Source of the DNA: Escherichia phage vB_EcoM-S1P5QW | Sequence record: OL956808.1 | DNA length: 64,000 bases | Direction: 5' to 3' (one strand) | Shown here: positions 1 through 64,000 of the stretch, piece after piece | Numbering within the stretch: the stretch's first letter is position 1 | How the letters are laid out: each line of letters opens with the position of its first letter | Made by a program: the position numbers and the translations under genes | The notes under the pieces: generated by a model | Seen by the model: the letters and a program-made list of their open reading frames with translations, nothing else | What the model was told of the DNA's origin: nothing | The model's database searches: none

Positions 1-49
1 GCGGATAACTTGGAAATTCTGAGACTAGTGACTGAAGGTGCTTTTACTG

Positions 50-2032
50 TCATTGTGATATAGGCTCCAAATCGATAGTTAAGTATTGTGGACGTAAGTC
101 ATTTTCAAATACAATCAGTGAACCATCGCGAGTAAAGATAACATCATCGGTTGGGTCAGAATATAATTCAATAGTCTGAACTTCAAATTTTTCAGATGTT
201 AAATTAATTTTAGCGATATTCCAGTAAATTGTGTCAGCTGGATAGTTTATTTCACCGATAACATAGTATTTGTCACGTCCTGTGGAGTTTGCTAATTTGT
301 TAAAATCGTTTCCTGTATACGGCTGAATGTTTTCATTTTCTGTAACATCGCCAGAAGCAAATGGACCAATAATAACTTTACCAATTCCTTTAGAATCTCG
401 GTCTGTTGATACTATACGAACGTCATATAATACATCTTCTTCTAAACCAGTATCAGGATTTACAACCTTTCGTCCAGAATTAAATGAAAACGTATTAGAT
501 TCCATAGAACGATCTTTTATTTGATTATTGTATTTAATACCTGCTTCAGGCGTTTTATAGAAGTTTTGTACTTCACGAACAATTTGAATTGTCGCTGATG
601 AACCAATGATAGAATGATCTGCATCATCTACATATGTCAACATCTTAGACTTGGCAAAAGACGAGTTAAAAATTTCTACATCTTCGGTATAATAACGATC
701 AATTTTATCAATTATTTGACCTTCGAGCCACTGTTCGGATTCTTGTAGCTTATTTAAAGCATATGTGACTTTTAAATTAGTCTTAATGAAAAGATAATTA
801 GGAGAAATAATTGACGGCGTAATAGGTGCTAAATTATAATCTTTGAGATAATTTTTAATATCTTCACGCTGCACAGTAGTTAAATATAATCCTGATTTAG
901 GTTTAGCAGCAATAAATGCATAACCAGGTTTAGTAGAATCAGTGAAAGTCTGAACGGCTTGAATAATAGAACCAAATCTTTCTGAGACAAATGTATCATA
1001 ATCTGTCGCAGTTACACATCGCTGCTGAGTTTCACGCTTAATAGTACCCAATTCGCGAATACGTTCAATATCTTCTGGATCACCACCACCATCAGCACCA
1101 ACAAAATCTGGGTCGTCGTTTGGATTTTCATTAATATTGATGACAGTTATATTTGTTAATGTATCTGCATATGAAAATCCGACTGCGCCATTCGCATCTG
1201 CACCGTTAGTACTGATGTACTCAATAACAATAGTAGAGTTCTGGGTAGGTTTAAGACCTCCGATATAATTAGCGGTCAAAGCTCCTTCAGAAGCATTAAC
1301 AGAAATTTCACCTTCACCAAAATAGAATTCAGTGTTTCCGTCAATAGTTTCACGCATATAGTAAATCGTTGATGTTGAACCAGCATGAACCATTGACTTT
1401 CTCGTCCAGTTAATCCATTCCGCTCCATCAACATATAATTTAACCTGGTTTCTATCAATATTTTTATCATAAATGATAATAGGTGTTAATTTATCATAAA
1501 TGATTTCAGTTCTTACTATACGTCCCTGGGCCAATTTTAAACGTGGAAAATATTGGTTATTTTTATCACGAATAGCAATAACGTCTTCGGTAGAAACGAA
1601 GTTATATGGATTAACAGAAGTATCTTTTGCATATGCTAAAAAGCGAGTTCCGCGAGGAATAGTAATGTAATTCCTATTCAATGCGTCGGTGCATGTTAAC
1701 ATAATTTCGGTCTGCGCAGCGGATTTTGAAGTAGGTAAATATCCGTTATCTTGTGCAGCTTGAACAACTGAACTTCGTAAGTTAGCAGTACGCATAAAGC
1801 TTTCGTACACAGCAGCATTACCAAACTGCTGAATGTACAATGTATTATAAGCCAAAAGGTCACACAGAACGTTTAATCTTGAGCCTTCAAAATCATAATC
1901 CAAAAATTCATTTTGGCCATTAAGCCATTCAATGAGGTTTTGTTTTATTTCAGCAAACGTACCCCCGACGAATATCTCGGGAATAGCATTTGCTGTTCTT
2001 GTTAATTGATAATTTACAGGGGTATTTGCCAT
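50..2032 (-). CDS. 6: baseplate wedge subunit gp6
   Basis: 660-aa ORF; length and position downstream of 53-5-5.1-5.4 on the same strand match T4 gp6. Confidence 0.85.
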   Translation of the reverse strand: MANTPVNYQLTRTANAIPEIFVGGTFAEIKQNLIEWLNGQNEFLDYDFEGSRLNVLCDLLAYNTLYIQQFGNAAVYESFMRTANLRSSVVQAAQDNGYLPTSKSAAQTEIMLTCTDALNRNYITIPRGTRFLAYAKDTSVNPYNFVSTEDVIAIRDKNNQYFPRLKLAQGRIVRTEIIYDKLTPIIIYDKNIDRNQVKLYVDGAEWINWTRKSMVHAGSTSTIYYMRETIDGNTEFYFGEGEISVNASEGALTANYIGGLKPTQNSTIVIEYISTNGADANGAVGFSYADTLTNITVININENPNDDPDFVGADGGGDPEDIERIRELGTIKRETQQRCVTATDYDTFVSERFGSIIQAVQTFTDSTKPGYAFIAAKPKSGLYLTTVQREDIKNYLKDYNLAPITPSIISPNYLFIKTNLKVTYALNKLQESEQWLEGQIIDKIDRYYTEDVEIFNSSFAKSKMLTYVDDADHSIIGSSATIQIVREVQNFYKTPEAGIKYNNQIKDRSMESNTFSFNSGRKVVNPDTGLEEDVLYDVRIVSTDRDSKGIGKVIIGPFASGDVTENENIQPYTGNDFNKLANSTGRDKYYVIGEINYPADTIYWNIAKINLTSEKFEVQTIELYSDPTDDVIFTRDGSLIVFENDLRPQYLTIDLEPISQ

Positions 2033-2040
2033 TTTAAATC

Positions 2041-2334
2041 CTATTTAATGAATACTTTAGATGATGCCTGAGCCACAGTATCACCGCATGATATTGGATC
2101 AGCCATTTGAACAGCTTTCTTTCCAGTGACATATACCTTAGAAGTTCTAGGTTGTGTCACTCCGCCATGTGTTTCATATGGCTTTTTAATTTCTGTATGT
2201 TCTGTAATTGGATCACCTGCTACGAGAACAGCAATTCCTCCAGTGAATACTTTACTTTGTGTAGCATTCACAACTGTTGGAGGCCATGCTTCATGGCCGG
2301 CAGTAACACACTTATCATAACTTAATCCTGACAT
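2041..2334 (-). CDS. 5.4: PAAR-repeat baseplate spike tip protein
   Basis: 97 aa, Gly/Thr-rich PAAR-like sequence, located between gp5/5.1 and gp6 as in T4. Confidence 0.85.
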
Positions 2335-2892
2335 TTATGGCCTCTCATACACATAGCTTCTCAATTTATTAGCCCAACGACTCCAATTTCCAACTATAGT
2401 TTTTGTGTAATTTTTAACAAGAGTTTTTCTTATTGGAGCTGGAGGATTCGTTGGTTCAGTAGTATCAGAAGATGACCTAGAATTACTGCCAGAACCTCCA
2501 GATTCACCTTGTTCTTGGTAGTCATATATTAATGTTACTTCGTAAGTGAATGTCTTCTGGAGGTTTTGAGGAGCTTTCCATAAATATAACTGAGTATTAG
2601 AATCAGTTGGAAGGTCTTCCCATGAAGCAGCGGTTTTAAATTCATTATCTAAACGATATTTCAACGCATCATTTCCAAATCCAAATACAGATTCATACGT
2701 TCCATATAAACGATTTTCTTCTACTAAAACCCCAGGAGTTTCTTCGTAACTAGTTATATTTATAGATACTAACGTTTCACCTGTTTCTAATTGAGCGGTA
2801 AAGGTGACGTCGATAGAAGAACCTTCCATGGATTCTCCTAAATCAGCGCTCATTGGAAGTATATTAGCCAATGTCAATCCTCGATCCATCAA
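2335..2892 (-). CDS. hypothetical protein in gene 5.1 position
   Basis: 185-aa ORF between gp5 and the PAAR gene; annotated start overlaps gp5 stop so the true start may be an internal ATG. Confidence 0.6.
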
Positions 2893-4591
2893 TTGTGTAT
2901 TGACCAGATGAAATAGAACTCATAGATGCCATTTTTTCTGTCCAATCACCACCAACGTCCCAATCAACTGTCCCAGCAACTTTCCAAGAAAGATTTCCAT
3001 TTACTGTATTAGTCTGATTTCCTTCAACTAAAGTGGTAGCATCTCCTTTAACTGTAATGTCAGCATTACCTTCAACTACAATAGTAACATTACCTTTAAC
3101 TAGGATAGTTCCATTACCTTCAACCGTCTTAGTTTCATCGCCACGTACAAATATTGTATTGCTTCCATCTATTTGGTGGAGACGATTATCCATGTTGTAA
3201 TAAATTTCTGACCCACCGACGTTAGTCTTTTTATCGCCAGCTACCAAAAAATTACCATCAGCATTTGTTATATCATACAAATTATCAACAGTTTTTCTTG
3301 TTTTTCTTCCTGACGGTGATACTTCCTCATATGTTCCAGTCGGATGAACTAATCTGTATCGTTCTTGTCCCGGGGTATCGTCAAATTCCTGAATATGACC
3401 GCTTTCAGTTTCCATTGTGTGAACATACGGGTATTCACCTTTATATGAAGAAACAGGTTCTTTAAATAAAATTCTCGAATCATTCGGAATAGGAGGGTCA
3501 GCTGGATCAGAAGACTTTGCTACAGCAGCAGCCATTGCTGACAAAGACCTAGCCGGTGTTTTCACTTCAATACCGTATGATTCCAAATTACCGGTAAGAA
3601 TAATCATGGTAACACGGGATGCACGGCCTTTTGTTTGTTGATACCACAATGAATCACGACCGGCTTTATATGCTTTTTCCCAATCTCCAGCTAACATAGC
3701 AGTTAACATTGTGTTAAATTTAGCTACACCGCCAACACCCATCTGAAATGCCATATTTTCTAACGCCATTTGACGAGAACGATTAACTGCTTGCCAAACT
3801 GGGCCAACTTTAGAATGTGATTTAATGTCACGTTGCATATCAGCCAAATCACGTTCAAATAAAGCTACCGCTTCTTCCATTGTAATAGAACCTGGATTTC
3901 CGGTAATTTCACGACCAACTTGTTTTGATAAAACTTTATTAATTTGAGTCATATCACGAACTGGCTGCTTCATGATAAGATGACCAATACCAATTGTCGG
4001 ATATCCTTCAGTATCCCAATAAACCTTTAGTCTTAATCCTTCATCACGGCGAAGCATTTCAGCCATTGACATATTTGGATTATCATCAGTTGGAATTTCT
4101 GATAGCGGTCTATCATCGGGATTTATCGCAGTATCTAGATTGCTATCTTGGATAATATTAGAAGACGAATCATATCCTACTTCTCCGCCTTGGTTTAATA
4201 CGTTAGTATCATTTCCTAGACGTCTAGGATACTGTCCAGTCGGGTCAGAAAATCCTTCAAGTCTATTCGGTTTTTCGCGAACTATTCCACCATACGTACC
4301 AAGGACAATTCCGTTAGTTTTCCATTTGTCTAAAAAATGACCATAAACTCTAGTTCCTTCTACTGGACCAGTAACGGAGCCTCCAATTCCAGACATTGCT
4401 GCAGAAGTTATAGGTTGAATAACTGACATCCATGGTAATTTATCAGTTGGAATACCCATTACGTCGCCTTGCGCTCTTTGAGGTGGATGCAGACCAACTA
4501 CACGAACACGAACACGACCTAATTTTAATGGGTCCATTCTATCTTCAACAACACCAACAAACCAATTAAGGTTATTACTTATCATTTCCAT
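2864..4591 (-). CDS. 5: baseplate central spike protein with tail lysozyme domain gp5
   Basis: 575 aa; internal T4-lysozyme-like domain (LRLKVYWDTEGYPTIGIGHL) and C-terminal VxGxxxxxx beta-helix repeats. Confidence 0.95.
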   Translation of the reverse strand: MEMISNNLNWFVGVVEDRMDPLKLGRVRVRVVGLHPPQRAQGDVMGIPTDKLPWMSVIQPITSAAMSGIGGSVTGPVEGTRVYGHFLDKWKTNGIVLGTYGGIVREKPNRLEGFSDPTGQYPRRLGNDTNVLNQGGEVGYDSSSNIIQDSNLDTAINPDDRPLSEIPTDDNPNMSMAEMLRRDEGLRLKVYWDTEGYPTIGIGHLIMKQPVRDMTQINKVLSKQVGREITGNPGSITMEEAVALFERDLADMQRDIKSHSKVGPVWQAVNRSRQMALENMAFQMGVGGVAKFNTMLTAMLAGDWEKAYKAGRDSLWYQQTKGRASRVTMIILTGNLESYGIEVKTPARSLSAMAAAVAKSSDPADPPIPNDSRILFKEPVSSYKGEYPYVHTMETESGHIQEFDDTPGQERYRLVHPTGTYEEVSPSGRKTRKTVDNLYDITNADGNFLVAGDKKTNVGGSEIYYNMDNRLHQIDGSNTIFVRGDETKTVEGNGTILVKGNVTIVVEGNADITVKGDATTLVEGNQTNTVNGNLSWKVAGTVDWDVGGDWTEKMASMSSISSGQYTIDGSRIDIG

Positions 4592-5165
4592 AAGATTTCT
4601 CCATTATACGTATAAGGTCGTTCATAAATGAATTGATGTCTGATTTTGCTATTATTTTTATTTGACGAAGTTTTTCATTTTCAAGAACAGCAGCTTCATA
4701 CGTATCGACCGCGGCAAGTGCTCCTTCATATTGAGGATATTTTCTAGCTTTATCACCTTTGTCATACCAAACATATGGATTATCATCATATGATACTAAA
4801 TTATAAAATTTTTCACCATTTTCATTCACATGATATACTATTTGGTCTCCACCTACGTTTTTGTATTTTTGTATAGATGCTTGATAAGCAGCTTCTTGCG
4901 AAGTAATCCATCCATAATACGGATCATAATTATCATTACACATCAATAAAACCCAATACAACTGCGGATTTCCATATATAGCATTTGCTAATTCTTCCGG
5001 GCGTGGTGAACCTTTAATATAATAAGTACGTAAGCGGTATCCCGCAAGAGCACGTTTGAAATAGTCTTTATAGTTTCTAAAAATATCTGTCATAGGAATA
5101 GTCGGCGCGTTTTTATTCACCGTTTTGGCCGCATATTCAATCGGATCAAAAAATGTAAAGAGCAT
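4575..5165 (-). CDS. 53: baseplate wedge subunit gp53
   Basis: 196 aa, immediately upstream of gp5 on same strand; divergent from gene 4. Confidence 0.8.
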   Translation of the reverse strand: MLFTFFDPIEYAAKTVNKNAPTIPMTDIFRNYKDYFKRALAGYRLRTYYIKGSPRPEELANAIYGNPQLYWVLLMCNDNYDPYYGWITSQEAAYQASIQKYKNVGGDQIVYHVNENGEKFYNLVSYDDNPYVWYDKGDKARKYPQYEGALAAVDTYEAAVLENEKLRQIKIIAKSDINSFMNDLIRIMEKSYGNDK

Positions 5166-5178
5166 GGGCCCTCCTGTT

Positions 5179-5202
5179 TATAAATATATTATCTATTTAT
5201 AA
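5179..5202. promoter_or_regulatory. divergent late promoters (TATAAATA on + at 5179-5186 for gene 4; on - at 5195-5202 for genes 53/5)
   Basis: exact T4 late-promoter -10 octamer TATAAATA read on both strands in the 47-bp divergent intergenic region. Confidence 0.6.
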
Positions 5203-5212
5203 GGAGAATCCA

Positions 5213-5665
5213 ATGGCATATTCTGGAAAATGGGTTCCTAAAAATATATCAAAATATAGAGGTGACCCTAAAAAAATTACGTATAGATCAAATTGGGAAA
5301 AATTCTTTTTTGAATGGTTAGATAAAAATCCAGAAATTATTGCATGGGGTAGTGAAACAGCAGTAATTCCTTATTTTTGTAATGCAGAAGGGAAAAAACG
5401 TAGATACTTCATGGATATTTGGATGAAAGATTCTTCTGGACAAGAATTTTTTATTGAAATAAAACCTAAAAAAGAAACACAACCACCAGTTAAACCGGCA
5501 CATCTAACAACTGCAGCGAAGAAAAGATTTATGAATGAAATTTATACATATTCCGTTAATACTGACAAATGGAAAGCAGCGCAAGCTTTAGCTGAAAAGC
5601 GTGGAATAAAATTTAGAATTCTAACAGAAGATGGATTAAGAGCTCTTGGCTTTAAGGGGGCATAA
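5213..5665 (+). CDS. 4: head completion protein gp4
   Basis: 150 aa; synteny 53|4-2-3-1 and recalled T4 gp4 length. Confidence 0.85.
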
Positions 5666-6489
5666 TGGCTATTTTTCAAATAATTAATGAAAGCACTCCC
5701 CAAGTTCCAAAGGTTAAGCAATCATTAAACGAAAAGAAATGGATTCAGATAGGTCTTGAATACAGAAAGGCCAAAGCAAAAGGAATGACAGGAAAGCAAT
5801 TTGCTGAAGAAAGAGGAATCAAATACTCTACGTTTACTTCGGCAATGTCAAAATATGCTTCAGGAATTAAAACAGCTGAAAAGATTCAAAAGCTTGAATC
5901 AAAACCAATGAATAAACTCAATAAGCAAGAAAGACAACTGCTTATGATAAATTCATTCAGGCAAACATTGCGTGATAAAATTCGTAATGAAGGTGCAGCA
6001 ATTAATAATAAAACCAGAAAGTGGTTTGCTGAAACTATTAAGCAAGTAAAAGGACATAAAGTTGTTCGCCCGCAGCCGGGACGAATATATGCTTTTGCTT
6101 ATGATGCTAAACACAAGGAAACTCTTCCTTACTGGGATAAATTTCCTTTGATAATTTACCTTGGTTTAGGTAAGCATAATTTAATGTACGGATTAAACTT
6201 GCACTATATTCCACCTAAAGCTCGTCAGCAATTTCTAGAAGAGCTTTTAAAGCAATATTCAAATACACCTACTATTACTAATAAAACGAAATTAAAAATT
6301 GATTGGAGTCAAGTGAAAGGATTTAGGGGTGCAGACCAAATGATTAAGGCATATATACCTGGTAATATTATGGGTAGCCTTGTTGAAATCGCCCCGAAAG
6401 ACTGGGCGAACGTTGTATTAATGCCACTTCAGCAGTTCGTTTCAAAAGGAAAACGTTTCTCTGCAAACAAAGTCTGGTCAAATATCTAA
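5665..6489 (+). CDS. 2: DNA end protector protein gp2
   Basis: 274 aa, start overlaps gp4 stop (ATGA-type coupling); T4 gene order. Confidence 0.85.
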
Positions 6490-6595
6490 TTCTATTATCT
6501 TCCATTCTTTTCTATTGTTTGTTCTAATTGGAATTGAATGGAAGGGACTTAGACCCATTATACCACCAACATTTATGAAGCATTATGAGGAATAT

Positions 6596-7126
6596 ATGTC
6601 GCAAGCACTACAACAAATTTTTAACCAAGCAAATACAACTAACTTTGTAGTATCAATACCGCATAGTAATACTACATCTGCTTTTACTTTAAATGCTCAG
6701 TCAGTTCCTATTCCGGGAATTAGGATACCTGTTACTGATACCGTGACTGGGCCGTTTGGACTAGGCCGAGCACAACGTCCAGGTGTTACATTTGAGTACG
6801 ACCCACTCATCGTGAGATTTATAGTTGATGAAGAGCTTAAATCATGGATAGGAATGTATGAATGGATGCTAGGAACTAGTAACTATCTTACAGGCGAAAA
6901 TACTGCCCAAAAAACAGGTCCTGAATACATTACGCTTTACATTTTAGATAATAGTAAAACTGAAATCGTGATGTCAATAAACTTTTATAAGCCTTGGGTT
7001 TCTGACCTGTCTGAAGTAGAATTTAGCTACACAGAAGATTCAGACCCAGCCTTAGTATGCACAGCAACGATTCCTTATACGTATTTTCAAGTAGAAAAAG
7101 ATGGCAAAATTATAGCAGAAGTTTAA
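6596..7126 (+). CDS. 3: tail completion / sheath stabilizer gp3
   Basis: ATG at 6596 preceded by GAGG gives 176 aa, the T4 gp3 length; the longer ORF from 6515 has no RBS. Confidence 0.8.
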   Translation: MSQALQQIFNQANTTNFVVSIPHSNTTSAFTLNAQSVPIPGIRIPVTDTVTGPFGLGRAQRPGVTFEYDPLIVRFIVDEELKSWIGMYEWMLGTSNYLTGENTAQKTGPEYITLYILDNSKTEIVMSINFYKPWVSDLSEVEFSYTEDSDPALVCTATIPYTYFQVEKDGKIIAEV

Positions 7127-7149
7127 TGCTTCAGTTTCATGTGTTATAA
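7127..7149 (+). promoter_or_regulatory. candidate MotA-dependent middle promoter upstream of gene 1
   Basis: TGCTTCA (MotA-box-like) followed ~10 nt later by extended -10 TGTTATAAT. Confidence 0.4.
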
Positions 7150-7175
7150 TCTTAACTAAATTTGAGGAGAAACAT

Positions 7176-7888
7176 ATGAAACTAATCTTTTTAAGTGGTG
7201 TAAAGCGTAGCGGAAAAGATACTACTGCAGATTTTATCATGAATAATTATTCTGCAGTTAAATATCAACTTGCTGGTCCTATTAAGGATGCATTGGCTTA
7301 TGCATGGGGTGTATTTGCAGCAAACACTGACTATCCTTGCTTAACTCGTAAAGAGTTTGAAGGAATTGACTATGATCGTGAGACTAATTTAAATCTGACT
7401 AAATTAGAAGTAATTACGATTATGGAACAAGCATTTTGCTATCTTAATAGTAAAAGCCCAATTAAAGGTGTGTTTGTTTTTGATGACGCAGTTAATTTCG
7501 TAGCATTTAATAAGATTGCTGACGTTATAAATAATATTGAAGATCAATGGTCAGTCCGTCGTCTGATGCAAGCCCTAGGTACGGATTTGATTGTTAATAA
7601 CTTCGACCGCATGTATTGGGTAAAATTATTTGCTTTAGATTATCTTGATAAATTTAACTCAGGTTATGATTATTATATCGTTCCTGATACTCGTCAAGAT
7701 CATGAAATGGATGCGGCTAGGGCGATGGGTGCTACAGTAATTCATGTAGTTCGTCCTGGTCAAAAATCCAATGATACTCATATTACAGAAGCTGGATTGC
7801 CAATTCGTGATGGCGATTTAGTAATTACAAACGATGGTTCTCTTGAAGAACTTTTTTCTAAAATTAAAAATACACTAAAGGTACTATA

Positions 7889-7889
<1 letters not shown>
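7176..7889 (+). CDS. 1: deoxynucleoside monophosphate kinase gp1
   Basis: 237 aa, P-loop GVKRSGKDT at N-terminus, RBS GAGGAGA; T4 gene order. Confidence 0.9.
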
Positions 7890-8586
<697 letters not shown>

Positions 8587-8598
8587 TTTCACAAAGTT

Positions 8599-8630
8599 GT
8601 TTACACAGGGTTTTAGTAGTGATACTATTA
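8599..8630 (+). promoter_or_regulatory. T4-type early promoter (GTTTAC -35, extended -10)
   Basis: TTTCACAAAGTTGTTTACA...GTGATACTAT read in sequence upstream of the internal-protein gene. Confidence 0.55.
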
Positions 8631-8662
8631 CCCTATCAAAACAAAACCAAATGGAAATCAAA

Positions 8663-8896
8663 ATGAAAACTTTCAAAGAGTTTATCGCTGAATCTTCTGA
8701 TGTAAAAGTTGAGTTTATTTACACCGGCAAGAAAGATAAAATGGGTGAAATGCCTCATGGAGTTCTTCGTGATGCATTAGATAATTTCGGTCAACTCGCC
8801 GCAGAAGATTACGGTGATAAAATTGTTGTTACTGGTCCTGCTGCAGTTATTGAAAAATGGGCAGCAGAAAATAAATCAATTTTTCGTAAAAAATAA
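8663..8896 (+). CDS. internal (capsid-packaged) protein with capsid targeting sequence
   Basis: N-terminus MKTFKEFIAE matches T4 internal-protein CTS (MKTYQEFIAE); gene flanked by near-identical promoter/stem-loop repeats. Confidence 0.7.
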   Translation: MKTFKEFIAESSDVKVEFIYTGKKDKMGEMPHGVLRDALDNFGQLAAEDYGDKIVVTGPAAVIEKWAAENKSIFRKK

Positions 8897-8927
8897 GTTT
8901 ACTTTTAGATAGGGTAGTGATACTATT
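8897..8927 (+). promoter_or_regulatory. T4-type early promoter with stem-loop
   Basis: GTTTAC...AGGGTAGTGATACTATTACCCT (inverted repeat around -10). Confidence 0.5.
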
Positions 8928-8954
8928 ACCCTATCAACTACCGAGGAGAATAAA

Positions 8955-9140
8955 ATGAAACGTTGTGAATTAATTCGAAATGTTGCTATTGCAATTTCTG
9001 CTTCTGCTTTTAGTTTTTCAATGTTTGTTGGATTTATATGCGGATTATTGACTACAGCAGAAAATGTTTTTTCACTTGTAGCAGCATTTTTAATTGGTTT
9101 AATTGCTATCGTTATGGATAAAATTTCTAAAGGTGAATAG
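8955..9140 (+). CDS. small hydrophobic membrane protein
   Basis: 61 aa, two hydrophobic segments, RBS GAGGAGA. Confidence 0.5.
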   Translation: MKRCELIRNVAIAISASAFSFSMFVGFICGLLTTAENVFSLVAAFLIGLIAIVMDKISKGE

Positions 9141-9141
9141 A

Positions 9142-9525
9142 ATGTATAAAGTGTACGCGGATTATCAGGCTAATCCATCTGAAAAGCCAGGTTGTCAAAT
9201 TGGATGGGCTCATGATACTTTGCTTGAAGCAGTAGATGCTGCTCAAAAATTAGGATATAAATATGTAGAGATTGTTCAACTACCATCAGGAAAAGTTATT
9301 ACTCTTGAAGAGTTCAATAATATTAAACCAAACTTTTTACTTTTTGCAGGTGATAATTATTATCCTCGTGGTGGATATGCTGATTTAATCGCGAAAGCCG
9401 CTACCGAAGATGAACTTCGTGATATTATTAAAGAAAATGAAAATAAACCGATGTATGGTTCTAATCGTTTTGACTGGTGGCAAATTGTAAATGCCCATAC
9501 TCATACTATTGTTGATGAAGGCTGA
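9142..9525 (+). CDS. hypothetical protein
   Basis: 127 aa from ATG 9142 (RBS AAAGGTGAA). Confidence 0.55.
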   Translation: MYKVYADYQANPSEKPGCQIGWAHDTLLEAVDAAQKLGYKYVEIVQLPSGKVITLEEFNNIKPNFLLFAGDNYYPRGGYADLIAKAATEDELRDIIKENENKPMYGSNRFDWWQIVNAHTHTIVDEG

Positions 9526-9527
9526 TA

Positions 9528-9815
9528 ATGATTCTTTATGCGAAAGTATCATCCATTGAAAATGGATATAAATATGATCAAGACGCGACTAAAGCCTTGA
9601 TTGATGATTATGGCATTTTAACATGTTTTGAAGTTGAAAAGGTTTACATTGACCGTTCATCTTCTCAGGTTAAATTAGTGAAGGAAGACCGTAAATTTAA
9701 TACAGTAAATTTTGATTTCTTTATTGAAACAGAAAAAGGTCCTCTTGAATATGATATTTTCAAGAATCCTTTGGGTCTTGAATGCATCGTAAATATGTAT
9801 TATCATAAATGGTAA
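9528..9815 (+). CDS. hypothetical protein
   Basis: 95-aa ORF tightly packed after previous gene. Confidence 0.5.
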   Translation: MILYAKVSSIENGYKYDQDATKALIDDYGILTCFEVEKVYIDRSSSQVKLVKEDRKFNTVNFDFFIETEKGPLEYDIFKNPLGLECIVNMYYHKW

Positions 9816-9912
9816 ATATGCTTTAAGAATTATTTGTTATTATTAACTCATACCGCACTGATTAATACCCTCTATCATCAAGGGTTCTTGCTTAAGAGCC
9901 TTTGTTAATAAT

Positions 9913-9985
9913 TGGGAATTAGCCAAGTTGGTAAGGCACTGGATTTTGATTCCAGGATGCAAAGGTTCGAGTCCTTTATTCCCAG
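9913..9985 (+). tRNA. tRNA-Gln (anticodon UUG)
   Basis: cloverleaf folded by eye: acceptor TGGGAAT/ATTCCCA, anticodon loop TTTTGAT, T-arm GGTTCGAGTCC; no encoded CCA. Confidence 0.8.
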
Positions 9986-9986
9986 C

Positions 9987-10073
9987 GCGAGAATGGTCAA
10001 ATTGGTAAAGGCACAGCACTTAAAATGCTGCGGAATGATTTCCTTGTGGGTTCGAGTCCCACTTCTCGCACCA
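9987..10073 (+). tRNA. tRNA-Leu (anticodon UAA)
   Basis: acceptor GCGAGAA/TTCTCGC, anticodon loop CTTAAAA, long variable arm, encoded CCA. Confidence 0.8.
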
Positions 10074-10078
10074 AATTT

Positions 10079-10152
<74 letters not shown>

Positions 10153-10156
10153 ATTT

Positions 10157-10807
10157 ATGTCTCGTCGTGAGACGCTCAGTTCTTTATTAGGGACTGATAT
10201 GCATTTTTATCTTTATAAAATAACAAATAAAATTAATAATAAAATTTATATTGGTGTGCATTCTACCGAAAATTTAGATGATGGATATATGGGTTCTGGT
10301 AAATTATTAAAAAGAGCCCAAGATAAATATGGTATAGAAAATTTTTCTAAAGAAATATTAGAGTATTTTGATGATAAAGAATCTATGCTTGAAGCCGAGA
10401 AAAATATTGTCACAGAAGAGTTTTTAAATAGACCAGATGTGTATAATTTAAAACTTGGAGGTGAAGGTGGATGGGATCATATAAATAATTATCCTATGAC
10501 AGATCAGCAACGCGAATTAATTTCATTGGGTGTTAAAAAGGCACATTCTAACGGAAAATTAAAAGGATGGTCTTCAAATGGATTAATGAAAAATGGCTTT
10601 GCTGGTAAAACTCATTCTCAAGAAGCTAAACGTAAAATAGCAAAAGCAAACGAAGCAAAAGTTTCTGCGAATGAAAGAAAAAGAAGAATAGAAATTTCTA
10701 AATTATATGATTTTTCTAAGCGGGGTGAATTATCTAAATATGCTAAGCATATTGGCGTAAGTCATACTCAAGCAAAAAGAATTCTAAATCAAATTAACAA
10801 TATATAA
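10157..10807 (+). mobile_element. segB: GIY-YIG homing endonuclease (SegB-like) inserted in tRNA cluster
   Basis: 216-aa ORF with GIY-YIG motifs (FYLYKI...KIYIGVHS) and repeated NUMOD3-like motifs; lies between tRNA-Gly and tRNA-Ser. Confidence 0.8.
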
Positions 10808-10813
10808 ATATTT

Positions 10814-10903
10814 GGAGGCGTGGCAGAGTGGTTTAATGCACCGGTCTTGAAAACCGGCAGTCGCTCCGGCGACTCATAGGTTCAAATCCTATCGCCTCCG
10901 CCA
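10814..10903 (+). tRNA. tRNA-Ser (anticodon UGA)
   Basis: acceptor GGAGGCG/CGCCTCC, anticodon loop CTTGAAA, long variable arm, CCA. Confidence 0.8.
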
Positions 10904-10908
10904 GTTTT

Positions 10909-10985
10909 GCTGATTTAGCTCAGTAGGTAGAGCAACTCACTTGTAATGAGAAGGTCGGCGGTTCGATTCCGTCAATCAGCACCAA
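10909..10985 (+). tRNA. tRNA-Thr (anticodon UGU)
   Basis: acceptor GCTGATT/AATCAGC, anticodon loop CTTGTAA, CCA. Confidence 0.8.
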
Positions 10986-10986
10986 G

Positions 10987-11061
10987 GCCCTGTAGCTGGA
11001 AGGTTCAAGCAAGCGACTCATAATCGCCAGATGGTGGTTCAATTCCACCCAGGGCCACCAA
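10987..11061 (+). tRNA. tRNA with CAU anticodon (Ile by analogy with T4 tRNA-Ile, or Met)
   Basis: acceptor GGCCCTG/CAGGGCC, anticodon loop CTCATAA; D-arm atypical. Confidence 0.65.
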
Positions 11062-11070
11062 ATTAATTTG

Positions 11071-11157
11071 GGGAGTTATCCCGTAGAGGTAGCGGTGTGG
11101 ACTGTAAATCCATTGTCATTGCGACTCGGGTGGTTCGACTCCATCACTCCCCACCAA
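11071..11157 (+). tRNA. tRNA-Tyr (anticodon GUA), type II
   Basis: acceptor GGGGAGT/ACTCCCC, anticodon loop CTGTAAA, long variable arm resembling bacterial tRNA-Tyr. Confidence 0.65.
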
Positions 11158-11160
11158 TTT

Positions 11161-11235
11161 GGATGTGTAGCTCAATGGCAGAGCGATCGCCTGTTAAGCG
11201 ATTGGTTATAGGTTCGAATCCTATCACTTCCGCCA
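11161..11235 (+). tRNA. tRNA-Asn (anticodon GUU)
   Basis: D-arm GCTCAATGGCAGAGC, anticodon stem ATCGC/GCGAT with loop CTGTTAA, T-arm ATAGGTTCGAATCCTAT, CCA; one acceptor mismatch. Confidence 0.65.
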
Positions 11236-11349
11236 AATTTGTGACAACTGTCACATTAATATCTACTTGACGCGATTATCGGGGTTGAACTGATCACTCT
11301 TCTCTTAATTTCGTGTGAAGACATCTTGATTGTTGGAGTAGGTATTAAT

Positions 11350-11425
11350 GTGGCCGTAGTTCAGTTGGTAGAACTCGAGATTGTGATTCTCGTAGTCATG
11401 GGTTCGACTCCCATCGGTCACCCCA
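11350..11425 (+). tRNA. tRNA-His (anticodon GUG)
   Basis: anticodon loop TTGTGAT, discriminator C73 then CCA, T-arm ATGGGTTCGACTCCCAT. Confidence 0.7.
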
Positions 11426-11429
11426 ATTA

Positions 11430-11505
11430 CGGGGCATAGCTCAGAAGGAAGAGCAAGGACCTTCTAAGTCCTGGGTCGTAGGTTCGATCCCTACTGCCTC
11501 GACCA
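11430..11505 (+). tRNA. tRNA-Arg (anticodon UCU)
   Basis: anticodon loop CTTCTAA, T-arm GTAGGTTCGATCCCTAC, CCA encoded. Confidence 0.8.
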
Positions 11506-11820
11506 AACAAGAAGCCGGGTCGCTACCGGTAAGTCGTCGGACTGATGTTCCCTGGGTAAGGACTGGCATTAACAAATCTTTACGATCGGTTAATGCCCCC
11601 TTACATCACAGCAGAAACGGCGCACCGAATTATCGATTCGAGGAAATATCTTTGCCGTAAGCCGAGTAGCGTTTTTGACGGAACGTTCGGATATGGTCGA
11701 GATATGGCCTTTTAAAATATTAAGTAGCGTCAACTGCTTAATAACCGGGTTCGAATCCCGGCGTTTCGTACAAACACTTGCCTTAGCAGGTGGAACCCCG
11801 ACAAGGTTGCCGCAAGGCTT
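11506..11820 (+). ncRNA. candidate small stable RNA region (T4 species 1/2, RNA C/D-like)
   Basis: ~300 nt without convincing ORF, relatively GC-rich, contains tRNA-like T-arm CCGGGTTCGAATCCCGG, ends at a hairpin terminator. Confidence 0.35.
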
Positions 11821-11848
11821 AGCCCCGACCGAAAGGTTGGGGCTTTTT
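11821..11848 (+). terminator. intrinsic terminator hairpin plus T-run
   Basis: GCCCCGACCGAAAGGTTGGGGC followed by TTTTT. Confidence 0.7.
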
Positions 11849-11850
11849 AG

Positions 11851-11858
11851 TATAAATA
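11851..11858 (+). promoter_or_regulatory. late promoter TATAAATA
   Basis: exact octamer 37 nt upstream of the 11895 ORF. Confidence 0.5.
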
Positions 11859-11894
11859 AGTATATTAAAACCACGAATTAAAACAGGAAATAAG

Positions 11895-12368
11895 ATGAAA
11901 TCATATGCTCAATTTTTAAATGAAGCGGTGTTAAATGAAGCATCTAGCACCGAAATTCAAGCCGTTGCAAAAGCTGCCATTGCCGCGGGTAAATATTCCT
12001 ATAAAGATGCTTCTGATGAGTCACGATTCCAATTTGCTCGCGATATGAAAGCGGAAGGATTTACAGGGAATGCAGTTAGTATGGCCTGGAAAAGTCTAGT
12101 TGCTACTGGAGCTGCTTTTGCAAAGGCTTCGGGTAAACCTGCTCCTAAAGCAGATCCTAAAGTCACACAAGAGAAAAATATTGTTAAAGGAATTATCTCC
12201 AAATATGAAGCTATCCTTAAAGAGCTTTTAGTAATCAAAACTGAAGGCCAAAAACTGGCTCGTGCTTATAGTTTCAAAGATAACCCACATGCTCACTCTC
12301 TTGAGTATGTTGAAGACATCCAAAAAATTATTAAAGACCGCATTTGGTCTGCTAAACAAATCAAATAA
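11895..12368 (+). CDS. internal-protein-like protein (degenerate capsid targeting sequence)
   Basis: 157 aa, N-terminus MKSYAQFLNEA resembles CTS; Ala/Lys-rich. Confidence 0.55.
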   Translation: MKSYAQFLNEAVLNEASSTEIQAVAKAAIAAGKYSYKDASDESRFQFARDMKAEGFTGNAVSMAWKSLVATGAAFAKASGKPAPKADPKVTQEKNIVKGIISKYEAILKELLVIKTEGQKLARAYSFKDNPHAHSLEYVEDIQKIIKDRIWSAKQIK

Positions 12369-12375
12369 CATTCTT

Positions 12376-12403
12376 AGCCCCGACAGAAAGGTTGGGGCTT
12401 TTT
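12376..12403 (+). terminator. intrinsic terminator hairpin plus T-run
   Basis: AGCCCCGACAGAAAGGTTGGGGCT then TTTTT; near-duplicate of the 11821 hairpin. Confidence 0.7.
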
Positions 12404-12499
12404 GGCATCTAGGCTTTTCCGGGCCTCTCTAGGCATCATTTAGTTTATATCCTTTATAATATATTATCCTATCCTTTGATTTCCCCTCCCTGCCCTAGA

Positions 12500-12597
12500 A
12501 TTCCCTAAAACTTTTTAAAAATTTTTTCACAAAACTGTTTACATCCCTGTTCTTCCATGGTACTATATAACTATCAACTACTGATACAGAAAACAAC
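12500..12597 (+). repeat. promoter/stem-loop cassette (PeSL-like) copy
   Basis: ATTCCCTAAAA...TTTCACAAAACTGTTTACA...CTGTTCTTCCATGGTACTATA: ~85% identical to 54297-54386. Confidence 0.6.
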
Positions 12598-12873
12598 TTG
12601 GAGAACGAAATGGATAATTACGGCGAACTGTTCAACTTCTTTATGAAATGTGTTTCAGAAGATTTCGGTCGTACAGTGAATGATATTAAAGTTATCGGTC
12701 CTGATCATCCGATGTTTGAAACTTATGCGGTAATGGGCAATGAAGACGGTCAGTGGTATACTGTAAAGGTTGTGATTAACATGTTCACTGCTGAAAGTTA
12801 TGTTAAACTGTCTTCTAAAGTTTACCATGATAACGACGAAATCGCAGAAGAATATTTCAATAATATGAAATAA
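12598..12873 (+). CDS. hypothetical protein
   Basis: 91-aa ORF downstream of early promoter cassette. Confidence 0.5.
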   Translation: MENEMDNYGELFNFFMKCVSEDFGRTVNDIKVIGPDHPMFETYAVMGNEDGQWYTVKVVINMFTAESYVKLSSKVYHDNDEIAEEYFNNMK

Positions 12874-12903
12874 GTTTACATAGGCTCATGATTGAGATAT
12901 TAT
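12874..12903 (+). promoter_or_regulatory. early promoter with stem-loop
   Basis: GTTTACA then inverted repeat TAGGCTCAT...ATGAGCCTA spanning the -10. Confidence 0.5.
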
Positions 12904-12929
12904 GAGCCTATAACTTTGAGGAGAACATA

Positions 12930-13328
12930 ATGAATATTAAAGATAAAGAAATGCGAGAGTTATATAATTCATTAACACCCGAACAACAAAAATCTGTTAA
13001 AGAATTAGAGAAAGCTCTTAGTTTAAGCTTGACAAAAACTGATTGGGTCGCCGTGTATGAAGAAAAAATGAGATCGGAAAATGAAGCTGTCGAGAGAAAT
13101 GAATGGATTGTAGACACCAAGATTGGTGATGATGGATGTTCTGTTGAGGTGTCAGCTGTAGTTAAAGGTACTCATGGCGAAGAATCATGGGGTTGGCATA
13201 ATGAGGCAAACAAATATATTGTTCTCTCAACGTCAAAAACTTATGGTCAAAAGGTTCCTGTATCCAAAGCTATTATTAAGCAAGCTCAATGGGAAGCCAA
13301 TGAAATCTGCCTCGCAAAAATGAAATAA
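12930..13328 (+). CDS. hypothetical protein
   Basis: 132 aa, RBS GAGGAGAA. Confidence 0.55.
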   Translation: MNIKDKEMRELYNSLTPEQQKSVKELEKALSLSLTKTDWVAVYEEKMRSENEAVERNEWIVDTKIGDDGCSVEVSAVVKGTHGEESWGWHNEANKYIVLSTSKTYGQKVPVSKAIIKQAQWEANEICLAKMK

Positions 13329-13331
13329 CAT

Positions 13332-13361
13332 GTTTACAAACTCTCGGGAGTAGAGTATAAT
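13332..13361 (+). promoter_or_regulatory. early promoter with stem-loop
   Basis: GTTTACA...GGGAGTAGAGTATAATACTCCC (TATAAT inside hairpin loop). Confidence 0.5.
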
Positions 13362-13405
13362 ACTCCCACGGATTATAAAACCCTTAATTAACTAAAGGAA
13401 ATGCT

Positions 13406-13999
13406 ATGAACATGCTGAAGAAAATTGTTGAGTTTATTCGCACTAAACTTGGTTCTGCTATGGCTAAAAATCTATCTGTTGAAGAGCAGTATACTGCCGC
13501 AGCAGCAAAACTACTTGATAAAATTAAAGATCTAAAAACTGCTTCTGTTAAATCTATTAATGAAGAAAAGCGTATTCGTGAACTTATTGTCGAAAAGAAT
13601 CGACAGGCCGAATCAAAAGAGCGTGAAATTCGCAAGCTTCTTTCGGAAGGTCAAGATGTAACAATGCATGCTAAACTTGGTTTACTATATCGTCGAACAG
13701 CTGAGCAGTTGACTACTAAAGCTGATGGTTATGCTGAAATGCGAATTGAAATCGCCAAGAAAGTAGTTGAGTTAGATGATGCTCGCCAAGAACTTGCAGT
13801 TAAATTGGAATATATCCGTGAAACTCGCGCCGCGAATGCCCTCGGAATTAGTACTGCTGATGATGTAGTTGAAATTGCAGCACTGACTAAGGTTGATATT
13901 GAAGATACTCTTGCTCGAGTTGAAACCTTTAATGGCAATATTTCTGGGGTTGAAACTACCTCTGCCGATGTTCAGGAATACATTAATTCTCTGAAATAA
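13406..13999 (+). CDS. coiled-coil protein
   Basis: 197 aa, heptad-rich throughout; a PspA/IM30 resemblance was considered but is not convincing. Confidence 0.5.
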
Positions 14000-14005
14000 T
14001 GATAA

Positions 14006-14024
14006 GGGGCTTCGGCCCCTATTA
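14006..14024 (+). terminator. GGGGCTTCGGCCCC hairpin
   Basis: perfect 5-bp GC stem with UUCG tetraloop after stop codon. Confidence 0.55.
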
Positions 14025-14040
14025 CTTGGAGTAAGTAGGA

Positions 14041-14646
14041 ATGAAAATGCAAAGTGATTTCAATTCAATGTTTGAAGAGTTCCAAAGACAGGTTGATGTT
14101 CCAGACCAATTATTAAATGCTCTTAAACGTATGGCAGAAGGACGTAATTATTATTGGGGTTCTTCATATGAAACTGATGAAAGTCTTTCTGGATTTTATA
14201 AAGGTAAAAAGTCTTTAATACGTCCTGGAATACTTATTAACAGTATTGAATCAATTCATTCATTAACATGTGATTTTGATGTTGAATTTACTGATTTCAT
14301 TTCTCCTGAATGGACAGTATGTTATTTAAACGACGATTATGATTATCTTGGCGTTTACAGTTTAAGTGACGCATGGTTTAAACGTAATTTACAAAAGTCA
14401 AATTTGTTCTATATTGATACTACGGTAAAATTTCAGGGAAAGAAATATTTCTTTACTCTTATAGTTGACTCTGAAACAAAATATGAAAATAAGCGTATTC
14501 TTAATAAAAAGAATATCTTAACTATCGTTGATGATCTTTTTGATAAATTCGTGGAAAATCCTAATTTTGAAAGCGATTTATTATTAGAAAAATTTGTTAA
14601 GGAATGTAGAGAATATGTCAAAGCCATCACTATACCTTCCAAGTAA
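14041..14646 (+). CDS. hypothetical protein (first of tandem family with C-terminal FVxECR motif)
   Basis: 201 aa; C-terminus EKFVKECREY. Confidence 0.5.
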   Translation: MKMQSDFNSMFEEFQRQVDVPDQLLNALKRMAEGRNYYWGSSYETDESLSGFYKGKKSLIRPGILINSIESIHSLTCDFDVEFTDFISPEWTVCYLNDDYDYLGVYSLSDAWFKRNLQKSNLFYIDTTVKFQGKKYFFTLIVDSETKYENKRILNKKNILTIVDDLFDKFVENPNFESDLLLEKFVKECREYVKAITIPSK

Positions 14647-15007
14647 ACCCTTAAAGTATGAACTAAAGCGTCAGCTAATTCCTACTGATGTATTAATAGG
14701 TCCTGTGACAGCTATATCATTTGTAATTCTATTGGTTGTTGGAATGGTTATAGACTTTATGACTGATATTGAATCTGGCGTAATATTTTTGTTAGTATTA
14801 ATTCTTCCATTAGTAGTTCCATTTTTATTGGTACCTGTAAATTGGGTAGGATATTGGTATCAAGGAAGACATTATCGTAAACGTGTACGTGAATGGAAAG
14901 CTCAGTGTAAAAAGATTAAAAAGGAACACCAGCTTAAATTAGATATGCATGAATTTAACGAAATTATGAAATTTGTTAAGGAATCACGATGCAAAAGCCA
15001 AAACTAA
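14615..15007 (+). CDS. small membrane protein (tandem family)
   Basis: 130 aa from ATG 14615; hydrophobic N-terminal half, C-terminus KFVKESRCK. Confidence 0.5.
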   Translation: MSKPSLYLPSKPLKYELKRQLIPTDVLIGPVTAISFVILLVVGMVIDFMTDIESGVIFLLVLILPLVVPFLLVPVNWVGYWYQGRHYRKRVREWKAQCKKIKKEHQLKLDMHEFNEIMKFVKESRCKSQN

Positions 15008-15363
15008 ATAAAGTCAAATATTCTTTTTCTGAGTCATTTTTAATTTTTGCTGTGGCGTTGGCTGCAGCTCTTGCTGGTAGTCTTATTGGATTAATGATTG
15101 ACTGTATTATTTTAAACATCCGCAGTAATGTCAGCGGTATAGTAGATATAATAGAAGTTTGGAGTGAACTTCATTATACTATAGCGATTTCATTATTTTC
15201 ATTCTTTGGTATTATTTTATATTTTCATTATGATAATTTTAAAATAAATTGGCAAAGAAAAAAGGATTACAAAATACAATTAAAAGAATATAATAACTAC
15301 ATGTCTTATATTGAAAATGAATCAATGAAAGAATTCGTGAATGATTGTAGGAAAATCAAATGA
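14989..15363 (+). CDS. small membrane protein (tandem family)
   Basis: 124 aa; hydrophobic segments, C-terminus EFVNDCRKIK. Confidence 0.5.
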   Translation: MQKPKLNKVKYSFSESFLIFAVALAAALAGSLIGLMIDCIILNIRSNVSGIVDIIEVWSELHYTIAISLFSFFGIILYFHYDNFKINWQRKKDYKIQLKEYNNYMSYIENESMKEFVNDCRKIK

Positions 15364-15848
15364 TTTTAAAAACTCGCTGGTATGATTTAGATGATGGGGA
15401 TGATGGCATTTCAGTTGATAGAGTTGACTGGAATGGCTGTTCCGAAGATATGAAAAATTTGCTGATTAGGGAGTTTAGAATGGGATATCAACCAGTTAAG
15501 CCATCTACTGCAACAGATGATAAATTCGTGTGTATTCATAATGGTCGCGCTAAATTAACGAACACTGATTGGTTCACAGATAAGATTATGATTCTGTGGT
15601 ATATTATTAGTTTTCCTGTGACATCATTTGTATTTTGCTTCTTTGGAGAAAGTCCAGTAGACAGAACGGGAGATTGGATTATTTTAACCATACTTGTTAA
15701 TATTTTTACAGCAGCAATATTATCTGGGATATGGTACACGTTCATTGAAATGCCATGGCGTTTACGTAGGCAGCAAAAGATTTTTGATGAAAAGAAATAT
15801 ACTCAAAATTTAAATAATTTTATCACCGAATGCAGGAAATTAAAATGA
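15360..15848 (+). CDS. small membrane protein (tandem family)
   Basis: 162 aa; hydrophobic segments, C-terminus NFITECRKLK. Confidence 0.5.
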   Translation: MILKTRWYDLDDGDDGISVDRVDWNGCSEDMKNLLIREFRMGYQPVKPSTATDDKFVCIHNGRAKLTNTDWFTDKIMILWYIISFPVTSFVFCFFGESPVDRTGDWIILTILVNIFTAAILSGIWYTFIEMPWRLRRQQKIFDEKKYTQNLNNFITECRKLK

Positions 15849-16285
15849 AAACATTATCAGCTGGTATTATCTTTATGACAGAAGATAAAGATTTATTCAT
15901 GGGACGGGTTACTGGTTCTCGTAAGCCTGGAATGATGGCACATCGCTGGGATATTCCAAAAGGCCGTGTAGAAAATTCTGATTTGAGCGCACTAGATGCA
16001 GCACGAAGAGAATGCTTAGAAGAGACCGGTTTTAGCAATTATAATCCAGACCTTCTAGAAGACCTAGGTGTATTTAAATATTCTAGTAATAAAGACTTAC
16101 AGCTGTTTTATTATACGATTCCAGTAGAGCATGAGATGTTTAGAAATTGCCATTGCGAGTCTTATTTTGAAAATAAAGATGGTGTTATGATTCCAGAGAT
16201 GGATGCTTTTGCTCTTATTCCTCGTACTCAGTGGCAATATGTGATGGGTCCTTCACTTTACCGAATAATGAACAGCCTCTTTTAA
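15845..16285 (+). CDS. nudE: Nudix hydrolase NudE
   Basis: Nudix box around DAARRECLEETGF; directly upstream of lysozyme e as in T4; start at ATG 15845 after AGGAAA. Confidence 0.8.
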   Translation: MKTLSAGIIFMTEDKDLFMGRVTGSRKPGMMAHRWDIPKGRVENSDLSALDAARRECLEETGFSNYNPDLLEDLGVFKYSSNKDLQLFYYTIPVEHEMFRNCHCESYFENKDGVMIPEMDAFALIPRTQWQYVMGPSLYRIMNSLF

Positions 16286-16816
<531 letters not shown>

Positions 16817-16910
16817 AGTTATTTACTTTCTCCTAGAATTGTGATAGTATATTCACAGTTACTTGAAGAGATAAATTATTAATTAAAATATTTACATTTA
16901 AAGGATACAC

Positions 16911-17384
16911 ATGAAAACATATCAAGAATTTATTACTGAAGCAGCTATTAATTCTCAAATTATTGCTGAATCTTTTACTGATCTTTTGAAATTTAAAAAA
17001 GGACAGAAAATCACTGCTGTACTGGATGATGGTACAGAAGTTGAGATGGATGTACAGGGATATAATTATGCAGTAGATGGAAAACTGTATAATAAATCTC
17101 ATGCTAAATTTGATTCATTTGACGACTTTGTTAATACAGTTGAAGATGAAAAAACTCGTCGATCCATTGCAACAGGTGATGCTAAGGTTCTTATGGCACA
17201 TGGTCATGAACGTATTCGCGCTAAACAGAATAAAATGGGTGAAGATAATTTTGCATTAGTTGGTTATCAATCTGGTAAACAAACTTATGGCTATCAACGT
17301 ACTGCTACCATGTATAACAAAAATGGTAAAATTGCCTTTGTGAATAGTAAAGGTTCTATTCAGTACGTTAAATCGTTCAAATAA
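16911..17384 (+). CDS. internal protein with capsid targeting sequence
   Basis: N-terminus MKTYQEFITEA matches T4 internal-protein CTS; 157 aa. Confidence 0.7.
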   Translation: MKTYQEFITEAAINSQIIAESFTDLLKFKKGQKITAVLDDGTEVEMDVQGYNYAVDGKLYNKSHAKFDSFDDFVNTVEDEKTRRSIATGDAKVLMAHGHERIRAKQNKMGEDNFALVGYQSGKQTYGYQRTATMYNKNGKIAFVNSKGSIQYVKSFK

Positions 17385-17537
17385 GCAAATAAGAAATATG
17401 GGAACAACCTGGACCTCATGATTCTGTGAGGGATTCCCGCCAACCTGTAATAAGGTCGAGCCCAAGTGCGGTAATGGGTAAATACAGAAATGGACAATTC
17501 ATGCGCCACGGAATGGCCCAAACCTAGAGAGAATAAA

Positions 17538-18077
17538 ATGAGAACATTTTTAACTGGTCCTTATCTATCCCTGATGAATGCTTTTACACACCATTCTGAT
17601 GCTAGAGTAGAAGAAATTTGTAAAAACGAATATATCCCGCCATTTGAAGAATTACTTAAACAGTATTGCACACTTCGACTAGATGGTGGACGTCAATCCG
17701 GTAAATCAATTGCTGTGACTAACTTTGCTGCTAATTGGTTGTATGATGGCGGAACAGTTATCGTTCTTTCTAATACTTCAGCTTACGCTAAAATTTCTGC
17801 AAATAACATTAAAAAGGAATTTTCGCGTTATTCTAATGATGATATACGTTTTCGTTTATTTACTGATTCTGTGCGCAGTTTTATTGGTAATAAAGGAAGC
17901 AAGTTCAGAGGTTTATCGCTTTCGCGAATTTTGTATATAATTGATGAGCCTGTCAAATCTCCTGATATGGATAAGATTTATAGTGTCCATATTGAGACTG
18001 TACACTACTGCTGTAATAGTAAATGTTGTATTGGTGGTATTACTCGTCCACAGTTTTTCGTAATCGGAATGCAATGA
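17538..18077 (+). CDS. small P-loop NTPase-like protein
   Basis: 179 aa from ATG 17538 (RBS GAGAGAA); Walker-A-like GGRQSGKS and Walker-B-like ILYIIDE. Confidence 0.5.
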   Translation: MRTFLTGPYLSLMNAFTHHSDARVEEICKNEYIPPFEELLKQYCTLRLDGGRQSGKSIAVTNFAANWLYDGGTVIVLSNTSAYAKISANNIKKEFSRYSNDDIRFRLFTDSVRSFIGNKGSKFRGLSLSRILYIIDEPVKSPDMDKIYSVHIETVHYCCNSKCCIGGITRPQFFVIGMQ

Positions 18078-18403
18078 TGACAGACACTCAGCTTTTCGAA
18101 TATCTTTATTTTTCGCCAAAAACTATTAAAAATAAATTGGTGAATCATTTTGAAATTTTGGCAAATAACAACGTCTTGAGCGAATTTTATCCTAAGCAAT
18201 ACAAATTACAAAAAGGCGTATTCAAAGGATGCAGAGTTTTGTGTACTGCTCCTAATGCACGGCTAATGAATAAAATTCCATATTTTACCATGGAATTTAT
18301 TGATGGTCCTTTTAAAGGACTAATCACCCAAAGTTTAATGGCATATGATTCTGAGCCATTTTTAATTAAAGAACAATCTTGGATAAATTTATTTTCTAAT
18401 TGA
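18074..18403 (+). CDS. hypothetical protein
   Basis: 109 aa; start ATG overlaps upstream stop (ATGATGA). Confidence 0.5.
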   Translation: MMTDTQLFEYLYFSPKTIKNKLVNHFEILANNNVLSEFYPKQYKLQKGVFKGCRVLCTAPNARLMNKIPYFTMEFIDGPFKGLITQSLMAYDSEPFLIKEQSWINLFSN

Positions 18404-18409
18404 GGTTAT

Positions 18410-18772
18410 ATGAAAGCATATCAAATTCTTGAAGGCACACATAAAGGTACTATTTATTTTGAAGATGGTATTCAAGCACGAATTATTGTCTCTAAAACCT
18501 TTAAAGAGGACTCTTTTGTAGACCCAGAAATTTTCTACGGTTTGCATGCCCGTGAAATTGAAATTGAGCCACAGCCTACAGTTAAAATTGAAGGTGGTCA
18601 ACACCTGAACGTTAACGTTCTGCGTCGTGAAACTCTGGAAGATGCAGTTAAGCATCCGGAAAAATATCCGCAGCTGACCATCCGTGTATCCGGTTATGCA
18701 GTTCGCTTTAACTCTCTGACTCCGGAACAGCAGCGCGACGTTATCGCTCGTACCTTTACTGAGAGTCTGTAA
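18410..18772 (+). CDS. autonomous glycyl radical cofactor (GrcA/YfiD-like; T4 Y06I homolog)
   Basis: C-terminal ~60 aa ([39 protein letters not shown]...) carry the glycyl-radical RVSGY motif and look essentially identical to E. coli GrcA. Confidence 0.85.
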
Positions 18773-18993
18773 TGGCAAAGATAATTATTGAAGGTTCTAA
18801 AGATGTGCTAAATGCTTTCGCAGAATGGTTTAGTAATTCAGGCGAACAGCAATTTAATGAAGCCTGGAATATGGGTGATATTGATGGAATTTATCCTACG
18901 ACAGAAATTTCTGTTCAAGGATATGGCATTCATGAACCTATTCGTTTAGTTGAATATGATTTATGCACTGGTGAGGAAGTCAAATATGATTGA
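18772..18993 (+). CDS. hypothetical protein
   Basis: 73-aa ORF, ATGA overlap with upstream gene. Confidence 0.5.
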   Translation: MAKIIIEGSKDVLNAFAEWFSNSGEQQFNEAWNMGDIDGIYPTTEISVQGYGIHEPIRLVEYDLCTGEEVKYD

Positions 18994-19252
18994 AGATATT
19001 AAAGGTTATAAGCCACATACCGACGAAAAAATCGGTAAAGTAAATGCTATTAAAGACGCTGAAGTTCGTTTAGGACTTATCTTTGATGCTTTATACGATG
19101 AATTTTGGGAAGCATTTGATAGCTGTGAAGATGATGAACTCGCGAAGAATTACGCCGAAAGCCTCGATCAGTTAACTATTGCTAAAACGAAACTCAAAGA
19201 AGCCAGTATGTGGGCTTGTCGTGCAGTGTTCCAACCAGAGGAAAAATATTAA
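18986..19252 (+). CDS. hypothetical protein in vs.4 position (possible Acb2-like anti-CBASS sponge)
   Basis: 88 aa; assignment by synteny only (second gene from regB, next to the GrcA-like vs.6 position). Confidence 0.4.
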
Positions 19253-19530
19253 TGGCTCAATTAAGCGCAGGGTTTGGTTATGAGTATTATACTGCCCCTC
19301 GTCGTGTATCTGCCGCTCCTAAGAAAATTCAAAGTCTTGATGACTTCCAGGAAGTAGTCCGTAAAGCTTTCCAGGACTATGCACGTTATCTTAAAGAAGA
19401 TTCACAGGACTGTCTTGAAGAAGATGAAATTGCTTACTATGAGCAACGTCTTGAACAGCTTAAAAACCTACATGAGGTCCGTGCAGAAGTTTCAAAGTCT
19501 ATGAATAAATTGATTAGATTTAAAGAATAA
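19252..19530 (+). CDS. hypothetical protein
   Basis: 92 aa from ATG 19252. Confidence 0.5.
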
Positions 19531-19532
19531 CT

Positions 19533-19562
19533 GTTTACTTTTCCTCTTGACTGTGGTATAAT
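19533..19562 (+). promoter_or_regulatory. early promoter (GTTTAC ... TGGTATAAT)
   Basis: CTGTTTACTTTTCCTCTTGACTGTGGTATAAT upstream of regB. Confidence 0.6.
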
Positions 19563-19589
19563 TTTTCTATCAGTTAAGAGGAGAATAAC

Positions 19590-20051
19590 ATGACTATCAA
19601 TACAGAAGTTTTTATCCGTCGAAATAAGCTTCGTCGTCACTTTGAGTCGGAGTTTCGTCAAATTAACAATGAGATTCGTGAGGCATCAAAAGCAGCAGGG
19701 GTCTCATCGTTTCATCTAAAATATTCTCAGCATCTTCTTGATCGTGCAATTCAACGGGAGATTGATGAGACATATGTTTTTGAATTATTCCATAAAATAA
19801 AAGACCATGTTTTAGAAGTTAATGAATTCCTGAGTATGCCTCCGCGTCCTGACATTGACGAGGATTTTATTGATGGGGTTGAATATCGTCCTGGACGTTT
19901 AGAAATCACAGATGGAAATCTTTGGCTTGGATTTACGGTTTGTAAGCCTAATGAGAAGTTCAAAAACCCGTCACTTCAATGCAGGATGGCAATTATCAAC
20001 AATCGTCGTTTACCAGGAAAGGCTTCTAAAGCAGTAATTAAAACTCAATGA
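19590..20051 (+). CDS. regB: site-specific RNA endonuclease RegB
   Basis: 153 aa, N-terminus MTINTEVFIRRNKLRRHF as recalled for T4 RegB; RBS GAGGAGA. Confidence 0.85.
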   Translation: MTINTEVFIRRNKLRRHFESEFRQINNEIREASKAAGVSSFHLKYSQHLLDRAIQREIDETYVFELFHKIKDHVLEVNEFLSMPPRPDIDEDFIDGVEYRPGRLEITDGNLWLGFTVCKPNEKFKNPSLQCRMAIINNRRLPGKASKAVIKTQ

Positions 20052-20058
20052 GGTAAGC

Positions 20059-20604
20059 ATGAGAAAAGCACTACTCGCTGGTCTATTGGCCATTTCAATG
20101 ATGGCACATAGCTCCGAGCATACTTTCAGTAATGTCCAACTCGATAACATGCGTTACGCGTATCAATTCGGGGAACAATTTTCTAAGGATGGAAAATATA
20201 AAACACACAAAAATATCCACAAGAGCGGATTAGGTCATATAATGGCTGCCATTTTATGGCAAGAAAGCTCTGGCGGAGTTAATTTAAAATCTAAACCAAA
20301 GCATCACGCCTACGGAATGTTCCAAAATTATTTGCCTACTATGCGAGCAAGAGTTAAGGAACTTGGTTATAATATGACCGATGCTGAAATAAAAAGAATG
20401 TTGAATAAACGGTCCAATTCAGCTTCCTGGGCGTACATTGAACTTTCTTATTGGTTAAATATACATAAGGGCGATATAAGAAAAGCAATATCCTCTTATA
20501 ATTCGGGATGGAATGTTAAAGCAGGTTCTAAATATGCTTCTGAAGTCCTAGAAAAGGCTAATTACCTTAAAAATAATAAACTTTTGGAAATAGTAAATGA
20601 CTAA
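20059..20604 (+). CDS. secreted lytic-transglycosylase-like protein
   Basis: 181 aa with N-terminal signal peptide; SLT-like motif ILWQESSGG...YGMFQ. Confidence 0.55.
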   Translation: MRKALLAGLLAISMMAHSSEHTFSNVQLDNMRYAYQFGEQFSKDGKYKTHKNIHKSGLGHIMAAILWQESSGGVNLKSKPKHHAYGMFQNYLPTMRARVKELGYNMTDAEIKRMLNKRSNSASWAYIELSYWLNIHKGDIRKAISSYNSGWNVKAGSKYASEVLEKANYLKNNKLLEIVND

Positions 20605-20938
20605 AATTTTGGTTTTATGTATAGGATTAATTTCATTTTCTGCGTTAGCAGATACATCATATACTGAAATTAGAGAGTATGTAAACCGTACTGCAGCGGA
20701 TTATTGCGGGAAAAATAAAGCATGCCAAGCTGAATTTGCGCAGAAATTAATATATGCATATAAAGACGGAGAAAGAGATAAATCAAGCAGATACAAAAAC
20801 GATACATTGTTAAAACGATATGCTAAAAAGTGGAATACCTTAGAATGTTCAGTTGCGGAGGAAAAAGATAAAGCCGCTTGTCATTCAATGGTTGACCGTT
20901 TGGTAGATTCTTATAATCGAGGATTGAGTACTAGATGA
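20597..20938 (+). CDS. secreted hypothetical protein
   Basis: 113 aa with signal-peptide-like N-terminus MTKILVLCIGLISFSALA and several Cys. Confidence 0.5.
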   Translation: MTKILVLCIGLISFSALADTSYTEIREYVNRTAADYCGKNKACQAEFAQKLIYAYKDGERDKSSRYKNDTLLKRYAKKWNTLECSVAEEKDKAACHSMVDRLVDSYNRGLSTR

Positions 20939-21414
20939 TTGTAAAATATATCAAGGGCGATATTGTCGCCCTCTTTCTTGAAGGTAATATTATTGCGCAT
21001 GGGTGTAACTGTTTTCATACAATGGGCAGTGGTGTAGCTGGTCAATTAGCAAGAGCCTATCCCAAAATTTTAGAAATAGATAAAACCACTACTGAGTACG
21101 GTTCTCGTGATAAATTAGGCGATATGTCTATTGTTTTTAAACATAAACCTAATGGTTTTGGCATATGTTATAACTTGTATACGCAATACGAACCAGGTCC
21201 TAATCTTGATTATGGTGCTTTAGTAAACTGCATGATAGAATTAAATCTACAGGCAGAAACCCTTTTGTTTAAACCAGTAATTTACATTCCACGCATAGGT
21301 TGTGGTATTGCTGGCGGCGATTGGGATAAGGTTTCTAAATTAATCGACATGTTTACTCCTGATATTGATTTAATAGTGGTGGATTATGAAAGTACATTAC
21401 CCACATCCGTTTGA
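20935..21414 (+). CDS. macrodomain protein (ADP-ribose binding/hydrolase-like)
   Basis: 159 aa; motifs HGCNC...MGSGVAGQLA and IGCGIAGG resemble macro-domain N-x(6)-GGGV and G-x-G signatures. Confidence 0.6.
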   Translation: MIVKYIKGDIVALFLEGNIIAHGCNCFHTMGSGVAGQLARAYPKILEIDKTTTEYGSRDKLGDMSIVFKHKPNGFGICYNLYTQYEPGPNLDYGALVNCMIELNLQAETLLFKPVIYIPRIGCGIAGGDWDKVSKLIDMFTPDIDLIVVDYESTLPTSV

Positions 21415-21598
21415 TCCTAAAAACAAAGTGGAAATTATTCGTCAATGGGAACGCATTTGCCGTACTAAATGTCCAATTAATAGTCCACATGATGTAGATA
21501 AAGACTACATTGGAACATTCGTTGAATATACCTTTATTGATAAGAAAGGTCGTAAACAACATGTAGAAGAATATTGCTTAAAGGTTACATGGTTATGA
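21386..21598 (+). CDS. hypothetical protein
   Basis: 70-aa ORF overlapping the macrodomain gene end. Confidence 0.4.
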   Translation: MKVHYPHPFDPKNKVEIIRQWERICRTKCPINSPHDVDKDYIGTFVEYTFIDKKGRKQHVEEYCLKVTWL

Positions 21599-21801
21599 GC
21601 CAAACTAGTATTCTTAAAAATGCCCACTGTGAAAAGTGTAAGTGGCCTGTTGTTTTTGCTTTATGTAATGATGAAATGGCTTGTGATTTCGATTATTGGT
21701 GCTATTGTTCTAATAAAGGATGCATCAATCATAAAGGTGAAGGATTTTATTCGGGATTTTATCCTTATCCTGATTTCGTTAAAGAAGGTAAACCAAAATG
21801 A
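21574..21801 (+). CDS. Cys-rich small protein (putative zinc-binding)
   Basis: 75 aa with CEKCKW...CNDEMACDFDYWCYCSNKGC. Confidence 0.45.
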   Translation: MLKGYMVMSQTSILKNAHCEKCKWPVVFALCNDEMACDFDYWCYCSNKGCINHKGEGFYSGFYPYPDFVKEGKPK

Positions 21802-21974
21802 ATGATGATTTAAAATATCAATTATTACGTGAACTTGATGTTTTGATTGAACTTTCTGCGCAAAAAGGATTTATAATTGGATCAGGTCAAAAAGACCCCA
21901 ACGGTCATTCAATCGTAGCGGTTATGAATCAGAAACGAGTCATTTTAAAACTTTTGGGGATTGACATACTGTGA
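21798..21974 (+). CDS. hypothetical small protein
   Basis: 58-aa ORF below the track cutoff; ATGA overlap upstream and GTGA overlap downstream. Confidence 0.4.
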   Translation: MNDDLKYQLLRELDVLIELSAQKGFIIGSGQKDPNGHSIVAVMNQKRVILKLLGIDIL

Positions 21975-22156
21975 GTCTAAGCAAAGAACAAAAAGATAAA
22001 TTGTTTGAGCTTATCCATGAACTTCTAGATGAGCATATAGAAGCAAACACCTTTTATGATGAATACGGCCCGCTATCTCCAGAACAGCAGGAAGAATTTG
22101 CTGATCGGTTTGATAAGAAAGAAAATGAATTAATAGCTTATGTGAATACGCTTTAA
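21971..22156 (+). CDS. small helical protein (paralog family)
   Basis: 61 aa, GTG start; resembles the ~60-aa family at 23975-24888. Confidence 0.45.
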   Translation: MSLSKEQKDKLFELIHELLDEHIEANTFYDEYGPLSPEQQEEFADRFDKKENELIAYVNTL

Positions 22157-22165
22157 GAAGGTGAT

Positions 22166-22747
22166 ATGGCGAGTTTAATTTTTACTTATGCAGCAATGAA
22201 TGCTGGAAAATCTGCTTCTCTTTTGACTGCTGCACATAATTATAAAGAACGTGGAATGAGTGTATTAGTTCTTAAGCCTGCTATTGATACTCGCGATTCT
22301 GTCTGTGAAGTTGTTTCTCGCATTGGAATTAAACAGGAAGCGAATATTATTACAGATGATATGGATATTTTCGAGTTCTATAAATGGGCTGAAGCACAAA
22401 AAGATATTCATTGCGTATTTGTAGATGAAGCTCAGTTTTTAAAAACTGAACAGGTGCATCAATTAAGTCGAATTGTTGATACATATAATGTTCCTGTTAT
22501 GGCTTATGGATTAAGGACTGATTTCGCTGGAAAATTGTTTGAAGGTTCTAAAGAACTTTTAGCGATTGCAGATAAACTTATTGAACTAAAGGCAGTTTGT
22601 CATTGTGGTAAAAAAGCGATTATGACAGCTCGATTAATGGAAGATGGAACACCAGTTAAAGAAGGTAATCAAATCTGTATTGGTGATGAAATTTATGTTT
22701 CTTTGTGCAGAAAACATTGGAATGAATTAACTAAAAAGCTCGGTTAG
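22166..22747 (+). CDS. tk: thymidine kinase
   Basis: 193 aa; P-loop NAGKSASL and C-terminal Cys cluster typical of type II thymidine kinases; RBS AAGGTGA. Confidence 0.9.
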   Translation: MASLIFTYAAMNAGKSASLLTAAHNYKERGMSVLVLKPAIDTRDSVCEVVSRIGIKQEANIITDDMDIFEFYKWAEAQKDIHCVFVDEAQFLKTEQVHQLSRIVDTYNVPVMAYGLRTDFAGKLFEGSKELLAIADKLIELKAVCHCGKKAIMTARLMEDGTPVKEGNQICIGDEIYVSLCRKHWNELTKKLG

Positions 22748-22756
22748 TGCAAAAGT

Positions 22757-22764
22757 TATAAATA
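22757..22764 (+). promoter_or_regulatory. late promoter TATAAATA
   Basis: exact octamer upstream of the 22790 ORF. Confidence 0.45.
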
Positions 22765-22789
22765 GGTTTATCTAACTAAAGGGGTATAT

Positions 22790-23002
22790 ATGCTACAATT
22801 AACTGAAAAGCAACTTCGCAATCTTACTGTTCTTCAATTAGATGAAATTCGTAGGGAAGTTGGAAATATCATTTCAGCTTTGCGTCGAGAAGTATCACTC
22901 AACCAATCTCCGGCAGACTATACTAGATTGCGAAATTTTGAAAAATACCTTGATAAAGTTAAGGCCGTGCATCGGCATAAAGTAAATACAGGACAAAAAT
23001 GA
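22790..23002 (+). CDS. hypothetical protein (rI-adjacent)
   Basis: 70 aa, RBS AAAGGGG. Confidence 0.5.
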
Positions 23003-23014
23003 TAGGAGGCCTTT

Positions 23015-23308
23015 ATGGCCTTAAAAGCAACGGCACTTTTTGCCATGCTAGGATTGTCATTTGTTTTATCTCCATCGATTGAAGCGAATGTCGATCCTCA
23101 TTTTGATAAATTTATGGAATCTGGTATTAGGCACGTTTATACACTTTTTGAAAATAAAAGCGTAGAATCGTCTGAACAATTCTATAGTTTTATGAGAACG
23201 ACCTATAAAAATGACCCGTGCTCTTCTGATTTTGAATGTATAGAACGAGGCGCGGAGATGGCACAATCATACGCTAGAATTATGAACATTAAATTGGAGA
23301 CTGAATGA
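23015..23308 (+). CDS. rI: lysis inhibition regulator RI (periplasmic antiholin)
   Basis: 97 aa with signal-anchor N-terminus MALKATALFAMLGLSFVLSPSIEA; matches recalled T4 RI; RBS GGAGG. Confidence 0.85.
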   Translation: MALKATALFAMLGLSFVLSPSIEANVDPHFDKFMESGIRHVYTLFENKSVESSEQFYSFMRTTYKNDPCSSDFECIERGAEMAQSYARIMNIKLETE

Positions 23309-23691
23309 AATTCAGCGACTTTTCACAAAGTGGAAAACCTTCAAAGGCAGATGAATACTTAGGTTTATTAATGGCTGCACAAGCTTATTTTCATTCTGCA
23401 CATTTTGAAACTAAAAGTTATGCTAGACACAAAGCATACGATTTTATTTTCTCCGAGTTGCCAGATTTGATTGATAAATTTGGTGAGCAATATTTGGGGT
23501 ATTCTGGTAGAAAATACACGCCTTCAATTCCAGATGCCAGTAAACTTCCTACCGACACAATTAAAATGATTGATCGCATACTAGACCAATCTAACAGCAT
23601 TTATAAAGAAATGCCTCCAGCCATTCAAAGCACGATAGATGATATTACTGGAATGTTTTACCAGAGTAAGTATCTTCTTTCCCTCGAATAA
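23305..23691 (+). CDS. hypothetical protein (rI.1 position)
   Basis: 128 aa, ATGA overlap with rI. Confidence 0.55.
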
Positions 23692-23695
23692 CATT

Positions 23696-23719
23696 AGTCT
23701 CCTTCGGGAGACTTTTTTC
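23696..23719 (+). terminator. intrinsic terminator hairpin plus T-run
   Basis: AGTCTCCTTCGGGAGACT followed by TTTTTT. Confidence 0.7.
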
Positions 23720-23728
23720 ATTTTACCG

Positions 23729-23759
23729 GTTTACTTTCCGTTTGAGCTGTGATACTATA
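23729..23759 (+). promoter_or_regulatory. early promoter cassette
   Basis: GGTTTAC...GTGATACTATACAACTATC, same -10 module as other cassettes. Confidence 0.55.
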
Positions 23760-23786
23760 CAACTATCGGATAAAGAGGAGAACATC

Positions 23787-23975
23787 ATGAAAATTGAAGC
23801 ACTCAATCAAGAAGGAAATATCTACGTCATCATTAATGGTGATTTTTTCGTCGACATGGATGAAGTTACTAGTGAAGAACTTGTAGAATTTCTTAAGAAA
23901 CGTTATAATATGTGTGATGAAGTTGCAACTCACATGGCATGTGCAATATTCTCTCTTTCATATGTGGTGGAATAA
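23787..23975 (+). CDS. small protein
   Basis: 62 aa from ATG 23787 after RBS AAAGAGGAGAA. Confidence 0.5.
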
Positions 23976-24178
23976 TGATTAGTATCGAACAAGCGGATAA
24001 AATTAAGGAATTGGTAGCTTTAATTCGTAAAGCAGATGAGGAACTTAGTGACTTTGCTTGGTTTTCGTCAGGCATTGCAAATAAAGGTATTGATGAACTT
24101 GAAGCTAAAGTTGATAATGCTTTAGAAGCGTTAGATATGTTTCTTGATGAAATTATCGATCATAATACGAGAGTTTAA
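23975..24178 (+). CDS. small helical protein (paralog family)
   Basis: 67 aa; start overlaps upstream stop. Confidence 0.5.
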   Translation: MISIEQADKIKELVALIRKADEELSDFAWFSSGIANKGIDELEAKVDNALEALDMFLDEIIDHNTRV

Positions 24179-24180
24179 GT

Positions 24181-24375
24181 ATGCTAACACGCGAACAGTT
24201 TGAAAAAATCATTAAATTAGCACGTGATATTGAAATAGATTCATACCAATTAGCAGTTGAGCATTGTGAAGGATATTCATACGACGGTATAGAAGCAGCT
24301 AAAAAGGATTTGGATAAATCTAAAGCTAAGTTAGTTCAATATCTTGAAATGATTAGGTGGAATAATGAAAACTGA
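24181..24375 (+). CDS. small helical protein (paralog family)
   Basis: 64 aa. Confidence 0.5.
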   Translation: MLTREQFEKIIKLARDIEIDSYQLAVEHCEGYSYDGIEAAKKDLDKSKAKLVQYLEMIRWNNEN

Positions 24376-24538
24376 AAAGCAGATGTTTTTAATGAAACTA
24401 ATTGAAGAATATGCTAATGCAGTTTCTGACTATGAATGTTCTTCTCGGGAAAGAGGTACAGCTTTCGCCAAAGAAGAAATGAAAATCATGGTTGATGCTC
24501 ACACAAAGCTTCAGAATTTTATTGAAAACGTCATTTAA
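24365..24538 (+). CDS. small helical protein (paralog family)
   Basis: 57-aa ORF missed by the 60-aa cutoff; MKTEKQMFLMKLIEEYANAV resembles neighbours. Confidence 0.4.
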   Translation: MKTEKQMFLMKLIEEYANAVSDYECSSRERGTAFAKEEMKIMVDAHTKLQNFIENVI

Positions 24539-24540
24539 TG

Positions 24541-24570
24541 GTTTACAAGTTGGCAAGGTTATGGTATAGT
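24541..24570 (+). promoter_or_regulatory. early promoter (GTTTAC ... TGGTATAGT)
   Basis: read in sequence directly after upstream stop. Confidence 0.5.
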
Positions 24571-24702
24571 AATCTTGTCAACTTCCAAGGAGAAGAGAAT
24601 GAAAGTTTTGTTTGTTGTGTATGTGATGATTCAATATAATTACCCAATGTTTACTTATAATTTGGTAAACAACATTATTGATATGATTCAGAGGAGTATG
24701 TA

Positions 24703-24888
24703 ATGACAAGTGAGCAGGCTTTTAAATTAAGAGAATTAATTGAGACGTATAGTAAAGCTGTTCATACATCAACAATTATTGATGAATCAGCTTTCTCCGG
24801 ACATGCTAACAAGATTAAATACAAAACTCTTATGGAAGAAGCTAAAGTAAATCTTGATTCTTATATTGAAACTTTAATTGGTAAATAA
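24703..24888 (+). CDS. small helical protein (paralog family)
   Basis: 61 aa, RBS AGAGGAG. Confidence 0.5.
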   Translation: MTSEQAFKLRELIETYSKAVHTSTIIDESAFSGHANKIKYKTLMEEAKVNLDSYIETLIGK

Positions 24889-24889
24889 T

Positions 24890-25432
24890 ATGAAAGCTGT
24901 AATTGAAACAACTGATTTGTTCGGTGACCTAGTTATCGAAAAACGCGGTAATGTATACGTTCTGACGCAGGAAGACGATAGTATTACTATTCTTCCTATG
25001 GAACTGGCTGCGATTTTATCTTATGCTCCCTCAGGAGTTACCGGTGTAACTAATATTACAGGTGACCTCCAAGTTCGTTTTTATCGTGGCCTTTACGGCG
25101 GTAATATTGAAACTGAATTTATGTGTCTTTCTATCAACAATTGGGCAACATTCGTTGCCAAGGTGAAAGAATTCTTAGAATCTGAAACAGCCGAAACACC
25201 CGAAAAGGCTAAACTTCAATGGGCTAAAGATCGCGGTGCTAACATTATTAATCCAGTAGCTGCAAACTATACTACGACTTTGGATGTCAAGACTTCTTAT
25301 GAAGATGGCGATGTCGTACTTGTTCGCCAAAATGATGATTCTCGAGCACATATTGTCACATTTACCAAAGACGAAGCTATTGCGCTAAAGACTTATCTTG
25401 ATTCTGTCATTCCAACTATGATTTCAAAGTGA
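24890..25432 (+). CDS. hypothetical protein (paralog A)
   Basis: 180 aa from ATG 24890; shares N- and C-terminal motifs with the 25439 ORF. Confidence 0.55.
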   Translation: MKAVIETTDLFGDLVIEKRGNVYVLTQEDDSITILPMELAAILSYAPSGVTGVTNITGDLQVRFYRGLYGGNIETEFMCLSINNWATFVAKVKEFLESETAETPEKAKLQWAKDRGANIINPVAANYTTTLDVKTSYEDGDVVLVRQNDDSRAHIVTFTKDEAIALKTYLDSVIPTMISK

Positions 25433-25438
25433 GGAAAT

Positions 25439-25960
25439 ATGTTTATTTCAAGTGGAAGTGGTTTAATTCGTGTTGAATTTAAAAATGACATCTTTCTTAT
25501 TCAAGGAGATGATATTATTAAAATGAGTTATGACGAAATCAAGAAAATTTGTCATGCTCTTGAAAGTCATGGAAAAGTGAACGCTGTTATTGATATTGGC
25601 GATTTATGGGTGACGCTTTATGAAGTATCCGAAGGATTTAACATTGAAGATGAAAATAACATTTTAGCTATTGATAAAAGAACTGATTTGCTTGATATAT
25701 TAAAAGCCTATGAGCAGTCAAATGGCGGAAGAAAAGCTGCATTGATTTATCAAAAACCGCATTCATGTGGAACTGCTTCAATCATTTCAAATATTGAAGG
25801 CGAAGTTGATACTTATATGTGTGTTTTAAAAGCTGGTGGTGACCGTCATCCGGATTTTATTTCTATTCGTCAAAGCAATGGAGAAATTTCATTATCAAAA
25901 TCAGAAGCTGAAGCTATGATTAAGTATTTAACAACCGTTACGCCTTCAATGAAAGGATAA
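25439..25960 (+). CDS. hypothetical protein (paralog B)
   Basis: 173 aa; C-terminus EAMIKYLTTVTPSM parallels EAIALKTYLDSVIPTM of upstream gene. Confidence 0.55.
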   Translation: MFISSGSGLIRVEFKNDIFLIQGDDIIKMSYDEIKKICHALESHGKVNAVIDIGDLWVTLYEVSEGFNIEDENNILAIDKRTDLLDILKAYEQSNGGRKAALIYQKPHSCGTASIISNIEGEVDTYMCVLKAGGDRHPDFISIRQSNGEISLSKSEAEAMIKYLTTVTPSMKG

Positions 25961-25962
25961 TT

Positions 25963-26424
25963 ATGATTATTAATGAAAACTCTTGGCATTATAAATTATT
26001 CAAATTGTTTAACGACGAATGGCAACGACCTAAGACACTATGCGCATATTTTTGGTCTATTGCCATTCCTACATTTTTCGTTTCTATTTTTGGATGTGCT
26101 ATACTCGTAGGGCTAACAATTATTTGTGCAGAAAGCCTACAACGTTGGCTTATTTTCGGTAGTTTATGGACTCTTCTTCCATCGGCATTTATACTTGCAC
26201 TTTTGGTTGTTTTACTTATTATCGGTTCATTTGTTATTCCTGCACATTTGCGTGAAAAATATAAAGATTATAAATGGAAAAAGGATTATGCTTTACGCGT
26301 AGAAAATATTGATAGGGCGTATAAAGGTTTACCTCCTATTCAACCCAAGAAATCGATTATCGTTGAATTTTTAAAAGCTCGTAAAGCTAAAGTATGTCCT
26401 GTTATTGAATATAAGGCTGAATGA
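25963..26424 (+). CDS. membrane protein
   Basis: 153 aa with two long hydrophobic segments. Confidence 0.55.
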   Translation: MIINENSWHYKLFKLFNDEWQRPKTLCAYFWSIAIPTFFVSIFGCAILVGLTIICAESLQRWLIFGSLWTLLPSAFILALLVVLLIIGSFVIPAHLREKYKDYKWKKDYALRVENIDRAYKGLPPIQPKKSIIVEFLKARKAKVCPVIEYKAE

Positions 26425-27434
26425 TGAAAACAGTAATGAAAAGCTATTTTGGTAGTCATCTTTATGGAACTTCTACCCCAGAATCTGATGTAGATTTTAA
26501 AGAAATCTTTGTTCCTCCTGCTCGCGATATTCTTATCGGAAATGTCAAAGAGCACATGAGTAAAAACACTAACAACACATCATCTAAAAACACTAAAGAT
26601 GATATTGACCATGAACTATACAGTCTTAAATATTTCTTTAAATTAGCAGCAGATGGTGAAACTGTAGCATTGGATATGCTTCACACTCCACCTGAATTAG
26701 TGGTTAAATCTGATTTGCCTGATGTGTGGAAGTTTATTCAAGACAACCGTTCTCGTTTTTATACGACTAACATGAAATCATATTTAGGATATGTTCGCAA
26801 GCAAGCTTCTAAATACGGTGTCAAGGGTTCTCGTTTGGCTGCATTACGTGATGTATTGAAAGTAGTTAATCAAATCCCTGAGCAATGGGTTGATTACCAA
26901 GAAGACGGTTCCATTAAGCATCGTCGAACTAAAGTTGAAGATATTAAGCATCGTCTTCCAGAGAACGAATTCTGTGAATGGGTATTCCATAATCATGAGA
27001 AAACAGGTCCACAAACGTTCTACACTGTGTTGGGTCGTAAATATCAAACAACGCTTTCTCTCATTGAGCTTAAGCAGTCTTTGAATAAACTTGATGCTGA
27101 ATACGGCGAACGTGCTCGTAAGGCTGAAGCGAATGAGGGCATTGACTGGAAAGCTCTGAGTCATGCTTGCCGTGGTGGACTCCAACTATTGGAAATTTAC
27201 AAAACTGGTGACTTAGTCTATCCACTTCAAGATGCTCCATTTATTCTTGACGTGAAGTTGGGTAAGCATCCATTTAAAACGGTTCAAGAGTTTTTAGAAG
27301 ATGTGGTCGATCAAGTAGAAGCAGCATCTACTGAAGCTTCTAAGAACGGTATGCAGCAAAAAGTAGACATGAGTTTCTGGGATGACTTCCTTGAGAAGGT
27401 GTATCTCGAAAACCATCGAAGTTATTATAAATGA
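26421..27434 (+). CDS. predicted nucleotidyltransferase (Pol-beta superfamily minimal NTase motif)
   Basis: 337 aa; N-terminal YFGSHLYGTSTPESDVDF matches the hG[GS]-x(9-13)-DhD NTase signature. Confidence 0.55.
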   Translation: MMKTVMKSYFGSHLYGTSTPESDVDFKEIFVPPARDILIGNVKEHMSKNTNNTSSKNTKDDIDHELYSLKYFFKLAADGETVALDMLHTPPELVVKSDLPDVWKFIQDNRSRFYTTNMKSYLGYVRKQASKYGVKGSRLAALRDVLKVVNQIPEQWVDYQEDGSIKHRRTKVEDIKHRLPENEFCEWVFHNHEKTGPQTFYTVLGRKYQTTLSLIELKQSLNKLDAEYGERARKAEANEGIDWKALSHACRGGLQLLEIYKTGDLVYPLQDAPFILDVKLGKHPFKTVQEFLEDVVDQVEAASTEASKNGMQQKVDMSFWDDFLEKVYLENHRSYYK

Positions 27435-27437
27435 TAG

Positions 27438-27461
27438 GGAGCCTTCGGGCTCCCTTTTTTA
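27438..27461 (+). terminator. intrinsic terminator hairpin plus T-run
   Basis: GGGAGCCTTCGGGCTCCC followed by TTTTTT. Confidence 0.7.
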
Positions 27462-27464
27462 TTT

Positions 27465-27548
27465 CAAAAATTTTTCACAAAGTTGTTTACAAGCATAAAG
27501 CTTTATGGTACTATACAACTATCAACTGATACGGATTTGGAGAATAAA
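27465..27548 (+). repeat. promoter/stem-loop cassette (PeSL-like) copy
   Basis: TTTTTCACAAAGTTGTTTACA...TATGGTACTATACAACTATCAACTG shared with cassettes at 12500, 28920, 54297. Confidence 0.6.
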
Positions 27549-28517
27549 ATGAAAACTGTAACTATCAATAAGGGTATCTACTTCGGTAAAGAAATCTCTG
27601 GAACTTTTGAGCTCTTAGGCGAATGGTTCCCAGATAATGCTCCGGTGGATGCACAAGGAGATGGTAAAGTTTTTGTTGAAATTGACGGTAAGCGTCGCGG
27701 TGTTTGGGTTTACAAATCAGACATTTCATATGATGGTGTAAAAGTTGAAGAAGTTAAAGAATCATATGAAGATATGAAAACCCGCATTAATAAAAGATTT
27801 AATGTTATGGGAATGATGACGAATGGTATTATTAACGGAAACATTCGTTCATTAATTATCTCTGGTGCGGCGGGTATTGGTAAAACGTATTCTTTAGATA
27901 AAGCTTTAAATAAAGCAAATGATATTGGATACATTGAATATAAAAGCATTAACGGTAAAATCTCCGGTATCGGTCTTTATGAACAACTTTGGAATAATCG
28001 TGAAGAGAATTCTGTCCTTTTGATTGATGATGTGGATGTTTTCTCTGATATGGACATTCTTAATCTTCTAAAAGCTGCTCTGGACACTGGAGAGACCCGT
28101 AAAGTCTGCTGGAGCACTGCATCTTCTTACTTAGAAGAAAAAGGCATTGAGCGTGAGTTTGAATTTAAAGGAACGATTGTTTTTATCACAAACGTTGACA
28201 TTGACCGCGAATTAGACCGTGGTACTAAACTTGCTCCACATTTACAAGCATTAGTGTCCCGCTCAGTTTATTTGGATTTGGGTGTTCACACTAATGAAGA
28301 AATTATGGTCAGGGTTGAAGATGTTATTCTTTCAACTGACATGATGCAAAAGCGCGGTCTTTCTGATGAAGAAACTTATAAAGCATTATCATGGATGAAA
28401 GTCAATGTTAATCGTTTACGCAATGTTTCACTGCGTACTGCTCTTTATCTTGCTGACTTTATTATGACCGACAAAAACGGTTGGGAAGAAATTGCTGAGG
28501 TTACTCTTCTGAAATAA
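27549..28517 (+). CDS. AAA+ ATPase
   Basis: 322 aa from ATG 27549; Walker A GAAGIGKT, Walker B VLLIDDVD. Confidence 0.6.
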   Translation: MKTVTINKGIYFGKEISGTFELLGEWFPDNAPVDAQGDGKVFVEIDGKRRGVWVYKSDISYDGVKVEEVKESYEDMKTRINKRFNVMGMMTNGIINGNIRSLIISGAAGIGKTYSLDKALNKANDIGYIEYKSINGKISGIGLYEQLWNNREENSVLLIDDVDVFSDMDILNLLKAALDTGETRKVCWSTASSYLEEKGIEREFEFKGTIVFITNVDIDRELDRGTKLAPHLQALVSRSVYLDLGVHTNEEIMVRVEDVILSTDMMQKRGLSDEETYKALSWMKVNVNRLRNVSLRTALYLADFIMTDKNGWEEIAEVTLLK

Positions 28518-28606
28518 TTCATAAGAGGACTTCTATGACAAAAAGGCAGTTCAGAAATAGATTATATGGACTGCCATTAAAAAGATGACTAGAATTAAAC
28601 TGGTGA

Positions 28607-28921
28607 ATGGAGGTAGTGATGTTATACTCAAAGGCTCGTGAAATTTATGAAACTAAAATTAAAGACGCGGTTCATCAGTTCGCAACGACAATGCGTTGGA
28701 CAAATGATTGGGAGTATTCAAAAAATCATAAGAAGCCCTTGGTGACAAGAAAGGCTCATATGTTAGTGTTAATAGACCGTGAGCAGATTAAAGCCCGAGA
28801 AGCCCTCCAGAATCATAAAAAGGCTGCTTTTGAATGGTTTATGGATAACACTGCTCCTGAGACTAAGAAAGCAGTGAGCGCTTGGTTCAGTGGAAAAAAT
28901 TGTGAAAGAAGTTTCTTTTAG
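28607..28921 (+). CDS. hypothetical protein
   Basis: 104-aa ORF, RBS GGAGG. Confidence 0.45.
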   Translation: MEVVMLYSKAREIYETKIKDAVHQFATTMRWTNDWEYSKNHKKPLVTRKAHMLVLIDREQIKAREALQNHKKAAFEWFMDNTAPETKKAVSAWFSGKNCERSFF

Positions 28922-28981
28922 TTGTTTACAAGACCGTTCCTCTGTGGTACTATACAACTATCAACTACGGAGGAACACAAA
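28920..28981 (+). repeat. promoter/stem-loop cassette (PeSL-like) copy
   Basis: GTTTACA...GGTACTATACAACTATCAACTACGGAGGAACACAAAATG; last 41 nt identical to 54350-54390. Confidence 0.6.
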
Positions 28982-29509
28982 ATGAACGCTAAAGATATTT
29001 TCAACCTGGTAAATTACAACGATGGTAAATTTAAATCTGAAGCACAAAGCAAGTTCTTTAATGACATCTCAATCGGAGGTGAAATCACGGTTGATGGAGG
29101 ACAAATTTACAAATCCCGTTGGAATTGGATCGTTATTATCGATGAGATTGGTATTGTAGAAATTTACAAGAATACGAATAAAAATCGTACATTACACTGG
29201 TCTCGTGATACTAATGAACAGTACAAAAAGGATAAAGCATCTAAATTATCTCGTGTAACTCAAGAAGATATTGAGTTCATCAAGAAAGATATTTTGATGT
29301 ATGATAACTTAATTGCTGAAGAGCAAGCTGTTATTGATAAATTTGACGAGATTAAAGCTTCTCGTGAAATTCCTGATTTTATGAAAGAATCAGTAAATGA
29401 ACGATACACTCTCATTTCAGAGCGTATTGAAACTTACAAAAAGCAAAGAGCTGAACGCCAGAATACTCTTCGGAAGTTTGAAGAACGGTTAAAGACGGTA
29501 CTCGCATAA
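28982..29509 (+). CDS. hypothetical protein
   Basis: 175 aa from ATG 28982 directly downstream of promoter cassette; C-terminal coiled coil. Confidence 0.55.
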   Translation: MNAKDIFNLVNYNDGKFKSEAQSKFFNDISIGGEITVDGGQIYKSRWNWIVIIDEIGIVEIYKNTNKNRTLHWSRDTNEQYKKDKASKLSRVTQEDIEFIKKDILMYDNLIAEEQAVIDKFDEIKASREIPDFMKESVNERYTLISERIETYKKQRAERQNTLRKFEERLKTVLA

Positions 29510-29564
29510 CCGCTTTATACCAAGGATGGTATAATGGTTCTAAGCCCTTTTAATTGAGATTATT

Positions 29565-29966
29565 ATGAAACAGTTGATAATTAAAAGATTGAATTTATTG
29601 ATATGTTGTTTATGTATAGTAATTGCATATGGTTATTACGCAATTAATGATTATATGCATTATAAAGATTATGATGTTACTGTAGTTAATACCTTTACAG
29701 GAACTCAAGGAAAGGGGTCTAGTTTATCGTTTATTGCCGTATATGAACTAAATGACGGTTATAGATTTAGCGAATATATTTCACCGGAGATGTATTCTTC
29801 AATAGAAAAAGGTGATAATATTACTGTAAGTTTACGTCCTTTCGACGTAAAACAGACATTGTTTGATAATATTGTTTGGTTCTTTGGAATGGTATTAGTT
29901 CAATCTGTGTGTGGTGCTTATATAGTCTTTTCCATCATATTCTGCGTATTTAGTAAAATTGAGTGA
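29565..29966 (+). CDS. membrane protein
   Basis: 133 aa, hydrophobic segments at both ends. Confidence 0.5.
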   Translation: MKQLIIKRLNLLICCLCIVIAYGYYAINDYMHYKDYDVTVVNTFTGTQGKGSSLSFIAVYELNDGYRFSEYISPEMYSSIEKGDNITVSLRPFDVKQTLFDNIVWFFGMVLVQSVCGAYIVFSIIFCVFSKIE

Positions 29967-29973
29967 GGAAAAT

Positions 29974-30861
29974 ATGTCAGTAGTAATTAATAATGTCAAT
30001 GCAGTAATTAAATCTTTAGTTAATAAAAAATTGAATGAATGGACTGTACTTCGTCGTGGAGAGCCAGATAAATTTTTTCATAGATTTAACCCAACTTTGG
30101 ATTTGAATGTTATTGACAGAGATGTTCATGCTGAAATTTTAGATAAATTTAAAGTTGATATTGGGTTTGGATTAGATAAACATTTACAACGAACAAACGG
30201 GTCTGGAATGGGTTTATCTAATCGCATCATGAAAGCCCTTAATAAAATTGGAGCGTTGTCTCGTATTAACGCGAGTGAAATTCTTCGCAATTATAATAAA
30301 GGATATGACCTTTATGGTAGACTAATGCCGAAATTGTCATTCGATCAAATGATTGCGGATTTGTGGGAAAATCAACGACGATTATTAGCATTAGGCGCTC
30401 GATTAGCTAAAGGTCTAGATAAACAAATGATTTTTAAGACCAATAATACAGAAGACCTTAAATGCTTTAAATTTAGTATTCGCGGCGATGATTATTATAT
30501 CAGAGCTCGCTCTACAGATTATGTTAATATGGGGCATCATCTCTGTTTAGCTTTTGAAGTTTTAAAAGAAGCTGGAACGTTAGAATATTCATCTGGTGCT
30601 AAATGCCCGATTGGTTCAAATTGCATTTTAATTTATCGCCCGGATGAATCCAGTTTAACTAAATTTCCTACAAAACCTGTACCAGTTCGTAGTAACGAAA
30701 AACATTCTGAACAAATTGATTATTTTAATAAGCAAATTGAAGAGCTAAATATTTCTATTCAACAATATGACGATGAAATTTTCAGACTATCTGGACTGAG
30801 TAGTAAAGCTAAATCTGAACGTGAAAAATTAATTAAAATTGTTGATTTACTTAAATCTTAA
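29974..30861 (+). CDS. tandem-family protein 1 (N-terminal globular domain plus C-terminal coiled coil)
   Basis: 295 aa from ATG 29974 (RBS GAGTGAGGAA); C-terminal heptad-rich tail. Confidence 0.55.
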   Translation: MSVVINNVNAVIKSLVNKKLNEWTVLRRGEPDKFFHRFNPTLDLNVIDRDVHAEILDKFKVDIGFGLDKHLQRTNGSGMGLSNRIMKALNKIGALSRINASEILRNYNKGYDLYGRLMPKLSFDQMIADLWENQRRLLALGARLAKGLDKQMIFKTNNTEDLKCFKFSIRGDDYYIRARSTDYVNMGHHLCLAFEVLKEAGTLEYSSGAKCPIGSNCILIYRPDESSLTKFPTKPVPVRSNEKHSEQIDYFNKQIEELNISIQQYDDEIFRLSGLSSKAKSEREKLIKIVDLLKS

Positions 30862-30869
30862 GGAACACC

Positions 30870-31889
30870 ATGAAAACTCGTTCTCAAATTGAAGATATGG
30901 TTCGTAATGCCAGCTATACTCGTGATGTTATGACATTTTTGTGCCAAAATAATTTAGACCCTGATAAAGTTAATCGTGATATTCACTTTAAATATATGAA
31001 TAGCAGTGAATGGTTACGTCATTTTAGTAAAGCGGGGTATATTACACAAATGACTGCTCGTGAGCAGCTCACCGATTTCTGTAAAACTATTGATTATAAA
31101 AATCCTCTATTTGTTCAAGGTGTTGGTCAGAGTAAGGTCGATTTATCATCTGGATTTTTCAATCCAAATCATTATCGTATTGAATGGAGATTTATTGCTC
31201 TATTCCGTAAACAATTAAAGCAAATTTTGTCGACGGCTAGTCGATTAAAAGGTTCTGATATTAACTTAAAGAACCTGAAATTTGATGGTTATACTCTTCA
31301 GATGGAAGTAAGACCATTAAAAGAAAATAATAGAACTGCACGAATTAGCTTTAAACCTAATACAAAAAATTCTCTTTCAATTTGTGAATGTCTTAAATCA
31401 CAGCTGACAGAAGCATTTAAGTATATGGATGTTGTTGCTGCTGTTCAATCTAAGATTTCGCAGCATTTCGAACGATTTAAATTAGATACGACAACATATG
31501 AACTTGATATGATCGTTTCATTTAAATACGATTTTTTGAGAAAGGACGAAGTCCCGCAAGAGAAAAAGCAGGAAGTGCAAGATAACTTAAATTTATCTAA
31601 TTACTCATCAAACGATCCTAAATTTTGGATGTATAGTTCAGGTAATAAAGATGCATGGAAATTCAATAAAGTGAATTTTCTTCCTATTGAAAATCCGAGT
31701 CTTAAACCTGTTGAAAAATGGCACGCGGATGCGATTGAGAAGTCCCTTAAGGCAGTAGATGATGAACTCGTTAAAGCGACCAATGAAGTGTTAGAAGCTG
31801 AAAAGATGCTAGAAAAAGCACAAGAAAAAGTCAAAAATCTCACGAAGCAACGTTCTAAACTGAACAATGCACTAAATGCACTGAACTAG
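30870..31889 (+). CDS. tandem-family protein 2
   Basis: 339 aa; shares central W/R-rich motif and C-terminal coiled coil with neighbours. Confidence 0.55.
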   Translation: MKTRSQIEDMVRNASYTRDVMTFLCQNNLDPDKVNRDIHFKYMNSSEWLRHFSKAGYITQMTAREQLTDFCKTIDYKNPLFVQGVGQSKVDLSSGFFNPNHYRIEWRFIALFRKQLKQILSTASRLKGSDINLKNLKFDGYTLQMEVRPLKENNRTARISFKPNTKNSLSICECLKSQLTEAFKYMDVVAAVQSKISQHFERFKLDTTTYELDMIVSFKYDFLRKDEVPQEKKQEVQDNLNLSNYSSNDPKFWMYSSGNKDAWKFNKVNFLPIENPSLKPVEKWHADAIEKSLKAVDDELVKATNEVLEAEKMLEKAQEKVKNLTKQRSKLNNALNALN

Positions 31890-31919
31890 TTTACTTTGCC
31901 ACAAGGATGTGGTATAATG
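31889..31919 (+). promoter_or_regulatory. early promoter (GTTTAC ... TGGTATAAT)
   Basis: TAGTTTACTTTGCCACAAGGATGTGGTATAAT at the gene junction. Confidence 0.55.
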
Positions 31920-31946
31920 TTCTTACTTTCTACTGAGGAGATTAAT

Positions 31947-32948
31947 ATGACTCGTAACGAATATATCAAATCATTCAATAGCGTTATTGATGATAAAGCT
32001 ATACCGATGTTTGGTCAAAATATCGTTCTTTCTATTATCAATCAATGGCTCAATAGTGTTGATGCAAGTATTGTTTCTTCTACTAAATTTATTCATGAAA
32101 TTCGTAAAATTTCTAGCCGTGTAGATAAAGATGTTATCAAGAAAACCTTTAAAGAGTCTCGTCTTCTTTCATATTTGGTTAATCGGGATATTCTTGGTAA
32201 TTTTGGGAAAGAAATTAAACGAACTAAAGATGTAGTAGGATATAATTGGTTCGGTGATGTTAATTCTTATCATCTTAATAATAAAGAAGACCCTGAGAAT
32301 ATTTTTACTCGTCGTTGGATTAGTAATTTCAGACTTTTCAAAGGACAGATTCTAAAATCAGCTTCTAAATTATGTTATGGCGATTATCGTCAAATTCATC
32401 CTTTGGCTTCTGATATGATTATCATAAAAGAATATGAGCTTGATAAAAATAAAGTAGCTATTTTTGTGAATTATGGATTTTTTACACCAGAAACTAACCA
32501 AAAGAACATTAATAAATTTTTCTCAATTGCTAGCACTATAACTCGTCAATTAGAGACCGCATTACTTTGTATGGAAACAGTAGAAAATATTCATACATAT
32601 CCTTTTAAGAATATATGCGGTTGGGAAGGATATAAAATTGTAGTTAGTCTTCGTGAAGTGAAATGTACTTATTCACTTACTAGTAAAGAAATTTACCAAC
32701 AAAAATGTGATGAAATTGTGAATACTCCTAAAGAAGAAACTACCCTTGAGGAACTAATGGAATGTCTTGATGATTCGCCTGAACCTGTAGAAATTCGTCC
32801 AGAAGTTATTGCACTAGAAAAAGCTTATAAAGAAGTTCTAGAAATTTCTAATAAAGCGCAGAAAGAATATGAGCAGGCTAAAAGGATTTGGGAAGAATCT
32901 GTTAATCGTCTTGATCGTTTGGAACAAGCTTTACAGTTAATTAAGTAA
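31947..32948 (+). CDS. tandem-family protein 3
   Basis: 333 aa from ATG 31947 (RBS GAGGAGA). Confidence 0.55.
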   Translation: MTRNEYIKSFNSVIDDKAIPMFGQNIVLSIINQWLNSVDASIVSSTKFIHEIRKISSRVDKDVIKKTFKESRLLSYLVNRDILGNFGKEIKRTKDVVGYNWFGDVNSYHLNNKEDPENIFTRRWISNFRLFKGQILKSASKLCYGDYRQIHPLASDMIIIKEYELDKNKVAIFVNYGFFTPETNQKNINKFFSIASTITRQLETALLCMETVENIHTYPFKNICGWEGYKIVVSLREVKCTYSLTSKEIYQQKCDEIVNTPKEETTLEELMECLDDSPEPVEIRPEVIALEKAYKEVLEISNKAQKEYEQAKRIWEESVNRLDRLEQALQLIK

Positions 32949-33000
32949 TTTAAAGCCAAGGATGGCTCGGAGTATAAATCATTAACCAAGTGAGAAGAAC

Positions 33001-33927
33001 ATGAAAACTCGTAAACATTATATTGATTATTTTGACAGTCTTATTACTAAACATCGTAATTATCAGATAGGACACAGAGCAGTAATCAATAATATTCTTC
33101 GTGATTTTTTAGACTATATTGGATGGGAAAACCATATTTGTAAAGATACACAAAATGCGTATTCACATTCTCTTGGTTCTTTGCTCGAGTGGTTCAAACG
33201 TTCCAGATTACTATCTTCTGTGATAGCTGTTAATAATGTTAAAAAATTTATGTATCCAAGCTACATTGAGACTAATGTATCAAATGCTAATGTTGTTACA
33301 TTTAATATTATTAATGACGTGAAAAGAACTTATTTAGAAGAATGGTTTTCTAAAAATAGTAAAGAAAAATTTGCCAGTGAGTTTTCACACGAATTTAATA
33401 ATAATGTGAATATGCTTTTTAAGCATTCTCGTAGACTGTTTTGTCATGGCGATGATCGTACTATTAATGTAAATGTAAAAGATTGGGTTACGGCTAAATT
33501 CATTCCATCATCACAGAATGGACCATTTGAATTGTCAATTATTGTTTGTGCTCCGCATGAAATATATAAAAATCTTCCATATATGAAACCATGTGAAGCT
33601 AATAAACATAATAAAACGATTCGTTCTTTGACTTATAATCTTCGTACGTTATTGTCTAAAATGGACGTAGTTGAATCCTTTGATGATAATACGAATTATG
33701 GTCTTTCACTGTTTGAAACTAAAGTTGTTATTAAGTTAAAGGACCCTAATAAATTTAAACCTACGCCAAAGCCCAATCATGGGAATGATACTATGAAAGA
33801 AGAACGCGAATATCTCAGTGCCCGTTTGGTTGAAGTTGAAAAACAGATTGAAGAGCATACTAAAGTTATTAAGGCTTTAACCGCCAAAGCAAATGGTTTA
33901 CGTGATGCTATTGAGGTACTGAAATGA
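33001..33927 (+). CDS. tandem-family protein 4
   Basis: 308 aa; N-terminus MKTRKHYIDYF parallels MKTRSQIEDMV of protein 2; C-terminal coiled coil. Confidence 0.55.
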   Translation: MKTRKHYIDYFDSLITKHRNYQIGHRAVINNILRDFLDYIGWENHICKDTQNAYSHSLGSLLEWFKRSRLLSSVIAVNNVKKFMYPSYIETNVSNANVVTFNIINDVKRTYLEEWFSKNSKEKFASEFSHEFNNNVNMLFKHSRRLFCHGDDRTINVNVKDWVTAKFIPSSQNGPFELSIIVCAPHEIYKNLPYMKPCEANKHNKTIRSLTYNLRTLLSKMDVVESFDDNTNYGLSLFETKVVIKLKDPNKFKPTPKPNHGNDTMKEEREYLSARLVEVEKQIEEHTKVIKALTAKANGLRDAIEVLK

Positions 33928-34220
33928 AAAAGCGTTTATTAGAAGATATTGCCGAAGCTTCAGATTTTCCTGAATGGACTCCATGCGCTGGGTTTGATAA
34001 AGGACTGCTAGTTACTGACGATTTAGATTTTAAACCTCCAGCATGGGATGCTATTATGGCTATGGTTGAACGACGTGAAAGAGCTTCTAAAAACGTTCCT
34101 AATTGCCCTGAGTGTGGAACTGAACAGGTGCAATTGGTCCATTGGCAGACTAATAATCTTCGTTATAAATGTCGTCATTGTAAACGCCGATTTGACCGAG
34201 AAGAAAATGACAAAGCGTAA
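33924..34220 (+). CDS. zinc-ribbon protein
   Basis: 98 aa with CPECG...CRHCKRRF. Confidence 0.5.
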
Positions 34221-34449
34221 AGAATATATGGAGGCTGCTGAAAAGGCAGTCCGTGAATTAGCAATAGCTTATTATAATGAACATGGTAAATTTCCTGATA
34301 GATACAGCGTGCTTAAATCAGCTTTAACTCGTTCATATAAAAATATGCTATCAGAAGTAAGTGATATTATATACAAACATAAAGAACAAACGGGCCAAAG
34401 TCTTGATTACGACGAGACTTTTAAACAAGTACTAGGAATTAAGGAATAA
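34207..34449 (+). CDS. hypothetical protein
   Basis: 80 aa from ATG 34207. Confidence 0.45.
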
Positions 34450-34450
34450 T

Positions 34451-34714
34451 ATGTTTAAAGTATATGGTTATGATAGCAACATCCATAAATGCGTGTACTG
34501 CGATAATGCAAAACGTCTTTTGACTGTGAAGAAACAGCCGTTTGAATTTATCAACATTATGCCAGAAAAAGGTGTTTTTGATGATGAGAAAATCGCTGAG
34601 CTTCTGACTAAACTAGGTCGTGATACTCAAATCGGCTTGACAATGCCTCAGGTATTTGCTCCTGATGGAAGTCATATTGGTGGATTTGACCAACTGCGAG
34701 AATACTTTAAATGA
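34451..34714 (+). CDS. nrdC: glutaredoxin (phage thioredoxin) NrdC
   Basis: 87 aa with CVYC redox motif near N-terminus; matches recalled T4 NrdC. Confidence 0.85.
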   Translation: MFKVYGYDSNIHKCVYCDNAKRLLTVKKQPFEFINIMPEKGVFDDEKIAELLTKLGRDTQIGLTMPQVFAPDGSHIGGFDQLREYFK

Positions 34715-34926
34715 TGCTCGAAGGAAATGACTATATTCATGATTATCGTGGAAGCGCGGTATATGTAGGTGATGAAGTTGCAGTTTATTATGGGTATGGA
34801 ACTTTGATGACAGCCAAGGTTATTCAAATTAAAAATAATCGTGCTAAACTCGAAGTTTATTATTCTAATGGTGAAAAGTCTATTTCTAAGTGGAAATACG
34901 GCGATTGCATGGTCAAACTGGGGTAA
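34711..34926 (+). CDS. hypothetical protein
   Basis: 71 aa. Confidence 0.45.
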   Translation: MMLEGNDYIHDYRGSAVYVGDEVAVYYGYGTLMTAKVIQIKNNRAKLEVYYSNGEKSISKWKYGDCMVKLG

Positions 34927-34928
34927 AT

Positions 34929-35099
34929 ATGATATACGATATTAGTGCAGCAAGAGCTCCATCAATGGTTACTATTCCTGTTGAAGAATTAGATCGTCTT
35001 CATAAAATTGAAGAACTTCTTTGGGAAATTGAATGTGACCTGCCATCAGGATTAGAATCCTGGATTGATTATGAAGAACTTAATAAGCTTCGGGGTTAA
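34929..35099 (+). CDS. hypothetical small protein
   Basis: 56 aa from ATG 34929. Confidence 0.4.
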   Translation: MIYDISAARAPSMVTIPVEELDRLHKIEELLWEIECDLPSGLESWIDYEELNKLRG

Positions 35100-35221
35100 A
35101 CCTTGGTGGGCGGCTAGATGGGAAACTGTAGAGCCAGAGCCGGAAGAACCGGTTTACACTGATGAAGAAACAATATATAATGAACCAACGATAAATGACT
35201 TAATTGATATGGAGATGGGAC

Positions 35222-35668
35222 ATGATTACAGTAGATAAGTGGTTTAGAATTAATCGTGCTGATACAGGGCTGTGTAATTACTGGCCGGAACTTAGTGCAG
35301 GTACTGTCTTTAAAGTTCGTGAACTTGCAAAAGAATGTGAAGATGATATAGAACCTGATACTGGAATTATTGAAATTGAACTTTCTGATGGAAAGATTAT
35401 TAACATCTATGATAAGCCAATTACGTATTGGTGCTTGTGGAATACTGAATCAGTCGAAAATGGCGAAATTGAAGAAGTTGTAGAGCGAACTAATCAAGTT
35501 GTTCAGAAGCCTAAAGCCGGTTTTCAAGGTGAACGTATTTCATACGCATTAGCTAAATCGGCGTTGAAAAAAGATATTGATGATTACGAAGGAAATTTGA
35601 TGCAAGCTGCGGCAGAATATATTGAATGGCTTGAAACTCAAATTTCTTTTTCTGACCGAGCATTTTAA
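35222..35668 (+). CDS. hypothetical protein (possible pin-position gene)
   Basis: 148 aa from ATG 35222 (RBS GGAGATGGGA); lies between nrdC and gene 49 where T4 carries pin. Confidence 0.45.
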   Translation: MITVDKWFRINRADTGLCNYWPELSAGTVFKVRELAKECEDDIEPDTGIIEIELSDGKIINIYDKPITYWCLWNTESVENGEIEEVVERTNQVVQKPKAGFQGERISYALAKSALKKDIDDYEGNLMQAAAEYIEWLETQISFSDRAF

Positions 35669-35717
35669 TACTTGAAAATAATAAATACCCTTATCTATTT
35701 AAGGTAAGGGTTTTATT

Positions 35718-36191
35718 ATGTTATTGACTGGCAAATTATATAAAGAAGAAAAACAGAAATTTTATGATGCACAAAACGGTAAATGCTTAATTTGCCAACG
35801 AGAACTAAATCCTGATGTTCAAGCTAATCACCTCGACCATGACCATGAATTAAATGGACCAAAAGCAGGAAAGGTACGTGGATTGCTTTGTAATCTCTGC
35901 AATGCCGCAGAAGGTCAAATGAAGCACAAATTTAATCGTTCTGGCTTAAAGGGACAAGGTGTTGATTATCTTGAATGGTTAGAAAATTTACTTACTTATT
36001 TAAAATCCGATTACACCCAAAATAATATTCACCCTAACTTTGTTGGAGATAAAACAAAGGAATTTTCTCGTTTAGGAAAAGAGGAAATGATGGCTGAGAT
36101 GCTTCAAAGAGGATTTGAATATAATGAATCTGACACCAAAACACAGTTAATAGCTTCATTTAAGAAGCAGCTTAGAAAGAGTTTAAAATGA
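35718..36191 (+). CDS. 49: recombination endonuclease VII (Holliday junction resolvase)
   Basis: 157 aa; matches recalled T4 endo VII including zinc-binding CLICQ...HDHE...CNLCN. Confidence 0.92.
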   Translation: MLLTGKLYKEEKQKFYDAQNGKCLICQRELNPDVQANHLDHDHELNGPKAGKVRGLLCNLCNAAEGQMKHKFNRSGLKGQGVDYLEWLENLLTYLKSDYTQNNIHPNFVGDKTKEFSRLGKEEMMAEMLQRGFEYNESDTKTQLIASFKKQLRKSLK

Positions 36192-38005
36192 CAATTGAAA
36201 AAGAAATTGAAGGATTGATTCATAAAACTAATAAAGACCTTTTAAACGAGAATGCTAATAAAGATTCTCGTGTTTTTCCAACTCAACGGGACCTTATGGC
36301 TGGTATTGTGTCTAAACACATTGCCAAAAATATGGTCCCGTCTTTTATTATGAAAGCGCATGAAAGCGGAATTATTCATTTCCATGATATTGATTATTCC
36401 CCTGCTCTTCCATTTACTAATTGTTGTTTAGTAGATTTAAAAGGAATGCTTGAGAACGGATTTAAGCTTGGTAATGCACAGATTGAAACTCCTAAATCAA
36501 TTGGAGTTGCTACTGCAATTATGGCACAAATTACTGCACAGGTTGCTTCCCATCAATACGGCGGAACGACTTTTGCTAATGTAGATAAAGTACTTTCTCC
36601 TTATGTTAAACGCACCTATGCAAAACATATTGAGGATGCAGAAAAATGGCAAATCGCTGATGCGTTGAATTATGCTCAATCTAAAACAGAAAAAGACGTA
36701 TACGATGCATTCCAAGCTTATGAATATGAAGTAAATACTCTCTTTAGTTCAAACGGGCAAACACCTTTTGTAACAATTACATTTGGTACAGGAACTGACT
36801 GGACTGAACGAATGATTCAGAAAGCAATTCTGAAAAATCGTATTAAAGGTCTCGGTCGTGATGGGATAACTCCTATTTTTCCTAAGCTTGTTATGTTCGT
36901 CGAAGAAGGCGTTAATCTTTACAAAGACGATCCGAATTACGACATTAAGCAACTTGCTTTAGAGTGTGCAAGCAAAAGGATGTATCCTGATATTATTTCA
37001 GCTAAGAATAATAAAGCTATCACTGGTTCATCTGTTCCTGTTTCTCCAATGGGTTGCCGTAGTTTCTTGAGCGTATGGAAAGATTCGACTGGTAATGAAA
37101 TTCTTGATGGACGTAATAATCTTGGTGTTGTAACACTGAATCTTCCTCGCATTGCATTAGATTCTTATATTGGAACACAATTTAACGAACAGAAATTTGT
37201 TGAATTATTCAATGAACGAATGGATTTATGTTTTGAAGCTTTGATGTGTAGAATTAGTTCCTTAAAAGGAGTTAAAGCGACTGTTGCTCCTATTCTTTAC
37301 CAAGAAGGTGCATTCGGGGTTCGTCTTAAACCTGATGACGATATAATTGAGTTATTTAAAAACGGCAGAAGTTCAGTGTCTTTAGGATACATAGGTATTC
37401 ATGAATTGAATATTCTTGTTGGTCGTGACATTGGACAAGAAATTTTAACTAAAATGAATGCTCATCTTAAACAGTGGACTGAAAGAACCGGATTTGCTTT
37501 TAGTTTATATTCGACTCCTGCTGAAAACCTTTGTTATCGCTTCTGTAAACTCGATACAGAAAAATATGGAAGCGTAAAAGATGTTACCGATAAAGGTTGG
37601 TACACTAACAGTTTCCATGTTTCAGTAGAAGAAAATATTACTCCGTTTGAAAAGATTTCTCGTGAAGCGCCATATCATTTCATTGCGACAGGTGGTCACA
37701 TTTCTTATGTTGAACTTCCTGATATGAAAAATAACTTAAAAGGTCTTGAGGCCGTGTGGGATTATGCTGCACAGCATTTAGATTATTTTGGTGTTAATAT
37801 GCCGGTAGATAAATGTTTTACATGTGGAAGTACCCATGAAATGACTCCTACTGAAAACGGATTTGTTTGTTCTATTTGTGGAGAAACTGATCCTAAAAAG
37901 ATGAACACAATAAGAAGAACATGTGGTTATTTGGGAAATCCGAACGAACGCGGATTTAATCTCGGTAAAAATAAAGAAATCATGCATAGGGTTAAACACC
38001 AATGA
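36188..38005 (+). CDS. nrdD: anaerobic ribonucleoside-triphosphate reductase NrdD (uninterrupted)
   Basis: 605 aa; C-terminal glycyl radical region and CxxC pairs (CFTCGSTHEMTPTENGFVCSICG); no intron. Confidence 0.9.
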   Translation: MTIEKEIEGLIHKTNKDLLNENANKDSRVFPTQRDLMAGIVSKHIAKNMVPSFIMKAHESGIIHFHDIDYSPALPFTNCCLVDLKGMLENGFKLGNAQIETPKSIGVATAIMAQITAQVASHQYGGTTFANVDKVLSPYVKRTYAKHIEDAEKWQIADALNYAQSKTEKDVYDAFQAYEYEVNTLFSSNGQTPFVTITFGTGTDWTERMIQKAILKNRIKGLGRDGITPIFPKLVMFVEEGVNLYKDDPNYDIKQLALECASKRMYPDIISAKNNKAITGSSVPVSPMGCRSFLSVWKDSTGNEILDGRNNLGVVTLNLPRIALDSYIGTQFNEQKFVELFNERMDLCFEALMCRISSLKGVKATVAPILYQEGAFGVRLKPDDDIIELFKNGRSSVSLGYIGIHELNILVGRDIGQEILTKMNAHLKQWTERTGFAFSLYSTPAENLCYRFCKLDTEKYGSVKDVTDKGWYTNSFHVSVEENITPFEKISREAPYHFIATGGHISYVELPDMKNNLKGLEAVWDYAAQHLDYFGVNMPVDKCFTCGSTHEMTPTENGFVCSICGETDPKKMNTIRRTCGYLGNPNERGFNLGKNKEIMHRVKHQ

Positions 38006-38472
38006 ATTACGATAGATTTTATCCCTGTGATTTTGTGAATGGCCCTGGATGCAGGGTCGTTCTTTTCGTTACAGGTTGTTTGCATAAATGCGAAGGGTGT
38101 TATAATAAATCAACATGGAATGCTAGAAATGGTGCTCCATTCACTGGTGAAACACTAGAACAATTAATTGAATGTTTGAATAATGATTATATAGAAGGAT
38201 TAACTATAACCGGAGGAGACCCTCTTTATCCTGATAACAGAGACGTGATTCACTCTGTGGTTCAAACTATTAAAAATCTTTATCCCAATAAAAGCATTTG
38301 GTTGTGGACAGGATATAAGTTTGAAGATATTAAACAACTAGAAATGCTTAAATATGTTGATGTTATTATTGATGGGAAGTATGAGAAAAATCTTCCGACC
38401 AAAAAGCTGTGGCGAGGATCAGATAATCAGCGGCTTTGGTCAAATACCGATGGGGTGTGGAAACATGATTAA
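38002..38472 (+). CDS. nrdG: anaerobic RNR activating protein NrdG (radical SAM)
   Basis: 156 aa; Cys cluster CLHKCEGC. Confidence 0.85.
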   Translation: MNYDRFYPCDFVNGPGCRVVLFVTGCLHKCEGCYNKSTWNARNGAPFTGETLEQLIECLNNDYIEGLTITGGDPLYPDNRDVIHSVVQTIKNLYPNKSIWLWTGYKFEDIKQLEMLKYVDVIIDGKYEKNLPTKKLWRGSDNQRLWSNTDGVWKHD

Positions 38473-38587
38473 ATTGAATTATATTATGGATACTATAAAT
38501 GATATGATTTTTCATTTTGGTCCAGAATTTTATTCCCAATATAGTTTAGTGCTTATCAATGCTTGGTTAATTAATTAAGGGTAAAAT

Positions 38588-38800
38588 ATGTATAAATTTC
38601 GTAAAGGTTTAGCTGATTTTCTTACAACTGTAACATTCTTTCTGTTTATGGCAGTTGGAGCTATTTTCCTTATTCCTTTTATTGTTATATTTTTCGTAAT
38701 TAGTTTGATTTCTCCAGAAAAGGGCTTATCTTCTAGTGAGTTCAATGAGCGTCTGGATAAAATTACTAATAAGCTGAATGCTGCTCTTAGTAAGGAATAG
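38588..38800 (+). CDS. small membrane protein
   Basis: 70 aa, central hydrophobic stretch. Confidence 0.45.
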   Translation: MYKFRKGLADFLTTVTFFLFMAVGAIFLIPFIVIFFVISLISPEKGLSSSEFNERLDKITNKLNAALSKE

Positions 38801-38802
38801 TT

Positions 38803-39111
38803 GTGAAACAAAATAAGATTGAAGTCTATGGAATTCCAGATGAAGTAGGTCGTTGTCCTGGATGTCAATCAGTTACAAAACTCCTAAAGGAGCTCAATGC
38901 TCCTTTTACTTTCTATAAAGTTCTTACAAATAATGGTAAGATTGAGTATGATCGTCCACTGATTGTATCTCTTGCTAAACGCGCTGGATTCACATCTCTT
39001 AACATTCGTTATCCGGTCATTTTCATTAATGATTCTAGACAAAAGAACATTAAACACTTCAAAGAAACTCTCATTTCACTTGGATATGATAGAGATATCA
39101 TAGAAGACTAA
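38803..39111 (+). CDS. nrdH: glutaredoxin-like protein NrdH
   Basis: 102 aa with CPGC motif. Confidence 0.8.
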   Translation: MKQNKIEVYGIPDEVGRCPGCQSVTKLLKELNAPFTFYKVLTNNGKIEYDRPLIVSLAKRAGFTSLNIRYPVIFINDSRQKNIKHFKETLISLGYDRDIIED

Positions 39112-39113
39112 GA

Positions 39114-39134
39114 CGGGCCCTCTGGGCCTTTCTT
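39114..39134 (+). terminator. hairpin terminator
   Basis: GGGCCCTCTGGGCC followed by T-rich run. Confidence 0.5.
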
Positions 39135-39208
39135 TCTCACATTCTGTATATTACCATTCTAAGCTATCGTTCCCTTCTTATCATTCCCTAAAATAATTTT
39201 CACAAAGT

Positions 39209-39240
39209 TGTTTACAACAAGTTCAAACCGTGGTATTATT
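39209..39240 (+). promoter_or_regulatory. early promoter cassette
   Basis: TTTTCACAAAGTTGTTTACA...GTGGTATTATT. Confidence 0.55.
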
Positions 39241-39269
39241 AACATATGAATTACCTTTGAGGAATTGAT

Positions 39270-39446
39270 ATGGTTGATAAAGAGATTAAAATTGACCAGT
39301 ACTATCGTGTTAACGGACATATCGTTATTGTTACAGCAGTCGATGATTTAGATGTTCATTATACTGTGATTAAATGGAACAAACGTATGATTTGTGATCG
39401 TGCTGTATTTAGTTCAGTTGCTAAGGAAATTAAACTCCATGGGTAA
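39270..39446 (+). CDS. hypothetical small protein
   Basis: 58-aa ORF below the track cutoff, directly downstream of promoter, RBS GAGGAA. Confidence 0.4.
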   Translation: MVDKEIKIDQYYRVNGHIVIVTAVDDLDVHYTVIKWNKRMICDRAVFSSVAKEIKLHG

Positions 39447-39732
39447 AACGTATCGTCGTAAAGACTTAAAAGTGCGTGATTATGACTATTTCGGAAAGCG
39501 TAAAGCTCCTGATGGGGTAAGTCATAAAGATATGGTTGAAAACATTTTTCGCTCAGATAAATGGCGTAGAATGAAAGGTATTGATTCAGAAGTTAAAGAT
39601 GAGTTAAATCGTCAATTACGTGGTGAAGTAAGAAAGTTGAAAAAATCAGTTTACATTGACGATGATTTTGATTATAATACTTCTCAACGAGTTGCTAAAC
39701 GTAAATCAAACGAGTGTTATCGTTACAGCTGA
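39439..39732 (+). CDS. highly basic small protein
   Basis: 97 aa, Lys/Arg-rich. Confidence 0.45.
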   Translation: MGKTYRRKDLKVRDYDYFGKRKAPDGVSHKDMVENIFRSDKWRRMKGIDSEVKDELNRQLRGEVRKLKKSVYIDDDFDYNTSQRVAKRKSNECYRYS

Positions 39733-39739
39733 GGAAAAT

Positions 39740-39871
39740 ATGAATATCAAACGAATGCTTTTTAAGCAAGGGCTATATACTTTAAATGTTACTCCAAAAG
39801 GTGATACAACTAAGTGGTCAGTAAATGACTGGATTAAATTTATTGATGAAAACGGTAACTGGAAAATTTAA
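39740..39871 (+). CDS. hypothetical small protein
   Basis: 43 aa after RBS GAGGAAAA. Confidence 0.35.
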   Translation: MNIKRMLFKQGLYTLNVTPKGDTTKWSVNDWIKFIDENGNWKI

Positions 39872-40072
39872 ATGAATCCTGAATCTAAATTATCACAACG
39901 AATTGCCGAATCTCGTCGTCAGTTCTTTGAAAATATGATAGCCCAAGGTATTGATGATGAAGTTTTTCTAAACTGGTTTTGGAATCACAAATATTCGAGT
40001 TGCTCAGGAGCAATATTAATATCAGCCGCAATGATGTACGAAGGCTGGAAGGGTGCCAAAAAGTTTAGCTAA
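39872..40072 (+). CDS. hypothetical protein
   Basis: 66 aa, followed by GGGCTTCGGCCC hairpin. Confidence 0.45.
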   Translation: MNPESKLSQRIAESRRQFFENMIAQGIDDEVFLNWFWNHKYSSCSGAILISAAMMYEGWKGAKKFS

Positions 40073-40089
40073 GGGCTTCGGCCCTTTTT
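40072..40089 (+). terminator. GGGCTTCGGCCC hairpin plus T-run
   Basis: AGGGCTTCGGCCCT then TTTTT. Confidence 0.65.
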
Positions 40090-40124
40090 GGATAATAAAA
40101 TTTTAACGTAATTGAGGATAATGT

Positions 40125-40451
40125 ATGACTATTCAAATTAAAAACGTCATTAATTCTTACGCATATGATAAAGTAGTTTCTTTGCTAGAAAAAGGCGATA
40201 TTGTAACTCCTCAAATTTTGGATAAATGGGAAAAAGAGCTTCATCAAATGATGAAACAGAATGATCAGAAGATTGGACGCAATACTGTCCGTGAATTGTT
40301 GGTTCAATATATCTTGTCAGAATTTGATGTTAAAGCTTTTGGTGTAGAATCTAAAGCTTATCAAAAGCATGAAATTTCCGATAAAACTATTCGTCGCATG
40401 AAAAATCAACGCAAGAAAAAATTTGCAGACCTGAAAATTACTAAGGTATAA
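40125..40451 (+). CDS. hypothetical protein
   Basis: 108 aa, RBS GAGGA. Confidence 0.5.
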   Translation: MTIQIKNVINSYAYDKVVSLLEKGDIVTPQILDKWEKELHQMMKQNDQKIGRNTVRELLVQYILSEFDVKAFGVESKAYQKHEISDKTIRRMKNQRKKKFADLKITKV

Positions 40452-40453
40452 TT

Positions 40454-40669
40454 ATGAACGAAGCTCTTATTAACGATTTGCGTCTTGCCGGATATGAAGT
40501 AAATACAAATGGCATTGGTTTAACTCAAATTGAAGGAAACGGATTCATCCTTGAGTATGAATTTAGCCAATGGTGGTTATATGCCAATTACGGCGAATTG
40601 ATTGAATATGTTGATCAATTTGATTCATTAGATGCAGCTCTTGAAGCGGCTAAGTTGATGAATGTATGA
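40454..40669 (+). CDS. hypothetical protein
   Basis: 71 aa. Confidence 0.45.
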   Translation: MNEALINDLRLAGYEVNTNGIGLTQIEGNGFILEYEFSQWWLYANYGELIEYVDQFDSLDAALEAAKLMNV

Positions 40670-40935
40670 AATTTATTAATATTTCTATTACTATTGAAAA
40701 TTATGGCATTTTCTATGTTGACCAATACATGAAAATTTCATTTTTCCCAAATAAGACTGGTGTTGGATATTGGGAAAGCCATGTTTCTGAATTAAATGAA
40801 AGTGAATATGCTAGCACACATGAAAAGTTTTTAGACTTTTTATATCATGCTGATTTAACTAGTCATTATATAGATATTCATGAATTTAAAAAGATGATGG
40901 AGAAAGTATTCCAAGCATACTGCTTACTTAGATAA
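40666..40935 (+). CDS. hypothetical protein
   Basis: 89 aa. Confidence 0.45.
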   Translation: MKFINISITIENYGIFYVDQYMKISFFPNKTGVGYWESHVSELNESEYASTHEKFLDFLYHADLTSHYIDIHEFKKMMEKVFQAYCLLR

Positions 40936-41013
40936 CTGATATCCTCTATGCTTTAAGATAGATCTTCAAATATTATGATATAATAGATCTATGAATTGAG
41001 CTAAGAGGTGAAA

Positions 41014-41571
41014 ATGTCAGAAACTAAGCCTAAATATAATTACGTAAACAATAAAGAGCTTTTACAAGCTATTATTGATTGGAAAACAGAATTAGCAAAT
41101 AATAAAGACCCAAATAAAGTAGTTCGTCAGAATGATACTATCGGATTGGCCATTATGCTTATCGCAGAAGGCTTATCTAAACGTTTCAACTTTTCAGGAT
41201 ACACCCAATCCTGGAAACAAGAAATGATTGCAGATGGTATAGAAGCTTCTATTAAGGGGCTTCATAATTTTGATGAAACGAAATATAAAAACCCACATGC
41301 ATATATAACTCAAGCTTGTTTTAATGCATTCGTCCAACGTATTAAAAAAGAACGTAAGGAAGTTGCAAAGAAATACAGTTACTTCGTTCACAATGTCTAT
41401 GACAGTCGTGACGACGATATGGTTGCGTTAGTAGATGAAACTTTTATTCAAGACATCTACGATAAAATGACGCATTACGAAGAATCAACCTATAGAACAC
41501 CGGGGGCTGAAAAGAAAAGTGTTGTAGACGATTCTCCTAGTTTGGATTTTTTATATGAGGCTAACGATTAA
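41014..41571 (+). CDS. 55: late-transcription sigma factor gp55
   Basis: 185 aa from [20 protein letters not shown], as recalled for T4 gp55. Confidence 0.92.
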
Positions 41572-41773
41572 CCTCTCCGGATTCTTGGAAGAAATACCTG
41601 AAGTTGAAGCTATTCCCTATTTGCTTAAAATGTATCTCAGGGAAGTTTTAGCTCTTGACATTGATATTGATCCAGAAAATCCGTATGATACCGCTTTTAA
41701 ATCTAATGGTGTAGAATTAAATTACAGGTATCATTTAACAGATGATGATTTTTATTTTATATTAGAGAAATAA
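41555..41773 (+). CDS. hypothetical protein
   Basis: 72 aa overlapping gp55 end. Confidence 0.4.
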
Positions 41774-41774
41774 T

Positions 41775-42092
41775 ATGACTGATAAACCCGAAATTAATGA
41801 TGAAGTGGAAAAGCTTATTTCTTCTATTGAAGAAAAGAACCGTCTTGAAGCAGAAAGAAAAGCAAATAAGTTATTGTCTAAAAACAAACGTGAACTGAAT
41901 CGTCTTTATAAGCACGCTCAGATCGCAGCTGAAAATAATAATTTTGCTCAATACGAATATGCTATCAAGAAAAGTCGGGATATTCTAAAACAGCCATATA
42001 ACGATGAACTCATCAGTATTCTTTGGAAGACTACTAGATCGCAAATTGAGGATATGATTGATGCTTACACACGTAAAATTCAAGCGTCTTAA
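41775..42092 (+). CDS. hypothetical coiled-coil protein
   Basis: 105 aa. Confidence 0.45.
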   Translation: MTDKPEINDEVEKLISSIEEKNRLEAERKANKLLSKNKRELNRLYKHAQIAAENNNFAQYEYAIKKSRDILKQPYNDELISILWKTTRSQIEDMIDAYTRKIQAS

Positions 42093-42264
42093 AATTAATG
42101 CAGGATTTACTGAATCTTTGAATGGTCATCTTTGTGTGAAAATTTCTGAAAAAGAATACCATGATAGTTCAATTAAAGAAGTTAATCCTCCTATTGTAAG
42201 AGCAGACCCTAATATGAAAGTGTGGGTTGATTCTTATCAAGTCAAAAAATGGTGGCAGTTATGA
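42058..42264 (+). CDS. hypothetical protein
   Basis: 68 aa. Confidence 0.4.
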   Translation: MMLTHVKFKRLKINAGFTESLNGHLCVKISEKEYHDSSIKEVNPPIVRADPNMKVWVDSYQVKKWWQL

Positions 42265-42267
42265 AAG

Positions 42268-42441
42268 ATGAACACCCAGACTTCTGAAATAGATTATAAT
42301 AAAATTCGTTCCTCTAAAGAGGAAATGATGAGACTCTTTAAAGAGTCTCATGATAAAGCTAAAGCAGAAGGAACTATAAAATATAAGCGCATAAAATTTA
42401 AAAGTTCTAACGAGCCTCTGTATGGCGTATTATGTGGATAG
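42268..42441 (+). CDS. hypothetical small protein
   Basis: 57-aa ORF below the cutoff; stop overlaps the AGGAGCTTCGGCTCCT hairpin. Confidence 0.35.
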   Translation: MNTQTSEIDYNKIRSSKEEMMRLFKESHDKAKAEGTIKYKRIKFKSSNEPLYGVLCG

Positions 42442-42507
42442 GAGCTTCGGCTCCTATATTGCTTTATAAATTTTTGGTAAAATAAACCAAAACAAAGAGG
42501 ATATTAA

Positions 42508-43710
42508 ATGAAAGTATGTATTTTTATGGCTCGAGGTCTTGAAGGTTGTGGTGTAACAAAATTCTCACTCGAGCAACGTGATTGGTTTATTAAAAATAGT
42601 CATGAAGTGACTTTGGTTTATGCTAAAGATAAATCATTTACTCGTAATTGCGCGCATGATTATAAATCATTTTCAATTCCGGTTTTATTGGCAAAAGAAT
42701 ATGATAAAACACTTAAGCTGGTAAATGATTGTGATATTCTAATTATCAATTCAGTTCCTGCTACTTCGGTTGAAGAAGACACGATTAATAACTATAAAAA
42801 AATTATTGATAACATTAAACCTTCTGTTCGTGTTGTAGTTTATCAACATGACCATTCTTCTCTTTCTTTGCGTCGAAATTTGGGATTAGAAGAAACTGTT
42901 CGTCGAGCTGATGTTATTTTTAGCCATTCTGATAATGGTGATTTTAATAAAGTTCTGATGAAAGAGTGGTATCCAGAAACTGTTTCTCTGTTTGATGATA
43001 TTGAAGAAGCACCGACCGTATATAACTTTCAGCCTCCTATGGATATTGCGAAGGTTCGATCAACCTACTGGAAAGATGTTTCTGAAATTAACATGAATAT
43101 CAACCGTTGGATTGGTCGTACGACTACATGGAAAGGTTTTTATCAGATGTTTGATTTTCACGAAAAACATCTTAAACCTGCAGGACTAAGTACTATTATG
43201 GAAGGTCTGGAACGTTCTCCAGCGTTCATTCCTATTAAAGAAAAAGGAATTCCATACGAGTATTATCGTCTTCATCAAGTAGACCAAATTAAAATTGCTC
43301 CTAATTTGCCAACGCAAATTCTTGACCGTTATGTAAATAGCGAAATGCTTGAACGTATGAGTAAATCCGGATTTGGTTATCAGTTGAGTAAGTTGGATAA
43401 AAAATATCTACAGCGCTCTTTAGAATATACTCATCTCGAGCTTGGTGCATGTGGAACAATTCCGGTATTTTGGAAATCTACTGGCGAAAATTTAAAATTC
43501 CGTGTTGATAATACTCCTTTGACCTCGCATGATAGCGGTATCATTTGGTTTGATGAAAATGATATGGAATCAACATTTGAACGTATTAAAGAACTGTCAT
43601 CTGACCGAGCTCTTTATGACCGTGAGCGAGAAAAAGCATATGAATTTTTGTATCAGCATCAAGATTCAAGCTTCTGCTTTAAAGAACAGTTTGACATTAT
43701 TACAAAATAA
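42508..43710 (+). CDS. a-gt: DNA alpha-glucosyltransferase
   Basis: 400 aa; close to recalled T4 alpha-gt (CIFMARGLEGCGVTKFSLEQRDWFIKN...). Confidence 0.9.
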   Translation: MKVCIFMARGLEGCGVTKFSLEQRDWFIKNSHEVTLVYAKDKSFTRNCAHDYKSFSIPVLLAKEYDKTLKLVNDCDILIINSVPATSVEEDTINNYKKIIDNIKPSVRVVVYQHDHSSLSLRRNLGLEETVRRADVIFSHSDNGDFNKVLMKEWYPETVSLFDDIEEAPTVYNFQPPMDIAKVRSTYWKDVSEINMNINRWIGRTTTWKGFYQMFDFHEKHLKPAGLSTIMEGLERSPAFIPIKEKGIPYEYYRLHQVDQIKIAPNLPTQILDRYVNSEMLERMSKSGFGYQLSKLDKKYLQRSLEYTHLELGACGTIPVFWKSTGENLKFRVDNTPLTSHDSGIIWFDENDMESTFERIKELSSDRALYDREREKAYEFLYQHQDSSFCFKEQFDIITK

Positions 43711-43730
43711 AGGGCTTCGGCCCTTTAGCT
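43711..43730 (+). terminator. GGGCTTCGGCCC hairpin
   Basis: AGGGCTTCGGCCCT immediately after alpha-gt stop. Confidence 0.55.
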
Positions 43731-43749
43731 TTATACGGAGTTTGATATA

Positions 43750-43890
43750 ATGATATTTCTTGGATATGTGATACTTTTTCTTGCATTTTATCTATTCACT
43801 AGAGCATGCTGGATTGGGTTCTTTAGCACTCCAGATGGATTTATTTCAATAATTTTATTTTGCATTTCAATGACGGTTCTTGATATATGA
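43750..43890 (+). CDS. small hydrophobic peptide
   Basis: 46-aa ORF almost entirely hydrophobic; stop overlaps gene 47 start. Confidence 0.35.
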   Translation: MIFLGYVILFLAFYLFTRACWIGFFSTPDGFISIILFCISMTVLDI

Positions 43891-44906
43891 AAATTTTAAA
43901 TTTAGGTGATTGGCATTTAGGCGTTAAAGCCGATGATGAGTGGGTTCAATCCATTCAGTTAGATGGAATTAAACAAGCAATAGAATATTCTAAGAAAAAT
44001 GGAATTACTACCTGGATTCAATATGGCGATATTTTTGATGTGCGAAAAGCAATCACGCATAAAACTATGGAGTTCGCTCGTGAAATAGTTCAAATGCTTG
44101 ATGATGCTGGTATTACCCTACATACTGTTGTAGGAAACCATGATATGCACTTTAAAAATACTTTAACTCCAAATGCCTCTACTGAGCTTTTGGCTAAATA
44201 TCCTAATGTTAAAGTATATGATAAGCCTACTACAGTAGATTTTGACGGATGTTTAATTGATTTAATTCCTTGGATGTGTGAAGAAAATACTGGTGAAATT
44301 CTCGAGCACATAAAAACTTCTTCTGCTTCTTTTTGTGTTGGTCACTGGGAACTGAATGGATTTTATTTTTATAAAGGAATGAAATCTCACGGTCTTGAAC
44401 CTGATTTCCTTAAGACTTATAAAGAAGTGTGGTCTGGTCACTTCCATACTATTTCTGAGGCTGCAAACGTCAAATATATTGGGACACCATGGACACTAAC
44501 TGCAGGTGACGAGAATGACCCTCGTGGGTTCTGGATGTTTGATACAGAAACAGAACGAATGGAATTTATTCCAAACAACACTACCTGGCATCGTAGAATT
44601 CATTATCCATTTAAAGGAAAAATTGACTATAAAGATTTTACAAATCTATCAGTACGTGTTATAGTAACTGAGGTAGACAAAAATCTGACGAAGTTCGAAT
44701 CTGAACTAGAAAAAGTTGTGCATTCATTACGAGTTGTGTCAAAGATTGATAACTCTGTCGAGTCAGATGACAGTGAAGAAGTTGAAGTTCAATCTCTTCA
44801 GACGTTAATGGAAGAATACATTAATGCAATTCCAGACATCACTGATTCTGATCGTGAAGCACTTATTCAATATGCAAATCAGTTATATGTAGAGGCAACA
44901 CAATGA
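43887..44906 (+). CDS. 47: recombination nuclease subunit gp47 (Mre11-like)
   Basis: 339 aa; phosphoesterase motifs DWHLG, GNHD, GHWE. Confidence 0.9.
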   Translation: MKILNLGDWHLGVKADDEWVQSIQLDGIKQAIEYSKKNGITTWIQYGDIFDVRKAITHKTMEFAREIVQMLDDAGITLHTVVGNHDMHFKNTLTPNASTELLAKYPNVKVYDKPTTVDFDGCLIDLIPWMCEENTGEILEHIKTSSASFCVGHWELNGFYFYKGMKSHGLEPDFLKTYKEVWSGHFHTISEAANVKYIGTPWTLTAGDENDPRGFWMFDTETERMEFIPNNTTWHRRIHYPFKGKIDYKDFTNLSVRVIVTEVDKNLTKFESELEKVVHSLRVVSKIDNSVESDDSEEVEVQSLQTLMEEYINAIPDITDSDREALIQYANQLYVEATQ

Positions 44907-45166
44907 TTTTTGATGAATTTAAAGATGTCATGATGAGTCAGCATTTTGAATGCGAAGTAAAAGATGATATTGGGCATAAAGAAATTATTGAATATTGGTT
45001 TGAACCGCTAGAAGTTGAAGATAATTGTATTAAAAAGGTTACAGTCTGCACTGACTGGGCTGTATCTTTTAACTTCAACATTTTAGATAATGACACACCT
45101 AAATCATTACGAGATATGGCTGTATCTTGTATTAAGGATGCATACTGTGAAGTTTTCGACATTTGA
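44903..45166 (+). CDS. hypothetical protein (possible 5' part of a frameshifted gene)
   Basis: 87-aa ORF; overlaps the next ORF by 77 nt in another frame. Confidence 0.4.
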   Translation: MIFDEFKDVMMSQHFECEVKDDIGHKEIIEYWFEPLEVEDNCIKKVTVCTDWAVSFNFNILDNDTPKSLRDMAVSCIKDAYCEVFDI

Positions 45167-45353
45167 CATTAATGATGAATTCATAGCAAATATTGATTAT
45201 ACCGAAGAAGATTCTAGATATGTTGGAATAATTTATATTACATCAAAAACAGCACAAGGTGTTGTTTGCATGGCTGAATTTGATGAATACTTTTTAGATT
45301 ATGATGATATGATAGAATGGTCTAAAAGATACATTAAAAGGAATCTTTTGTGA
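45090..45353 (+). CDS. hypothetical protein (possible 3' part of a frameshifted gene)
   Basis: 87-aa ORF ending 1 nt after gene 46 start; no convincing RBS. Confidence 0.35.
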   Translation: MTHLNHYEIWLYLVLRMHTVKFSTFDINDEFIANIDYTEEDSRYVGIIYITSKTAQGVVCMAEFDEYFLDYDDMIEWSKRYIKRNLL

Positions 45354-47032
45354 AGAATTTTAAACTAAACCGAGTTAGGTATCAAAATATAATGTCAGTA
45401 GGTGGAAATCCTATTGACATTCAATTAGATAAGGTTCAAAAAACTCTTATTACTGGCCGAAATGGCGGTGGTAAGTCTACTATGTTAGAAGCCATCACAT
45501 TTGGGCTTTTTGGCAAGCCATTTCGTGATGTAAAGAAAGGTCAATTAATAAACAGCACAAATAAGAAAGAACTTTTAGTTGAACTGTGGATGGAATATGA
45601 TGAGAAAAAGTACTATATCAAAAGAGGACAAAAACCGAACGTTTTCGAAATCACCGTTAACGGTACACGTCTTAATGAATCTGCCAGCAGTAAAGATTTC
45701 CAAGCAGAATTTGAACAGCTTATCGGAATGTCATATGCCAGTTTCAAGCAGATTGTTGTTCTTGGTACAGCAGGGTATACCCCTTTCATGGGTTTGTCGA
45801 CCCCTGCGCGAAGAAAGCTTGTGGAAGACCTGCTTGAGGTAGGAACATTAGCTGAAATGGATAAGCTTAATAAAGCACTAATACGTGAATTAAATTCACA
45901 AAACCAAGTGCTTGATGTTAAAAAAGATAGTATTATCCAACAAATTAAAATATATAATGATAACGTTGAACGCCAGAAAAAATTAACGGGTGACAACCTT
46001 ACTCGTCTTCAAAATATGTATGATGATTTGGCAAAAGAAGCTAGAACGCTAAAATCGGAAATAGAAGAAGCTAACGAAAGATTAGTTAATATTGTTTTGG
46101 ATGAAGACCCGACTGATGCATTTAATAAAATCGGTCAAGAAGCATTTTTAATTAAATCAAAAATTGATTCGTATAATAAAGTCATTAATATGTATCACGA
46201 AGGTGGATTATGTCCAACCTGTTTGTCACAATTAAGTTCCGGTGATAAAGTTGTTTCTAAAATTAAAGATAAAGTTTCTGAATGCACGCATTCATTTGAA
46301 CAGCTTTCAACACATCGTGATAATTTAAAAGTTCTTGTTGATGAATACCGAGATAATATTAAAACCCAGCAGACGTTGGCAAATGATATTCGCAATAAAA
46401 AGCAATCTCTAATCACGACGGTAGATAAAGCTAAAAAAGTTAAAGCAGCTATAGAAAAAGCATCATCCGAGTTTATTGACCATGCTGATGAAATAGCACT
46501 GCTTCAAGAAGAACTTGATAAAATTGTTAAGACAAAAACTAATTTAGTAATGGAAAAATACCACAGAGGAATTTTGACTGACATGCTCAAAGATTCTGGT
46601 ATTAAAGGTGCTATTATTAAAAAGTACATTCCATTATTTAATAAGCAGATTAACCATTATCTTAAAATAATGGAAGCGGATTATGTGTTTACATTAGATG
46701 AAGAATTTAATGAGACAATTAAATCCCGTGGTCGTGAAGATTTTAGTTATGCTTCATTTAGTCAAGGTGAAAAAGCACGAATTGATATTGCTCTTTTATT
46801 TACTTGGCGTGATATTGCTGAAAAAGTTTCAGGTGTTAAAATAAACACACTAATTCTTGATGAAGTTTTTGATTCAGCGACCGACGTTGAAGGTGTAAAA
46901 GCTATTTCAACTATTTTAGATAGTTTAAAAAATACTAATGTTTTTGTTATTTCACATAGAGACCATGACCCGCAAGCATACGGTCAGCATCTTCAAATGA
47001 AGAAAGTTGGTCGATTTACTGTAATGGTTTAA
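45350..47032 (+). CDS. 46: recombination nuclease ATPase subunit gp46 (Rad50-like)
   Basis: 560 aa; Walker A GRNGGGKST, central coiled coil with CPTC zinc hook, signature SQGE, Walker B LILDE. Confidence 0.92.
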   Translation: MKNFKLNRVRYQNIMSVGGNPIDIQLDKVQKTLITGRNGGGKSTMLEAITFGLFGKPFRDVKKGQLINSTNKKELLVELWMEYDEKKYYIKRGQKPNVFEITVNGTRLNESASSKDFQAEFEQLIGMSYASFKQIVVLGTAGYTPFMGLSTPARRKLVEDLLEVGTLAEMDKLNKALIRELNSQNQVLDVKKDSIIQQIKIYNDNVERQKKLTGDNLTRLQNMYDDLAKEARTLKSEIEEANERLVNIVLDEDPTDAFNKIGQEAFLIKSKIDSYNKVINMYHEGGLCPTCLSQLSSGDKVVSKIKDKVSECTHSFEQLSTHRDNLKVLVDEYRDNIKTQQTLANDIRNKKQSLITTVDKAKKVKAAIEKASSEFIDHADEIALLQEELDKIVKTKTNLVMEKYHRGILTDMLKDSGIKGAIIKKYIPLFNKQINHYLKIMEADYVFTLDEEFNETIKSRGREDFSYASFSQGEKARIDIALLFTWRDIAEKVSGVKINTLILDEVFDSATDVEGVKAISTILDSLKNTNVFVISHRDHDPQAYGQHLQMKKVGRFTVMV

Positions 47033-47050
47033 TTTATAAGAGATTATGCT
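47027..47050 (+). promoter_or_regulatory. candidate MotA-dependent middle promoter
   Basis: TGCTTTA box followed 11 nt later by TATAAT inside an inverted repeat. Confidence 0.45.
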
Positions 47051-47087
47051 TTAATTTATTAGAGTATAATCTCTATGGAGGAAAAAC

Positions 47088-47276
47088 ATGGAATATTCAA
47101 CTGGACAGCATCTATTAACTATTCCTGAAATAAAACGATATATTCTGAGAAATAATTTTTCTAATGAAGAGCATATAGTTACTGAATATATGCTTAGGAA
47201 TGCATTTAAAGCAGAATATACAAAAATAATGTCCAATAGAAATGAAGCTTGGACTGTTACTGATTATTATGACTAA
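47088..47276 (+). CDS. hypothetical protein
   Basis: 62 aa, RBS GGAGGAAAAA. Confidence 0.5.
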   Translation: MEYSTGQHLLTIPEIKRYILRNNFSNEEHIVTEYMLRNAFKAEYTKIMSNRNEAWTVTDYYD

Positions 47277-47285
47277 AGGTGTATT

Positions 47286-47675
47286 ATGACTAAAATTACT
47301 GTGAATTATACTGTTGATGTAAAAGATATTCAGCCAAAACACGTGCGTTCTGAATCAAATCCACAAAACCAAAATAAAATCCGTCGAGCATGGGTTTTGT
47401 CTCTTTCTGATAACGCAATGGAAGTTATTCAGAACAAAATTAAATCTGCACCTGCTCGTCATGCGTATTATGAAGCTATCGATCGTGAAGTAAGTAATAA
47501 ATGGATTGAACTAATGCGCAAACATACTACAGAATCTCTAAACGCCGGTGCTAAATTTATTATGACTTCATGTGGTGAACGCCTTGAAGATGATTATTGC
47601 GGTAATGCAGATGAACGTCTGATTGTTGCTGCACAAATTGTTGCGGAAACAATTGTGGCCGAGTTTAATAAATGA
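47286..47675 (+). CDS. rpbA: RNA polymerase binding protein RpbA
   Basis: 129 aa in the rpbA position between 46 and 45; length matches recalled T4 RpbA. Confidence 0.6.
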
Positions 47676-48559
47676 ATTTAGTATATCTTATTAGCTTTCC
47701 AGAGCGGGAAGCTAAAAATATTTTTCCGTGTTATTATATAGGTTCAAAAATTAACGCAATTTTCGATGGAACAAATATAATTGATTCAGCTGGAAAGATT
47801 TATACTGGAAGCGTGTCATCGAGTTATAGCGATGAATATTTTGAACTTATTAAAACCACTAAATATACCGTCAAAATTTTAGCTGAAACTATATTAGATC
47901 CAAGAAAATTGGAGAGATTTTTTCAATTAAAAGTTAAAGCAAAGAGTAATATAAAATATTTTAATAAAGCATACGCAGATGAAAATACTTTAATTGGTGC
48001 TAAAGGATATGGAACATATAAAAATGTTTTAACTGGAAAAATTGTAAAGCTTTCGCAATCTGAAATTACGCCTGAGTATGTCGGTATTCGTAAAGGTTAC
48101 AAACATAGTTCTGAAGTAAAATACAAAATATCTAATTCAATGAAGAATCACTGGACCGATGAGAAAAAGCTTAAACTCTCAAATAAGATGAAATTGAAAT
48201 ATCTTGATTGTAGTTATGCTAAAAAGTTTAGTGATATAATGAATTCAGAAAGTGTAAGATCAAAAATTTCTAAATCTCAAAAAGAATTATGGAATAATGC
48301 TGAAAGAAGACAGAGAGCTTCAATTCAAGCAACTGTTAGAAATAATTTACCGGAATTCAAATCAAAATTTAGAAAATCTAAAGCTAGAGGAACTTGGATT
48401 GAACATGAAGATGAATTAAAATCTTTATGGCATGCTTACGGAAAACCAAGTTATAATAAATTTCGTAAAATTGCAGTAGCTAATGGGTTTAACGACGAAT
48501 CTTATCAGGGTGCTGTACGGTCCTGGTCTAACTATTATGTAAATAGGAAATTGAAATGA
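47672..48559 (+). mobile_element. freestanding GIY-YIG homing endonuclease (Seg-like) between rpbA and gene 45
   Basis: 295 aa; GIY-YIG motifs (LVYLISF...CYYIGSK) and repeated NUMOD3-like C-terminal motifs; ATGA overlaps on both sides. Confidence 0.7.
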
Positions 48560-49242
48560 AATTATCTAAAGACACACTGAATATTTTGAAAAATTTCGCT
48601 ACTATTAACTCTGGCATTATGCTTAAATCAGGTCAATTTATTATGACTCGCGCAGTTAATGGTACAACTTATGCAGAAGCAAATATTTCTGACACTATTG
48701 ATTTTGATGTAGCGATTTACGATTTGAACGGTTTTCTCGGTATTCTGTCTCTAGTTAATGATGATGCAGAAATTTCCCAGTCAGAAGATGGAAATATTAA
48801 AATTGCTGATGCCCGCTCAACAATTTTTTGGCCAGCAGCCGATCCGAGTACAGTAGTTGCTCCTAATAAACCAATTCCATTCCCGGTAGCATCTGTTGTT
48901 ACTGAAATTAAAGCTGAAGACCTTCAACAACTGTTGCGTGTATCTCGTGGTCTGCAAATTGATACAATTGCTATCACGGTAAAAGAAGGTAAAATCGTAA
49001 TTAATGGTTTTAATAAAGTAGAAGATTCTGCTCTTACCCGTGTTAAATATTCTTTGACTCTTGGTGATTATGATGGTGAAAATACATTTAATTTCATTAT
49101 CAATATGGCAAATATGAAAATGCAACCAGGAAATTATAAACTTCTGCTCTGGGCAAAAGGTAAACAAGGCGCTGCTAAATTTGAAGGTGAACACGCGAAT
49201 TATGTAGTAGCTCTTGAAGCTGATTCTACCCACGATTTTTAA
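48556..49242 (+). CDS. 45: sliding clamp gp45
   Basis: 228 aa, N-terminus MKLSKDTLNILKNFATINSGIMLKSGQF as recalled for T4 gp45. Confidence 0.92.
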   Translation: MKLSKDTLNILKNFATINSGIMLKSGQFIMTRAVNGTTYAEANISDTIDFDVAIYDLNGFLGILSLVNDDAEISQSEDGNIKIADARSTIFWPAADPSTVVAPNKPIPFPVASVVTEIKAEDLQQLLRVSRGLQIDTIAITVKEGKIVINGFNKVEDSALTRVKYSLTLGDYDGENTFNFIINMANMKMQPGNYKLLLWAKGKQGAAKFEGEHANYVVALEADSTHDF

Positions 49243-49245
49243 TAG

Positions 49246-49259
49246 AGGGCTTCGGCCCT
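49246..49259 (+). terminator. GGGCTTCGGCCC hairpin
   Basis: AGGGCTTCGGCCCT between 45 and 44. Confidence 0.5.
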
Positions 49260-49293
49260 TTATAATTTACACTAAAACTTGAATGAGGAAATT

Positions 49294-50253
49294 ATGATTA
49301 CCGTAAATGAAAAAGAACACATTCTTGAACAGAAATATCGTCCATCTACTATCGATGAATGTATTCTTCCCGCCTTTGATAAAGAAACCTTTAAATCTAT
49401 TACAAGTAAAGGTAAGATTCCACATATTATTCTTCATTCTCCTTCTCCAGGAACAGGTAAAACAACTGTAGCAAAAGCATTGTGTCATGATGTAAATGCT
49501 GATATGATGTTTGTGAATGGATCAGACTGTAAAATTGATTTCGTTCGTGGTCCTTTGACTAATTTTGCCAGCGCCGCTTCATTTGATGGTCGTCAAAAAG
49601 TAATAGTTATTGATGAATTTGACCGCTCAGGATTAGCAGAGTCTCAGCGACATCTTCGTTCCTTTATGGAAGCTTATAGTTCAAACTGTAGTATTATTAT
49701 TACTGCTAACAATATTGATGGTATTATTAAACCGCTTCAGTCACGCTGCCGAGTTATTACGTTCGGTCAACCGACCGATGAAGATAAAATTGAAATGATG
49801 AAGCAGATGATTCGTCGATTGACTGAAATCTGCAAGCATGAAGGAATTGCTATAGCTGATATGAAAGTTGTAGCAGCTTTGGTTAAAAAGAATTTTCCTG
49901 ATTTTCGTAAAACTATTGGCGAGCTCGATAGTTATTCATCTAAAGGTGTTTTGGATGCTGGTATTTTATCACTGGTTACTAACGATCGTGGTGCTATTGA
50001 TGATGTTCTTGAGTCTCTCAAAAATAAAGATGTTAAACAACTCAGAGCTTTAGCACCAAAATATGCGGCTGATTATTCGTGGTTCGTTGGTAAACTTGCC
50101 GAAGAAATCTATACACGCGTAACTCCACAAAGTATTATTCGTATGTATGAAATTGTTGGTGAAAATAACCAGTATCACGGAATTGCGGCTAATACGGAAT
50201 TACATTTAGCATATCTTTTCATTCAATTGGCATGCGAAATGCAGTGGAAGTGA
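49294..50253 (+). CDS. 44: clamp loader large subunit gp44 (AAA+)
   Basis: 319 aa from ATG 49294 (RBS GAGGAA); Walker A GTGKTT, DEFD box. Confidence 0.92.
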
Positions 50254-50254
50254 T

Positions 50255-50818
50255 ATGAGCTTATTTGAAGATGATATTCAATTAAACGAGCATCAAGTTG
50301 CTTGGTATTCAAAAGATTGGACAGCTGTCCAATCCGCTGCTGATTCTTTTAAAGAAAAAGCTGAAAATGAATTTTTTGAAATAATTGGAGCTATTAATAA
50401 TAAAACTAAATGCTCTATTGCTCAAAAAGATTATTCAAAATTCATGGTCGAAAATGCATTATCACAATTTCCAGAGTGCATGCCAGCTGTATATGCTATG
50501 AATTTAATTGGATCAGGTTTAAGTGATGAAGCCCATTTTAATTATCTGATGGCTGCAGTTCCTCGTGGTAAAAGATATGGTAAATGGGCAAAACTGGTCG
50601 AAGATTCCACCGAAGTATTGATTATTAAGTTACTTGCTAAGCGGTATCAAGTTAATACAAATGATGCAATTAACTATAAATCAATTCTTACTAAAAATGG
50701 AAAACTACCTTTAGTATTAAAAGAACTTAAAGGATTAGTCACGGATGATTTTTTAAAAGAAGTGACTAAGAACGTAAAAGAACAGAAACAACTCAAAAAA
50801 CTAGCATTGGAATGGTAA
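50255..50818 (+). CDS. 62: clamp loader small subunit gp62
   Basis: 187 aa immediately after gene 44. Confidence 0.88.
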
Positions 50819-50819
50819 A

Positions 50820-51188
50820 ATGATTGAAATTACTCTTAAAAAACCTGAAGATTTTCTGAAAGTAAAAGAAACTTTGACTCGTATGGGAATTGCTAATAAT
50901 AAAGATAAAGTTCTGTATCAGTCCTGTCATATTCTTCAGAAAAAAGGACTATACTATATCGTTCATTTTAAAGAAATGCTTCGTATGGATGGCCGGCAAG
51001 TTGAAATGACAGAAGAAGATGAAGTTCGTCGTGATTCGATTGCATGGCTGTTAGAAGATTGGGGACTGATTGAAATCGTTCCTGGACAAAGAACTTTTAT
51101 GAAAGATTTAACTAATAACTTCCGAGTTATTTCTTTTAAACAAAAACATGAATGGAAACTCGTTCCTAAATATACGATTGGTAATTAA
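50820..51188 (+). CDS. regA: translational repressor RegA
   Basis: 122 aa, MIEITLKKPEDFLKVKETLTRMGIA as recalled for T4 RegA. Confidence 0.92.
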   Translation: MIEITLKKPEDFLKVKETLTRMGIANNKDKVLYQSCHILQKKGLYYIVHFKEMLRMDGRQVEMTEEDEVRRDSIAWLLEDWGLIEIVPGQRTFMKDLTNNFRVISFKQKHEWKLVPKYTIGN

Positions 51189-51198
51189 GGTAAATTAT

Positions 51199-51435
51199 AT
51201 GACACAATCAGAGATTCAGTTTACCGAAGCTTTTCTAATATTCGAAAATCTAAAACAAACATATGGTCTGTCTTCTACTCAACTGGTTTTTGACCTCCCG
51301 GAAGATAAACAAATAGAATTCCAAAAAGAATTCCAACGATTAGTTTACCCACGCCAACGCGCATTTCATGCGATTATCAAAACCACAAATAAAGATGGCA
51401 AGTCCGTTATATCGCGTCGTACAATAGAAATTTAA
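51199..51435 (+). CDS. hypothetical protein
   Basis: 78 aa from ATG 51199 (RBS AAGG). Confidence 0.5.
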   Translation: MTQSEIQFTEAFLIFENLKQTYGLSSTQLVFDLPEDKQIEFQKEFQRLVYPRQRAFHAIIKTTNKDGKSVISRRTIEI

Positions 51436-51440
51436 AGCAA

Positions 51441-51456
51441 AGGGGCTTCGGCCCCT
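51441..51456 (+). terminator. GGGGCTTCGGCCCC hairpin
   Basis: perfect GC stem with UUCG loop upstream of gene 43. Confidence 0.5.
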
Positions 51457-51515
51457 TATTTGGAGTATAATATATCAAGAGCCTAATAACTCGGGCTATA
51501 AACTAAGGAATATCT

Positions 51516-54212
51516 ATGAAAGAATTTTATATCTCTATCGAAACAGTCGGAAATAATATTGTTGAACGTTATATTGATGAAAACGGAAAGGAACGTACTC
51601 GTGAAGTAGAATATCTTCCGACTATGTTTAGGCATTGTAAGGAAGAGTCAAAATACAAAGACATCTATGGTAAAAACTGCGCTCCTCAAAAATTTCCATC
51701 AATGAAAGATGCTCGAGATTGGATGAAGCGAATGGAAGACATCGGTCTCGAAGCTCTCGGTATGAACGATTTTAAACTCGCTTATATCAGTGATACGTAT
51801 GGTTCAGAAATTGTTTATGACCGAAAATTTGTTCGTGTAGCTAACTGTGACATTGAGGTTACTGGTGATAAATTTCCTGACCCAATGAAAGCTGAATATG
51901 AAATTGATGCTATCACTCATTACGATTCAATTGATGATCGTTTTTATGTTTTCGACCTTTTGAATTCAATGTACGGTTCAGTATCAAAATGGGATGCAAA
52001 GTTAGCTGCTAAGCTTGACTGTGAAGGTGGTGATGAAGTTCCTCAAGAAATTCTTGACCGAGTAATTTATATGCCATTCGATAATGAGCGTGATATGCTC
52101 ATGGAATATATCAATCTCTGGGAACAGAAACGACCTGCTATTTTTACTGGTTGGAATATTGAGGGATTTGACGTTCCGTATATCATGAATCGCGTTAAAA
52201 TGGTTCTCGGTGAACGTAGTATGAAACGCTTCTCTCCAATCGGTCGAGTAAAATCTAAACTAATTCAAAATATGTACGGCAGCAAAGAAATTTATTCTAT
52301 TGATGGCGTATCTATTCTTGATTATTTAGATTTGTATAAGAAATTCGCATTTACTAATTTGCCGTCATTCTCTTTGGAATCAGTTGCTCAGCATGAAACC
52401 AAAAAGGGTAAATTACCATACGACGGTCCTATTAATAAACTTCGTGAGACTAATCATCAACGATACATTAGTTATAACATCATTGACGTAGAATCAGTTC
52501 AAGCAATTGATAAAATTCGCGGGTTTATCGATCTAGTTTTAAGTATGTCTTATTACGCTAAAATGCCTTTTTCCGGTGTAATGAGTCCTATTAAAACTTG
52601 GGATGCTATTATTTTTAACTCATTGAAAAGTGAACATAAGGTTATTCCTCAACAAGGTTCGCACGTTAAACAAAGTTTTCCGGGTGCATTTGTATTTGAA
52701 CCTAAACCGATTGCTCGTCGATACATTATGAGTTTTGACTTGACGTCTCTGTATCCTAGCATTATTCGTCAGGTTAACATTAGTCCTGAGACTATTCGTG
52801 GGCAGTTTAAAGTTCATCCAATTCATGAATATATCGCAGGAACAGCTCCTAAACCGAGTGATGAATATTCTTGTTCTCCGAATGGATGGATGTACGATAA
52901 GCATCAAGAAGGTATCATTCCAAAGGAAATCGCTAAAGTATTTTTCCAGCGTAAAGATTGGAAAAAGAAAATGTTCGCTGAAGAAATGAATGCCGAAGCT
53001 ATTAAAAAGATTATTATGAAAGGCGCAGGGTCTTGTTCAACTAAACCTGAAGTTGAACGATATGTTAAGTTCAGTGATGATTTCTTAAATGAACTATCGA
53101 ATTATACTGAATCTGTTCTCAATAGTTTGATTGAAGAATGTGAAAAAGCAGCTACACTTGCTAATACAAATCAGCTGAACCGTAAAATTCTTATTAACAG
53201 CCTTTACGGTGCTCTTGGTAATATTCATTTCCGTTACTATGATTTGCGAAATGCTACTGCTATCACAATTTTTGGTCAAGTTGGTATTCAGTGGATTGCT
53301 CGTAAAATTAATGAGTATCTGAATAAAGTATGTGGAACTAATGGCGAAGATTTCATCGCAGCAGGTGATACTGATTCGGTATATGTTTGTGTAGATAAAG
53401 TTATTGAAAAAGTAGGTCTTGACCGATTCAAAGAGCAGAACGATTTGGTTGAATTTATGAATCAGTTCGGTAAGAAAAAGATGGAACCTATGATTGATGT
53501 TGCATATCGTGAGTTATGTGATTATATGAATAACCGCGAGCATCTGATGCATATGGACCGTGAAGCTATTTCTTGCCCTCCGCTTGGTTCAAAGGGTGTT
53601 GGTGGATTTTGGAAAGCGAAAAAGCGTTATGCTCTGAACGTTTATGATATGGAAGATAAGCGTTTTGCTGAACCACATCTAAAAATCATGGGTATGGAAA
53701 CTCAGCAGAGTTCAACGCCTAAAGCGGTCCAAGAAGCTCTCGAAGAAAGTATTCGTCGTATTCTTCAGGAAGGTGAAGAGTCTGTCCAAGAATATTACAA
53801 GAACTTCGAGAAAGAATATCGTCAACTTGACTATAAAGTTATTGCTGAAGTAAAAACTGCGAACGATATAGCGAAATATGATGATAAAGGTTGGCCAGGA
53901 TTTAAATGCCCGTTCCATATTCGTGGGGTGCTAACTTATCGTCGAGCTGTTAATGGTCTGGGTGTAGCTCCAATTTTGGATGGAAATAAAGTAATGGTTC
54001 TTCCATTACGTGAAGGAAATCCATTTGGTGACAAGTGTATTGCTTGGCCGTCGGGCACAGAACTTCCAAAAGAAATTCGTTCTGACGTACTGTCTTGGAT
54101 TGACTACTCAACTTTGTTCCAAAAATCGTTTGTTAAACCGCTTGCAGGCATGTGTGAATCGGCTGGTATGGACTATGAAGAAAAAGCTTCGTTAGACTTC
54201 CTGTTTGGCTGA
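51516..54212 (+). CDS. 43: DNA polymerase gp43 (family B)
   Basis: 898 aa; exonuclease and polymerase motifs (YGDTDS, KILINSLYG), N-terminus as recalled for T4 gp43. Confidence 0.97.
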   Translation: MKEFYISIETVGNNIVERYIDENGKERTREVEYLPTMFRHCKEESKYKDIYGKNCAPQKFPSMKDARDWMKRMEDIGLEALGMNDFKLAYISDTYGSEIVYDRKFVRVANCDIEVTGDKFPDPMKAEYEIDAITHYDSIDDRFYVFDLLNSMYGSVSKWDAKLAAKLDCEGGDEVPQEILDRVIYMPFDNERDMLMEYINLWEQKRPAIFTGWNIEGFDVPYIMNRVKMVLGERSMKRFSPIGRVKSKLIQNMYGSKEIYSIDGVSILDYLDLYKKFAFTNLPSFSLESVAQHETKKGKLPYDGPINKLRETNHQRYISYNIIDVESVQAIDKIRGFIDLVLSMSYYAKMPFSGVMSPIKTWDAIIFNSLKSEHKVIPQQGSHVKQSFPGAFVFEPKPIARRYIMSFDLTSLYPSIIRQVNISPETIRGQFKVHPIHEYIAGTAPKPSDEYSCSPNGWMYDKHQEGIIPKEIAKVFFQRKDWKKKMFAEEMNAEAIKKIIMKGAGSCSTKPEVERYVKFSDDFLNELSNYTESVLNSLIEECEKAATLANTNQLNRKILINSLYGALGNIHFRYYDLRNATAITIFGQVGIQWIARKINEYLNKVCGTNGEDFIAAGDTDSVYVCVDKVIEKVGLDRFKEQNDLVEFMNQFGKKKMEPMIDVAYRELCDYMNNREHLMHMDREAISCPPLGSKGVGGFWKAKKRYALNVYDMEDKRFAEPHLKIMGMETQQSSTPKAVQEALEESIRRILQEGEESVQEYYKNFEKEYRQLDYKVIAEVKTANDIAKYDDKGWPGFKCPFHIRGVLTYRRAVNGLGVAPILDGNKVMVLPLREGNPFGDKCIAWPSGTELPKEIRSDVLSWIDYSTLFQKSFVKPLAGMCESAGMDYEEKASLDFLFG

Positions 54213-54224
54213 TAGAATAAATCT

Positions 54225-54247
54225 AGGGACCTCCGGGTCCCTTTTTC
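54225..54247 (+). terminator. intrinsic terminator hairpin plus T-run
   Basis: AGGGACCTCCGGGTCCCT followed by TTTTT. Confidence 0.7.
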
Positions 54248-54296
54248 ATACAAGTAATATAAATCTATACTTATGAAAAACAGATGATTCTGGACC

Positions 54297-54386
54297 TTTA
54301 GAATTCCCTAAAAAAATTTCACAAAACTGTTTACAAGACTGTTCTTCCATGGTACTATACAACTATCAACTACGGAGGAACACAAA
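54297..54386 (+). repeat. promoter/stem-loop cassette (PeSL-like) copy
   Basis: AGAATTCCCTAAAAAAATTTCACAAAACTGTTTACAAGACTGTTCTTCCATGGTACTATACAACTATCAACTACGGAGGAACAC; near-duplicate of 12500-12590 and 28920-28981. Confidence 0.65.
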
Positions 54387-54638
54387 ATGAAAAATATTCA
54401 AACTAATTTTATTCAAAATTTAAAAGTTGTTAACGCAGAAAAAGCTAATAAACTCTTTAAAGTTAAAGAATTTGAAAATGAAGGTAACACTTACGGTATT
54501 ATAGAACAAAATGGAATGGTTACTGGATTAGAAATTTATAATGGTAAAGGAAAATTTCAGTCACAGCCAATTTCTGTTATGGGTGTAAGAAAAGGAATTA
54601 AAACTGAAGATGCTTTAAAGTTATTTGTTAAGTTTTAA
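54387..54638 (+). CDS. hypothetical protein
   Basis: 83 aa downstream of promoter cassette. Confidence 0.55.
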   Translation: MKNIQTNFIQNLKVVNAEKANKLFKVKEFENEGNTYGIIEQNGMVTGLEIYNGKGKFQSQPISVMGVRKGIKTEDALKLFVKF

Positions 54639-54650
54639 GAGGAAATTATT

Positions 54651-55031
54651 ATGAAAATCGCTATTTTGGTTATTGCATTAGGTCTTACTGGTTGTGTGGC
54701 TCAAGGACCGGTAGTAAATCAGTCTGATGTAGGAAAAATTGTAAACTGTTCAAGCAAGTTTTATAATCCTAATGTCAAGTGTTATAAAGAAGCTCCAAAG
54801 CAAACAGTAGAACAAATGCAGGCGAATTTTGACGAAGCTATTCGTCCAGATGAATCTGCTCAAGCATATCGTAATTCGGATGTAATTACACGCGAAGAAA
54901 AAATTGAAAACTACTGCGCCGAGCTTTGGGCTAATTGGGCTAATAATTACCAATGGCGTACCGGTAAAAATGCTCCGATGGAGTATGTAGTGAATTCTTA
55001 TAATTCATGCGTAAAAAATTTGACTAAGTGA
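54651..55031 (+). CDS. predicted lipoprotein
   Basis: 126 aa; signal peptide with lipobox LTGC; RBS GAGGAAA. Confidence 0.6.
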   Translation: MKIAILVIALGLTGCVAQGPVVNQSDVGKIVNCSSKFYNPNVKCYKEAPKQTVEQMQANFDEAIRPDESAQAYRNSDVITREEKIENYCAELWANWANNYQWRTGKNAPMEYVVNSYNSCVKNLTK

Positions 55032-55038
55032 GGAAAAC

Positions 55039-55290
55039 ATGGAAACTTTAGTAGCAGGTTCAATTTTTATGGTTTTAGTTTCAGGCGTGTTGGCTATTAT
55101 TATATACATGCTTCCATGGTTTATCGCCTTGATGCGTGGGTCAAAATCGACAGTAGGAATCTTTTTCACGTCTTTACTGTTTAACTGGTCAATTATTGGT
55201 TGGTTTATTACATTTATTTGGTCAATTGCGGGTGAAACTAAAAAGTCTGCACAGCCAAATCAGGTAATTATCATCAGAGAGAAGGAATGA
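55039..55290 (+). CDS. imm: superinfection immunity membrane protein Imm
   Basis: 83 aa, two transmembrane segments, located between 43 and 42 as in T4. Confidence 0.8.
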   Translation: METLVAGSIFMVLVSGVLAIIIYMLPWFIALMRGSKSTVGIFFTSLLFNWSIIGWFITFIWSIAGETKKSAQPNQVIIIREKE

Positions 55291-55436
55291 AAAGCAAAAT
55301 TATAGCAGTGTTGCTTTTAATCTTGATGATTATAATAAGTATATACTATAGTGTAACGGTTCCTCTTATGATTCCAACTATTATTTTAGGTTGGAGCTTA
55401 TTACTGTTACAAGTTAAATATGAATGTATCAATTGA
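55287..55436 (+). CDS. small hydrophobic peptide
   Basis: 49-aa ORF below the cutoff, ATGA overlap with imm. Confidence 0.4.
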   Translation: MKSKIIAVLLLILMIIISIYYSVTVPLMIPTIILGWSLLLLQVKYECIN

Positions 55437-55443
55437 GGTTTAA

Positions 55444-56184
55444 ATGATTAGTGACTCTATGACAGTTGAAGAAATCCGTCTTCATTTGGGGCTTGCATTA
55501 AAGGAAAAAGATTTCGTAGTTGATAAAACTGGTGTTAAAACTGTTGAAATTATTGGCGCATCATTTGTAGCAGATGAACCCTTTATTTTTGGCGCTCTTA
55601 ATGATGAATACATTCAGCGTGAACTTGAATGGTACAAGTCTCAAAGTCTGTTTGTTAAAGATATTCCAGGTGAAACACCAAAGATTTGGCAGCAGGTAGC
55701 ATCTTCTAAAGGCGAAATTAACTCGAATTATGGTTGGGCTATTTGGTCAGAAGATAACTATGCCCAGTATGATATGTGTTTAGCTGAACTTGGTCAAAAT
55801 CCTGATTCTCGACGTGGTATCATGATTTATACTCGTCCATCTATGCAGTTTGACTATAATAAAGATGGTATGTCAGATTTCATGTGCACGAATACAGTAC
55901 AGTACCTGATTCGTGACAAGAAAGTCAATGCAGTAGTAAGCATGCGCTCAAATGACGTGGTCTTCGGATTCCGTAATGATTATGCATGGCAAAAATACGT
56001 ATTAGATAAATTAGTATCTGATTTGAATGCAGGCGATTCAACTCGTCAGTATAAAGCAGGTTCTATTATATGGAATGTTGGAAGTCTTCATGTATATTCT
56101 CGTCATTTTTACTTGGTTGATCATTGGTGGAATACTGGCGAAACTCATATTGTGAAAAAAGACTATAAAGGTGAGTGGAAATGA
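55444..56184 (+). CDS. 42: dCMP hydroxymethylase gp42
   Basis: 246 aa; thymidylate-synthase-like fold, matches recalled T4 gp42 closely. Confidence 0.92.
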   Translation: MISDSMTVEEIRLHLGLALKEKDFVVDKTGVKTVEIIGASFVADEPFIFGALNDEYIQRELEWYKSQSLFVKDIPGETPKIWQQVASSKGEINSNYGWAIWSEDNYAQYDMCLAELGQNPDSRRGIMIYTRPSMQFDYNKDGMSDFMCTNTVQYLIRDKKVNAVVSMRSNDVVFGFRNDYAWQKYVLDKLVSDLNAGDSTRQYKAGSIIWNVGSLHVYSRHFYLVDHWWNTGETHIVKKDYKGEWK

Positions 56185-57023
56185 TTCAATTCGTAATTCC
56201 AAGTTATCAACGTGTCGGGGCAGTTTCTGCCCTTGATATGTTTCCGACTGATTATGAACCGCATATTGTAGTGCGTGAACACGAAGAAAAAGCTTATTAT
56301 GATGCTTATGGGTCTAGAGCTAAAATTATAACTATTCCTGATGATGTAAACGGAATTGCCGGTACTCGTAAAGCAATTACTGATATGTATGCAGGTCAAC
56401 GAATTTGGATGATTGACGATGATACTACTATTCGTATGAGTTCAATGCGAAAAAGAGATGACCGTCGTTGTGTGGATAAAGTCAATCAATTGACTCATGA
56501 ACAGTTCTATGAATTGATTCAATATGTTGAGGATGCCATGGATTGTGGGTATTATCATGGCCATGCTCGTCTACCTATTTTTAAAATTACTTCATCTTGG
56601 GGCAATTATCGTGAAAATTCATATGGATTCACGAATACATGGTATGACCTCGGAAAACTTACTACAGAACAAATTGGGTATGGAAAAATTGATTTATGCG
56701 AAGATATGTATGCATTTCTCAATTTAATTAGTCAAGGTTATCCGCATTTGGCCTTGTTCAAATATCTGGTTGTATCTGGAAAAGCACAAGCTCCTGGCGG
56801 GTGTAGTTCAATTCGTAGTAATTCTAAACATAATAGAGCGCTTGAGCAAATCAATAGAGAGTTTCCAGAGCAAGCTCGTTGGAAAACTTCTAATATTGAA
56901 AAACGAAAATCGTTGGGTGAAGAAGACGAGCCATTAAAGGTTCTTCGCATGTGTGTTTCACGTAAAGAAAAATCAGAAGCATTTCATAAGTTTAATGCTA
57001 TTCATCCAATAGCAGTTGATTAA
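56175..57023 (+). CDS. DNA glycosyltransferase in the beta-gt locus (GT-A fold with DxD; likely T2/T6-type beta-glucosyl-HMC-alpha-glucosyltransferase)
   Basis: 282 aa with WMIDDDTT DxD motif; unlike the 351-aa T4 beta-gt but in the same position. Confidence 0.6.
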   Translation: MEMIQFVIPSYQRVGAVSALDMFPTDYEPHIVVREHEEKAYYDAYGSRAKIITIPDDVNGIAGTRKAITDMYAGQRIWMIDDDTTIRMSSMRKRDDRRCVDKVNQLTHEQFYELIQYVEDAMDCGYYHGHARLPIFKITSSWGNYRENSYGFTNTWYDLGKLTTEQIGYGKIDLCEDMYAFLNLISQGYPHLALFKYLVVSGKAQAPGGCSSIRSNSKHNRALEQINREFPEQARWKTSNIEKRKSLGEEDEPLKVLRMCVSRKEKSEAFHKFNAIHPIAVD

Positions 57024-57100
57024 TGCCTAAATTTATTGTGTTATAATTACTCTATCTTTAACCAGTGAGGAAAATATAATGATGCCTATGGAAAAAATGA

Positions 57101-58282
57101 ATGTCTATTGCAGATTTAAAATCCCGTTTGATTAAAGCTTCCACTTCTAAAATGACTGCTGAACTGACTACATCTAAATTCTTTAATGAAAAGGATGTAA
57201 TCCGTACAAAAATCCCAATGCTTAATATTGCTATTTCTGGTGCGATTGATGGCGGCATGCAGTCTGGTTTAACTATTTTCGCAGGGCCTTCTAAACACTT
57301 TAAATCAAATATGTCTTTGACTATGGTTGCGGCATATTTGAACAAATATCCTGACGCGGTTTGTCTATTCTATGATAGCGAATTTGGTATTACTCCAGCT
57401 TATTTACGATCCATGGGAGTTGACCCGGAACGAGTAATTCATACGCCAATTCAGTCAGTTGAACAGCTGAAAATTGATATGGTGAACCAGCTTGAAGCTA
57501 TTGAGCGTGGTGAAAAGGTTATTGTATTCATCGACTCAATCGGTAATATGGCTTCTAAGAAAGAAACGGAAGATGCCTTGAATGAAAAATCTGTGGCAGA
57601 TATGACTCGTGCTAAATCACTGAAGTCATTATTCCGTATTGTTACTCCTTATTTTAGCATTAAAAATATTCCATGTGTTGCGGTTAACCATACAATTGAA
57701 ACAATTGAAATGTTTAGTAAAACCGTGATGACAGGTGGTACAGGCGTAATGTATTCGGCTGATACTGTATTCATTATCGGTAAACGCCAGATTAAAGATG
57801 GTTCTGATCTTCAGGGGTATCAATTTGTTCTAAATGTAGAAAAATCTCGTACCGTTAAAGAAAAAAGTAAATTCTTTATTGATGTTAAATTTGACGGTGG
57901 TATCGATCCTTATTCTGGATTGTTAGATATGGCTCTAGAATTAGGATTTGTTGTAAAACCTAAGAATGGTTGGTATGCTCGTGAATTTCTTGACGAAGAA
58001 ACTGGCGAGATGATTCGCGAAGAAAAATCTTGGCGTGCAAAAGATACCAACTGCACTACATTCTGGGGTCCTTTATTTAAGCATCAACCATTCCGAGATG
58101 CTATTAAACGTGCTTATCAGTTAGGTGCTATTGATAGTAATGAAATTGTTGAAGCTGAAGTTGATGAATTGATTAACTCAAAGGTTGAAAAATTTAAATC
58201 TCCAGAAAGTAAAAGTAAATCAGCAGCTGATTTAGAAACTGACCTCGAGCAGTTAAGTGATATGGAAGAATTTAATGAATAA
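57101..58282 (+). CDS. uvsX: RecA-like recombinase UvsX
   Basis: 393 aa; Walker A GPSKHFKS and near-identity to recalled T4 UvsX over most of its length. Confidence 0.95.
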   Translation: MSIADLKSRLIKASTSKMTAELTTSKFFNEKDVIRTKIPMLNIAISGAIDGGMQSGLTIFAGPSKHFKSNMSLTMVAAYLNKYPDAVCLFYDSEFGITPAYLRSMGVDPERVIHTPIQSVEQLKIDMVNQLEAIERGEKVIVFIDSIGNMASKKETEDALNEKSVADMTRAKSLKSLFRIVTPYFSIKNIPCVAVNHTIETIEMFSKTVMTGGTGVMYSADTVFIIGKRQIKDGSDLQGYQFVLNVEKSRTVKEKSKFFIDVKFDGGIDPYSGLLDMALELGFVVKPKNGWYAREFLDEETGEMIREEKSWRAKDTNCTTFWGPLFKHQPFRDAIKRAYQLGAIDSNEIVEAEVDELINSKVEKFKSPESKSKSAADLETDLEQLSDMEEFNE

Positions 58283-58616
58283 AGATGATTTAGACTTAGA
58301 TCTAGAAATTATCGATGAATCCCCCTCTTCGGAGGGGGAAGAAAGAAAAGAACGTCTTTTTAACGAGTCTCTTAAGATAATTAAATCTGCCATGGAAAAT
58401 GTTATCCAGGAGATTGTCATTAAACTAGAAGATGGTTCTACACATATAGTGTATGTAACTAAACTGGATTGGGTTGATGGAAAGGTTGTAATGGACTTTG
58501 CTGTTCTTGACCAAGAAAGAAAAGCTGAGTTAGCTCCTCATGTAGAAAAATGTATTACAATGCAACTACAAGATGCATTTAATAAAAGGTCAAAGAAAAA
58601 GTTTAAATTCTTTTAA
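58257..58616 (+). CDS. 40: head vertex assembly chaperone gp40
   Basis: 119-aa ORF between uvsX and 41; alternative start ATG 58275 (113 aa) has RBS GGAAGAA. Confidence 0.65.
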   Translation: MIWKNLMNKDDLDLDLEIIDESPSSEGEERKERLFNESLKIIKSAMENVIQEIVIKLEDGSTHIVYVTKLDWVDGKVVMDFAVLDQERKAELAPHVEKCITMQLQDAFNKRSKKKFKFF

Positions 58617-58625
58617 GGAGTAAGT

Positions 58626-60053
58626 GTGGTAGAAATTATTCTTTCTCATCTTATATTTGATCAAGCTTATTTTTCAAAAGTTTGGCCATATATGGATTCA
58701 GAATATTTTGAAAGTGGTCCAGCTAAAAATACATTCAAATTAATTAAATCTCATGTCAATGAGTATCATAGCGTTCCATCTATTAATGCGTTAAATGTTG
58801 CATTAGAAAATAGTTCATTTACTGAAACAGAATATTCTGGTGTAAAAACACTTATTTCAAAACTGGCTGATTCTCCAGAAGACCACAGCTGGTTAGTAAA
58901 AGAAACAGAAAAATATGTTCAGCAAAGGGCGATGTTTAATGCTACGTCTAAAATAATCGAAATTCAAACTAATGCTGAGCTTCCTCCGGAAAAACGAAAT
59001 AAGAAAATGCCGGATGTTGGTGCTATTCCTGACATCATGCGGCAAGCATTATCTATTTCATTTGATAGTTACGTTGGTCATGATTGGATGGATGACTATG
59101 AAGCACGTTGGCTATCTTATATGAATAAAGCTCGTAAAGTTCCATTTAAACTCAGAATTCTAAACAAAATTACTAAAGGCGGAGCTGAGACTGGAACACT
59201 GAACGTTTTAATGGCTGGCGTTAACGTTGGTAAATCATTAGGTCTGTGTTCATTAGCAGCAGATTATTTACAGCTCGGACATAATGTTCTTTACATTTCC
59301 ATGGAAATGGCAGAAGAAGTCTGTGCTAAGCGTATTGACGCTAACATGCTTGATGTTTCTCTTGATGACATTGATGATGGGCATATTTCTTACGCTGAGT
59401 ATAAAGGAAAAATGGAAAAATGGCGTGAGAAATCTACTCTCGGTCGTTTAATCGTTAAACAGTATCCTACTGGTGGAGCAGACGCTAACACATTCAGGTC
59501 TCTCTTGAATGAATTGAAGCTCAAGAAGAATTTTGTTCCAACAATCATTATTGTCGACTATCTAGGTATTTGTAAATCTTGCCGCATCAGAGTTTATTCA
59601 GAAAATAGTTACACAACTGTTAAAGCTATTGCAGAGGAATTGCGTGCTCTGGCTGTTGAAACCGAAACTGTTCTTTGGACTGCAGCACAGGTTGGTAAAC
59701 AAGCTTGGGACTCTTCCGATGTTAACATGAGCGATATTGCAGAATCTGCTGGTCTTCCAGCAACAGCTGATTTTATGCTTGCGGTCATTGAAACCGAGGA
59801 GCTAGCAGCTGCTGAACAACAACTCATTAAGCAAATCAAATCACGATATGGCGATAAGAACAAATGGAATAAGTTTTTGATGGGTGTTCAAAAAGGAAAT
59901 CAGAAATGGGTAGAAATTGAACAAGATTCTACTCCAACCGAAGTGAGTGAAGTAGCAGGTTCACAACAGATTCAGGCTGAACAGAATCGCTATCAAAGAA
60001 ACGAATCAGCTCGAGCTCAGTTAGATGCTTTGGCAAATGAATTAAAATTTTAG
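58626..60053 (+). CDS. 41: replicative DNA helicase gp41 (DnaB-like)
   Basis: 475 aa, GTG start; Walker A GVNVGKS; N-terminus MVEIILSHLIFDQAYF as recalled for T4 gp41. Confidence 0.95.
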   Translation: MVEIILSHLIFDQAYFSKVWPYMDSEYFESGPAKNTFKLIKSHVNEYHSVPSINALNVALENSSFTETEYSGVKTLISKLADSPEDHSWLVKETEKYVQQRAMFNATSKIIEIQTNAELPPEKRNKKMPDVGAIPDIMRQALSISFDSYVGHDWMDDYEARWLSYMNKARKVPFKLRILNKITKGGAETGTLNVLMAGVNVGKSLGLCSLAADYLQLGHNVLYISMEMAEEVCAKRIDANMLDVSLDDIDDGHISYAEYKGKMEKWREKSTLGRLIVKQYPTGGADANTFRSLLNELKLKKNFVPTIIIVDYLGICKSCRIRVYSENSYTTVKAIAEELRALAVETETVLWTAAQVGKQAWDSSDVNMSDIAESAGLPATADFMLAVIETEELAAAEQQLIKQIKSRYGDKNKWNKFLMGVQKGNQKWVEIEQDSTPTEVSEVAGSQQIQAEQNRYQRNESARAQLDALANELKF

Positions 60054-60082
60054 TTTACAGGCTGACAAGACTATGGTATAGT
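60054..60082 (+). promoter_or_regulatory. early promoter with stem-loop
   Basis: GTTTACAGGCTGACAAGACTATGGTATAGTAGTCTTGT (inverted repeat around -10). Confidence 0.55.
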
Positions 60083-60111
60083 AGTCTTGTTGGTTAAATG
60101 AGGAGATTGTT

Positions 60112-60294
60112 ATGGAATTGGTAAAGGTAGTTTTTATGGGGTGGTTTAAGAATGAAAGCATGTTTACTAAAGAAACCACAATGATGAAAGATGACGTTCA
60201 ATGGGCTACTACTCAATATGCTGAAGTTAATAAAGCATTAGTTAAAGCTTTCATTGATGACAAGAAAGTATGTGAAGTAGATTGCCGAGGATAA
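60112..60294 (+). CDS. dmd: Dmd (discriminator of mRNA degradation; antitoxin of RnlA/LsoA)
   Basis: 60 aa; sequence recalled as T4 Dmd (gene 61.5); adjacent to gene 41; RBS GAGGAGA. Confidence 0.75.
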   Translation: MELVKVVFMGWFKNESMFTKETTMMKDDVQWATTQYAEVNKALVKAFIDDKKVCEVDCRG

Positions 60295-60295
60295 T

Positions 60296-60553
60296 ATGCA
60301 TATTGTTTTATTTAAACCTACTCCGTATAACGTCAGGAAAAATACTCAATTCAAAGCACTTATTGCAGATACGTGGGAATTGGTGCTAGATATTCCAGCA
60401 GAAGAAAGTCCTCCATTTGGTCGAGTGGAATTTATTAAGTTTGTTGTACGTCCTACGAAGAGGCAGATTCGTCAGTGTAAAAGGCATTTTCGTAAGATCG
60501 TTAAGCTAGAGAAACAGTTTGTAACATGTGATTATGCAGAAGTTTTAAAATAG
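60296..60553 (+). CDS. hypothetical protein
   Basis: 85 aa, basic. Confidence 0.5.
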   Translation: MHIVLFKPTPYNVRKNTQFKALIADTWELVLDIPAEESPPFGRVEFIKFVVRPTKRQIRQCKRHFRKIVKLEKQFVTCDYAEVLK

Positions 60554-60555
60554 CT

Positions 60556-60585
60556 GTTTACTTTTGTTGGAAATTGAGATACTAT
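60556..60585 (+). promoter_or_regulatory. early promoter
   Basis: GTTTAC...GAGATACTATAT upstream of sp. Confidence 0.5.
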
Positions 60586-60613
60586 ATAAACATAAACTAC
60601 TGAGGAGATTATC

Positions 60614-60907
60614 ATGAAAAAATTTATTTTTGCTACAATTTTTACTTTGGCTTCTTGTGCTGCTCAGCCTGCTATGGCAGGTTATGATAAAGATTTGTGT
60701 GAATGGTCTATGACTGCAGATCAGACTGAAGTTGAAACTCAAATTGAAGCGGATATTATGAATATCGTTGAGCGTGATCGTCCTGAAATGAAAGCTGAAG
60801 TACAAAAACAGCTTAAGTCTGGTGGTGTAATGCAGTATAATTATGTTCTGTATTGCGATAAAAACTTTAATAACAAAAATATCATCGCTGAAGTGGTAGG
60901 TGAATAA
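60614..60907 (+). CDS. sp: periplasmic protein Spackle (superinfection exclusion; lysozyme inhibitor)
   Basis: 97 aa with signal peptide MKKFIFATIFTLASCAAQPAMA; length and locus match T4 sp (61.3). Confidence 0.7.
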   Translation: MKKFIFATIFTLASCAAQPAMAGYDKDLCEWSMTADQTEVETQIEADIMNIVERDRPEMKAEVQKQLKSGGVMQYNYVLYCDKNFNNKNIIAEVVGE

Positions 60908-61533
60908 TGCTTTATCAAATGCACAAGTGCAAAGATACATACAAATATAAAGGTGCCCAGTGTTATATCATTAATCGTGAAAACGCGGGTCCAGGTCATT
61001 CGCATCAATCACGGTTTGTATTCGTTAAAAACAATGAAATTATAGCAGTTGCTAATTACATGCTTGTGACTAATGATGTTAATCCGGTGCCTTTTACATA
61101 TTATAATCTAATGGATTTGGCGTACGATTATAATTGGTTTAATCATGACACTTTGGCTCATATCGAAGGCGTAGGATTTGACATCTCTTATTCTAGTTAT
61201 TCGTTGTGTCCTATGAGCCGAGCTCATAAAGAGCCTGAATATTTTTCATTTCGTCGGCGTGTAGACTTTAAACGCAGTACAGAGTATGTCGGTGGAATCT
61301 TTGTTAAAGATAATCGAATTACTCGCATTATTTATCCTTTGGGCTGTGGTCAAAAAGATATTGATGTTGATTTAGACTTTACTGAAAACATCATTAATCA
61401 TATTGCTTCTGTATATTTTGATATTGATCACAAAATTGTAATATGTGGATATGAATTGCCATCTGAAAAACAGTCTAAAGTAAATGTTTCTATTGATGAC
61501 CAAATTTTTAATGCTTTTATGAATAGAGGTTAA
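60907..61533 (+). CDS. hypothetical protein
   Basis: 208 aa, Cys/His-containing. Confidence 0.5.
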   Translation: MLYQMHKCKDTYKYKGAQCYIINRENAGPGHSHQSRFVFVKNNEIIAVANYMLVTNDVNPVPFTYYNLMDLAYDYNWFNHDTLAHIEGVGFDISYSSYSLCPMSRAHKEPEYFSFRRRVDFKRSTEYVGGIFVKDNRITRIIYPLGCGQKDIDVDLDFTENIINHIASVYFDIDHKIVICGYELPSEKQSKVNVSIDDQIFNAFMNRG

Positions 61534-61534
61534 T

Positions 61535-61699
61535 ATGAAAACATATAAAGAATTTATTAAAGAAGATATGGTCGCTGGAGATTCAGGCGGTAATCCTGAA
61601 AATATCTCTACTGGAACAACGTCAGGCGCTGTAGTAAATAAAGGCCCTGAACAGATTCCTAAAAAGAAAAAAGAGGAATCTAAAGAAAAAGAAGAGTAA
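61535..61699 (+). CDS. small protein with capsid-targeting-like N-terminus
   Basis: 54-aa ORF below the cutoff; N-terminus MKTYKEFIKE resembles internal-protein CTS; Lys/Glu-rich tail. Confidence 0.45.
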   Translation: MKTYKEFIKEDMVAGDSGGNPENISTGTTSGAVVNKGPEQIPKKKKEESKEKEE

Positions 61700-61701
61700 A
61701 A

Positions 61702-62730
61702 ATGTCATCAATACCTTGGATTGATAATGAGTTTGCATACCGTGCATTAGCTCATTTACCTAAATTCACACAAGTAAATAATAGTTCAACTTTTAAATTA
61801 CGGTTTAGATGTCCTGTTTGTGGAGATTCAAAAACCGACCAGAATAAAGCTCGTGGATGGTATTATGGTGATAATAATGAAGGAAATATTCATTGTTATA
61901 ACTGTAATTATCATGCACCAATCGGAATATATTTAAAGGAGTTTGAACCTGATTTATATCGTGAGTATATCTTTGAAATAAGAAAAGAAAAAGGTAAAAG
62001 TCGTCCAATAGAAAAACCTAAAGAACTTCCTAAGCAACCTGAGAAGAAAATAATTAAATCTCTTCCGTCATGTGTTAGATTAGATAAACTGGCGGAAGAC
62101 CATCCAATTATAAAATATGTAAAAGCTCGTTGTATTCCAAAGGATAAATGGAAATATCTTTGGTTTACAACCGAATGGCCTAAATTAGTTAATAGCATAG
62201 CACCGGGAACATACAAAAAGGAAATTTCTGAGCCTCGTCTTGTTATTCCAATTTATAATGCTAATGGAAAAGCTGAGTCTTTTCAAGGACGTGCATTAAA
62301 GAAAGATGCTCCTCAAAAATATATCACCATTAAAGCTTATCCTGAGGCAACAAAAATTTACGGTGTTGAACGAGTTAAAGATGGTGATGTATATGTTCTA
62401 GAAGGACCTATAGATTCACTTTTTATTGAAAATGGTATAGCTATTACGGGTGGTCAATTAGACCTAGAAGTTGTTCCATTTAAAGATAGACGAGTGTGGG
62501 TTTTAGATAATGAACCTCGTCACCCTGACACTATCAAACGAATGACTAAATTAGTTGATGCAGGAGAAAGGGTTATGTTTTGGGATAAATCTCCCTGGAA
62601 ATCAAAAGATGTCAATGATATGATTAGAAAGGAAGGTGCAACCCCTGAACAAATTATGGAATATATGAAAAATAATATTGCCCAGGGGTTGATGGCTAAA
62701 ATGCGGCTATCTAAATATGCTAAGATTTAA
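61702..62730 (+). CDS. 61: DNA primase gp61
   Basis: 342 aa; zinc-binding CPVCGDS...CYNCNYH and TOPRIM-like region; as recalled for T4 gp61. Confidence 0.92.
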   Translation: MSSIPWIDNEFAYRALAHLPKFTQVNNSSTFKLRFRCPVCGDSKTDQNKARGWYYGDNNEGNIHCYNCNYHAPIGIYLKEFEPDLYREYIFEIRKEKGKSRPIEKPKELPKQPEKKIIKSLPSCVRLDKLAEDHPIIKYVKARCIPKDKWKYLWFTTEWPKLVNSIAPGTYKKEISEPRLVIPIYNANGKAESFQGRALKKDAPQKYITIKAYPEATKIYGVERVKDGDVYVLEGPIDSLFIENGIAITGGQLDLEVVPFKDRRVWVLDNEPRHPDTIKRMTKLVDAGERVMFWDKSPWKSKDVNDMIRKEGATPEQIMEYMKNNIAQGLMAKMRLSKYAKI

Positions 62731-62927
62731 ATCAACCCAACTAAAGCAAATGCTAAATCTACAAATGTATCAAGAGTAACTACTGGAATATTAATACCAT
62801 GTGCAATTGCAATTGGTGATAAAATAAAGTTCCAGAGTAAAATTCCTACCATAGCAGAAATAGTAAAAGCTATACGTTTTTTATTACCTTTTATGGCATT
62901 AACAAGTGCCATTAATTTTTGTACCAT
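62727..62927 (-). CDS. small membrane protein on opposite strand
   Basis: 66 aa, two hydrophobic segments; strong SD AAGGAGGA 7 nt upstream of ATG on the minus strand; convergent with primase. Confidence 0.65.
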   Translation of the reverse strand: MVQKLMALVNAIKGNKKRIAFTISAMVGILLWNFILSPIAIAHGINIPVVTLDTFVDLAFALVGLI

Positions 62928-62998
62928 ATGTCCTCCTTATTGCTTTATATATTTATTGTATAATTAATCTACTAACCCATGAATTGAAAGGAAAAATA

Positions 62999-63517
62999 AT
63001 GGCTTACTTTAATGAATGTGCTCATTTGATCGAAGGTGTTGATAAAGCAAATCGTGCATATGCTGAGAATATTATGCACAATATTGACCCACTGCAGGTT
63101 ATGCTTGACATGCAGCGGCATTTACAGATTCGTTTGGCTAATGATAAACCAGAAACAAATCGTCATCCTGATTCACTTGAAACTGCAGGAGAAGTTCTTG
63201 CTTGGTTGCGAAACCAAGACGATTATATCGCAGATGAAACTCGCGAGCTATATACTTCTCTTGGTGGTATGAGTAATGGTGAAAAAGAAGCTTCTGCTGT
63301 ATGGAAACCTTGGAAGAAACGTTATTCTGAAATGCAATCCAAGAAAATTCAAGATTTATCTCCTGAAGATCAGCTTGAAATTAAATTTGAACTGATTGAC
63401 CAATTTCACTTTTTCATGAATAAATTTATTGCTCTTGGAATGTCAGCTGAAGAAATCTTTAAACTTTATTACCTGAAAAATGCTGAAAACTTCGCTCGTC
63501 AAGACCGAGGTTATTAA
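62999..63517 (+). CDS. 56: dCTP pyrophosphatase gp56 (MazG-like)
   Basis: 172 aa from ATG 62999 (RBS AAAGGAAAA, -10 TATAAT upstream); T4 gp56 is ~171 aa. Confidence 0.8.
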   Translation: MAYFNECAHLIEGVDKANRAYAENIMHNIDPLQVMLDMQRHLQIRLANDKPETNRHPDSLETAGEVLAWLRNQDDYIADETRELYTSLGGMSNGEKEASAVWKPWKKRYSEMQSKKIQDLSPEDQLEIKFELIDQFHFFMNKFIALGMSAEEIFKLYYLKNAENFARQDRGY

Positions 63518-63717
63518 TGGCTCGTTTAAATAAGCGTCAGCTCAAGAAAGCCCATAAGAAACGTATTGACCAGCTATTTAAAGATTATAACAAGGAGCTC
63601 GTATGTGAGCTCTTAACTAATCAACTTCGTATGGTTGATTGGGTTATAGAAGAAGGTCCTGACGAAATTTTTGTCAGCGAAGAAGCCTTAAAATTAATTA
63701 TAGAGCATTCAAAATGA
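63517..63717 (+). CDS. hypothetical protein
   Basis: 66 aa, basic N-terminus. Confidence 0.45.
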   Translation: MARLNKRQLKKAHKKRIDQLFKDYNKELVCELLTNQLRMVDWVIEEGPDEIFVSEEALKLIIEHSK

Positions 63718-63923
63718 AATTTGATTTCTACGCGTGGCAAAAAGCCGGGAGACCGGCTACTCGAGCATTTGGTTCTGATGGATATAATATTAGAGCCCAT
63801 TGGAAATTTAATGCTCCAGAAGATTATTCTCCGGTAATTATTAACGGCGATGTTGTTATATTAACTAAAATCGGGTATTTTAACGTTCCGCGAGAATTTA
63901 TTATAAATAATCATGTAATTTAA
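63714..63923 (+). CDS. hypothetical protein
   Basis: 69 aa. Confidence 0.45.
   Translation: MKFDFYAWQKAGRPATRAFGSDGYNIRAHWKFNAPEDYSPVIINGDVVILTKIGYFNVPREFIINNHVI
63902..63909 (+). promoter_or_regulatory. late promoter TATAAATA upstream of soc
   Basis: exact octamer 30 nt before soc start. Confidence 0.55.
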
Positions 63924-63939
63924 ATAAAAGGAGAATTAC

Positions 63940-64000
63940 ATGGCTAGTACTCGCGGTTATGTTAATATTAAAACATTTGACCAAGCAGTTGATGGTGGTA
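63940..64000 (+). CDS. soc: small outer capsid protein Soc (5' fragment, runs off window)
   Basis: N-terminus MASTRGYVNIKTFDQAVDGG matches recalled T4 Soc start; RBS AAAGGAG. Confidence 0.75.
   Translation, partial: MASTRGYVNIKTFDQAVDGG

Follow-up and report, generated by a model that had tools for sequence, protein, structure and literature searches.

A conserved C-terminal peptide shared by the e.5, e.4, e.3 and e.2 products of a T4-type phage, with e.6 as its candidate partner

We analysed a 64,000-nt stretch of Escherichia phage vB_EcoM-S1P5QW (OL956808.1; the window), which is Tequatrovirus DNA and in which four consecutive small ORFs correspond to T4 genes e.5, e.4, e.3 and e.2. These four genes probably share a selected C-terminal peptide module. 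The module is best read as a cytoplasmic docking or tag helix common to co-translated early proteins, and e.6 is the best candidate for the partner on which it would dock. All four products carry F-V/I-x-E/D-C-R at or near the C-terminus, e.4 in the shifted form FVKESRC; across relatives the consensus of the tag is hydrophobic-x-x-[F/W]-[I/V]-x-x-C-R. A preliminary description of this DNA had pointed out related endings on the four ORFs, and they were found exactly as it gave them (..KFVKECREYVKAITIPSK, ..KFVKESRCKSQN, ..EFVNDCRKIK*, ..NFITECRKLK*). It explained them either by translational coupling on a shared motif or by a recombination junction that shuffles small gene modules. Our results partly support each of these, and neither appears to account for the conservation of the motif.

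The gene run and the confinement of similarity to its tails

The tagged genes form a tightly packed run between e.6 and nudE (Table 1). The overlaps e.5/e.4, e.4/e.3, e.3/e.2 and e.2/nudE are 32, 19, 4 and 4 nt, the last being an ATGA in which the nudE start and the e.2 stop overlap. Between 14020 and 16285 there is neither an annotated promoter or terminator nor a convincing prediction of one, and none is annotated from the hairpin after e.6 to the late promoters before e; the hairpin itself carries a terminator annotation in ATK47, G4498 and ASO78A. With Shine-Dalgarno (SD) sequences inside the upstream ORFs, the run has the layout of a translationally coupled operon. Hydrophobicity analysis gave two segments with positive-inside flanks in each of e.4, e.3 and e.2 and none in e.5, in agreement with the earlier count of three predicted membrane proteins among the four. 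Judged from these flanks, the tagged tails of e.4, e.3 and e.2 putatively face the cytoplasm.

Table 1. Features of the e.6-nudE region, in positions of the window
Feature	Position	Strand	Description	Basis
e.6	13406-13999	+	197 aa, all-helical, soluble; precedes the tagged genes	T4 annotation
UUCG hairpin GGGGCTTCGGCCCC	14005-14020	+	GC-rich, between e.6 and e.5; terminator- or attenuator-like	
e.5	14041-14646	+	201 aa, soluble; FVKECR at residues 185-190, then 11 residues	
16-mer AAATTTGTTAAGGAAT, copy 1	14590-14605	+	codes K-F-V-K-E; exact match	
e.5 tag codons	14593-14610	+	F-V-K-E-C-R; TTT GTT AAG GAA TGT AGA	
SD-like sequence for e.4	14598-14603		TAAGGA, supplied by the K-E codons of e.5	
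e.4	14615-15007	+	ATG at 14615; 130 aa, two predicted transmembrane segments, putatively cytoplasmic tail FVKESRCKSQN*	
16-mer AAATTTGTTAAGGAAT, copy 2	14969-14984	+	exact match	
e.4 tag codons	14972-14992	+	F-V-K-E-S-R-C; R-C codons overlapped by the e.3 ATG (14989)	
SD of e.3	14977-14982		TAAGGA, in the tag codons of e.4	
e.3	14989-15363	+	124 aa, two predicted transmembrane segments, putatively cytoplasmic tail EFVNDCRKIK*	
e.3 tag codons	15334-15351	+	F-V-N-D-C-R	
SD of e.2	15349-15352		AGGA, within the R-K codons AGG AAA of e.3	
e.2	15360-15848	+	162 aa: N-terminal 75-aa domain, two predicted transmembrane segments, putatively cytoplasmic tail NFITECRKLK*	
e.2 tag codons	15819-15836	+	F-I-T-E-C-R	
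SD of nudE	15834-15837		AGGA, at the end of the e.2 tag	
nudE	15845-16285	+	Nudix hydrolase (Pfam NUDIX, E 1e-13); closes the coupled run	T4 annotation

The products of e.2 to e.6 have been "conserved hypothetical" since the T4 genome was annotated, and databases split the cluster into separate orphan families (PHROGs 2607, 2604, 2330 and 2203). Sequence searches with e.5, e.4, e.3, e.2 and e.6 against Pfam, NCBIfam and PDB gave nothing usable, a homologous-protein search with e.3 returned close relatives only, and a literature search by gene name for the function of e.2-e.6 found nothing relevant. The label 'sulfurtransferase' that some records attach to e.3 or e.4 was rejected, as NCBIfam and Pfam models give it no support. 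A search with a profile of the tail only was unproductive (8 candidates). In precomputed annotation, PF26876, PF26873 and PF26896 occur on e.5 relatives and on proteins matched by the tail profile.

Translated in all six frames, the window contains the pattern F[IV].[ED]C[RK] three times, each time in one of these tails (shuffled sequences: mean 0.14, maximum 1). Among the real ORFs of a complete T4-type genome, only e.5, e.3 and e.2 contain the tag core. When the e.5, e.4, e.3 and e.2 families were compared by hhalign, similarity was confined to the last 11-27 columns; e.4-e.3 (86%) and e.3-e.2 (88%) aligned over the last 19-27 columns only, and once the tails were cut off, none of the pairs among the four families reached 40% probability. 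Three further proteins of 94-102 aa (c80, c83 and c141) bear the tag on unrelated bodies. The shared element is evidently a terminal tag on sequences that are otherwise not detectably related.

Another account of these tails is tandem paralogy of e.4, e.3 and e.2, together with the e.5 tail. The tag would then be the last recognisable trace of their ancestry, with no shared function of its own. The three membrane proteins are indeed built alike, with a basic helical tail after two transmembrane segments, and e.4 and e.3 have the N-terminus M-x-K-P-x-L in common. In addition, e.3 weakly matches the e.4 PHROG (E 0.008), and hhalign related e.3 to a pair of 112-aa proteins of PM2 (c87) at 95% over 94 columns and e.4 to the same pair at 61-69%; these weak transitive links through the PM2 pair are the only whole-protein similarity among e.4, e.3 and e.2. 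However, a neutral remnant would not be the best-conserved stretch of a protein, and the tag holds nearly all of the invariant residues; e.5 and the three 94-102-aa proteins carry it on unrelated bodies. We therefore consider paralogy improbable as the reason for the tag. Shared ancestry among the membrane proteins is consistent with a selected tag and does not replace that explanation.

Selection on the peptide and ribosome binding sites within its codons

Conservation within single families is concentrated in the same residues. The only invariant columns of the e.5 family are M1, N97, F185, C189 and R190 (9 sequences, 16-47% identity), and distant e.5 representatives fetched from a search of 1.84 billion proteins had F-[IV]-x-x-C-R in 20/20 cases. 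For e.2 (20 family members, 12-99% identity), conservation at ≥90% was limited to the start M and to the tail's C and R. At 12-47% identity, the e.2 and e.5 families thus conserve little besides C, R and the aromatic residue four positions before C. The motif was retained in orthologues at 12-20% identity, and selection keeps it in at least a dozen phage genera; e.4-type tails have no Cys at the usual tag position.

The codons of the tag vary freely. Over ~50 distinct tails, F was encoded by TTT or TTC and W by TGG, I by ATT, ATC or ATA, V by GTT, GTG, GTC or GTA, C by TGT or TGC, and R by all six codons (AGA, AGG, CGT, CGC, CGA and CGG). Because the codons vary synonymously and the motif survives at 12-20% identity, selection on the tag is placed at the protein level. 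The orthologue comparisons indicate amino-acid-level purifying selection, and by this measure the conserved entity is the peptide, not a DNA junction or cassette.

The preliminary description had drawn attention to the nucleotide level. Its 16-mer AAATTTGTTAAGGAAT does have two exact copies, although the positions that it gave (14593-14608 and 14957-14972) were off by 3 and 12 nt. The string GAATGYAGGAAA, said to precede the next start codon, matches exactly at 15828-15839 and with a single mismatch (GATTGTAGGAAA) at 15343-15354. The similarity exceeds composition: an exact 16-mer recurring within 600 nt arose in 0/30 first-order Markov simulations of the window. That the motif codons overlap the next gene's ribosome binding site also held, with an SD inside them at all four junctions. 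Because the tag sits at the 3′ terminus of each gene, the SD of the following gene must be encoded within it, and the nucleotide repeats follow as a by-product of the same peptide, the embedded SD and codon bias.

The position of the SD depends on the length of the tail. In short tails it lies at positions 3-4 of the motif, read as K-E, K-G, E-E or R-S; in tails 2-5 residues longer it lies after the Cys, as R-K, R-G-K or R-R-N. The offset of the next ATG from the motif spans -1 to +38 nt, and in long tails the SD falls outside the motif. The SD span thus tracks the ATG offset, uses variable motif positions only and moves with tail length. Overlaps of 4, 4, 19 and 32 nt with the SD in the last codons of the upstream gene resemble ATGA-type coupled genes, which are ordinary in T4 early operons; the difference here is that the SD shares codons with a conserved peptide and shifts between its variable positions. 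Packing as a coupled run is therefore borne out, but coupling as the cause of the conservation is not, since the SD occupies variable positions only.

A related possibility is that the conserved element is the junction RNA or DNA itself, an SD enhancer or an operator of the translational repressor RegA, and the peptide is incidental. RegA sites are A+U-rich and unstructured, lie at or just 5′ of the AUG and have a 5′ poly(A) tract (PMC3014915). The junction RNAs are likewise A+U-rich and unstructured, each next SD sits inside motif codons with overlaps of 4-32 nt, and AAAUUUGUUAAGGAAU resembles the RegA SELEX consensus aaAAUUGUUAUGUAA (PMC3014915); A+U-richness, lack of structure and likeness to the consensus extend to most T4 ribosome binding sites. 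However, the invariant residues use every synonymous codon, including six for Arg, and Trp TGG replaces Phe TTT. An SD of 4-6 nt is insufficient to account for the conserved F, I/V, C and R, the spacing to the ATG is variable, and the motif is retained where the downstream gene differs. Junction RNA or DNA as the cause of conservation is thus largely refuted, and we regard it as extremely unlikely. Folding of the four junctions was no better than that of shuffled sequences (z-scores +1.3, -1.1, +0.3 and +0.8), and a reading based on RNA structure was rejected for that reason. RegB (GGAG) sites are not relevant in the window, where the SDs are AAGGAA and AGGAAA.

Loss and duplication of genes in the run

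Gene content in this region varies among relatives. By hit counts, ~50 of ~500 Tequatrovirus records are without e.2. In PST, G4498 and L010, which have lost e.2, the e.3-nudE junction is a hybrid of two T4 junctions, with the crossover in TGCAGGAAA (C-R-K codons); the left arm of the microhomology is TGTAGGAAA in the tag region of e.3 and the right arm is TGCAGGAAA in that of e.2. Marfa and PM2 have tandem duplicates of tagged genes, and in other genera ~4 kb of extra genes lies between e.3 and e.2, marking the region as hyperplastic.

These events raise the possibility that the tag junction is a recombination cassette for gain, loss and shuffling of small modules, a coding analogue of the promoter-early stem-loop (PeSL) cassettes of T4-type phages, for which such shuffling is documented (Arbiol et al. 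2010, PMC2839356; Comeau et al. 2014, PMC4122927). In both cases short repeats lie at gene boundaries in hyperplastic regions, end in an SD and start codon, and are places where modules are deleted or exchanged between related phages, as at TGCAGGAAA. A PeSL, however, is an intergenic sigma-70-type early promoter with a stem-loop terminator, whereas the tag junctions are coding and overlapping, have neither promoter nor stem-loop, share 9-16 nt and are conserved as peptide. The deletion microhomology is only 9-12 nt, and the peptide is kept in orthologues over very long divergence despite different DNA. Codon identity at identical tail residues was 52% within genomes vs 45% between genomes, values on which gene conversion or concerted evolution of the tails was rejected. 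We consider a cassette of this kind highly improbable. The comparison across phages suggested earlier therefore located one module loss, that of e.2, at the shared codons and revealed no DNA cassette; since selection is at the protein level, recombination does not explain the conservation.

Association with e.6 and possible roles of the tag

The tag follows e.6, which is present in 1106 phage records. In 40 e.6-containing loci, the tail was found in 104/531 ORFs within 6 kb downstream of e.6 vs 0/538 upstream. Motif-bearing genes were downstream of e.6 in 40/40 loci when variant forms were included, and the first gene after e.6 was tagged in 36/40; the remaining cases reflected faulty ORF calls or were F[IV]xYC-I variants. 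In two Aeromonas phages, Aes012 and ZPAH1, e.6 and the tag are likewise paired, although the surrounding genes otherwise differ. The pseudotevenvirus Xman has a full-length e.6 (31% identity), but its next genes end in ..DLVGELC* and ..KVVEIC*, which are not the canonical tag. This synteny points to e.6 as the likely partner of the tag and the best candidate for it.

The module is carried by the putatively cytoplasmic tails of e.4, e.3 and e.2, each a small inner-membrane protein with two predicted passes, and by soluble e.5, and all four are translated from the single overlapping run 3′ of e.6. In the proposed mechanism, the hydrophobic residue, F, I/V and C, at i, i+3, i+4 and i+7, would form one face of an amphipathic helix, and this helix would dock all tagged proteins onto one common partner; recruitment of e.6 would then resemble that of PspA by PspB and PspC. 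For e.5, AF2 with 25 aligned sequences gave a poor model (pLDDT 59), to which Foldseek found no PDB match below E 0.04. Short terminal peptides that give otherwise unrelated proteins one common partner are familiar in T4: gp43, gp33, gp55 and RNase H have C-terminal tails that bind the gp45 sliding clamp, and internal proteins have the N-terminal capsid-targeting sequence MKTYQEFIAE. The present tag differs from these in its sequence, [F/W]-[I/V]-x-x-C-R, in being carried by uncharacterised early membrane and soluble proteins, and in having all of its carriers in one contiguous run beside e.6.

An AF2 model of e.6 is a long helical hairpin, and its top 11 Foldseek PDB matches were all Vipp1/PspA. 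By sequence, e.6 had no Pfam, NCBIfam or PDB match that would place it in PspA_IM30, and hhalign against E. coli PspA gave 1% probability. The enterobacterial Psp system (operon pspABCDE, which encodes PspA and two small inner-membrane proteins, PspB and PspC) has a matching gene order, a protein that is a long helical hairpin, as modelled for e.6, followed by small inner-membrane proteins, and these have cytoplasmic helical C-terminal domains, as e.4, e.3 and e.2 would. We suggest, only tentatively and as a doubtful reading, that e.6 is PspA/Vipp1 (ESCRT-III)-like and forms with the tagged genes a phage module for membrane remodelling or membrane stress. The small inner-membrane proteins and the one soluble protein would present the F-I-x-x-C-R helix to recruit or regulate e.6 at the host inner membrane, and the variable bodies would be interchangeable sensors or anchors.

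The tag may also act at the protein level in some way other than docking on e.6: as a signal for degradation or turnover, through covalent chemistry of Cys and Arg, or as a capsid-targeting or gp21-like signal (F-I-x-E). Taken together, we judge these rather unlikely. The C and R are invariant and the tails end in K/R-rich residues; basic C-terminal tails are similar to the ClpX C-motif-2 class. A degron for a host protease would leave the strict synteny with e.6 unexplained. The Cys-Arg chemistry could consist of subunits bridged by metal or disulfides, or of ADP-ribosylation through T4 Alt/Mod. For the latter, co-transcribed nudE has annotated substrates that include ADP-ribose and NADH; nudE follows e.2, directly or past one or two small ORFs, in every examined Tevenvirinae locus with e.2. 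F-I-x-E resembles the MKTYQEFIAE terminus of internal proteins (ORF at 16911), and gp21 cleaves after L/I-x-E. However, conservation of the Glu is limited to four genera. The tags of CIP9-like phages, of Marfa and of KPV15 lack it, as do most PM2 tags, although the same phages keep MKTY.EF..E on their internal proteins. As the tag is also at the wrong terminus, and on early membrane proteins, the capsid-targeting or gp21-site reading was rejected.

The locus is a clean natural example of dual coding: the peptide is constrained, and the ribosome binding site shifts from one of its free positions to another. Modules are also lost at microhomology that arises from the repeated codons of the peptide. 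The Psp-like reading, if true, would account for a hyperplastic region in which the tag and e.6 stay fixed. Unique to the cluster within the genome, the tag ties orphan families into one functional unit, and it stands after e.6 both in Tevenvirinae and in Aeromonas phages that belong to other lineages of Straboviridae. The shared tag is the first testable clue to the role of the e cluster.

Gene layout and the shared C-terminal peptide

The window belongs to Tequatrovirus; it shares 98.2% identity with Escherichia phage AdolfPortmann and 93% with T4 across 13400-16900. Genes e.5, e.4, e.3 and e.2 are already known as T4 ORFs, and family libraries place them in separate families. From e.5 through nudE, consecutive genes overlap by 32, 19, 4 and 4 nt, and relatives have no annotated promoter or terminator from the UUCG hairpin to the late promoters before e. 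On this layout, which is ordinary in T4 early regions, the five genes would seem to form a single translationally coupled run.

Features of the e.6-e region and of a second small-gene family in fetched loci of other phages
Feature	Position	Remark
e.6	13406-13999	upstream of the four genes; T4 annotation
GC-rich UUCG hairpin	14005-14020	after e.6
e.5	14041-14646	T4 annotation
e.4	14615-15007	T4 annotation
e.3	14989-15363	T4 annotation
e.2	15360-15848	T4 annotation
nudE	15845-16285	downstream of e.2
lysozyme gene e	16322-16816	downstream of nudE
16-mer AAATTTGTTAAGGAAT	14590-14605 and 14969-14984	exact
W-[VFYLI]-x-S-S-x-x-C genes	L003 6946-7740; L005 31-1070; L006 9-1277; L018 9710-11334; L027 3876-4465	outside window

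The preliminary description had the four tandem ORFs ending in a related peptide, F-V-x-E/D-C-R-K (here, the tag), encoded by a conserved DNA junction. The four C-termini read exactly as it gave them. Six-frame translation of the window gave three occurrences of F[IV].[ED]C[RK], each in one of these tails (shuffles: mean 0.14, maximum 1). The reported 16-mer repeat exists as exact copies, at positions that had been misplaced by 3 and 12 nt; no exact 16-mer repeat within 600 nt arose in 30 Markov simulations. GAATGYAGGAAA matched exactly at 15828 and with one mismatch at 15343. Three of the four products are predicted membrane proteins, as proposed: e.4, e.3 and e.2 have two hydrophobic segments each, and such segments are absent from e.5 and e.6. 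For e.4, e.3 and e.2, acidic loops together with N- and C-flanks rich in K/R point to an N-in/C-in topology, which would place their tails in the cytoplasm.

In T4 reference records, e.2 is broken by a frameshift (L007 3001-3486; T4 AF158101.6 67475-67960); the product is annotated as 102 aa long, and the C-terminal 63 codons, which include the tag, lie in another frame. The laboratory strain therefore seems able to do without e.2. An intact 162-aa ORF is present in the window and most relatives. The ORF after e (16911-17384, ipIII position) begins MKTYQEFITE, the leader for capsid targeting and gp21 cleavage that T4 internal proteins carry. The F-I-x-E of this leader is similar to the tag's first half, a likeness that fails in other genera.

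Conservation of peptide and DNA

The evidence favours the peptide over the DNA as the conserved entity. Among ~50 distinct tails, every synonymous codon was used at tag positions (F TTT/TTC or W TGG; I ATT/ATC/ATA; V GTT/GTG/GTC/GTA; C TGT/TGC; R AGA/AGG/CGT/CGC/CGA/CGG). In an alignment of nine e.5 sequences from seven genus-level groups (16-47% identity), only M1, N97 and tag F, C and R were invariant. Profile searching across 1.84 billion representative proteins recovered only 26 clusters of the e.5 family, and all 20 distant members fetched carried F-[IV]-x-x-C-R, then 3-17 residues to the end. Among 20 sequences of the e.2 family (12-99% identity), the start Met and tag C and R were the only columns conserved at 90% or more. 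Profile-profile comparison linked e.4 with e.3 (86%) and e.3 with e.2 (88%) solely via the last 19-27 columns; with tails removed, no pair among the four window families reached 40% probability, and the remaining links above 40% joined e.4 or e.3 only with small 2-TM families of other genera. On these comparisons, the tag is the shared, most constrained element on unrelated or very distantly related bodies.

The position of the Shine-Dalgarno sequence (SD) within the tag varied with the next start codon. Where the ATG lay -1 to +4 nt past the Arg codon, an SD-like sequence occupied tag positions 2/3-4, with positions 3-4 being K-E (AAGGAA), K-G (AAAGGA), E-E (GAGGAA) or R-S (AGGAGC). Where the tail was longer by 2-5 residues (ATG +7 to +10), positions 3-4 were free (ND, ID, TE, KQ, KY, KN, DD, KH) and the SD fell within the Arg and following codons (AGGAAA, AGAGGT, AGAAGG). 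With the ATG at a distance of at least 14 nt, the SD lay outside the tag and Arg was mostly CGT/CGC (CGG once, AGG once); AGG encoded Arg chiefly where it was part of the SD. Thus the junction repeats, although real, are the sum of the same peptide, an embedded SD and codon bias. RNA folding of the four junctions was no better than that of shuffles (z +1.3, -1.1, +0.3, +0.8), and their resemblance to the RegA SELEX consensus (PMC3014915) is no greater than T4 ribosome binding sites would be expected to show. The suggestion of translational coupling on a shared motif agrees with the overlapping genes and the SD inside the tag, but it is the peptide rather than the DNA that conservation favours.

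Distribution of the tag and synteny with e.6

The core of the tag is hydrophobic-x-x-[F/W]-[I/V]-x-x-C-R; the acidic residue of the earlier motif falls outside it. Orthologues of ~33-47% identity retain the motif. The Mosigvirus ATK47 tails are QFIMECREY (e.5), EFVKEIRCK (e.4) and NFIKECRK (e.3), and e.2 ends in EFIEECRK in Dhakavirus and SFIEECRK in Gaprivervirus. In distant phages whose loci were retrieved via e.6 (a CIP9-like Enterobacter phage, Klebsiella phages Marfa and KPV15, Pectobacterium PM2), many genes from e.6 to e share such ends, for example EEFIKHCREAVNG, ANWIKGCRK, DNFIKSCRK and ELFIAKCRAK. This pattern extends to Karamvirus PG7, to Moonvirus KM16 and to two Aeromonas phages, Aes012 (Tulanevirus) and ZPAH1 (Emmerichvirinae).

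In a six-frame scan of T4 1-50 kb and 83-169 kb, with the window standing for T4 ~19-83 kb, e.5, e.3 and e.2 were the only real ORFs that contained [FW][IV]..CR. In 40 IMG/VR loci with e.6 at 49-99% identity, ORFs with the core in their final 25 residues numbered 104 of 531 over the 6 kb downstream of e.6, against 0 of 538 over the 6 kb upstream (Fisher's test, 9e-35, not an independent-sample probability because the genomes are related). The first gene after e.6 was tagged in 36 loci; the other four were ORF-calling artefacts or F-[IV]-x-Y-C-I variants. Aes012 and ZPAH1 keep the pairing though e.6 adjoins nrd genes or gene 39.1, not e. The sole counter-example was Pseudotevenvirus: Xman has a full-length e.6 (31% identity) followed by genes ending in DLVGELC and KVVEIC, and the RB43 e.6 is apparently frameshifted. 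The tag is a protein-level, cluster-specific C-terminal element with an SD embedded in variable positions and strict e.6 synteny.

A 102-aa tagged gene of KPV15 (L025 10845-11153; end SLELFIAKCRAK) is located after nudE and before e, and so beyond the usual e.6-nudE interval; the next gene's SD is 45 nt past the tag start, so the tag exists without ribosome binding site overlap. In ~230-kb IMG/VR phage genomes (L071/L072 6651-7932), the first two post-e.6 genes have a variant tag with Ile replacing Arg (SFINYCIVNVRGEI, SFVEYCIEMNKLTQEK), so not every lineage has an absolute requirement for Arg. Homologues of e.3/e.4 are named 'sulfurtransferase' in records OL964745.1, PV287714.1, OP870145.1 and MK962756.1 and in protein clusters P0013, P0031 and P0032, which looks like a propagated misannotation because NCBIfam and Pfam models give it no support.

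A second tandem family of small genes (61-120 aa) ends in W-[VFYLI]-x-S-S-x-x-C (GAWVSSSALC, GGWVSSSMEC, GFWYSSSMSRC, SIWQPSSC). In most genera other than Tequatrovirus it is placed between e.3 and e.2, accompanied by a conserved ~300-320-aa protein (Pfam DUF7277 + DUF7275) and a 228-aa protein; the block is near e.6 in Aes012 too. Tequatrovirus lacks the entire block.

Recombination at the tag and a proposed role

In Yersinia phage PST, phage G4498 and locus L010, e.2 is missing and nudE starts exactly in its expected place. Their e.3-nudE junction equals the T4 e.3-e.2 junction up to GATTGCAGGAAA and the T4 e.2-nudE junction from TGCAGGAAATTAAAATG on; the crossover therefore lay within the common C-R-K codons, a loss via microhomology that leaves an e.3 tail ending in DCRK-LK. 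Since e.2 adjoins nudE in all other genera, the PST-type state is a loss. Judged by hit counts, ~50 of ~500 Tequatrovirus records appear to be without e.2. In Marfa and PM2, tagged genes are duplicated in tandem, which fits unequal exchange at tag sites. Where residues were identical, codon identity was 52% among tails of one genome and 45% among tails of different genomes, and there was no DNA-level homogenisation of tails. PeSL cassettes are defined by a promoter plus stem-loop (PMC4122927), whereas the tag junctions have neither. The module-shuffling junction of the preliminary description accordingly holds for the e.2 crossover, but such recombination is incidental to the tag rather than what the tag is for. 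Upstream of e.8, an exact 24-mer direct repeat (GTAGTGATACTATTACCCTATCAA; 8616-8639 and 8914-8937, ~300 nt apart) and an exact 18-mer (GAAAGGTTGGGGCTTTTT; 11831-11848 and 12386-12403, ~555 nt apart) look like repeated promoter- or terminator-like regulatory elements, possibly of PeSL type.

A single-sequence AF2 model of e.6 gave a long helical hairpin (residues 2-80 and 86-145) plus a C-terminal helix, with pLDDT >90 across about residues 40-110. Vipp1/PspA structures took the top 11 places in Foldseek against PDB (best E 2.9e-4, TM ~0.5). Sequence methods found nothing, so a PspA-like e.6 is only a lead.

In the open-access literature we found no publication on the function or shared motif of these genes; an earlier description elsewhere is possible. 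In e.4-type tails, Cys is replaced or shifted; this, together with the invariant Cys-Arg, may point to chemistry rather than simple docking. We group the tag with shared terminal docking or tag peptides. Its residues (hydrophobic at -3/-4, F at 0, I/V at +1, C at +4) would line the hydrophobic side of an amphipathic helix in the cytoplasm, and this helix would dock every carrier onto one partner, most likely e.6.

What the first reader, a model, noticed from the sequence alone, without database searches (positions are those of the whole stretch)
17385..17537. GC-rich non-coding segment between an internal-protein gene and the P-loop gene
About 150 nt (GGAACAACCTGGACCTCATGATTCTGTGAGGGATTCCCGCCAACCTGTAATAAGGTCGAGCCCAAGTGCGG...) are markedly more GC-rich than typical intergenic DNA here and lack promoter or terminator hallmarks. 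It could be a structured RNA, a remnant of a lost gene or intron, or a protein binding site.
Basis: seen in the sequence. Interest (0 to 1): 0.4.

Follow-up and report, generated by a model that had tools for sequence, protein, structure and literature searches.

The report
Unannotated pseudoknotted RNA shared by coliphages
The GC-rich gap upstream of gene vs.8 in this T4-like phage is one copy of a strongly conserved, pseudoknotted RNA found in over a thousand phage genomes from several unrelated families, which matches no described RNA family and whose function is unknown.

Summary
Window 17400-17519 is 51.7% G+C against 34.9% for the window, a level otherwise reached almost only by the tRNA cluster. 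It has no promoter or terminator match.

It is neither a gene remnant nor coding. It is a structured RNA on the + strand. A hairpin P1 encloses one strand of a pseudoknot (PK). A three-way junction follows (stem A, P2, P3) with an invariant 32-nt core (17443-17474), then the other PK strand. P1, stem A and PK are supported by many compensatory changes, with 93-97% of cells paired against 21-55% when the partners are slid.

The 143-nt query hits 1,116 phage records. The core occurs:
- immediately upstream of vs.8 in at least five T4-like genera, whatever gene lies upstream;
- in rV5-like, phi92-like and N4-like phages and ~45-kb phages.

In those other lineages it lies inside or beside tRNA arrays, has its own promoter, or is followed by a terminator.

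It matches no Rfam family. The E. coli genome search found nothing and the pattern scan of 185,579 species genomes gave only three apparently chance hits. Its sequence appears in no searchable paper.

T4's annotated 40-residue N-terminal extension of Vs.8 runs through the element and is probably an artefact.

Function is unknown. My best guess is an autonomous RNA module that binds a conserved partner, used here as the vs.8 leader.

The parts
17400..17519 (+). Whole conserved RNA element as found in T4-like phages: 5' pseudoknot domain, three-way-junction core, and a 3' extension specific to T4-like phages.
   Evidence: Conservation begins exactly after the stop codon of whatever gene lies upstream (ip4 here, denV in T4) and runs to the vs.8 ribosome-binding region. 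G+C is 51.7%.
17400..17438 (+). 5' domain. Helix P1 (17400-17404 GGGAA with 17434-17438 UUCCC) encloses the 5' strand of the pseudoknot PK (17409-17411, CUG) and hairpin P1b (17414-17418 CCUCA with 17427-17431 UGAGG).
   Evidence: All five P1 pairs change on both sides between Tequatrovirus and other T4-like genera (AU/GC swaps, 95% paired). Other lineages have GGGAG/CUCCC, GGGG/CCCC, GAGGG/CCCUC, GAAUG/CAUUC, GAGUG/CACUC and GGAAC/GUUCC. P1b appears as CCUUA/UAAGG in L101, and its loop length varies (L025, L108).
17440..17477 (+). Three-way-junction domain. Stem A (17440-17442 CCA with 17475-17477 UGG) closes hairpin P2 (17443-17446 ACCU with 17453-17456 AGGU, GNRA-like loop), the junction C-N-A, mini-hairpin P3 (17460-17461 with 17468-17469; register ambiguous) and GGUAA.
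   Evidence: The closing pair of stem A is AU 18, UA 8, CG 6, UG 4, GC 1 with none unpaired in 37 sequences from at least six lineages. The next pair is CG 24 / GC 4. P2 shows A-U to G-C in L037b, and P3 shows C-G to U-A in L037b and L040b. Model R1 scores 68.3 bits, E 2e-19, with this as the only copy in the window.
17443..17474 (+). Invariant 32-nt core ACCUGUAAUAAGGUCGAGCCCAAGUGCGGUAA.
   Evidence: It is identical in Jiaodavirus, Dhakavirus and Mosigvirus. It is near-identical in Karamvirus, rV5-like, phi92-like and N4-like phages and in ~45-kb phages. Only the two loops vary.
17485..17487 (+). 3' strand of pseudoknot PK (CAG), pairing with 17409-17411. It is only 3 bp in Tequatrovirus and 4-7 bp in other lineages.
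   Evidence: In 17 non-Tequatro T4-like sequences the three central PK pairs are CG16/UA1, CG10/AU3/UA3/GC1 and GC13/CG4, with none unpaired. RNAalifold finds the same helix independently. Unrelated sequences pair at the same position in other lineages: CUCCGG/CCGGAG (Ivi), GUGAGGG/CCCUUAC (L018), CCAG/CUGG (nimi), CGGA/UCCG (N4-like) (read by eye).
17488..17519 (+). 3' extension specific to T4-like phages: conserved AUGGA motif (17490-17494) and hairpin P5 (17505-17508 GCCA with 17514-17517 UGGC, loop C-GGA-A) followed by CCC.
   Evidence: It is conserved in all T4-like genera examined but absent from other lineages. P5 is invariant, so covariation does not test it.
17526..17540 (+). Purine-rich Shine-Dalgarno-like stretch (AGAGAGAA) and the conserved ATG of vs.8 (17538).
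   Evidence: The ATG and the MRTFLTG... N-terminus are conserved. PHROG 1488 (177 positions) aligns end to end with the 179-residue product.
17538..18077 (+). vs.8: a P-loop-like protein of unknown function, the gene always downstream of the element in T4-like phages.
16911..17384 (+). ip4-like internal virion protein gene (upstream context; variable among relatives).
   Evidence: Pfam DUF7412 and PHROG 3155 'internal virion protein'. It is replaced by denV or other genes in relatives.
17426..17527 (+). 33-codon GTG ORF inside the element. Judged spurious.
   Evidence: The 'start' codon is GTG, ATG, CTG, ATA or TTG among close relatives. L025 has an internal stop, L108 a frame change, and there is no counterpart in other genera.

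Best explanation
Window 17400-17519 (+ strand) is one copy of a previously undescribed family of pseudoknotted structured RNAs carried by virulent phages of enterobacteria.

Shown:
- The RNA folds as an H-type pseudoknot (P1 plus PK).
- The connecting strand of that pseudoknot carries a three-way junction (stem A, P2, P3) with an invariant 32-nt core.
- It does not code for protein.
- It is under stronger purifying selection than its neighbouring genes.

Inferred:
- It is an autonomous RNA module whose invariant junction binds a specific, conserved partner. That partner could be a host or phage protein, another RNA, or a small ligand.
- In phi92-like, N4-like and rV5-like phages it is made as a discrete small RNA, processed from tRNA-operon transcripts or transcribed from its own promoter, and probably acts in trans on translation, RNA metabolism or host defence.
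- In T4-like phages, including this one, the same module is co-transcribed with the upstream gene and forms the 5' leader of vs.8. A lineage-specific 3' extension (AUGGA motif, GGA-loop hairpin) joins it to the ribosome-binding site, so it may also set vs.8 translation.
For: Structure:
- In 28 T4-like sequences 97.2% of cells pair, against 21-55% when partners are slid. All five P1 pairs swap on both sides.
- In 17 non-Tequatro sequences 33 pairs are 92.8% paired against 22-44% slid, and the PK pairs swap CG/UA/AU/GC with none unpaired.
- RNAalifold recovers PK and P2 independently.
- The closing pair of stem A takes five pair types with none unpaired across at least six lineages.
- G-U pairs occur on the + strand only.

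Conservation and spread:
- 1,116 phage records match, plus 44 IMG/VR contigs and about 34 metagenome contigs.
- The core is identical where Vs.8 is 37-40% identical.
- The strand is always that of the neighbouring genes.

Autonomy:
- It sits inside a tRNA array in phiWec188.
- It lies between long-stem hairpins of about 20 bp (z -3.0 and -4.8) in phiWec188 and Pylas.
- It lies 45 nt after a tRNA-Ser and before a terminator in L046.
- It has its own promoter, with a second promoter downstream, in rV5-like contigs.
- Tandem second copies exist.
- No protein family recurs within 3 kb across lineages.

Leader role here:
- It is always directly upstream of vs.8 in five or more T4-like genera whatever the upstream gene, with no promoter or terminator between.

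Not coding.
Against: - No transcript data were available, so expression, RNA ends and abundance are untested.
- The partner is unknown and nothing here identifies it.
- Single-sequence folding energy is no better than shuffles. This is expected for a pseudoknot but gives no thermodynamic support.
- PK is only 3 bp in the Tequatrovirus version present in this window. Stem A is weak in some N4-like variants. One Tequatro-like contig (L024) lacks the P1 GGG.
- From my own knowledge, classical T4 work found only tRNAs and species 1 and 2 as abundant small stable RNAs. That argues against an abundant free RNA in T4 and favours a purely cis role there.
- The tight linkage to vs.8 in T4-like phages is what a gene-specific cis-regulator would show.
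Confidence: 0.5

Rival explanations
1. It is purely a gene-specific cis-regulatory leader, riboswitch-like or protein-operated, that senses a ligand or factor and controls translation of vs.8 and the early operon behind it. Copies in other phages would regulate whatever lies downstream of them.
For: It lies directly upstream of vs.8 in every T4-like genus examined while the upstream gene varies. A conserved 3' extension reaches the ribosome-binding site. The invariant junction with covarying helices looks like an aptamer. Tandem copies are known for riboswitches. L046 and L047 have a terminator just downstream, as in transcriptional riboswitches. Near-consensus CsrA-type GGA sites lie in the extension (read by eye).
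Against: In rV5-like phages and Ivi a promoter lies between the element and the next gene. In phiWec188 and Pylas it sits among tRNA genes and other non-coding modules, with no nearby gene to regulate. No downstream gene family is shared across lineages. In L021 the next gene is an internal-protein gene, not vs.8.
Confidence: 0.25
2. It is a new class of self-cleaving or otherwise catalytic RNA that processes polycistronic tRNA and mRNA transcripts.
For: Like known small ribozymes it is scattered among unrelated phages with no consistent gene partner, occurs in tandem, and has invariant nucleotides framed by covarying helices and a pseudoknot. It lies in or next to tRNA arrays, the context reported for HDV-like theta ribozymes (PMC10879173). 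Its strand order (P1 5', PK 5', inner hairpin, P1 3', branched domain, PK 3') matches the nested topology of HDV-like ribozymes, by my own comparison.
Against: No ribozyme family in Rfam matches, even at E up to 10. The features that define HDV-like ribozymes are missing: no conserved C after the P4-like stem, and no P3/L3 in N4-like or Ivi forms. The best-conserved part is the branched domain, which is the dispensable part in HDV-like ribozymes. No candidate cleavage site can be named.
Confidence: 0.12
3. It is protein-coding: either a small 33-residue protein or, as annotated in T4, the N-terminal 40 residues of Vs.8.
For: There is a GTG ORF at 17426-17527. T4 RefSeq annotates vs.8 from the equivalent ATG. 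A few substitutions between T4, AR1 and the window are synonymous in that frame.
Against: The 'start' codon is GTG, ATG, CTG, ATA or TTG among close relatives. L025 has an internal stop and L108 a frame change. Only T4 is fused in frame, through an 8-bp tandem duplication. Other T4-like genera have no such ORF, and indels of 4, 6 and 17 or more nt sit in the hairpin loop. The 17490 ATG is in frame and open in only 11 of 41 variants. The PHROG profile fits the short protein. Non-T4 lineages have the core in plainly non-coding settings.
Confidence: 0.03
4. It is a decaying remnant of a lost gene, intron or mobile element, or a DNA-level site (recombination or endonuclease target, protein-binding site), with no function as RNA.
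For: It sits at a boundary where gene content differs among T4-like phages (ip4, denV, ipII and ipIII vary). It has plainly moved horizontally between phage families.
Against: A remnant would decay, yet the core is better conserved than the adjacent genes. The compensatory changes, including G-U pairs that would be A-C mismatches on the other strand, fit RNA rather than duplex DNA. There is no group I or group II intron match. No homing endonuclease or other shared gene lies nearby.
Confidence: 0.04

Closest known systems
HDV-like self-cleaving ribozymes, including the tRNA-associated 'theta' ribozymes of gut phages (PMC10879173)
   Same: The order of strands is the same nested double pseudoknot: outer helix, second helix whose 3' strand lies at the very end, an inner hairpin, then a P4-like domain. 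It is found in intergenic DNA of tailed phages, often in or next to tRNA arrays.
   Different: There is no conserved cytosine at the first position after the P4-like stem. The P3/L3 element is variable or absent. P1 is 4-6 bp and does not start with a G-U pair. The conserved part is the branched 'P4' domain, which is dispensable in HDV-like ribozymes. No Rfam HDV-family hit was found.
Stable small RNAs of phage T4 encoded with the tRNA genes (species 1 and 2, rnaC and rnaD); comparison from my own knowledge
   Same: They are structured phage RNAs of about 100-140 nt with no known function, co-transcribed and processed with phage tRNAs. The element studied here sits in exactly that context in phi92-like, N4-like and other phages.
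   Different: It is a different sequence at a different locus. In T4-like phages it lies about 6 kb from the tRNA cluster, in an mRNA leader. It spans several phage families. It is not reported as an abundant stable RNA in T4.
Riboswitch aptamers and protein-binding mRNA leaders, such as the T4 gene 32 pseudoknot operator or the S4-binding double pseudoknot of the alpha operon; comparison from my own knowledge
   Same: Invariant junction nucleotides are framed by covarying helices and a pseudoknot. In T4-like phages it lies directly upstream of a ribosome-binding site. Tandem copies occur.
   Different: No consistent downstream gene exists outside T4-like phages. Promoters or tRNA genes intervene. 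No Rfam riboswitch or leader model matches. The ligand or protein is unknown.
Candidate structured RNAs catalogued from IMG/VR intergenic regions (Fremin et al. 2023, PMC10690425)
   Same: That survey listed 8,495 unnamed covarying RNA candidates from the same kind of data. This element may be among them.
   Different: I could not check, because the supplementary models are not held. The paper's text does not describe this motif, its spread across families, its pseudoknot, or its overlap with the T4 vs.8 annotation.

Membership tests
Any Rfam 15 family (4,227 models) | Covariance-model match at or near the family's gathering score | tested here: not met
   Nothing overlaps 17385-17537 even at E up to 10 with permissive filters. 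Only tRNAs reach gathering score in the whole window and in 16 related loci. In Pylas the only hit over the element is a 14.9-bit chance match to a trypanosome snoRNA.
tRNA / tmRNA | Cloverleaf with acceptor, D, anticodon and T arms as detected by ARAGORN or the Rfam tRNA model | tested here: not met
   ARAGORN finds 11 tRNA genes at 9.9-11.8 kb and none at 17.4 kb. It makes no tRNA call on the element in ten other loci.
HDV-like (theta) ribozymes | Nested double-pseudoknot strand order P1-P2-P3-P1'-P4-P2' | tested here: met
   The strand order P1 5', PK 5', P1b hairpin, P1 3', stem-A domain, PK 3' is supported by covariation. The comparison with the HDV fold is my own reading.
HDV-like (theta) ribozymes | Catalytic cytosine at the first position of J4/2, intolerant of substitution (PMC10879173) | tested here: not met
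   The nucleotide after the stem A 3' strand is G, U or C depending on lineage, and the linker is 1-10 nt of unrelated sequence.
HDV-like (theta) ribozymes | Short GC-rich P3 with a conserved L3 forming P1.1 | tested here: not met
   The inner hairpin is 5 bp with loops of 2-8 nt, or carries a large insert, in T4-like phages. It is replaced by an unstructured A-rich 7-nt strand in N4-like and phi92-like forms.
HDV-like (theta) ribozymes | Self-cleavage in vitro | not testable with these tools
   Needs a transcription and cleavage assay.
Protein-coding sequence (small ORF, or N-terminus of Vs.8 as annotated in T4) | Conserved start codon, open frame and frame-preserving indels across relatives | tested here: not met
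   Start codons vary and include non-start codons. There is an internal stop, a frameshift and 4-nt indels. Fusion to vs.8 occurs only in T4 through an 8-bp duplication. The alternative ATG is in frame and open in only 11 of 41 variants.
Riboswitch / cis-regulatory leader | Consistent position in the 5' UTR of a functionally coherent set of genes | tested here: inconclusive
   This is met within T4-like phages, where it is always before vs.8. It is not met in rV5-like, phi92-like, N4-like or Ivi-like phages.
Riboswitch / cis-regulatory leader | Ligand- or protein-dependent structural switch | not testable with these tools
   Needs in-line probing, SHAPE or binding assays.
Group I / group II intron remnant | Recognisable intron core helices or Rfam intron-model match | tested here: not met
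   No intron model hit at E up to 10.
Intrinsic terminator or sigma-70 promoter element | GC hairpin plus U-run, or -35/-10 hexamers | tested here: not met
   None in 17385-17537, and none within 300 nt downstream in T4-like loci.

The most novel reading that the evidence does not exclude
The element is a new functional class of phage RNA with a defined biochemical activity. It could be a new self-cleaving or processing ribozyme, or a trans-acting decoy or aptamer that captures a conserved host factor (translation or RNA-processing machinery, RNA polymerase, or an antiphage defence component or signal). It would have spread horizontally among unrelated virulent coliphages and gone unnoticed in phage T4 because it was annotated as part of a protein.
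Probability: 0.35. Interest if true: 0.85.

Novelty: categorically new. Interest (0 to 1): 0.72.

Why it matters
T4 is among the most thoroughly studied genomes. A 120-nt RNA with a double-pseudoknot fold and an invariant core, better conserved than its neighbouring genes and shared with rV5-like, phi92-like, N4-like and small siphophages, would add a new player to phage biology. Its spread across families, and the lack of any host or prophage copy in the collections searched, point to a function specific to lytic infection, such as host takeover, RNA processing or counter-defence. That function can be tested directly in T4 genetics.

It also corrects annotation. Three different start codons are in use for vs.8, and T4's own record translates through the RNA. 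As an RNA family it would give a covariance model that labels an unannotated gap in more than a thousand phage genomes.

'Categorically new' here means it matches no described RNA family. What kind of system it belongs to cannot be stated until its function is known.

Tried and rejected
- **Rfam.** The permissive scan of the region, the gathering-score scan of the window and the scan of 16 related loci found only tRNAs and chance hits.
- **ARAGORN.** It makes no call on the element.
- **Single-sequence folding.** Neither strand folds better than shuffles. This is uninformative for a pseudoknot.
- **Promoter and terminator scan.** Nothing in the segment.
- **Second copy in the window.** None by pattern or by covariance model.
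- **Host copies.** There is no BLAST match in 5,426 complete E. coli genomes. The pattern scan of 185,579 species genomes gave only three hits in Blastocatellia MAGs. These lie in GC-rich sequence without the flanking helices, and I treated them as chance. One similar GC-rich metagenome hit scored 22.7 bits.
- **Shared neighbouring proteins.** All-against-all BLASTP of ORFs within 3 kb in 19 loci found none across lineages. Vs.8 homologues exist only in T4-like phages.
- **Literature.** Sequence strings and several keyword sets returned nothing on this element. The RegB paper concerns the denV ribosome-binding site only. The supplements of the viral structured-RNA catalogue are not held.
- **Resemblances seen by eye, kept as leads only.** These were the 16S rRNA 530 loop (AGC...GCGGUAAU), RNase P RNA (AUAAGGU), 4.5S RNA, tRNA D and T arms, ToxI and the hammerhead core. 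None is supported by the pattern of conservation or by Rfam.
- **A hairpin GUAA/UUAC proposed by RNAalifold.** I rejected it because it is absent from Tequatrovirus and from non-T4 lineages and conflicts with the covarying stem A.
- **Register of P3.** It stays ambiguous between GC/GC and the RNAalifold version.

Full report
**Where we are.** The window is a T4-like phage, 100% identical over the query to Enterobacteria phage RB18. The finding lies between the stop codon of an internal-virion-protein gene (ip4-like, 16911-17384; Pfam DUF7412, PHROG 3155) and gene vs.8. All genes here run on the + strand. Upstream are nudE, lysozyme e and ip4. Downstream are vs.8, vs.7, the GrcA-like vs.6, regB and vs.

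**The observation.** It is confirmed.
- G+C is 45.8% for 17385-17537 and 51.7% for 17400-17519.
- The window average is 34.9% (sd 5.1 for 120-nt windows).
- Only 0.47% of 120-nt windows are as G+C-rich, and nearly all of those cover the tRNA genes at 10.8-11.9 kb.
- No promoter-like or terminator-like site falls in the segment.

**First tests gave nothing.** A permissive Rfam scan of 16000-19000 has no hit over the segment. ARAGORN finds tRNAs only at 9.9-11.8 kb. The minimum free energy of either strand is no better than shuffled sequence (z +0.46 and -0.08). On these tests alone the segment would have been dismissed.

**Conservation changes the picture.** The 143-nt segment matches 1,116 of 50,697 phage records.
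- In T4 the same sequence starts right after the denV stop codon. Here it starts after ip4.
- In Jiaodavirus KP1, Dhakavirus IME08, Mosigvirus phiC120 and Karamvirus PG7 it fills an unannotated gap of 160-210 nt. That gap lies directly upstream of vs.8, behind four different upstream genes.
- The inner 32 nt (17443-17474) are identical in KP1, IME08 and phiC120. Their Vs.8 proteins are 39%, 64% and 81% identical to the window's, and their vs.8 coding sequences 57-77% identical.
- Vs.8 homologues fall to 37% identity and exist only in T4-like phages.
- The same core also occurs, unannotated and on the strand of the local genes, in several other lineages:
  - Vequintavirus nimi;
  - Phapecoctavirus phiWec188;
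  - the N4-like Klebsiella phage Pylas;
  - the 45-kb phage Ivi;
  - further IMG/VR and metagenome contigs.
- It was not found in 5,426 complete E. coli genomes. A pattern scan of one genome from each of 185,579 species gave only three hits, in GC-rich Blastocatellia sequence, which look like chance.
- So in the collections searched it is a phage element with no host or prophage copy.

**It is not coding.**
- The 33-codon ORF 17426-17527 begins with GTG, ATG, CTG, ATA or TTG in close relatives. It has an internal stop in L025 and changes frame in L108.
- T4's vs.8 is annotated as 219 residues running through the element. The fusion exists only because of an 8-bp tandem duplication (TTATAGAG twice) just before the conserved ATG. 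Every other Tequatrovirus sequence examined either has a stop before the vs.8 ATG or is out of frame with it.
- A third annotated start, the ATG at 17490 used in AR1, is in frame and open in only 11 of 41 variants.
- The PHROG 1488 profile of 177 positions aligns end to end with the 179-residue product that starts at 17538.
- Other genera carry indels of 4, 6 and 17 or more nt in this stretch.

**It is a structured RNA.** Reading the homologues side by side gives one architecture, which I then tested by pair counts.
- **P1** (17400-17404 with 17434-17438). All five pairs change on both sides between Tequatrovirus (GGGAA/UUCCC) and the other T4-like genera (AAAGG/CCUUU, AAAGC/GCUUU, AAAGA/UCUUU). 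95% of cells are paired. Other lineages have GGGG/CCCC, GAGGG/CCCUC, GAAUG/CAUUC, GAGUG/CACUC, GUGUA/UACAC and GGAAC/GUUCC.
- **Stem A** (17440-17442 with 17475-17477). It closes the conserved core. Its innermost pair is AU 18, UA 8, CG 6, UG 4, GC 1 with none unpaired in 37 distinct sequences from at least six lineages. The next pair is CG 24 / GC 4.
- **Pseudoknot PK.** It joins the interior of P1 (17409-17411) to a stretch a few nucleotides beyond stem A (17485-17487). In 17 non-Tequatro T4-like sequences its three central pairs are CG16/UA1, CG10/AU3/UA3/GC1 and GC13/CG4, with none unpaired. RNAalifold, which cannot draw pseudoknots, chose this long-range helix on its own. Other lineages have unrelated complementary pairs at the same place: CUCCGG/CCGGAG in Ivi, GUGAGGG/CCCUUAC in L018, CCAG/CUGG in nimi, CGGA/UCCG in N4-like phages. 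These last pairings are my reading, not a statistical test.
- **Overall.** 92.8% of cells pair in the 33-pair model, against 22-44% when the 3' partners are slid by one to three columns. No shuffle out of 500 reaches the observed covariation score.
- **G-U pairs.** Several occur on the + strand. They would be A-C mismatches on the other strand, so the signal belongs to a + strand RNA and not to DNA.
- **P2 and P3.** P2 (ACCU/AGGU with a GNRA-like loop) and the tiny P3 hardly vary. They are supported only by one A-U to G-C change and two C-G to U-A changes in diverged second copies. The register of P3 is uncertain.
- **Weak points.** In the Tequatrovirus version in this window PK is only 3 bp. 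One contig (L024) lacks the P1 GGG. Stem A is weak in some N4-like variants.

**Context outside T4-like phages.**
- In phiWec188 the element lies inside the tRNA array, between tRNA-Thr and tRNA-Gly.
- There and in Pylas it is bracketed by hairpins with stems of about 20 bp (z -3.0 and -4.8). These look like RNase III substrates (my inference) and would release an RNA of about 100 nt.
- In contig L046 it begins a few nucleotides after tRNA-Ser and is followed within 30 nt by an intrinsic terminator.
- In rV5-like contigs a sigma-70-type promoter lies 116 nt upstream of the core and another about 57 nt downstream of it. In nimi and Ivi a promoter also follows the element.
- Diverged second copies sit in tandem in Karam-like contigs and in L040/L057.
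- No protein family recurs within 3 kb across lineages.
- So the core behaves as an independent RNA gene that has moved between phage families. In T4-like phages it has been fixed as the leader of vs.8. There it carries an extra conserved 3' part (an AUGGA motif and a hairpin with GGA in its loop) reaching the ribosome-binding site, with no promoter or terminator in between.

**How it probably works.**
- Shown: the fold, the invariant three-way junction, the non-coding nature, the spread and the contexts.
- Inferred: the invariant junction is a binding surface for a conserved partner, and the covarying P1/PK pseudoknot and stem A are its scaffold.
- I commit, at about even odds, to an autonomous RNA module. 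In phages where it is a separate gene it would act in trans on translation, RNA metabolism or host defence. In T4-like phages it would also serve as the vs.8 leader.
- The main rival is a purely cis-acting regulator of vs.8. Two things favour it: the strict linkage in T4-like phages, and my recollection that classical T4 work found only tRNAs and species 1 and 2 as abundant small RNAs.
- A new ribozyme is the next rival. The strand order matches the nested double pseudoknot of HDV-like ribozymes, and phage tRNA arrays are where theta ribozymes were found (PMC10879173).
- The defining features of HDV-like ribozymes fail here. No conserved cytosine follows the P4-like stem, P3/L3 is not conserved, and the conserved part is the wrong one.
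- Nothing available here identifies the partner or shows that the RNA is made.

**Comparison with what is known.**
- No Rfam 15 family matches.
- Full-text searches for the core sequence and for several keyword sets found no description.
- A 2023 survey listed 8,495 unnamed candidate structured RNAs from IMG/VR (PMC10690425). This element may be among them, but the models are not held, so I could not check. The text does not describe it.
- I therefore rate it as a new RNA family. 'Categorically new' refers to the family, and its kind of function is unknown.

**Verdict.** The remnant and DNA-site readings are not supported. The element deserves experimental follow-up, and T4 genetics makes that straightforward.

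Noticed in passing
L002 3254-3913 (T4 NC_000866 64253-64912); window 17490 and 17538: Three different start codons are in use for vs.8 in public records. T4 uses a 219-residue form that runs through the RNA element and exists only because of an 8-bp tandem duplication (TTATAGAG twice). AR1-type records use the equivalent of ATG 17490. Others use the conserved ATG 17538. The first two are probably annotation artefacts.
   Followed up: yes
L056 2340-3360 (Klebsiella phage Pylas MH899585, about 66.7-67.8 kb): A 1-kb unannotated stretch after six tRNA genes holds several structured modules. One is a tmRNA-like tag template reading ANDDVVLMAA-stop (about 3040-3083). Its Rfam scores are below the gathering thresholds (permuted tmRNA 33.7 bits, beta tmRNA 20.8 bits). 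There is also a tRNA-like T arm (GCGGTTCGATTCCGCC, 2697-2712). This may be a phage-encoded tmRNA.
   Followed up: partly
L129 1427-1516 and 1611-1700 (phiWec188); L056 2414-2538 and 2635-2735 (Pylas): Hairpins with stems of about 20 bp and conserved arm sequences (ACAACAGGTAAGAGCATTG ... CAGTGCTCTTTCCGTTGTGG) bracket the element in a phi92-like and an N4-like phage (z -3.0 and -4.8). They look like RNase III processing sites. The whole cassette appears to have moved between the two families.
   Followed up: partly
window 17488-17519; L009, L011, L028, L042 leaders: The 3' extension specific to T4-like phages carries GGA motifs of the CsrA-binding type. AUACAUGGAUGA in several genera matches 10 of 12 positions of the RUACARGGAUGU consensus as I recall it. 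A hairpin GCCA-NGGAA-UGGC presents GGA in its loop, close to the vs.8 ribosome-binding site.
   Followed up: no
L023 9028-9059 and 9142-9171; L037; L120 361-523; L040 837-953; L057 2106-2241: Some phages carry two tandem copies of the element about 85-115 nt apart. The second copy is diverged (AGUCC...ACGGUAA) in ways that keep the proposed pairs.
   Followed up: partly
window 11506-11860: A G+C-rich stretch lies after tRNA-Arg. ARAGORN calls a 94-nt 'tRNA-Lys' at 11678-11771 that the Rfam tRNA model does not confirm. By position these are probably homologues of T4 stable RNAs species 1 and 2 (rnaC and rnaD).
   Followed up: no
L018 and L098, both flanks of the element; L003 2420-2470: In rV5-like phages a motif CCCCTWAGAGGGMCTTGAWAGTGC occurs just upstream of the element and, in one subtype, again just downstream. 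Its role is unknown; it could be a processing or protein-binding signal.
   Followed up: no
phage records MG065635, MG065662, MG065672, MG065677, MG065682 ('Campylobacter phage', 135-141 kb): These records carry the rV5-type version of the element at 86-94% identity to coliphage copies. The host label or the purity of these assemblies looks doubtful.
   Followed up: no
L021 about 1500-1700 on the minus strand (IMG/VR UViG_2974754850): In this Jiaodavirus-like contig the element is followed by an internal-protein gene (MKTYKEFITEA...) rather than by vs.8. It is the only break of the element-vs.8 linkage seen among T4-like sequences.
   Followed up: no
window 18410-18772: vs.6 encodes a GrcA-like autonomous glycyl-radical cofactor (RVSGYAVRF motif). 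Its 3' half is one of the few coding stretches in the window as G+C-rich as the RNA element.
   Followed up: no

Follow-up and report, generated by a model that had tools for sequence, protein, structure and literature searches.

Genomic context and identity of vs.8

We analyzed a 64,000-nucleotide stretch of the genome of Escherichia phage vB_EcoM-S1P5QW (OL956808.1), called the window below, around an open reading frame at 17538-18077 on the plus strand that encodes 179 amino acids plus a stop. Upstream lie the genes for NudE (15830-16285), T4 lysozyme e (16322-16816), and the internal protein ipIV (DUF7412, 16911-17384). The open reading frame is the first cistron of the vs.8-to-vs accessory gene string, in agreement with the first-pass annotation, which had placed it near the vs region. 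Downstream of it are vs.7 (18074-18403, plus strand), vs.6 (a glycyl-radical protein, 18410-18772), vs.4 (18986-19252, plus strand), vs.3 (19252-19530, plus strand), and the gene for RegB (19590-20051), with vs.1 (SLT domain), vs, and tk.4 (macro domain) following RegB in the same region. Judged by their sequences, these neighbors mark a T4-like phage. The product of vs.4 matches the Pfam family Acb2_Tad1_hairpin (E = 9e-20) and is Acb2 (PMC12657218), and vs.3 occupies the position of T4 TadIV-1, a sponge protein that takes up the signal of type IV Thoeris (PMC13243611).

In the window, ipIV directly follows lysozyme e (16816-16911). In the close relatives teqhad and NBEco003, denV separates these two genes, and T4 has ipIII-ipII-denV, which points to regional plasticity.

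The open reading frame is very probably the T4-like accessory gene vs.8, which encodes a P-loop protein derived from a terminase core and equal to T4 vs.8. The window protein is 98% identical to T4 vs.8, with three substitutions, and residues 3-179 match positions 2-177 of the 177-position profile of PHROG 1488 (‘unknown function’) with an E value of 4.1e-79. The gene name vs.8 is given in the records of phages AR1, RB32, and RB14; at the DNA level the window is 99% identical to RB18 and 98.8% identical to AR1. The gene, its ATPase-like nature, its homology to terminase, and its link to the immune receptor Avs2 are already published.

Many automatic gene callers choose an alternative in-frame ATG at 17490, which gives a version of 195-196 amino acids; one cluster of such long-start calls (P0001) has 1051 member sequences. 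We consider 17538 the better start, because the distant homologs from other genera all begin at an MK or MR that matches 17538 and because 17490 lies inside a conserved RNA element. The 16-codon extension at 17490-17537 falls within this non-coding element and has no conservation at the protein level. Some records also label vs.8 as ‘endoribonuclease’ or RegB, which is annotation drift, as the genuine RegB is the separate gene at 19590-20051. The record of phage teqhad puts the same ‘endoribonuclease’ label on vs.7, vs.3, and vs.1; despite it, none of these proteins, nor vs.8, is RegB-like.

The vs.8 stop codon overlaps the vs.7 start codon in the sequence ATGA (18074-18077), and by this arrangement vs.7 is translationally coupled to vs.8. 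The vs.7 protein has 109 amino acids, belongs to PHROG 2049, and has no Pfam match. A vs.7 homolog follows vs.8 in most Tevenvirinae loci, the Gelderlandvirus type being the exception, and vs.7 is a candidate partner protein of vs.8. Between the upstream gene and vs.8 we found neither a sigma-70 consensus promoter nor an intrinsic terminator, in the window or in T4. Previous work expressed vs.3 to vs.8 each from ‘the promoter of vs.8’ and reported only vs.3 to impair type IV Thoeris (PMC13243611).

A conserved structured RNA element precedes vs.8

The gap of 153 nt that separates the stop codon of ipIV (17384) from the start of vs.8 has 48% G+C, compared to ~35% for the genome. At the DNA level it is far more conserved than the gene behind it: the gap shares long identical stretches with Klebsiella phage K65, whereas the vs.8 proteins of the two phages are ~37% identical. 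Most of the gap is taken up by a structured RNA element of ~120 nt (17400-17517, plus strand). At its 5′ end, an outer hairpin P0 (GGGAA 17400-17404 with UUCCC 17434-17438) encloses an inner hairpin P1 (CCUCA 17414-17418 with UGAGG 17427-17431). A closing helix Pa is formed by GCCA 17439-17442 with U17475 and GGU 17477-17479, leaving the invariant G17476 bulged. Pa is followed on its 5′ side by hairpin H2 (ACCU-GUAAUA-AGGU, 17443-17456) and by the core at 17457-17476, in which the stretch at 17457-17474 is invariant (CGAGCCCAAGUGCGGUAA; consensus CNAGCCMAAGUGCGGUAA). A 3′ hairpin (GCCA-CGGAA-UGGC, 17505-17517) completes the element; all of these parts are read on the plus strand.

Helix Pa is maintained in 30 of the 31 unique copies, through about a dozen sequence combinations, and all five of its pairs show double-sided changes. 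In a set of 18 distinct cores, pairing holds for 89.5% of cells, compared to 71% in shuffles (a level as high as in the real cores was attained by 0 of 500) and 22-46% when the partner strand is displaced, with the caveat that Pa was derived by eye from the same sequences that were used in these pairing tests. The G-U pairs hold only if the element is read from the same strand as vs.8. The 5′ hairpin also covaries between copies (GGGAA/UUCCC versus GGGAG/CUCCC, CACAU-GACG-AUGUG versus CUACG-GACG-CGUAG, and UGAAUG/CAUUCA versus UGAGUG/CACUCA), and RNAalifold independently yields the 5′ hairpin, H2, and the 3′ hairpin. Folding of the single sequence was not significant (z = 0.57), nor was a pseudoknot when its longest helix was compared to shuffles. 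A metagenome bait scan recovered 2 true copies among 120 matches, the rest being almost all chance, and was thus underpowered for an out-of-sample test of Pa.

By blastn, the element is present in 1116 records of enterobacterial phages, including the unrelated, non-T4-like Vequintavirus nimi and the 45-kb phage Ivi, and we found two further copies on viral contigs of 46.7 and 70.4 kb. A search of 5,426 E. coli genomes and two scans of Rfam 15 gave no match to the element, and none of 185,579 bacterial and archaeal species genomes contains an exact match to its core. With a covariance model, we detected a single copy in the window (66.9 bits) and two in K65, of which one lies ahead of an ip gene and the other ahead of vs.8 (L006 2864-2909 and 3386-3431). 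The K65 copy before vs.8 is a recombinant of two sequence types in which Pa is broken. CHI14-type phages carry a divergent second copy in tandem (L040 9022-9067 and 9136-9179), and at another locus (L022) the element lies directly upstream of an ip gene. The element thus behaves like a movable intergenic cassette. It is also separable from vs.8, because the non-T4-like carriers have no vs.8-like open reading frame near it and the distant vs.8 orthologs lack it. An intrinsic terminator follows the element in Ivi and in a second locus (L028), and a promoter follows it in nimi; in these three settings it looks like a stand-alone small RNA. We regard the element as a candidate mRNA leader or processed small RNA. 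Large screens such as PMC10690425 could include it among their unnamed candidates; the main text of that paper makes no mention of it. The element is probably more novel than our findings on vs.8 itself and may be the more valuable lead.

The vs.8 protein is predicted to fold as a single ASCE ATPase domain

An AlphaFold2 model of vs.8, built from an alignment of 64 sequences, has a pLDDT of 86.9 and a pTM of 0.86. Its elements follow in the order helix 6-29, strand 45-48, P-loop, helix 54-69, strands 73-78 and 107-111, Walker B strand 131-136, and last strand 172-176, a β-α-β order with the P-loop after strand 1. Searching the PDB with Foldseek returned only ASCE ATPase domains, namely the helicase domains of SLFN11, DSH9, RecD, and UvsW, as well as KaiC and the ATPase of the P74-26 large terminase (TerL). 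The probabilities of these matches are 0.9-1.0, but their TM-scores (TMq) are modest at 0.36-0.51, and the helicase and KaiC domains rank above the terminases. Among viral models, Foldseek matched many uncharacterized proteins of 140-180 amino acids from other large lytic phages.

The position of Walker A after the first strand, a Walker B followed by glutamate, and these fold matches make vs.8, in a confident model, a P-loop NTPase of the ASCE division. The first-pass annotation had proposed a small P-loop NTPase, too small for a helicase, and had tied this proposal to structure prediction; the model and the Foldseek matches both returned a P-loop fold, and a single domain of 179 amino acids is indeed too small for a helicase. 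On the model’s evidence, the fold by itself indicates one RecA-like ATPase domain, without pointing to terminase in particular. Since Foldseek places helicases and KaiC higher, with modest TM-scores, the assignment to terminase rests on profile comparisons and on the published homology (PMC13601566).

Profile comparisons relate vs.8 to the ATPase core of the large terminase

We scanned the 64 family members against Pfam. Terminase_6N is matched by 41 of them (E ≤ 0.1) and gives the best E value of any family (2.4e-6), while AAA_14 is matched by 54 members (best E 1.6e-4) and AAA_30 by 36 (best E 3.6e-5). The TerL family PHROG 2 (phrog_2) also matches vs.8, with an E value of 1e-5. To compare the two families directly, we aligned the 64 vs.8 proteins with the aligned ATPase regions of 63 genuine T4-type TerL sequences using hhalign, which gave 96% probability and an E value of 4e-9 over 116 columns.

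This alignment superposes Walker A, an ‘RG’ motif, and Walker B. The vs.8 P-loop GGRQSGKS is paired with SRQLGKT of gp17, the segment TVIVLSNTSAYA of vs.8 with AVGILAHKGSMSA of TerL, and KFRGLSLSRILYIIDEP of vs.8 with AVRGNSF--AMIYIDEC of TerL. Near the nucleotide, each position that is invariant in TerL within the aligned region has an invariant counterpart in vs.8: R-Q-x-G-K-[ST] of TerL corresponds to R52, Q53, G55, K56, and [ST]57; the R-G that precedes the catalytic glutamate by 11 (11-13) residues corresponds to R124 and G125; and D-E corresponds to [D/E]136 and E137. The adenine-binding Q-motif (Y-Q, whose Q is invariant in the 63 TerL sequences) has no invariant equivalent in vs.8, and the local alignment begins after it. 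Subdomain II, with the lid, and the C-terminal RNase H-like nuclease domain are absent as well, as vs.8 ends at the strand after Walker B and matches no nuclease family.

The relationship is a remote one. The window protein alone scores 12.7 bits against Terminase_6N, below the gathering cutoff of 22, and pairwise BLASTP against a gp17 ortholog is insignificant (E = 0.18). Single-sequence and profile searches of the PDB also gave only insignificant matches (the coupling protein TcpA at E = 0.07 and P74-26 TerL at E = 2); NCBIfam gave none, and PADLOC only HerA (E = 0.027). Based on the family-level alignments, vs.8 is a remote paralog of the terminase ATPase core (N-subdomain I) and not itself a terminase. 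It cannot be a packaging motor on its own because it lacks the Q-motif, the lid and subdomain II, and the nuclease domain.

Conservation and loss of the catalytic residues

The motifs GGRQSGKS and LYIIDE, on which the first-pass annotation had based its reading, belong to a real gene, and their key residues do not vary. Across the 64 homologs, down to ~31% identity, D49, G51, R52, Q53, G55, K56, E137, and P138 are invariant, and residue 136 is aspartate or glutamate in every one. Walker A occupies residues 50-57 (17685-17708, plus strand) and the Walker B stretch LYIIDEP residues 132-138 (17931-17951, plus strand), of which LYIIDE spans residues 132-137 (17931-17948), with E137 at the position of the catalytic glutamate. 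R124-G125 (17907-17912, plus strand), 11 residues before this glutamate, matches the invariant ‘RG’ of TerL and is a candidate trans arginine finger.

Conservation extends to both ends of the protein. In the N-terminal helix (residues 6-29, 17553-17624, plus strand), Y9, M13, A15, and F16 are invariant or almost so; this helix is family-specific, with no TerL counterpart aligned to it. In the C-terminal β-strand QFFVIGMQ (18051-18074, plus strand), with which the protein ends, G177 and Q179 are invariant. By topology this strand would stand in the place of the TerL C-motif or helicase motif III, although global hhalign gave no convincing alignment to the TerL C-motif. The cysteine cluster HYCCNSKCC (residues 156-164, 18003-18029, plus strand), to which the first-pass annotation had also pointed, is present, but it does not hold up as a functional feature: it is lineage-specific, is absent as a conserved feature in other genera, and lies in the loop that is the lowest-confidence part of the model (block pLDDT 57). 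A below-threshold match of this loop to the conotoxin family Toxin_19 (E = 0.003) is a composition artifact.

A distant sub-branch of seven proteins (P0110, P0117, P0120, P0122, P0129, P0139, and P0141) has RRSGH[ST] in place of GK[ST], which exchanges the P-loop lysine for histidine, and VDCA or VDGA in place of the Walker B DE, which removes the catalytic glutamate. These proteins keep the architecture and end in F-x-E rather than G-x-Q. Their sequences suggest that they are probably pseudo-ATPases, and since they have lost both the P-loop lysine and the Walker B glutamate, hydrolysis may be non-essential to the role of the family.

The gene is under purifying selection but dispensable

Using tblastn, we found vs.8 in 1009 records of phages that infect Escherichia, Shigella, Klebsiella, Enterobacter, Yersinia, Salmonella, Citrobacter, and Serratia. 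Searching 1.84 billion representatives exhaustively with a profile gave only 71 clusters at E ≤ 1e-3, all of them small proteins (66-259 amino acids) with no large ATPase among them. The gene keeps its place between the e/ip/denV genes and vs.7-vs.6...regB-vs.1-vs, and the slot of ip/denV genes, a gap of 140-215 nt, vs.8, and vs.7 is conserved across five Tevenvirinae genera and is seen in Klebsiella T4-likes. In the distant T4-like phage MW358927, a divergent ortholog (P0106) with an intact P-loop sits in the same slot.

Pairwise dN/dS values between vs.8 and its orthologs from Tequatrovirus, Dhakavirus, Winklervirus, and Gelderlandvirus are 0.07-0.27, and vs.8 is thus under purifying selection. 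The gene is nonetheless dispensable, because two independent T2 genome records, NC_054931 (L001 4001-4536) and PV648363 (L043 1043-1578), have it only as a pseudogene with the same frameshift. Phages Lutter and SV76 carry it in fragments. T2 can thus serve in experiments as a natural vs.8 knockout.

A model for vs.8 function

Evans et al. (Nat Commun 2026, PMC13601566) showed that co-expression of T4 vs.8 and the terminase sensor EcAvs2 is toxic. [quoted passage not shown] The first-pass annotation had listed the protein as one of unknown function, which holds only in part now that T4 vs.8 has been reported as a terminase-ATPase-like activator of EcAvs2. Given 98% identity, Avs2 activation would carry over from T4 vs.8 to the window protein.

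We propose that vs.8 is a single-domain paralog of the T4-type large-terminase ATPase core that works as a nucleotide-dependent protein switch. The protein would bind ATP, and the retained catalytic glutamate and P-loop arginine suggest that it hydrolyzes it as well; judged from its residues, vs.8 is an active ATPase with somewhat better than even probability. In the ring ATPases of large terminases, as known from P74-26 and phi29, the ‘RG’ arginine acts in trans between subunits. We regard R124 as a candidate for the corresponding trans arginine finger of vs.8, and because an arginine of this type is kept, hydrolysis would probably require a homo-oligomer or a partner. A protein switch is the most economical reading because vs.8 lacks the parts that handle nucleic acid, and the protein would probably act in host takeover or counter-defense rather than on DNA. 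Its likeness to terminase would then be a liability that Avs2 senses. Taken as a whole, this combination of terminase-core paralog, ATP-binding switch, and Avs2 liability is the explanation that we favor, with fair though far from complete confidence.

A counter-defense role as such is a tentative idea that we think is more probably wrong than right. It is guilt by association, since among vs.3 to vs.8 only vs.3 has been reported to impair type IV Thoeris. More speculative still, and quite improbable in our estimate, is a version in which vs.8 is dedicated to counter-defense by terminase mimicry. The protein would appear ahead of the genuine terminase and, depending on ATP, would engage or deplete terminase sensors (Upx, further variants of Avs1-3, or an unknown sensor), EcAvs2 would have turned this decoy into a trigger, and the covarying RNA upstream would be a leader that controls the operon.

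The main rival to the switch model holds that only the shape of vs.8 matters, perhaps with ATP bound: the protein would occupy terminase binders, for instance as a decoy for immune receptors or a host factor, and ATP turnover would be irrelevant. EcAvs2 does recognize vs.8 like a terminase ATPase domain (PMC13601566), the neighboring genes encode anti-defense sponges, and the relatives with RRSGH[ST] and VDCA still keep the architecture. However, the invariance of the catalytic glutamate, the P-loop arginine and lysine, and the ‘RG’ arginine over 64 sequences of the vs.8 clade is hard to square with shape alone, and EcAvs2 is activated rather than blocked by vs.8, so that we consider this rival unlikely. 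Being homologous to the ATPase core of gp17 down to the inter-subunit arginine, vs.8 could also be a modulator of packaging that binds the small terminase gp16 or gp17, or forms mixed rings, and so restrains or times the terminase. Against this, vs.8 is located with non-essential accessory genes and not with the late packaging genes, has neither subdomain II nor the N-terminal regions of TerL, and is dispensable in T2, all of which make this role distinctly improbable.

The two remaining alternatives are weaker. Decay of a functionless terminase duplicate would account for the broken genes in T2, Lutter, and SV76 and for the narrow taxonomic range, but it is very unlikely in view of the low dN/dS values, the full-length gene in ~1000 genomes across genera, and the invariant catalytic residues. 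The nucleotide kinase that the first-pass annotation had offered as one reading, here extended to nucleoside kinases, must be given up almost entirely. Small size, a P-loop, and marginal CobU matches in 4 of the 64 members (E = 0.038) are what speaks for it. All significant fold and profile matches are instead to ASCE ATPases of the terminase, helicase, RecA, and KaiC types and not to the kinase-GTPase class, with no kinase among the best 50 Foldseek matches. A glutamate is conserved after the Walker B aspartate, a LID or NMP-binding segment is absent, and the phage encodes tk and other kinases elsewhere.

Only very few proteins other than terminases are known to trigger an immune receptor that senses terminase; vs.8 is among them, and phages hold it under purifying selection despite this cost. 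Its native job would show why T4-like phages have a truncated terminase ATPase in addition to the complete one, and whether mimicry of terminase serves counter-defense. Beyond the published work (PMC13601566), our analysis adds the conservation of the complete catalytic set with its inter-subunit arginine, a distant branch that has lost this set, the natural knockout in T2, the synteny into distant T4-likes, and the coupling to vs.7; overall these additions are modest.

Comparison with known systems

The closest Foldseek matches to vs.8 are the first domains of SF1/SF2 helicases (RecD, UvsW, SLFN11), in line with the AAA_30 matches in 36 of the 64 members. However, vs.8 has one RecA-like domain instead of two in tandem, and of the helicase motifs it has only I, Ia-like, and II. 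With the T4-type large terminase (gp17, Terminase_6N) it shares the R-Q-x-G-K-[ST] P-loop, the ‘RG’ arginine, the Walker B D-E, and a similar spacing of these motifs. It differs in being one third the size, without a match to the Q-motif and without subdomain II/lid or nuclease, and in being encoded among non-essential accessory genes rather than late packaging genes.

Ksap1 and Ksap2, which are also non-terminase activators of Avs2, resemble vs.8 as small, lineage-restricted phage proteins with a terminase-ATPase-like core of sheet and helices. They come from unrelated lineages (Dhillonvirus and Stephanstirmvirinae), and the likeness is one of published description. The nearest known protein is T4 vs.8 itself (PHROG 1488; PMC13601566), which has the same gene position and the same motifs at 98% identity, and from which the window protein differs in nothing material.
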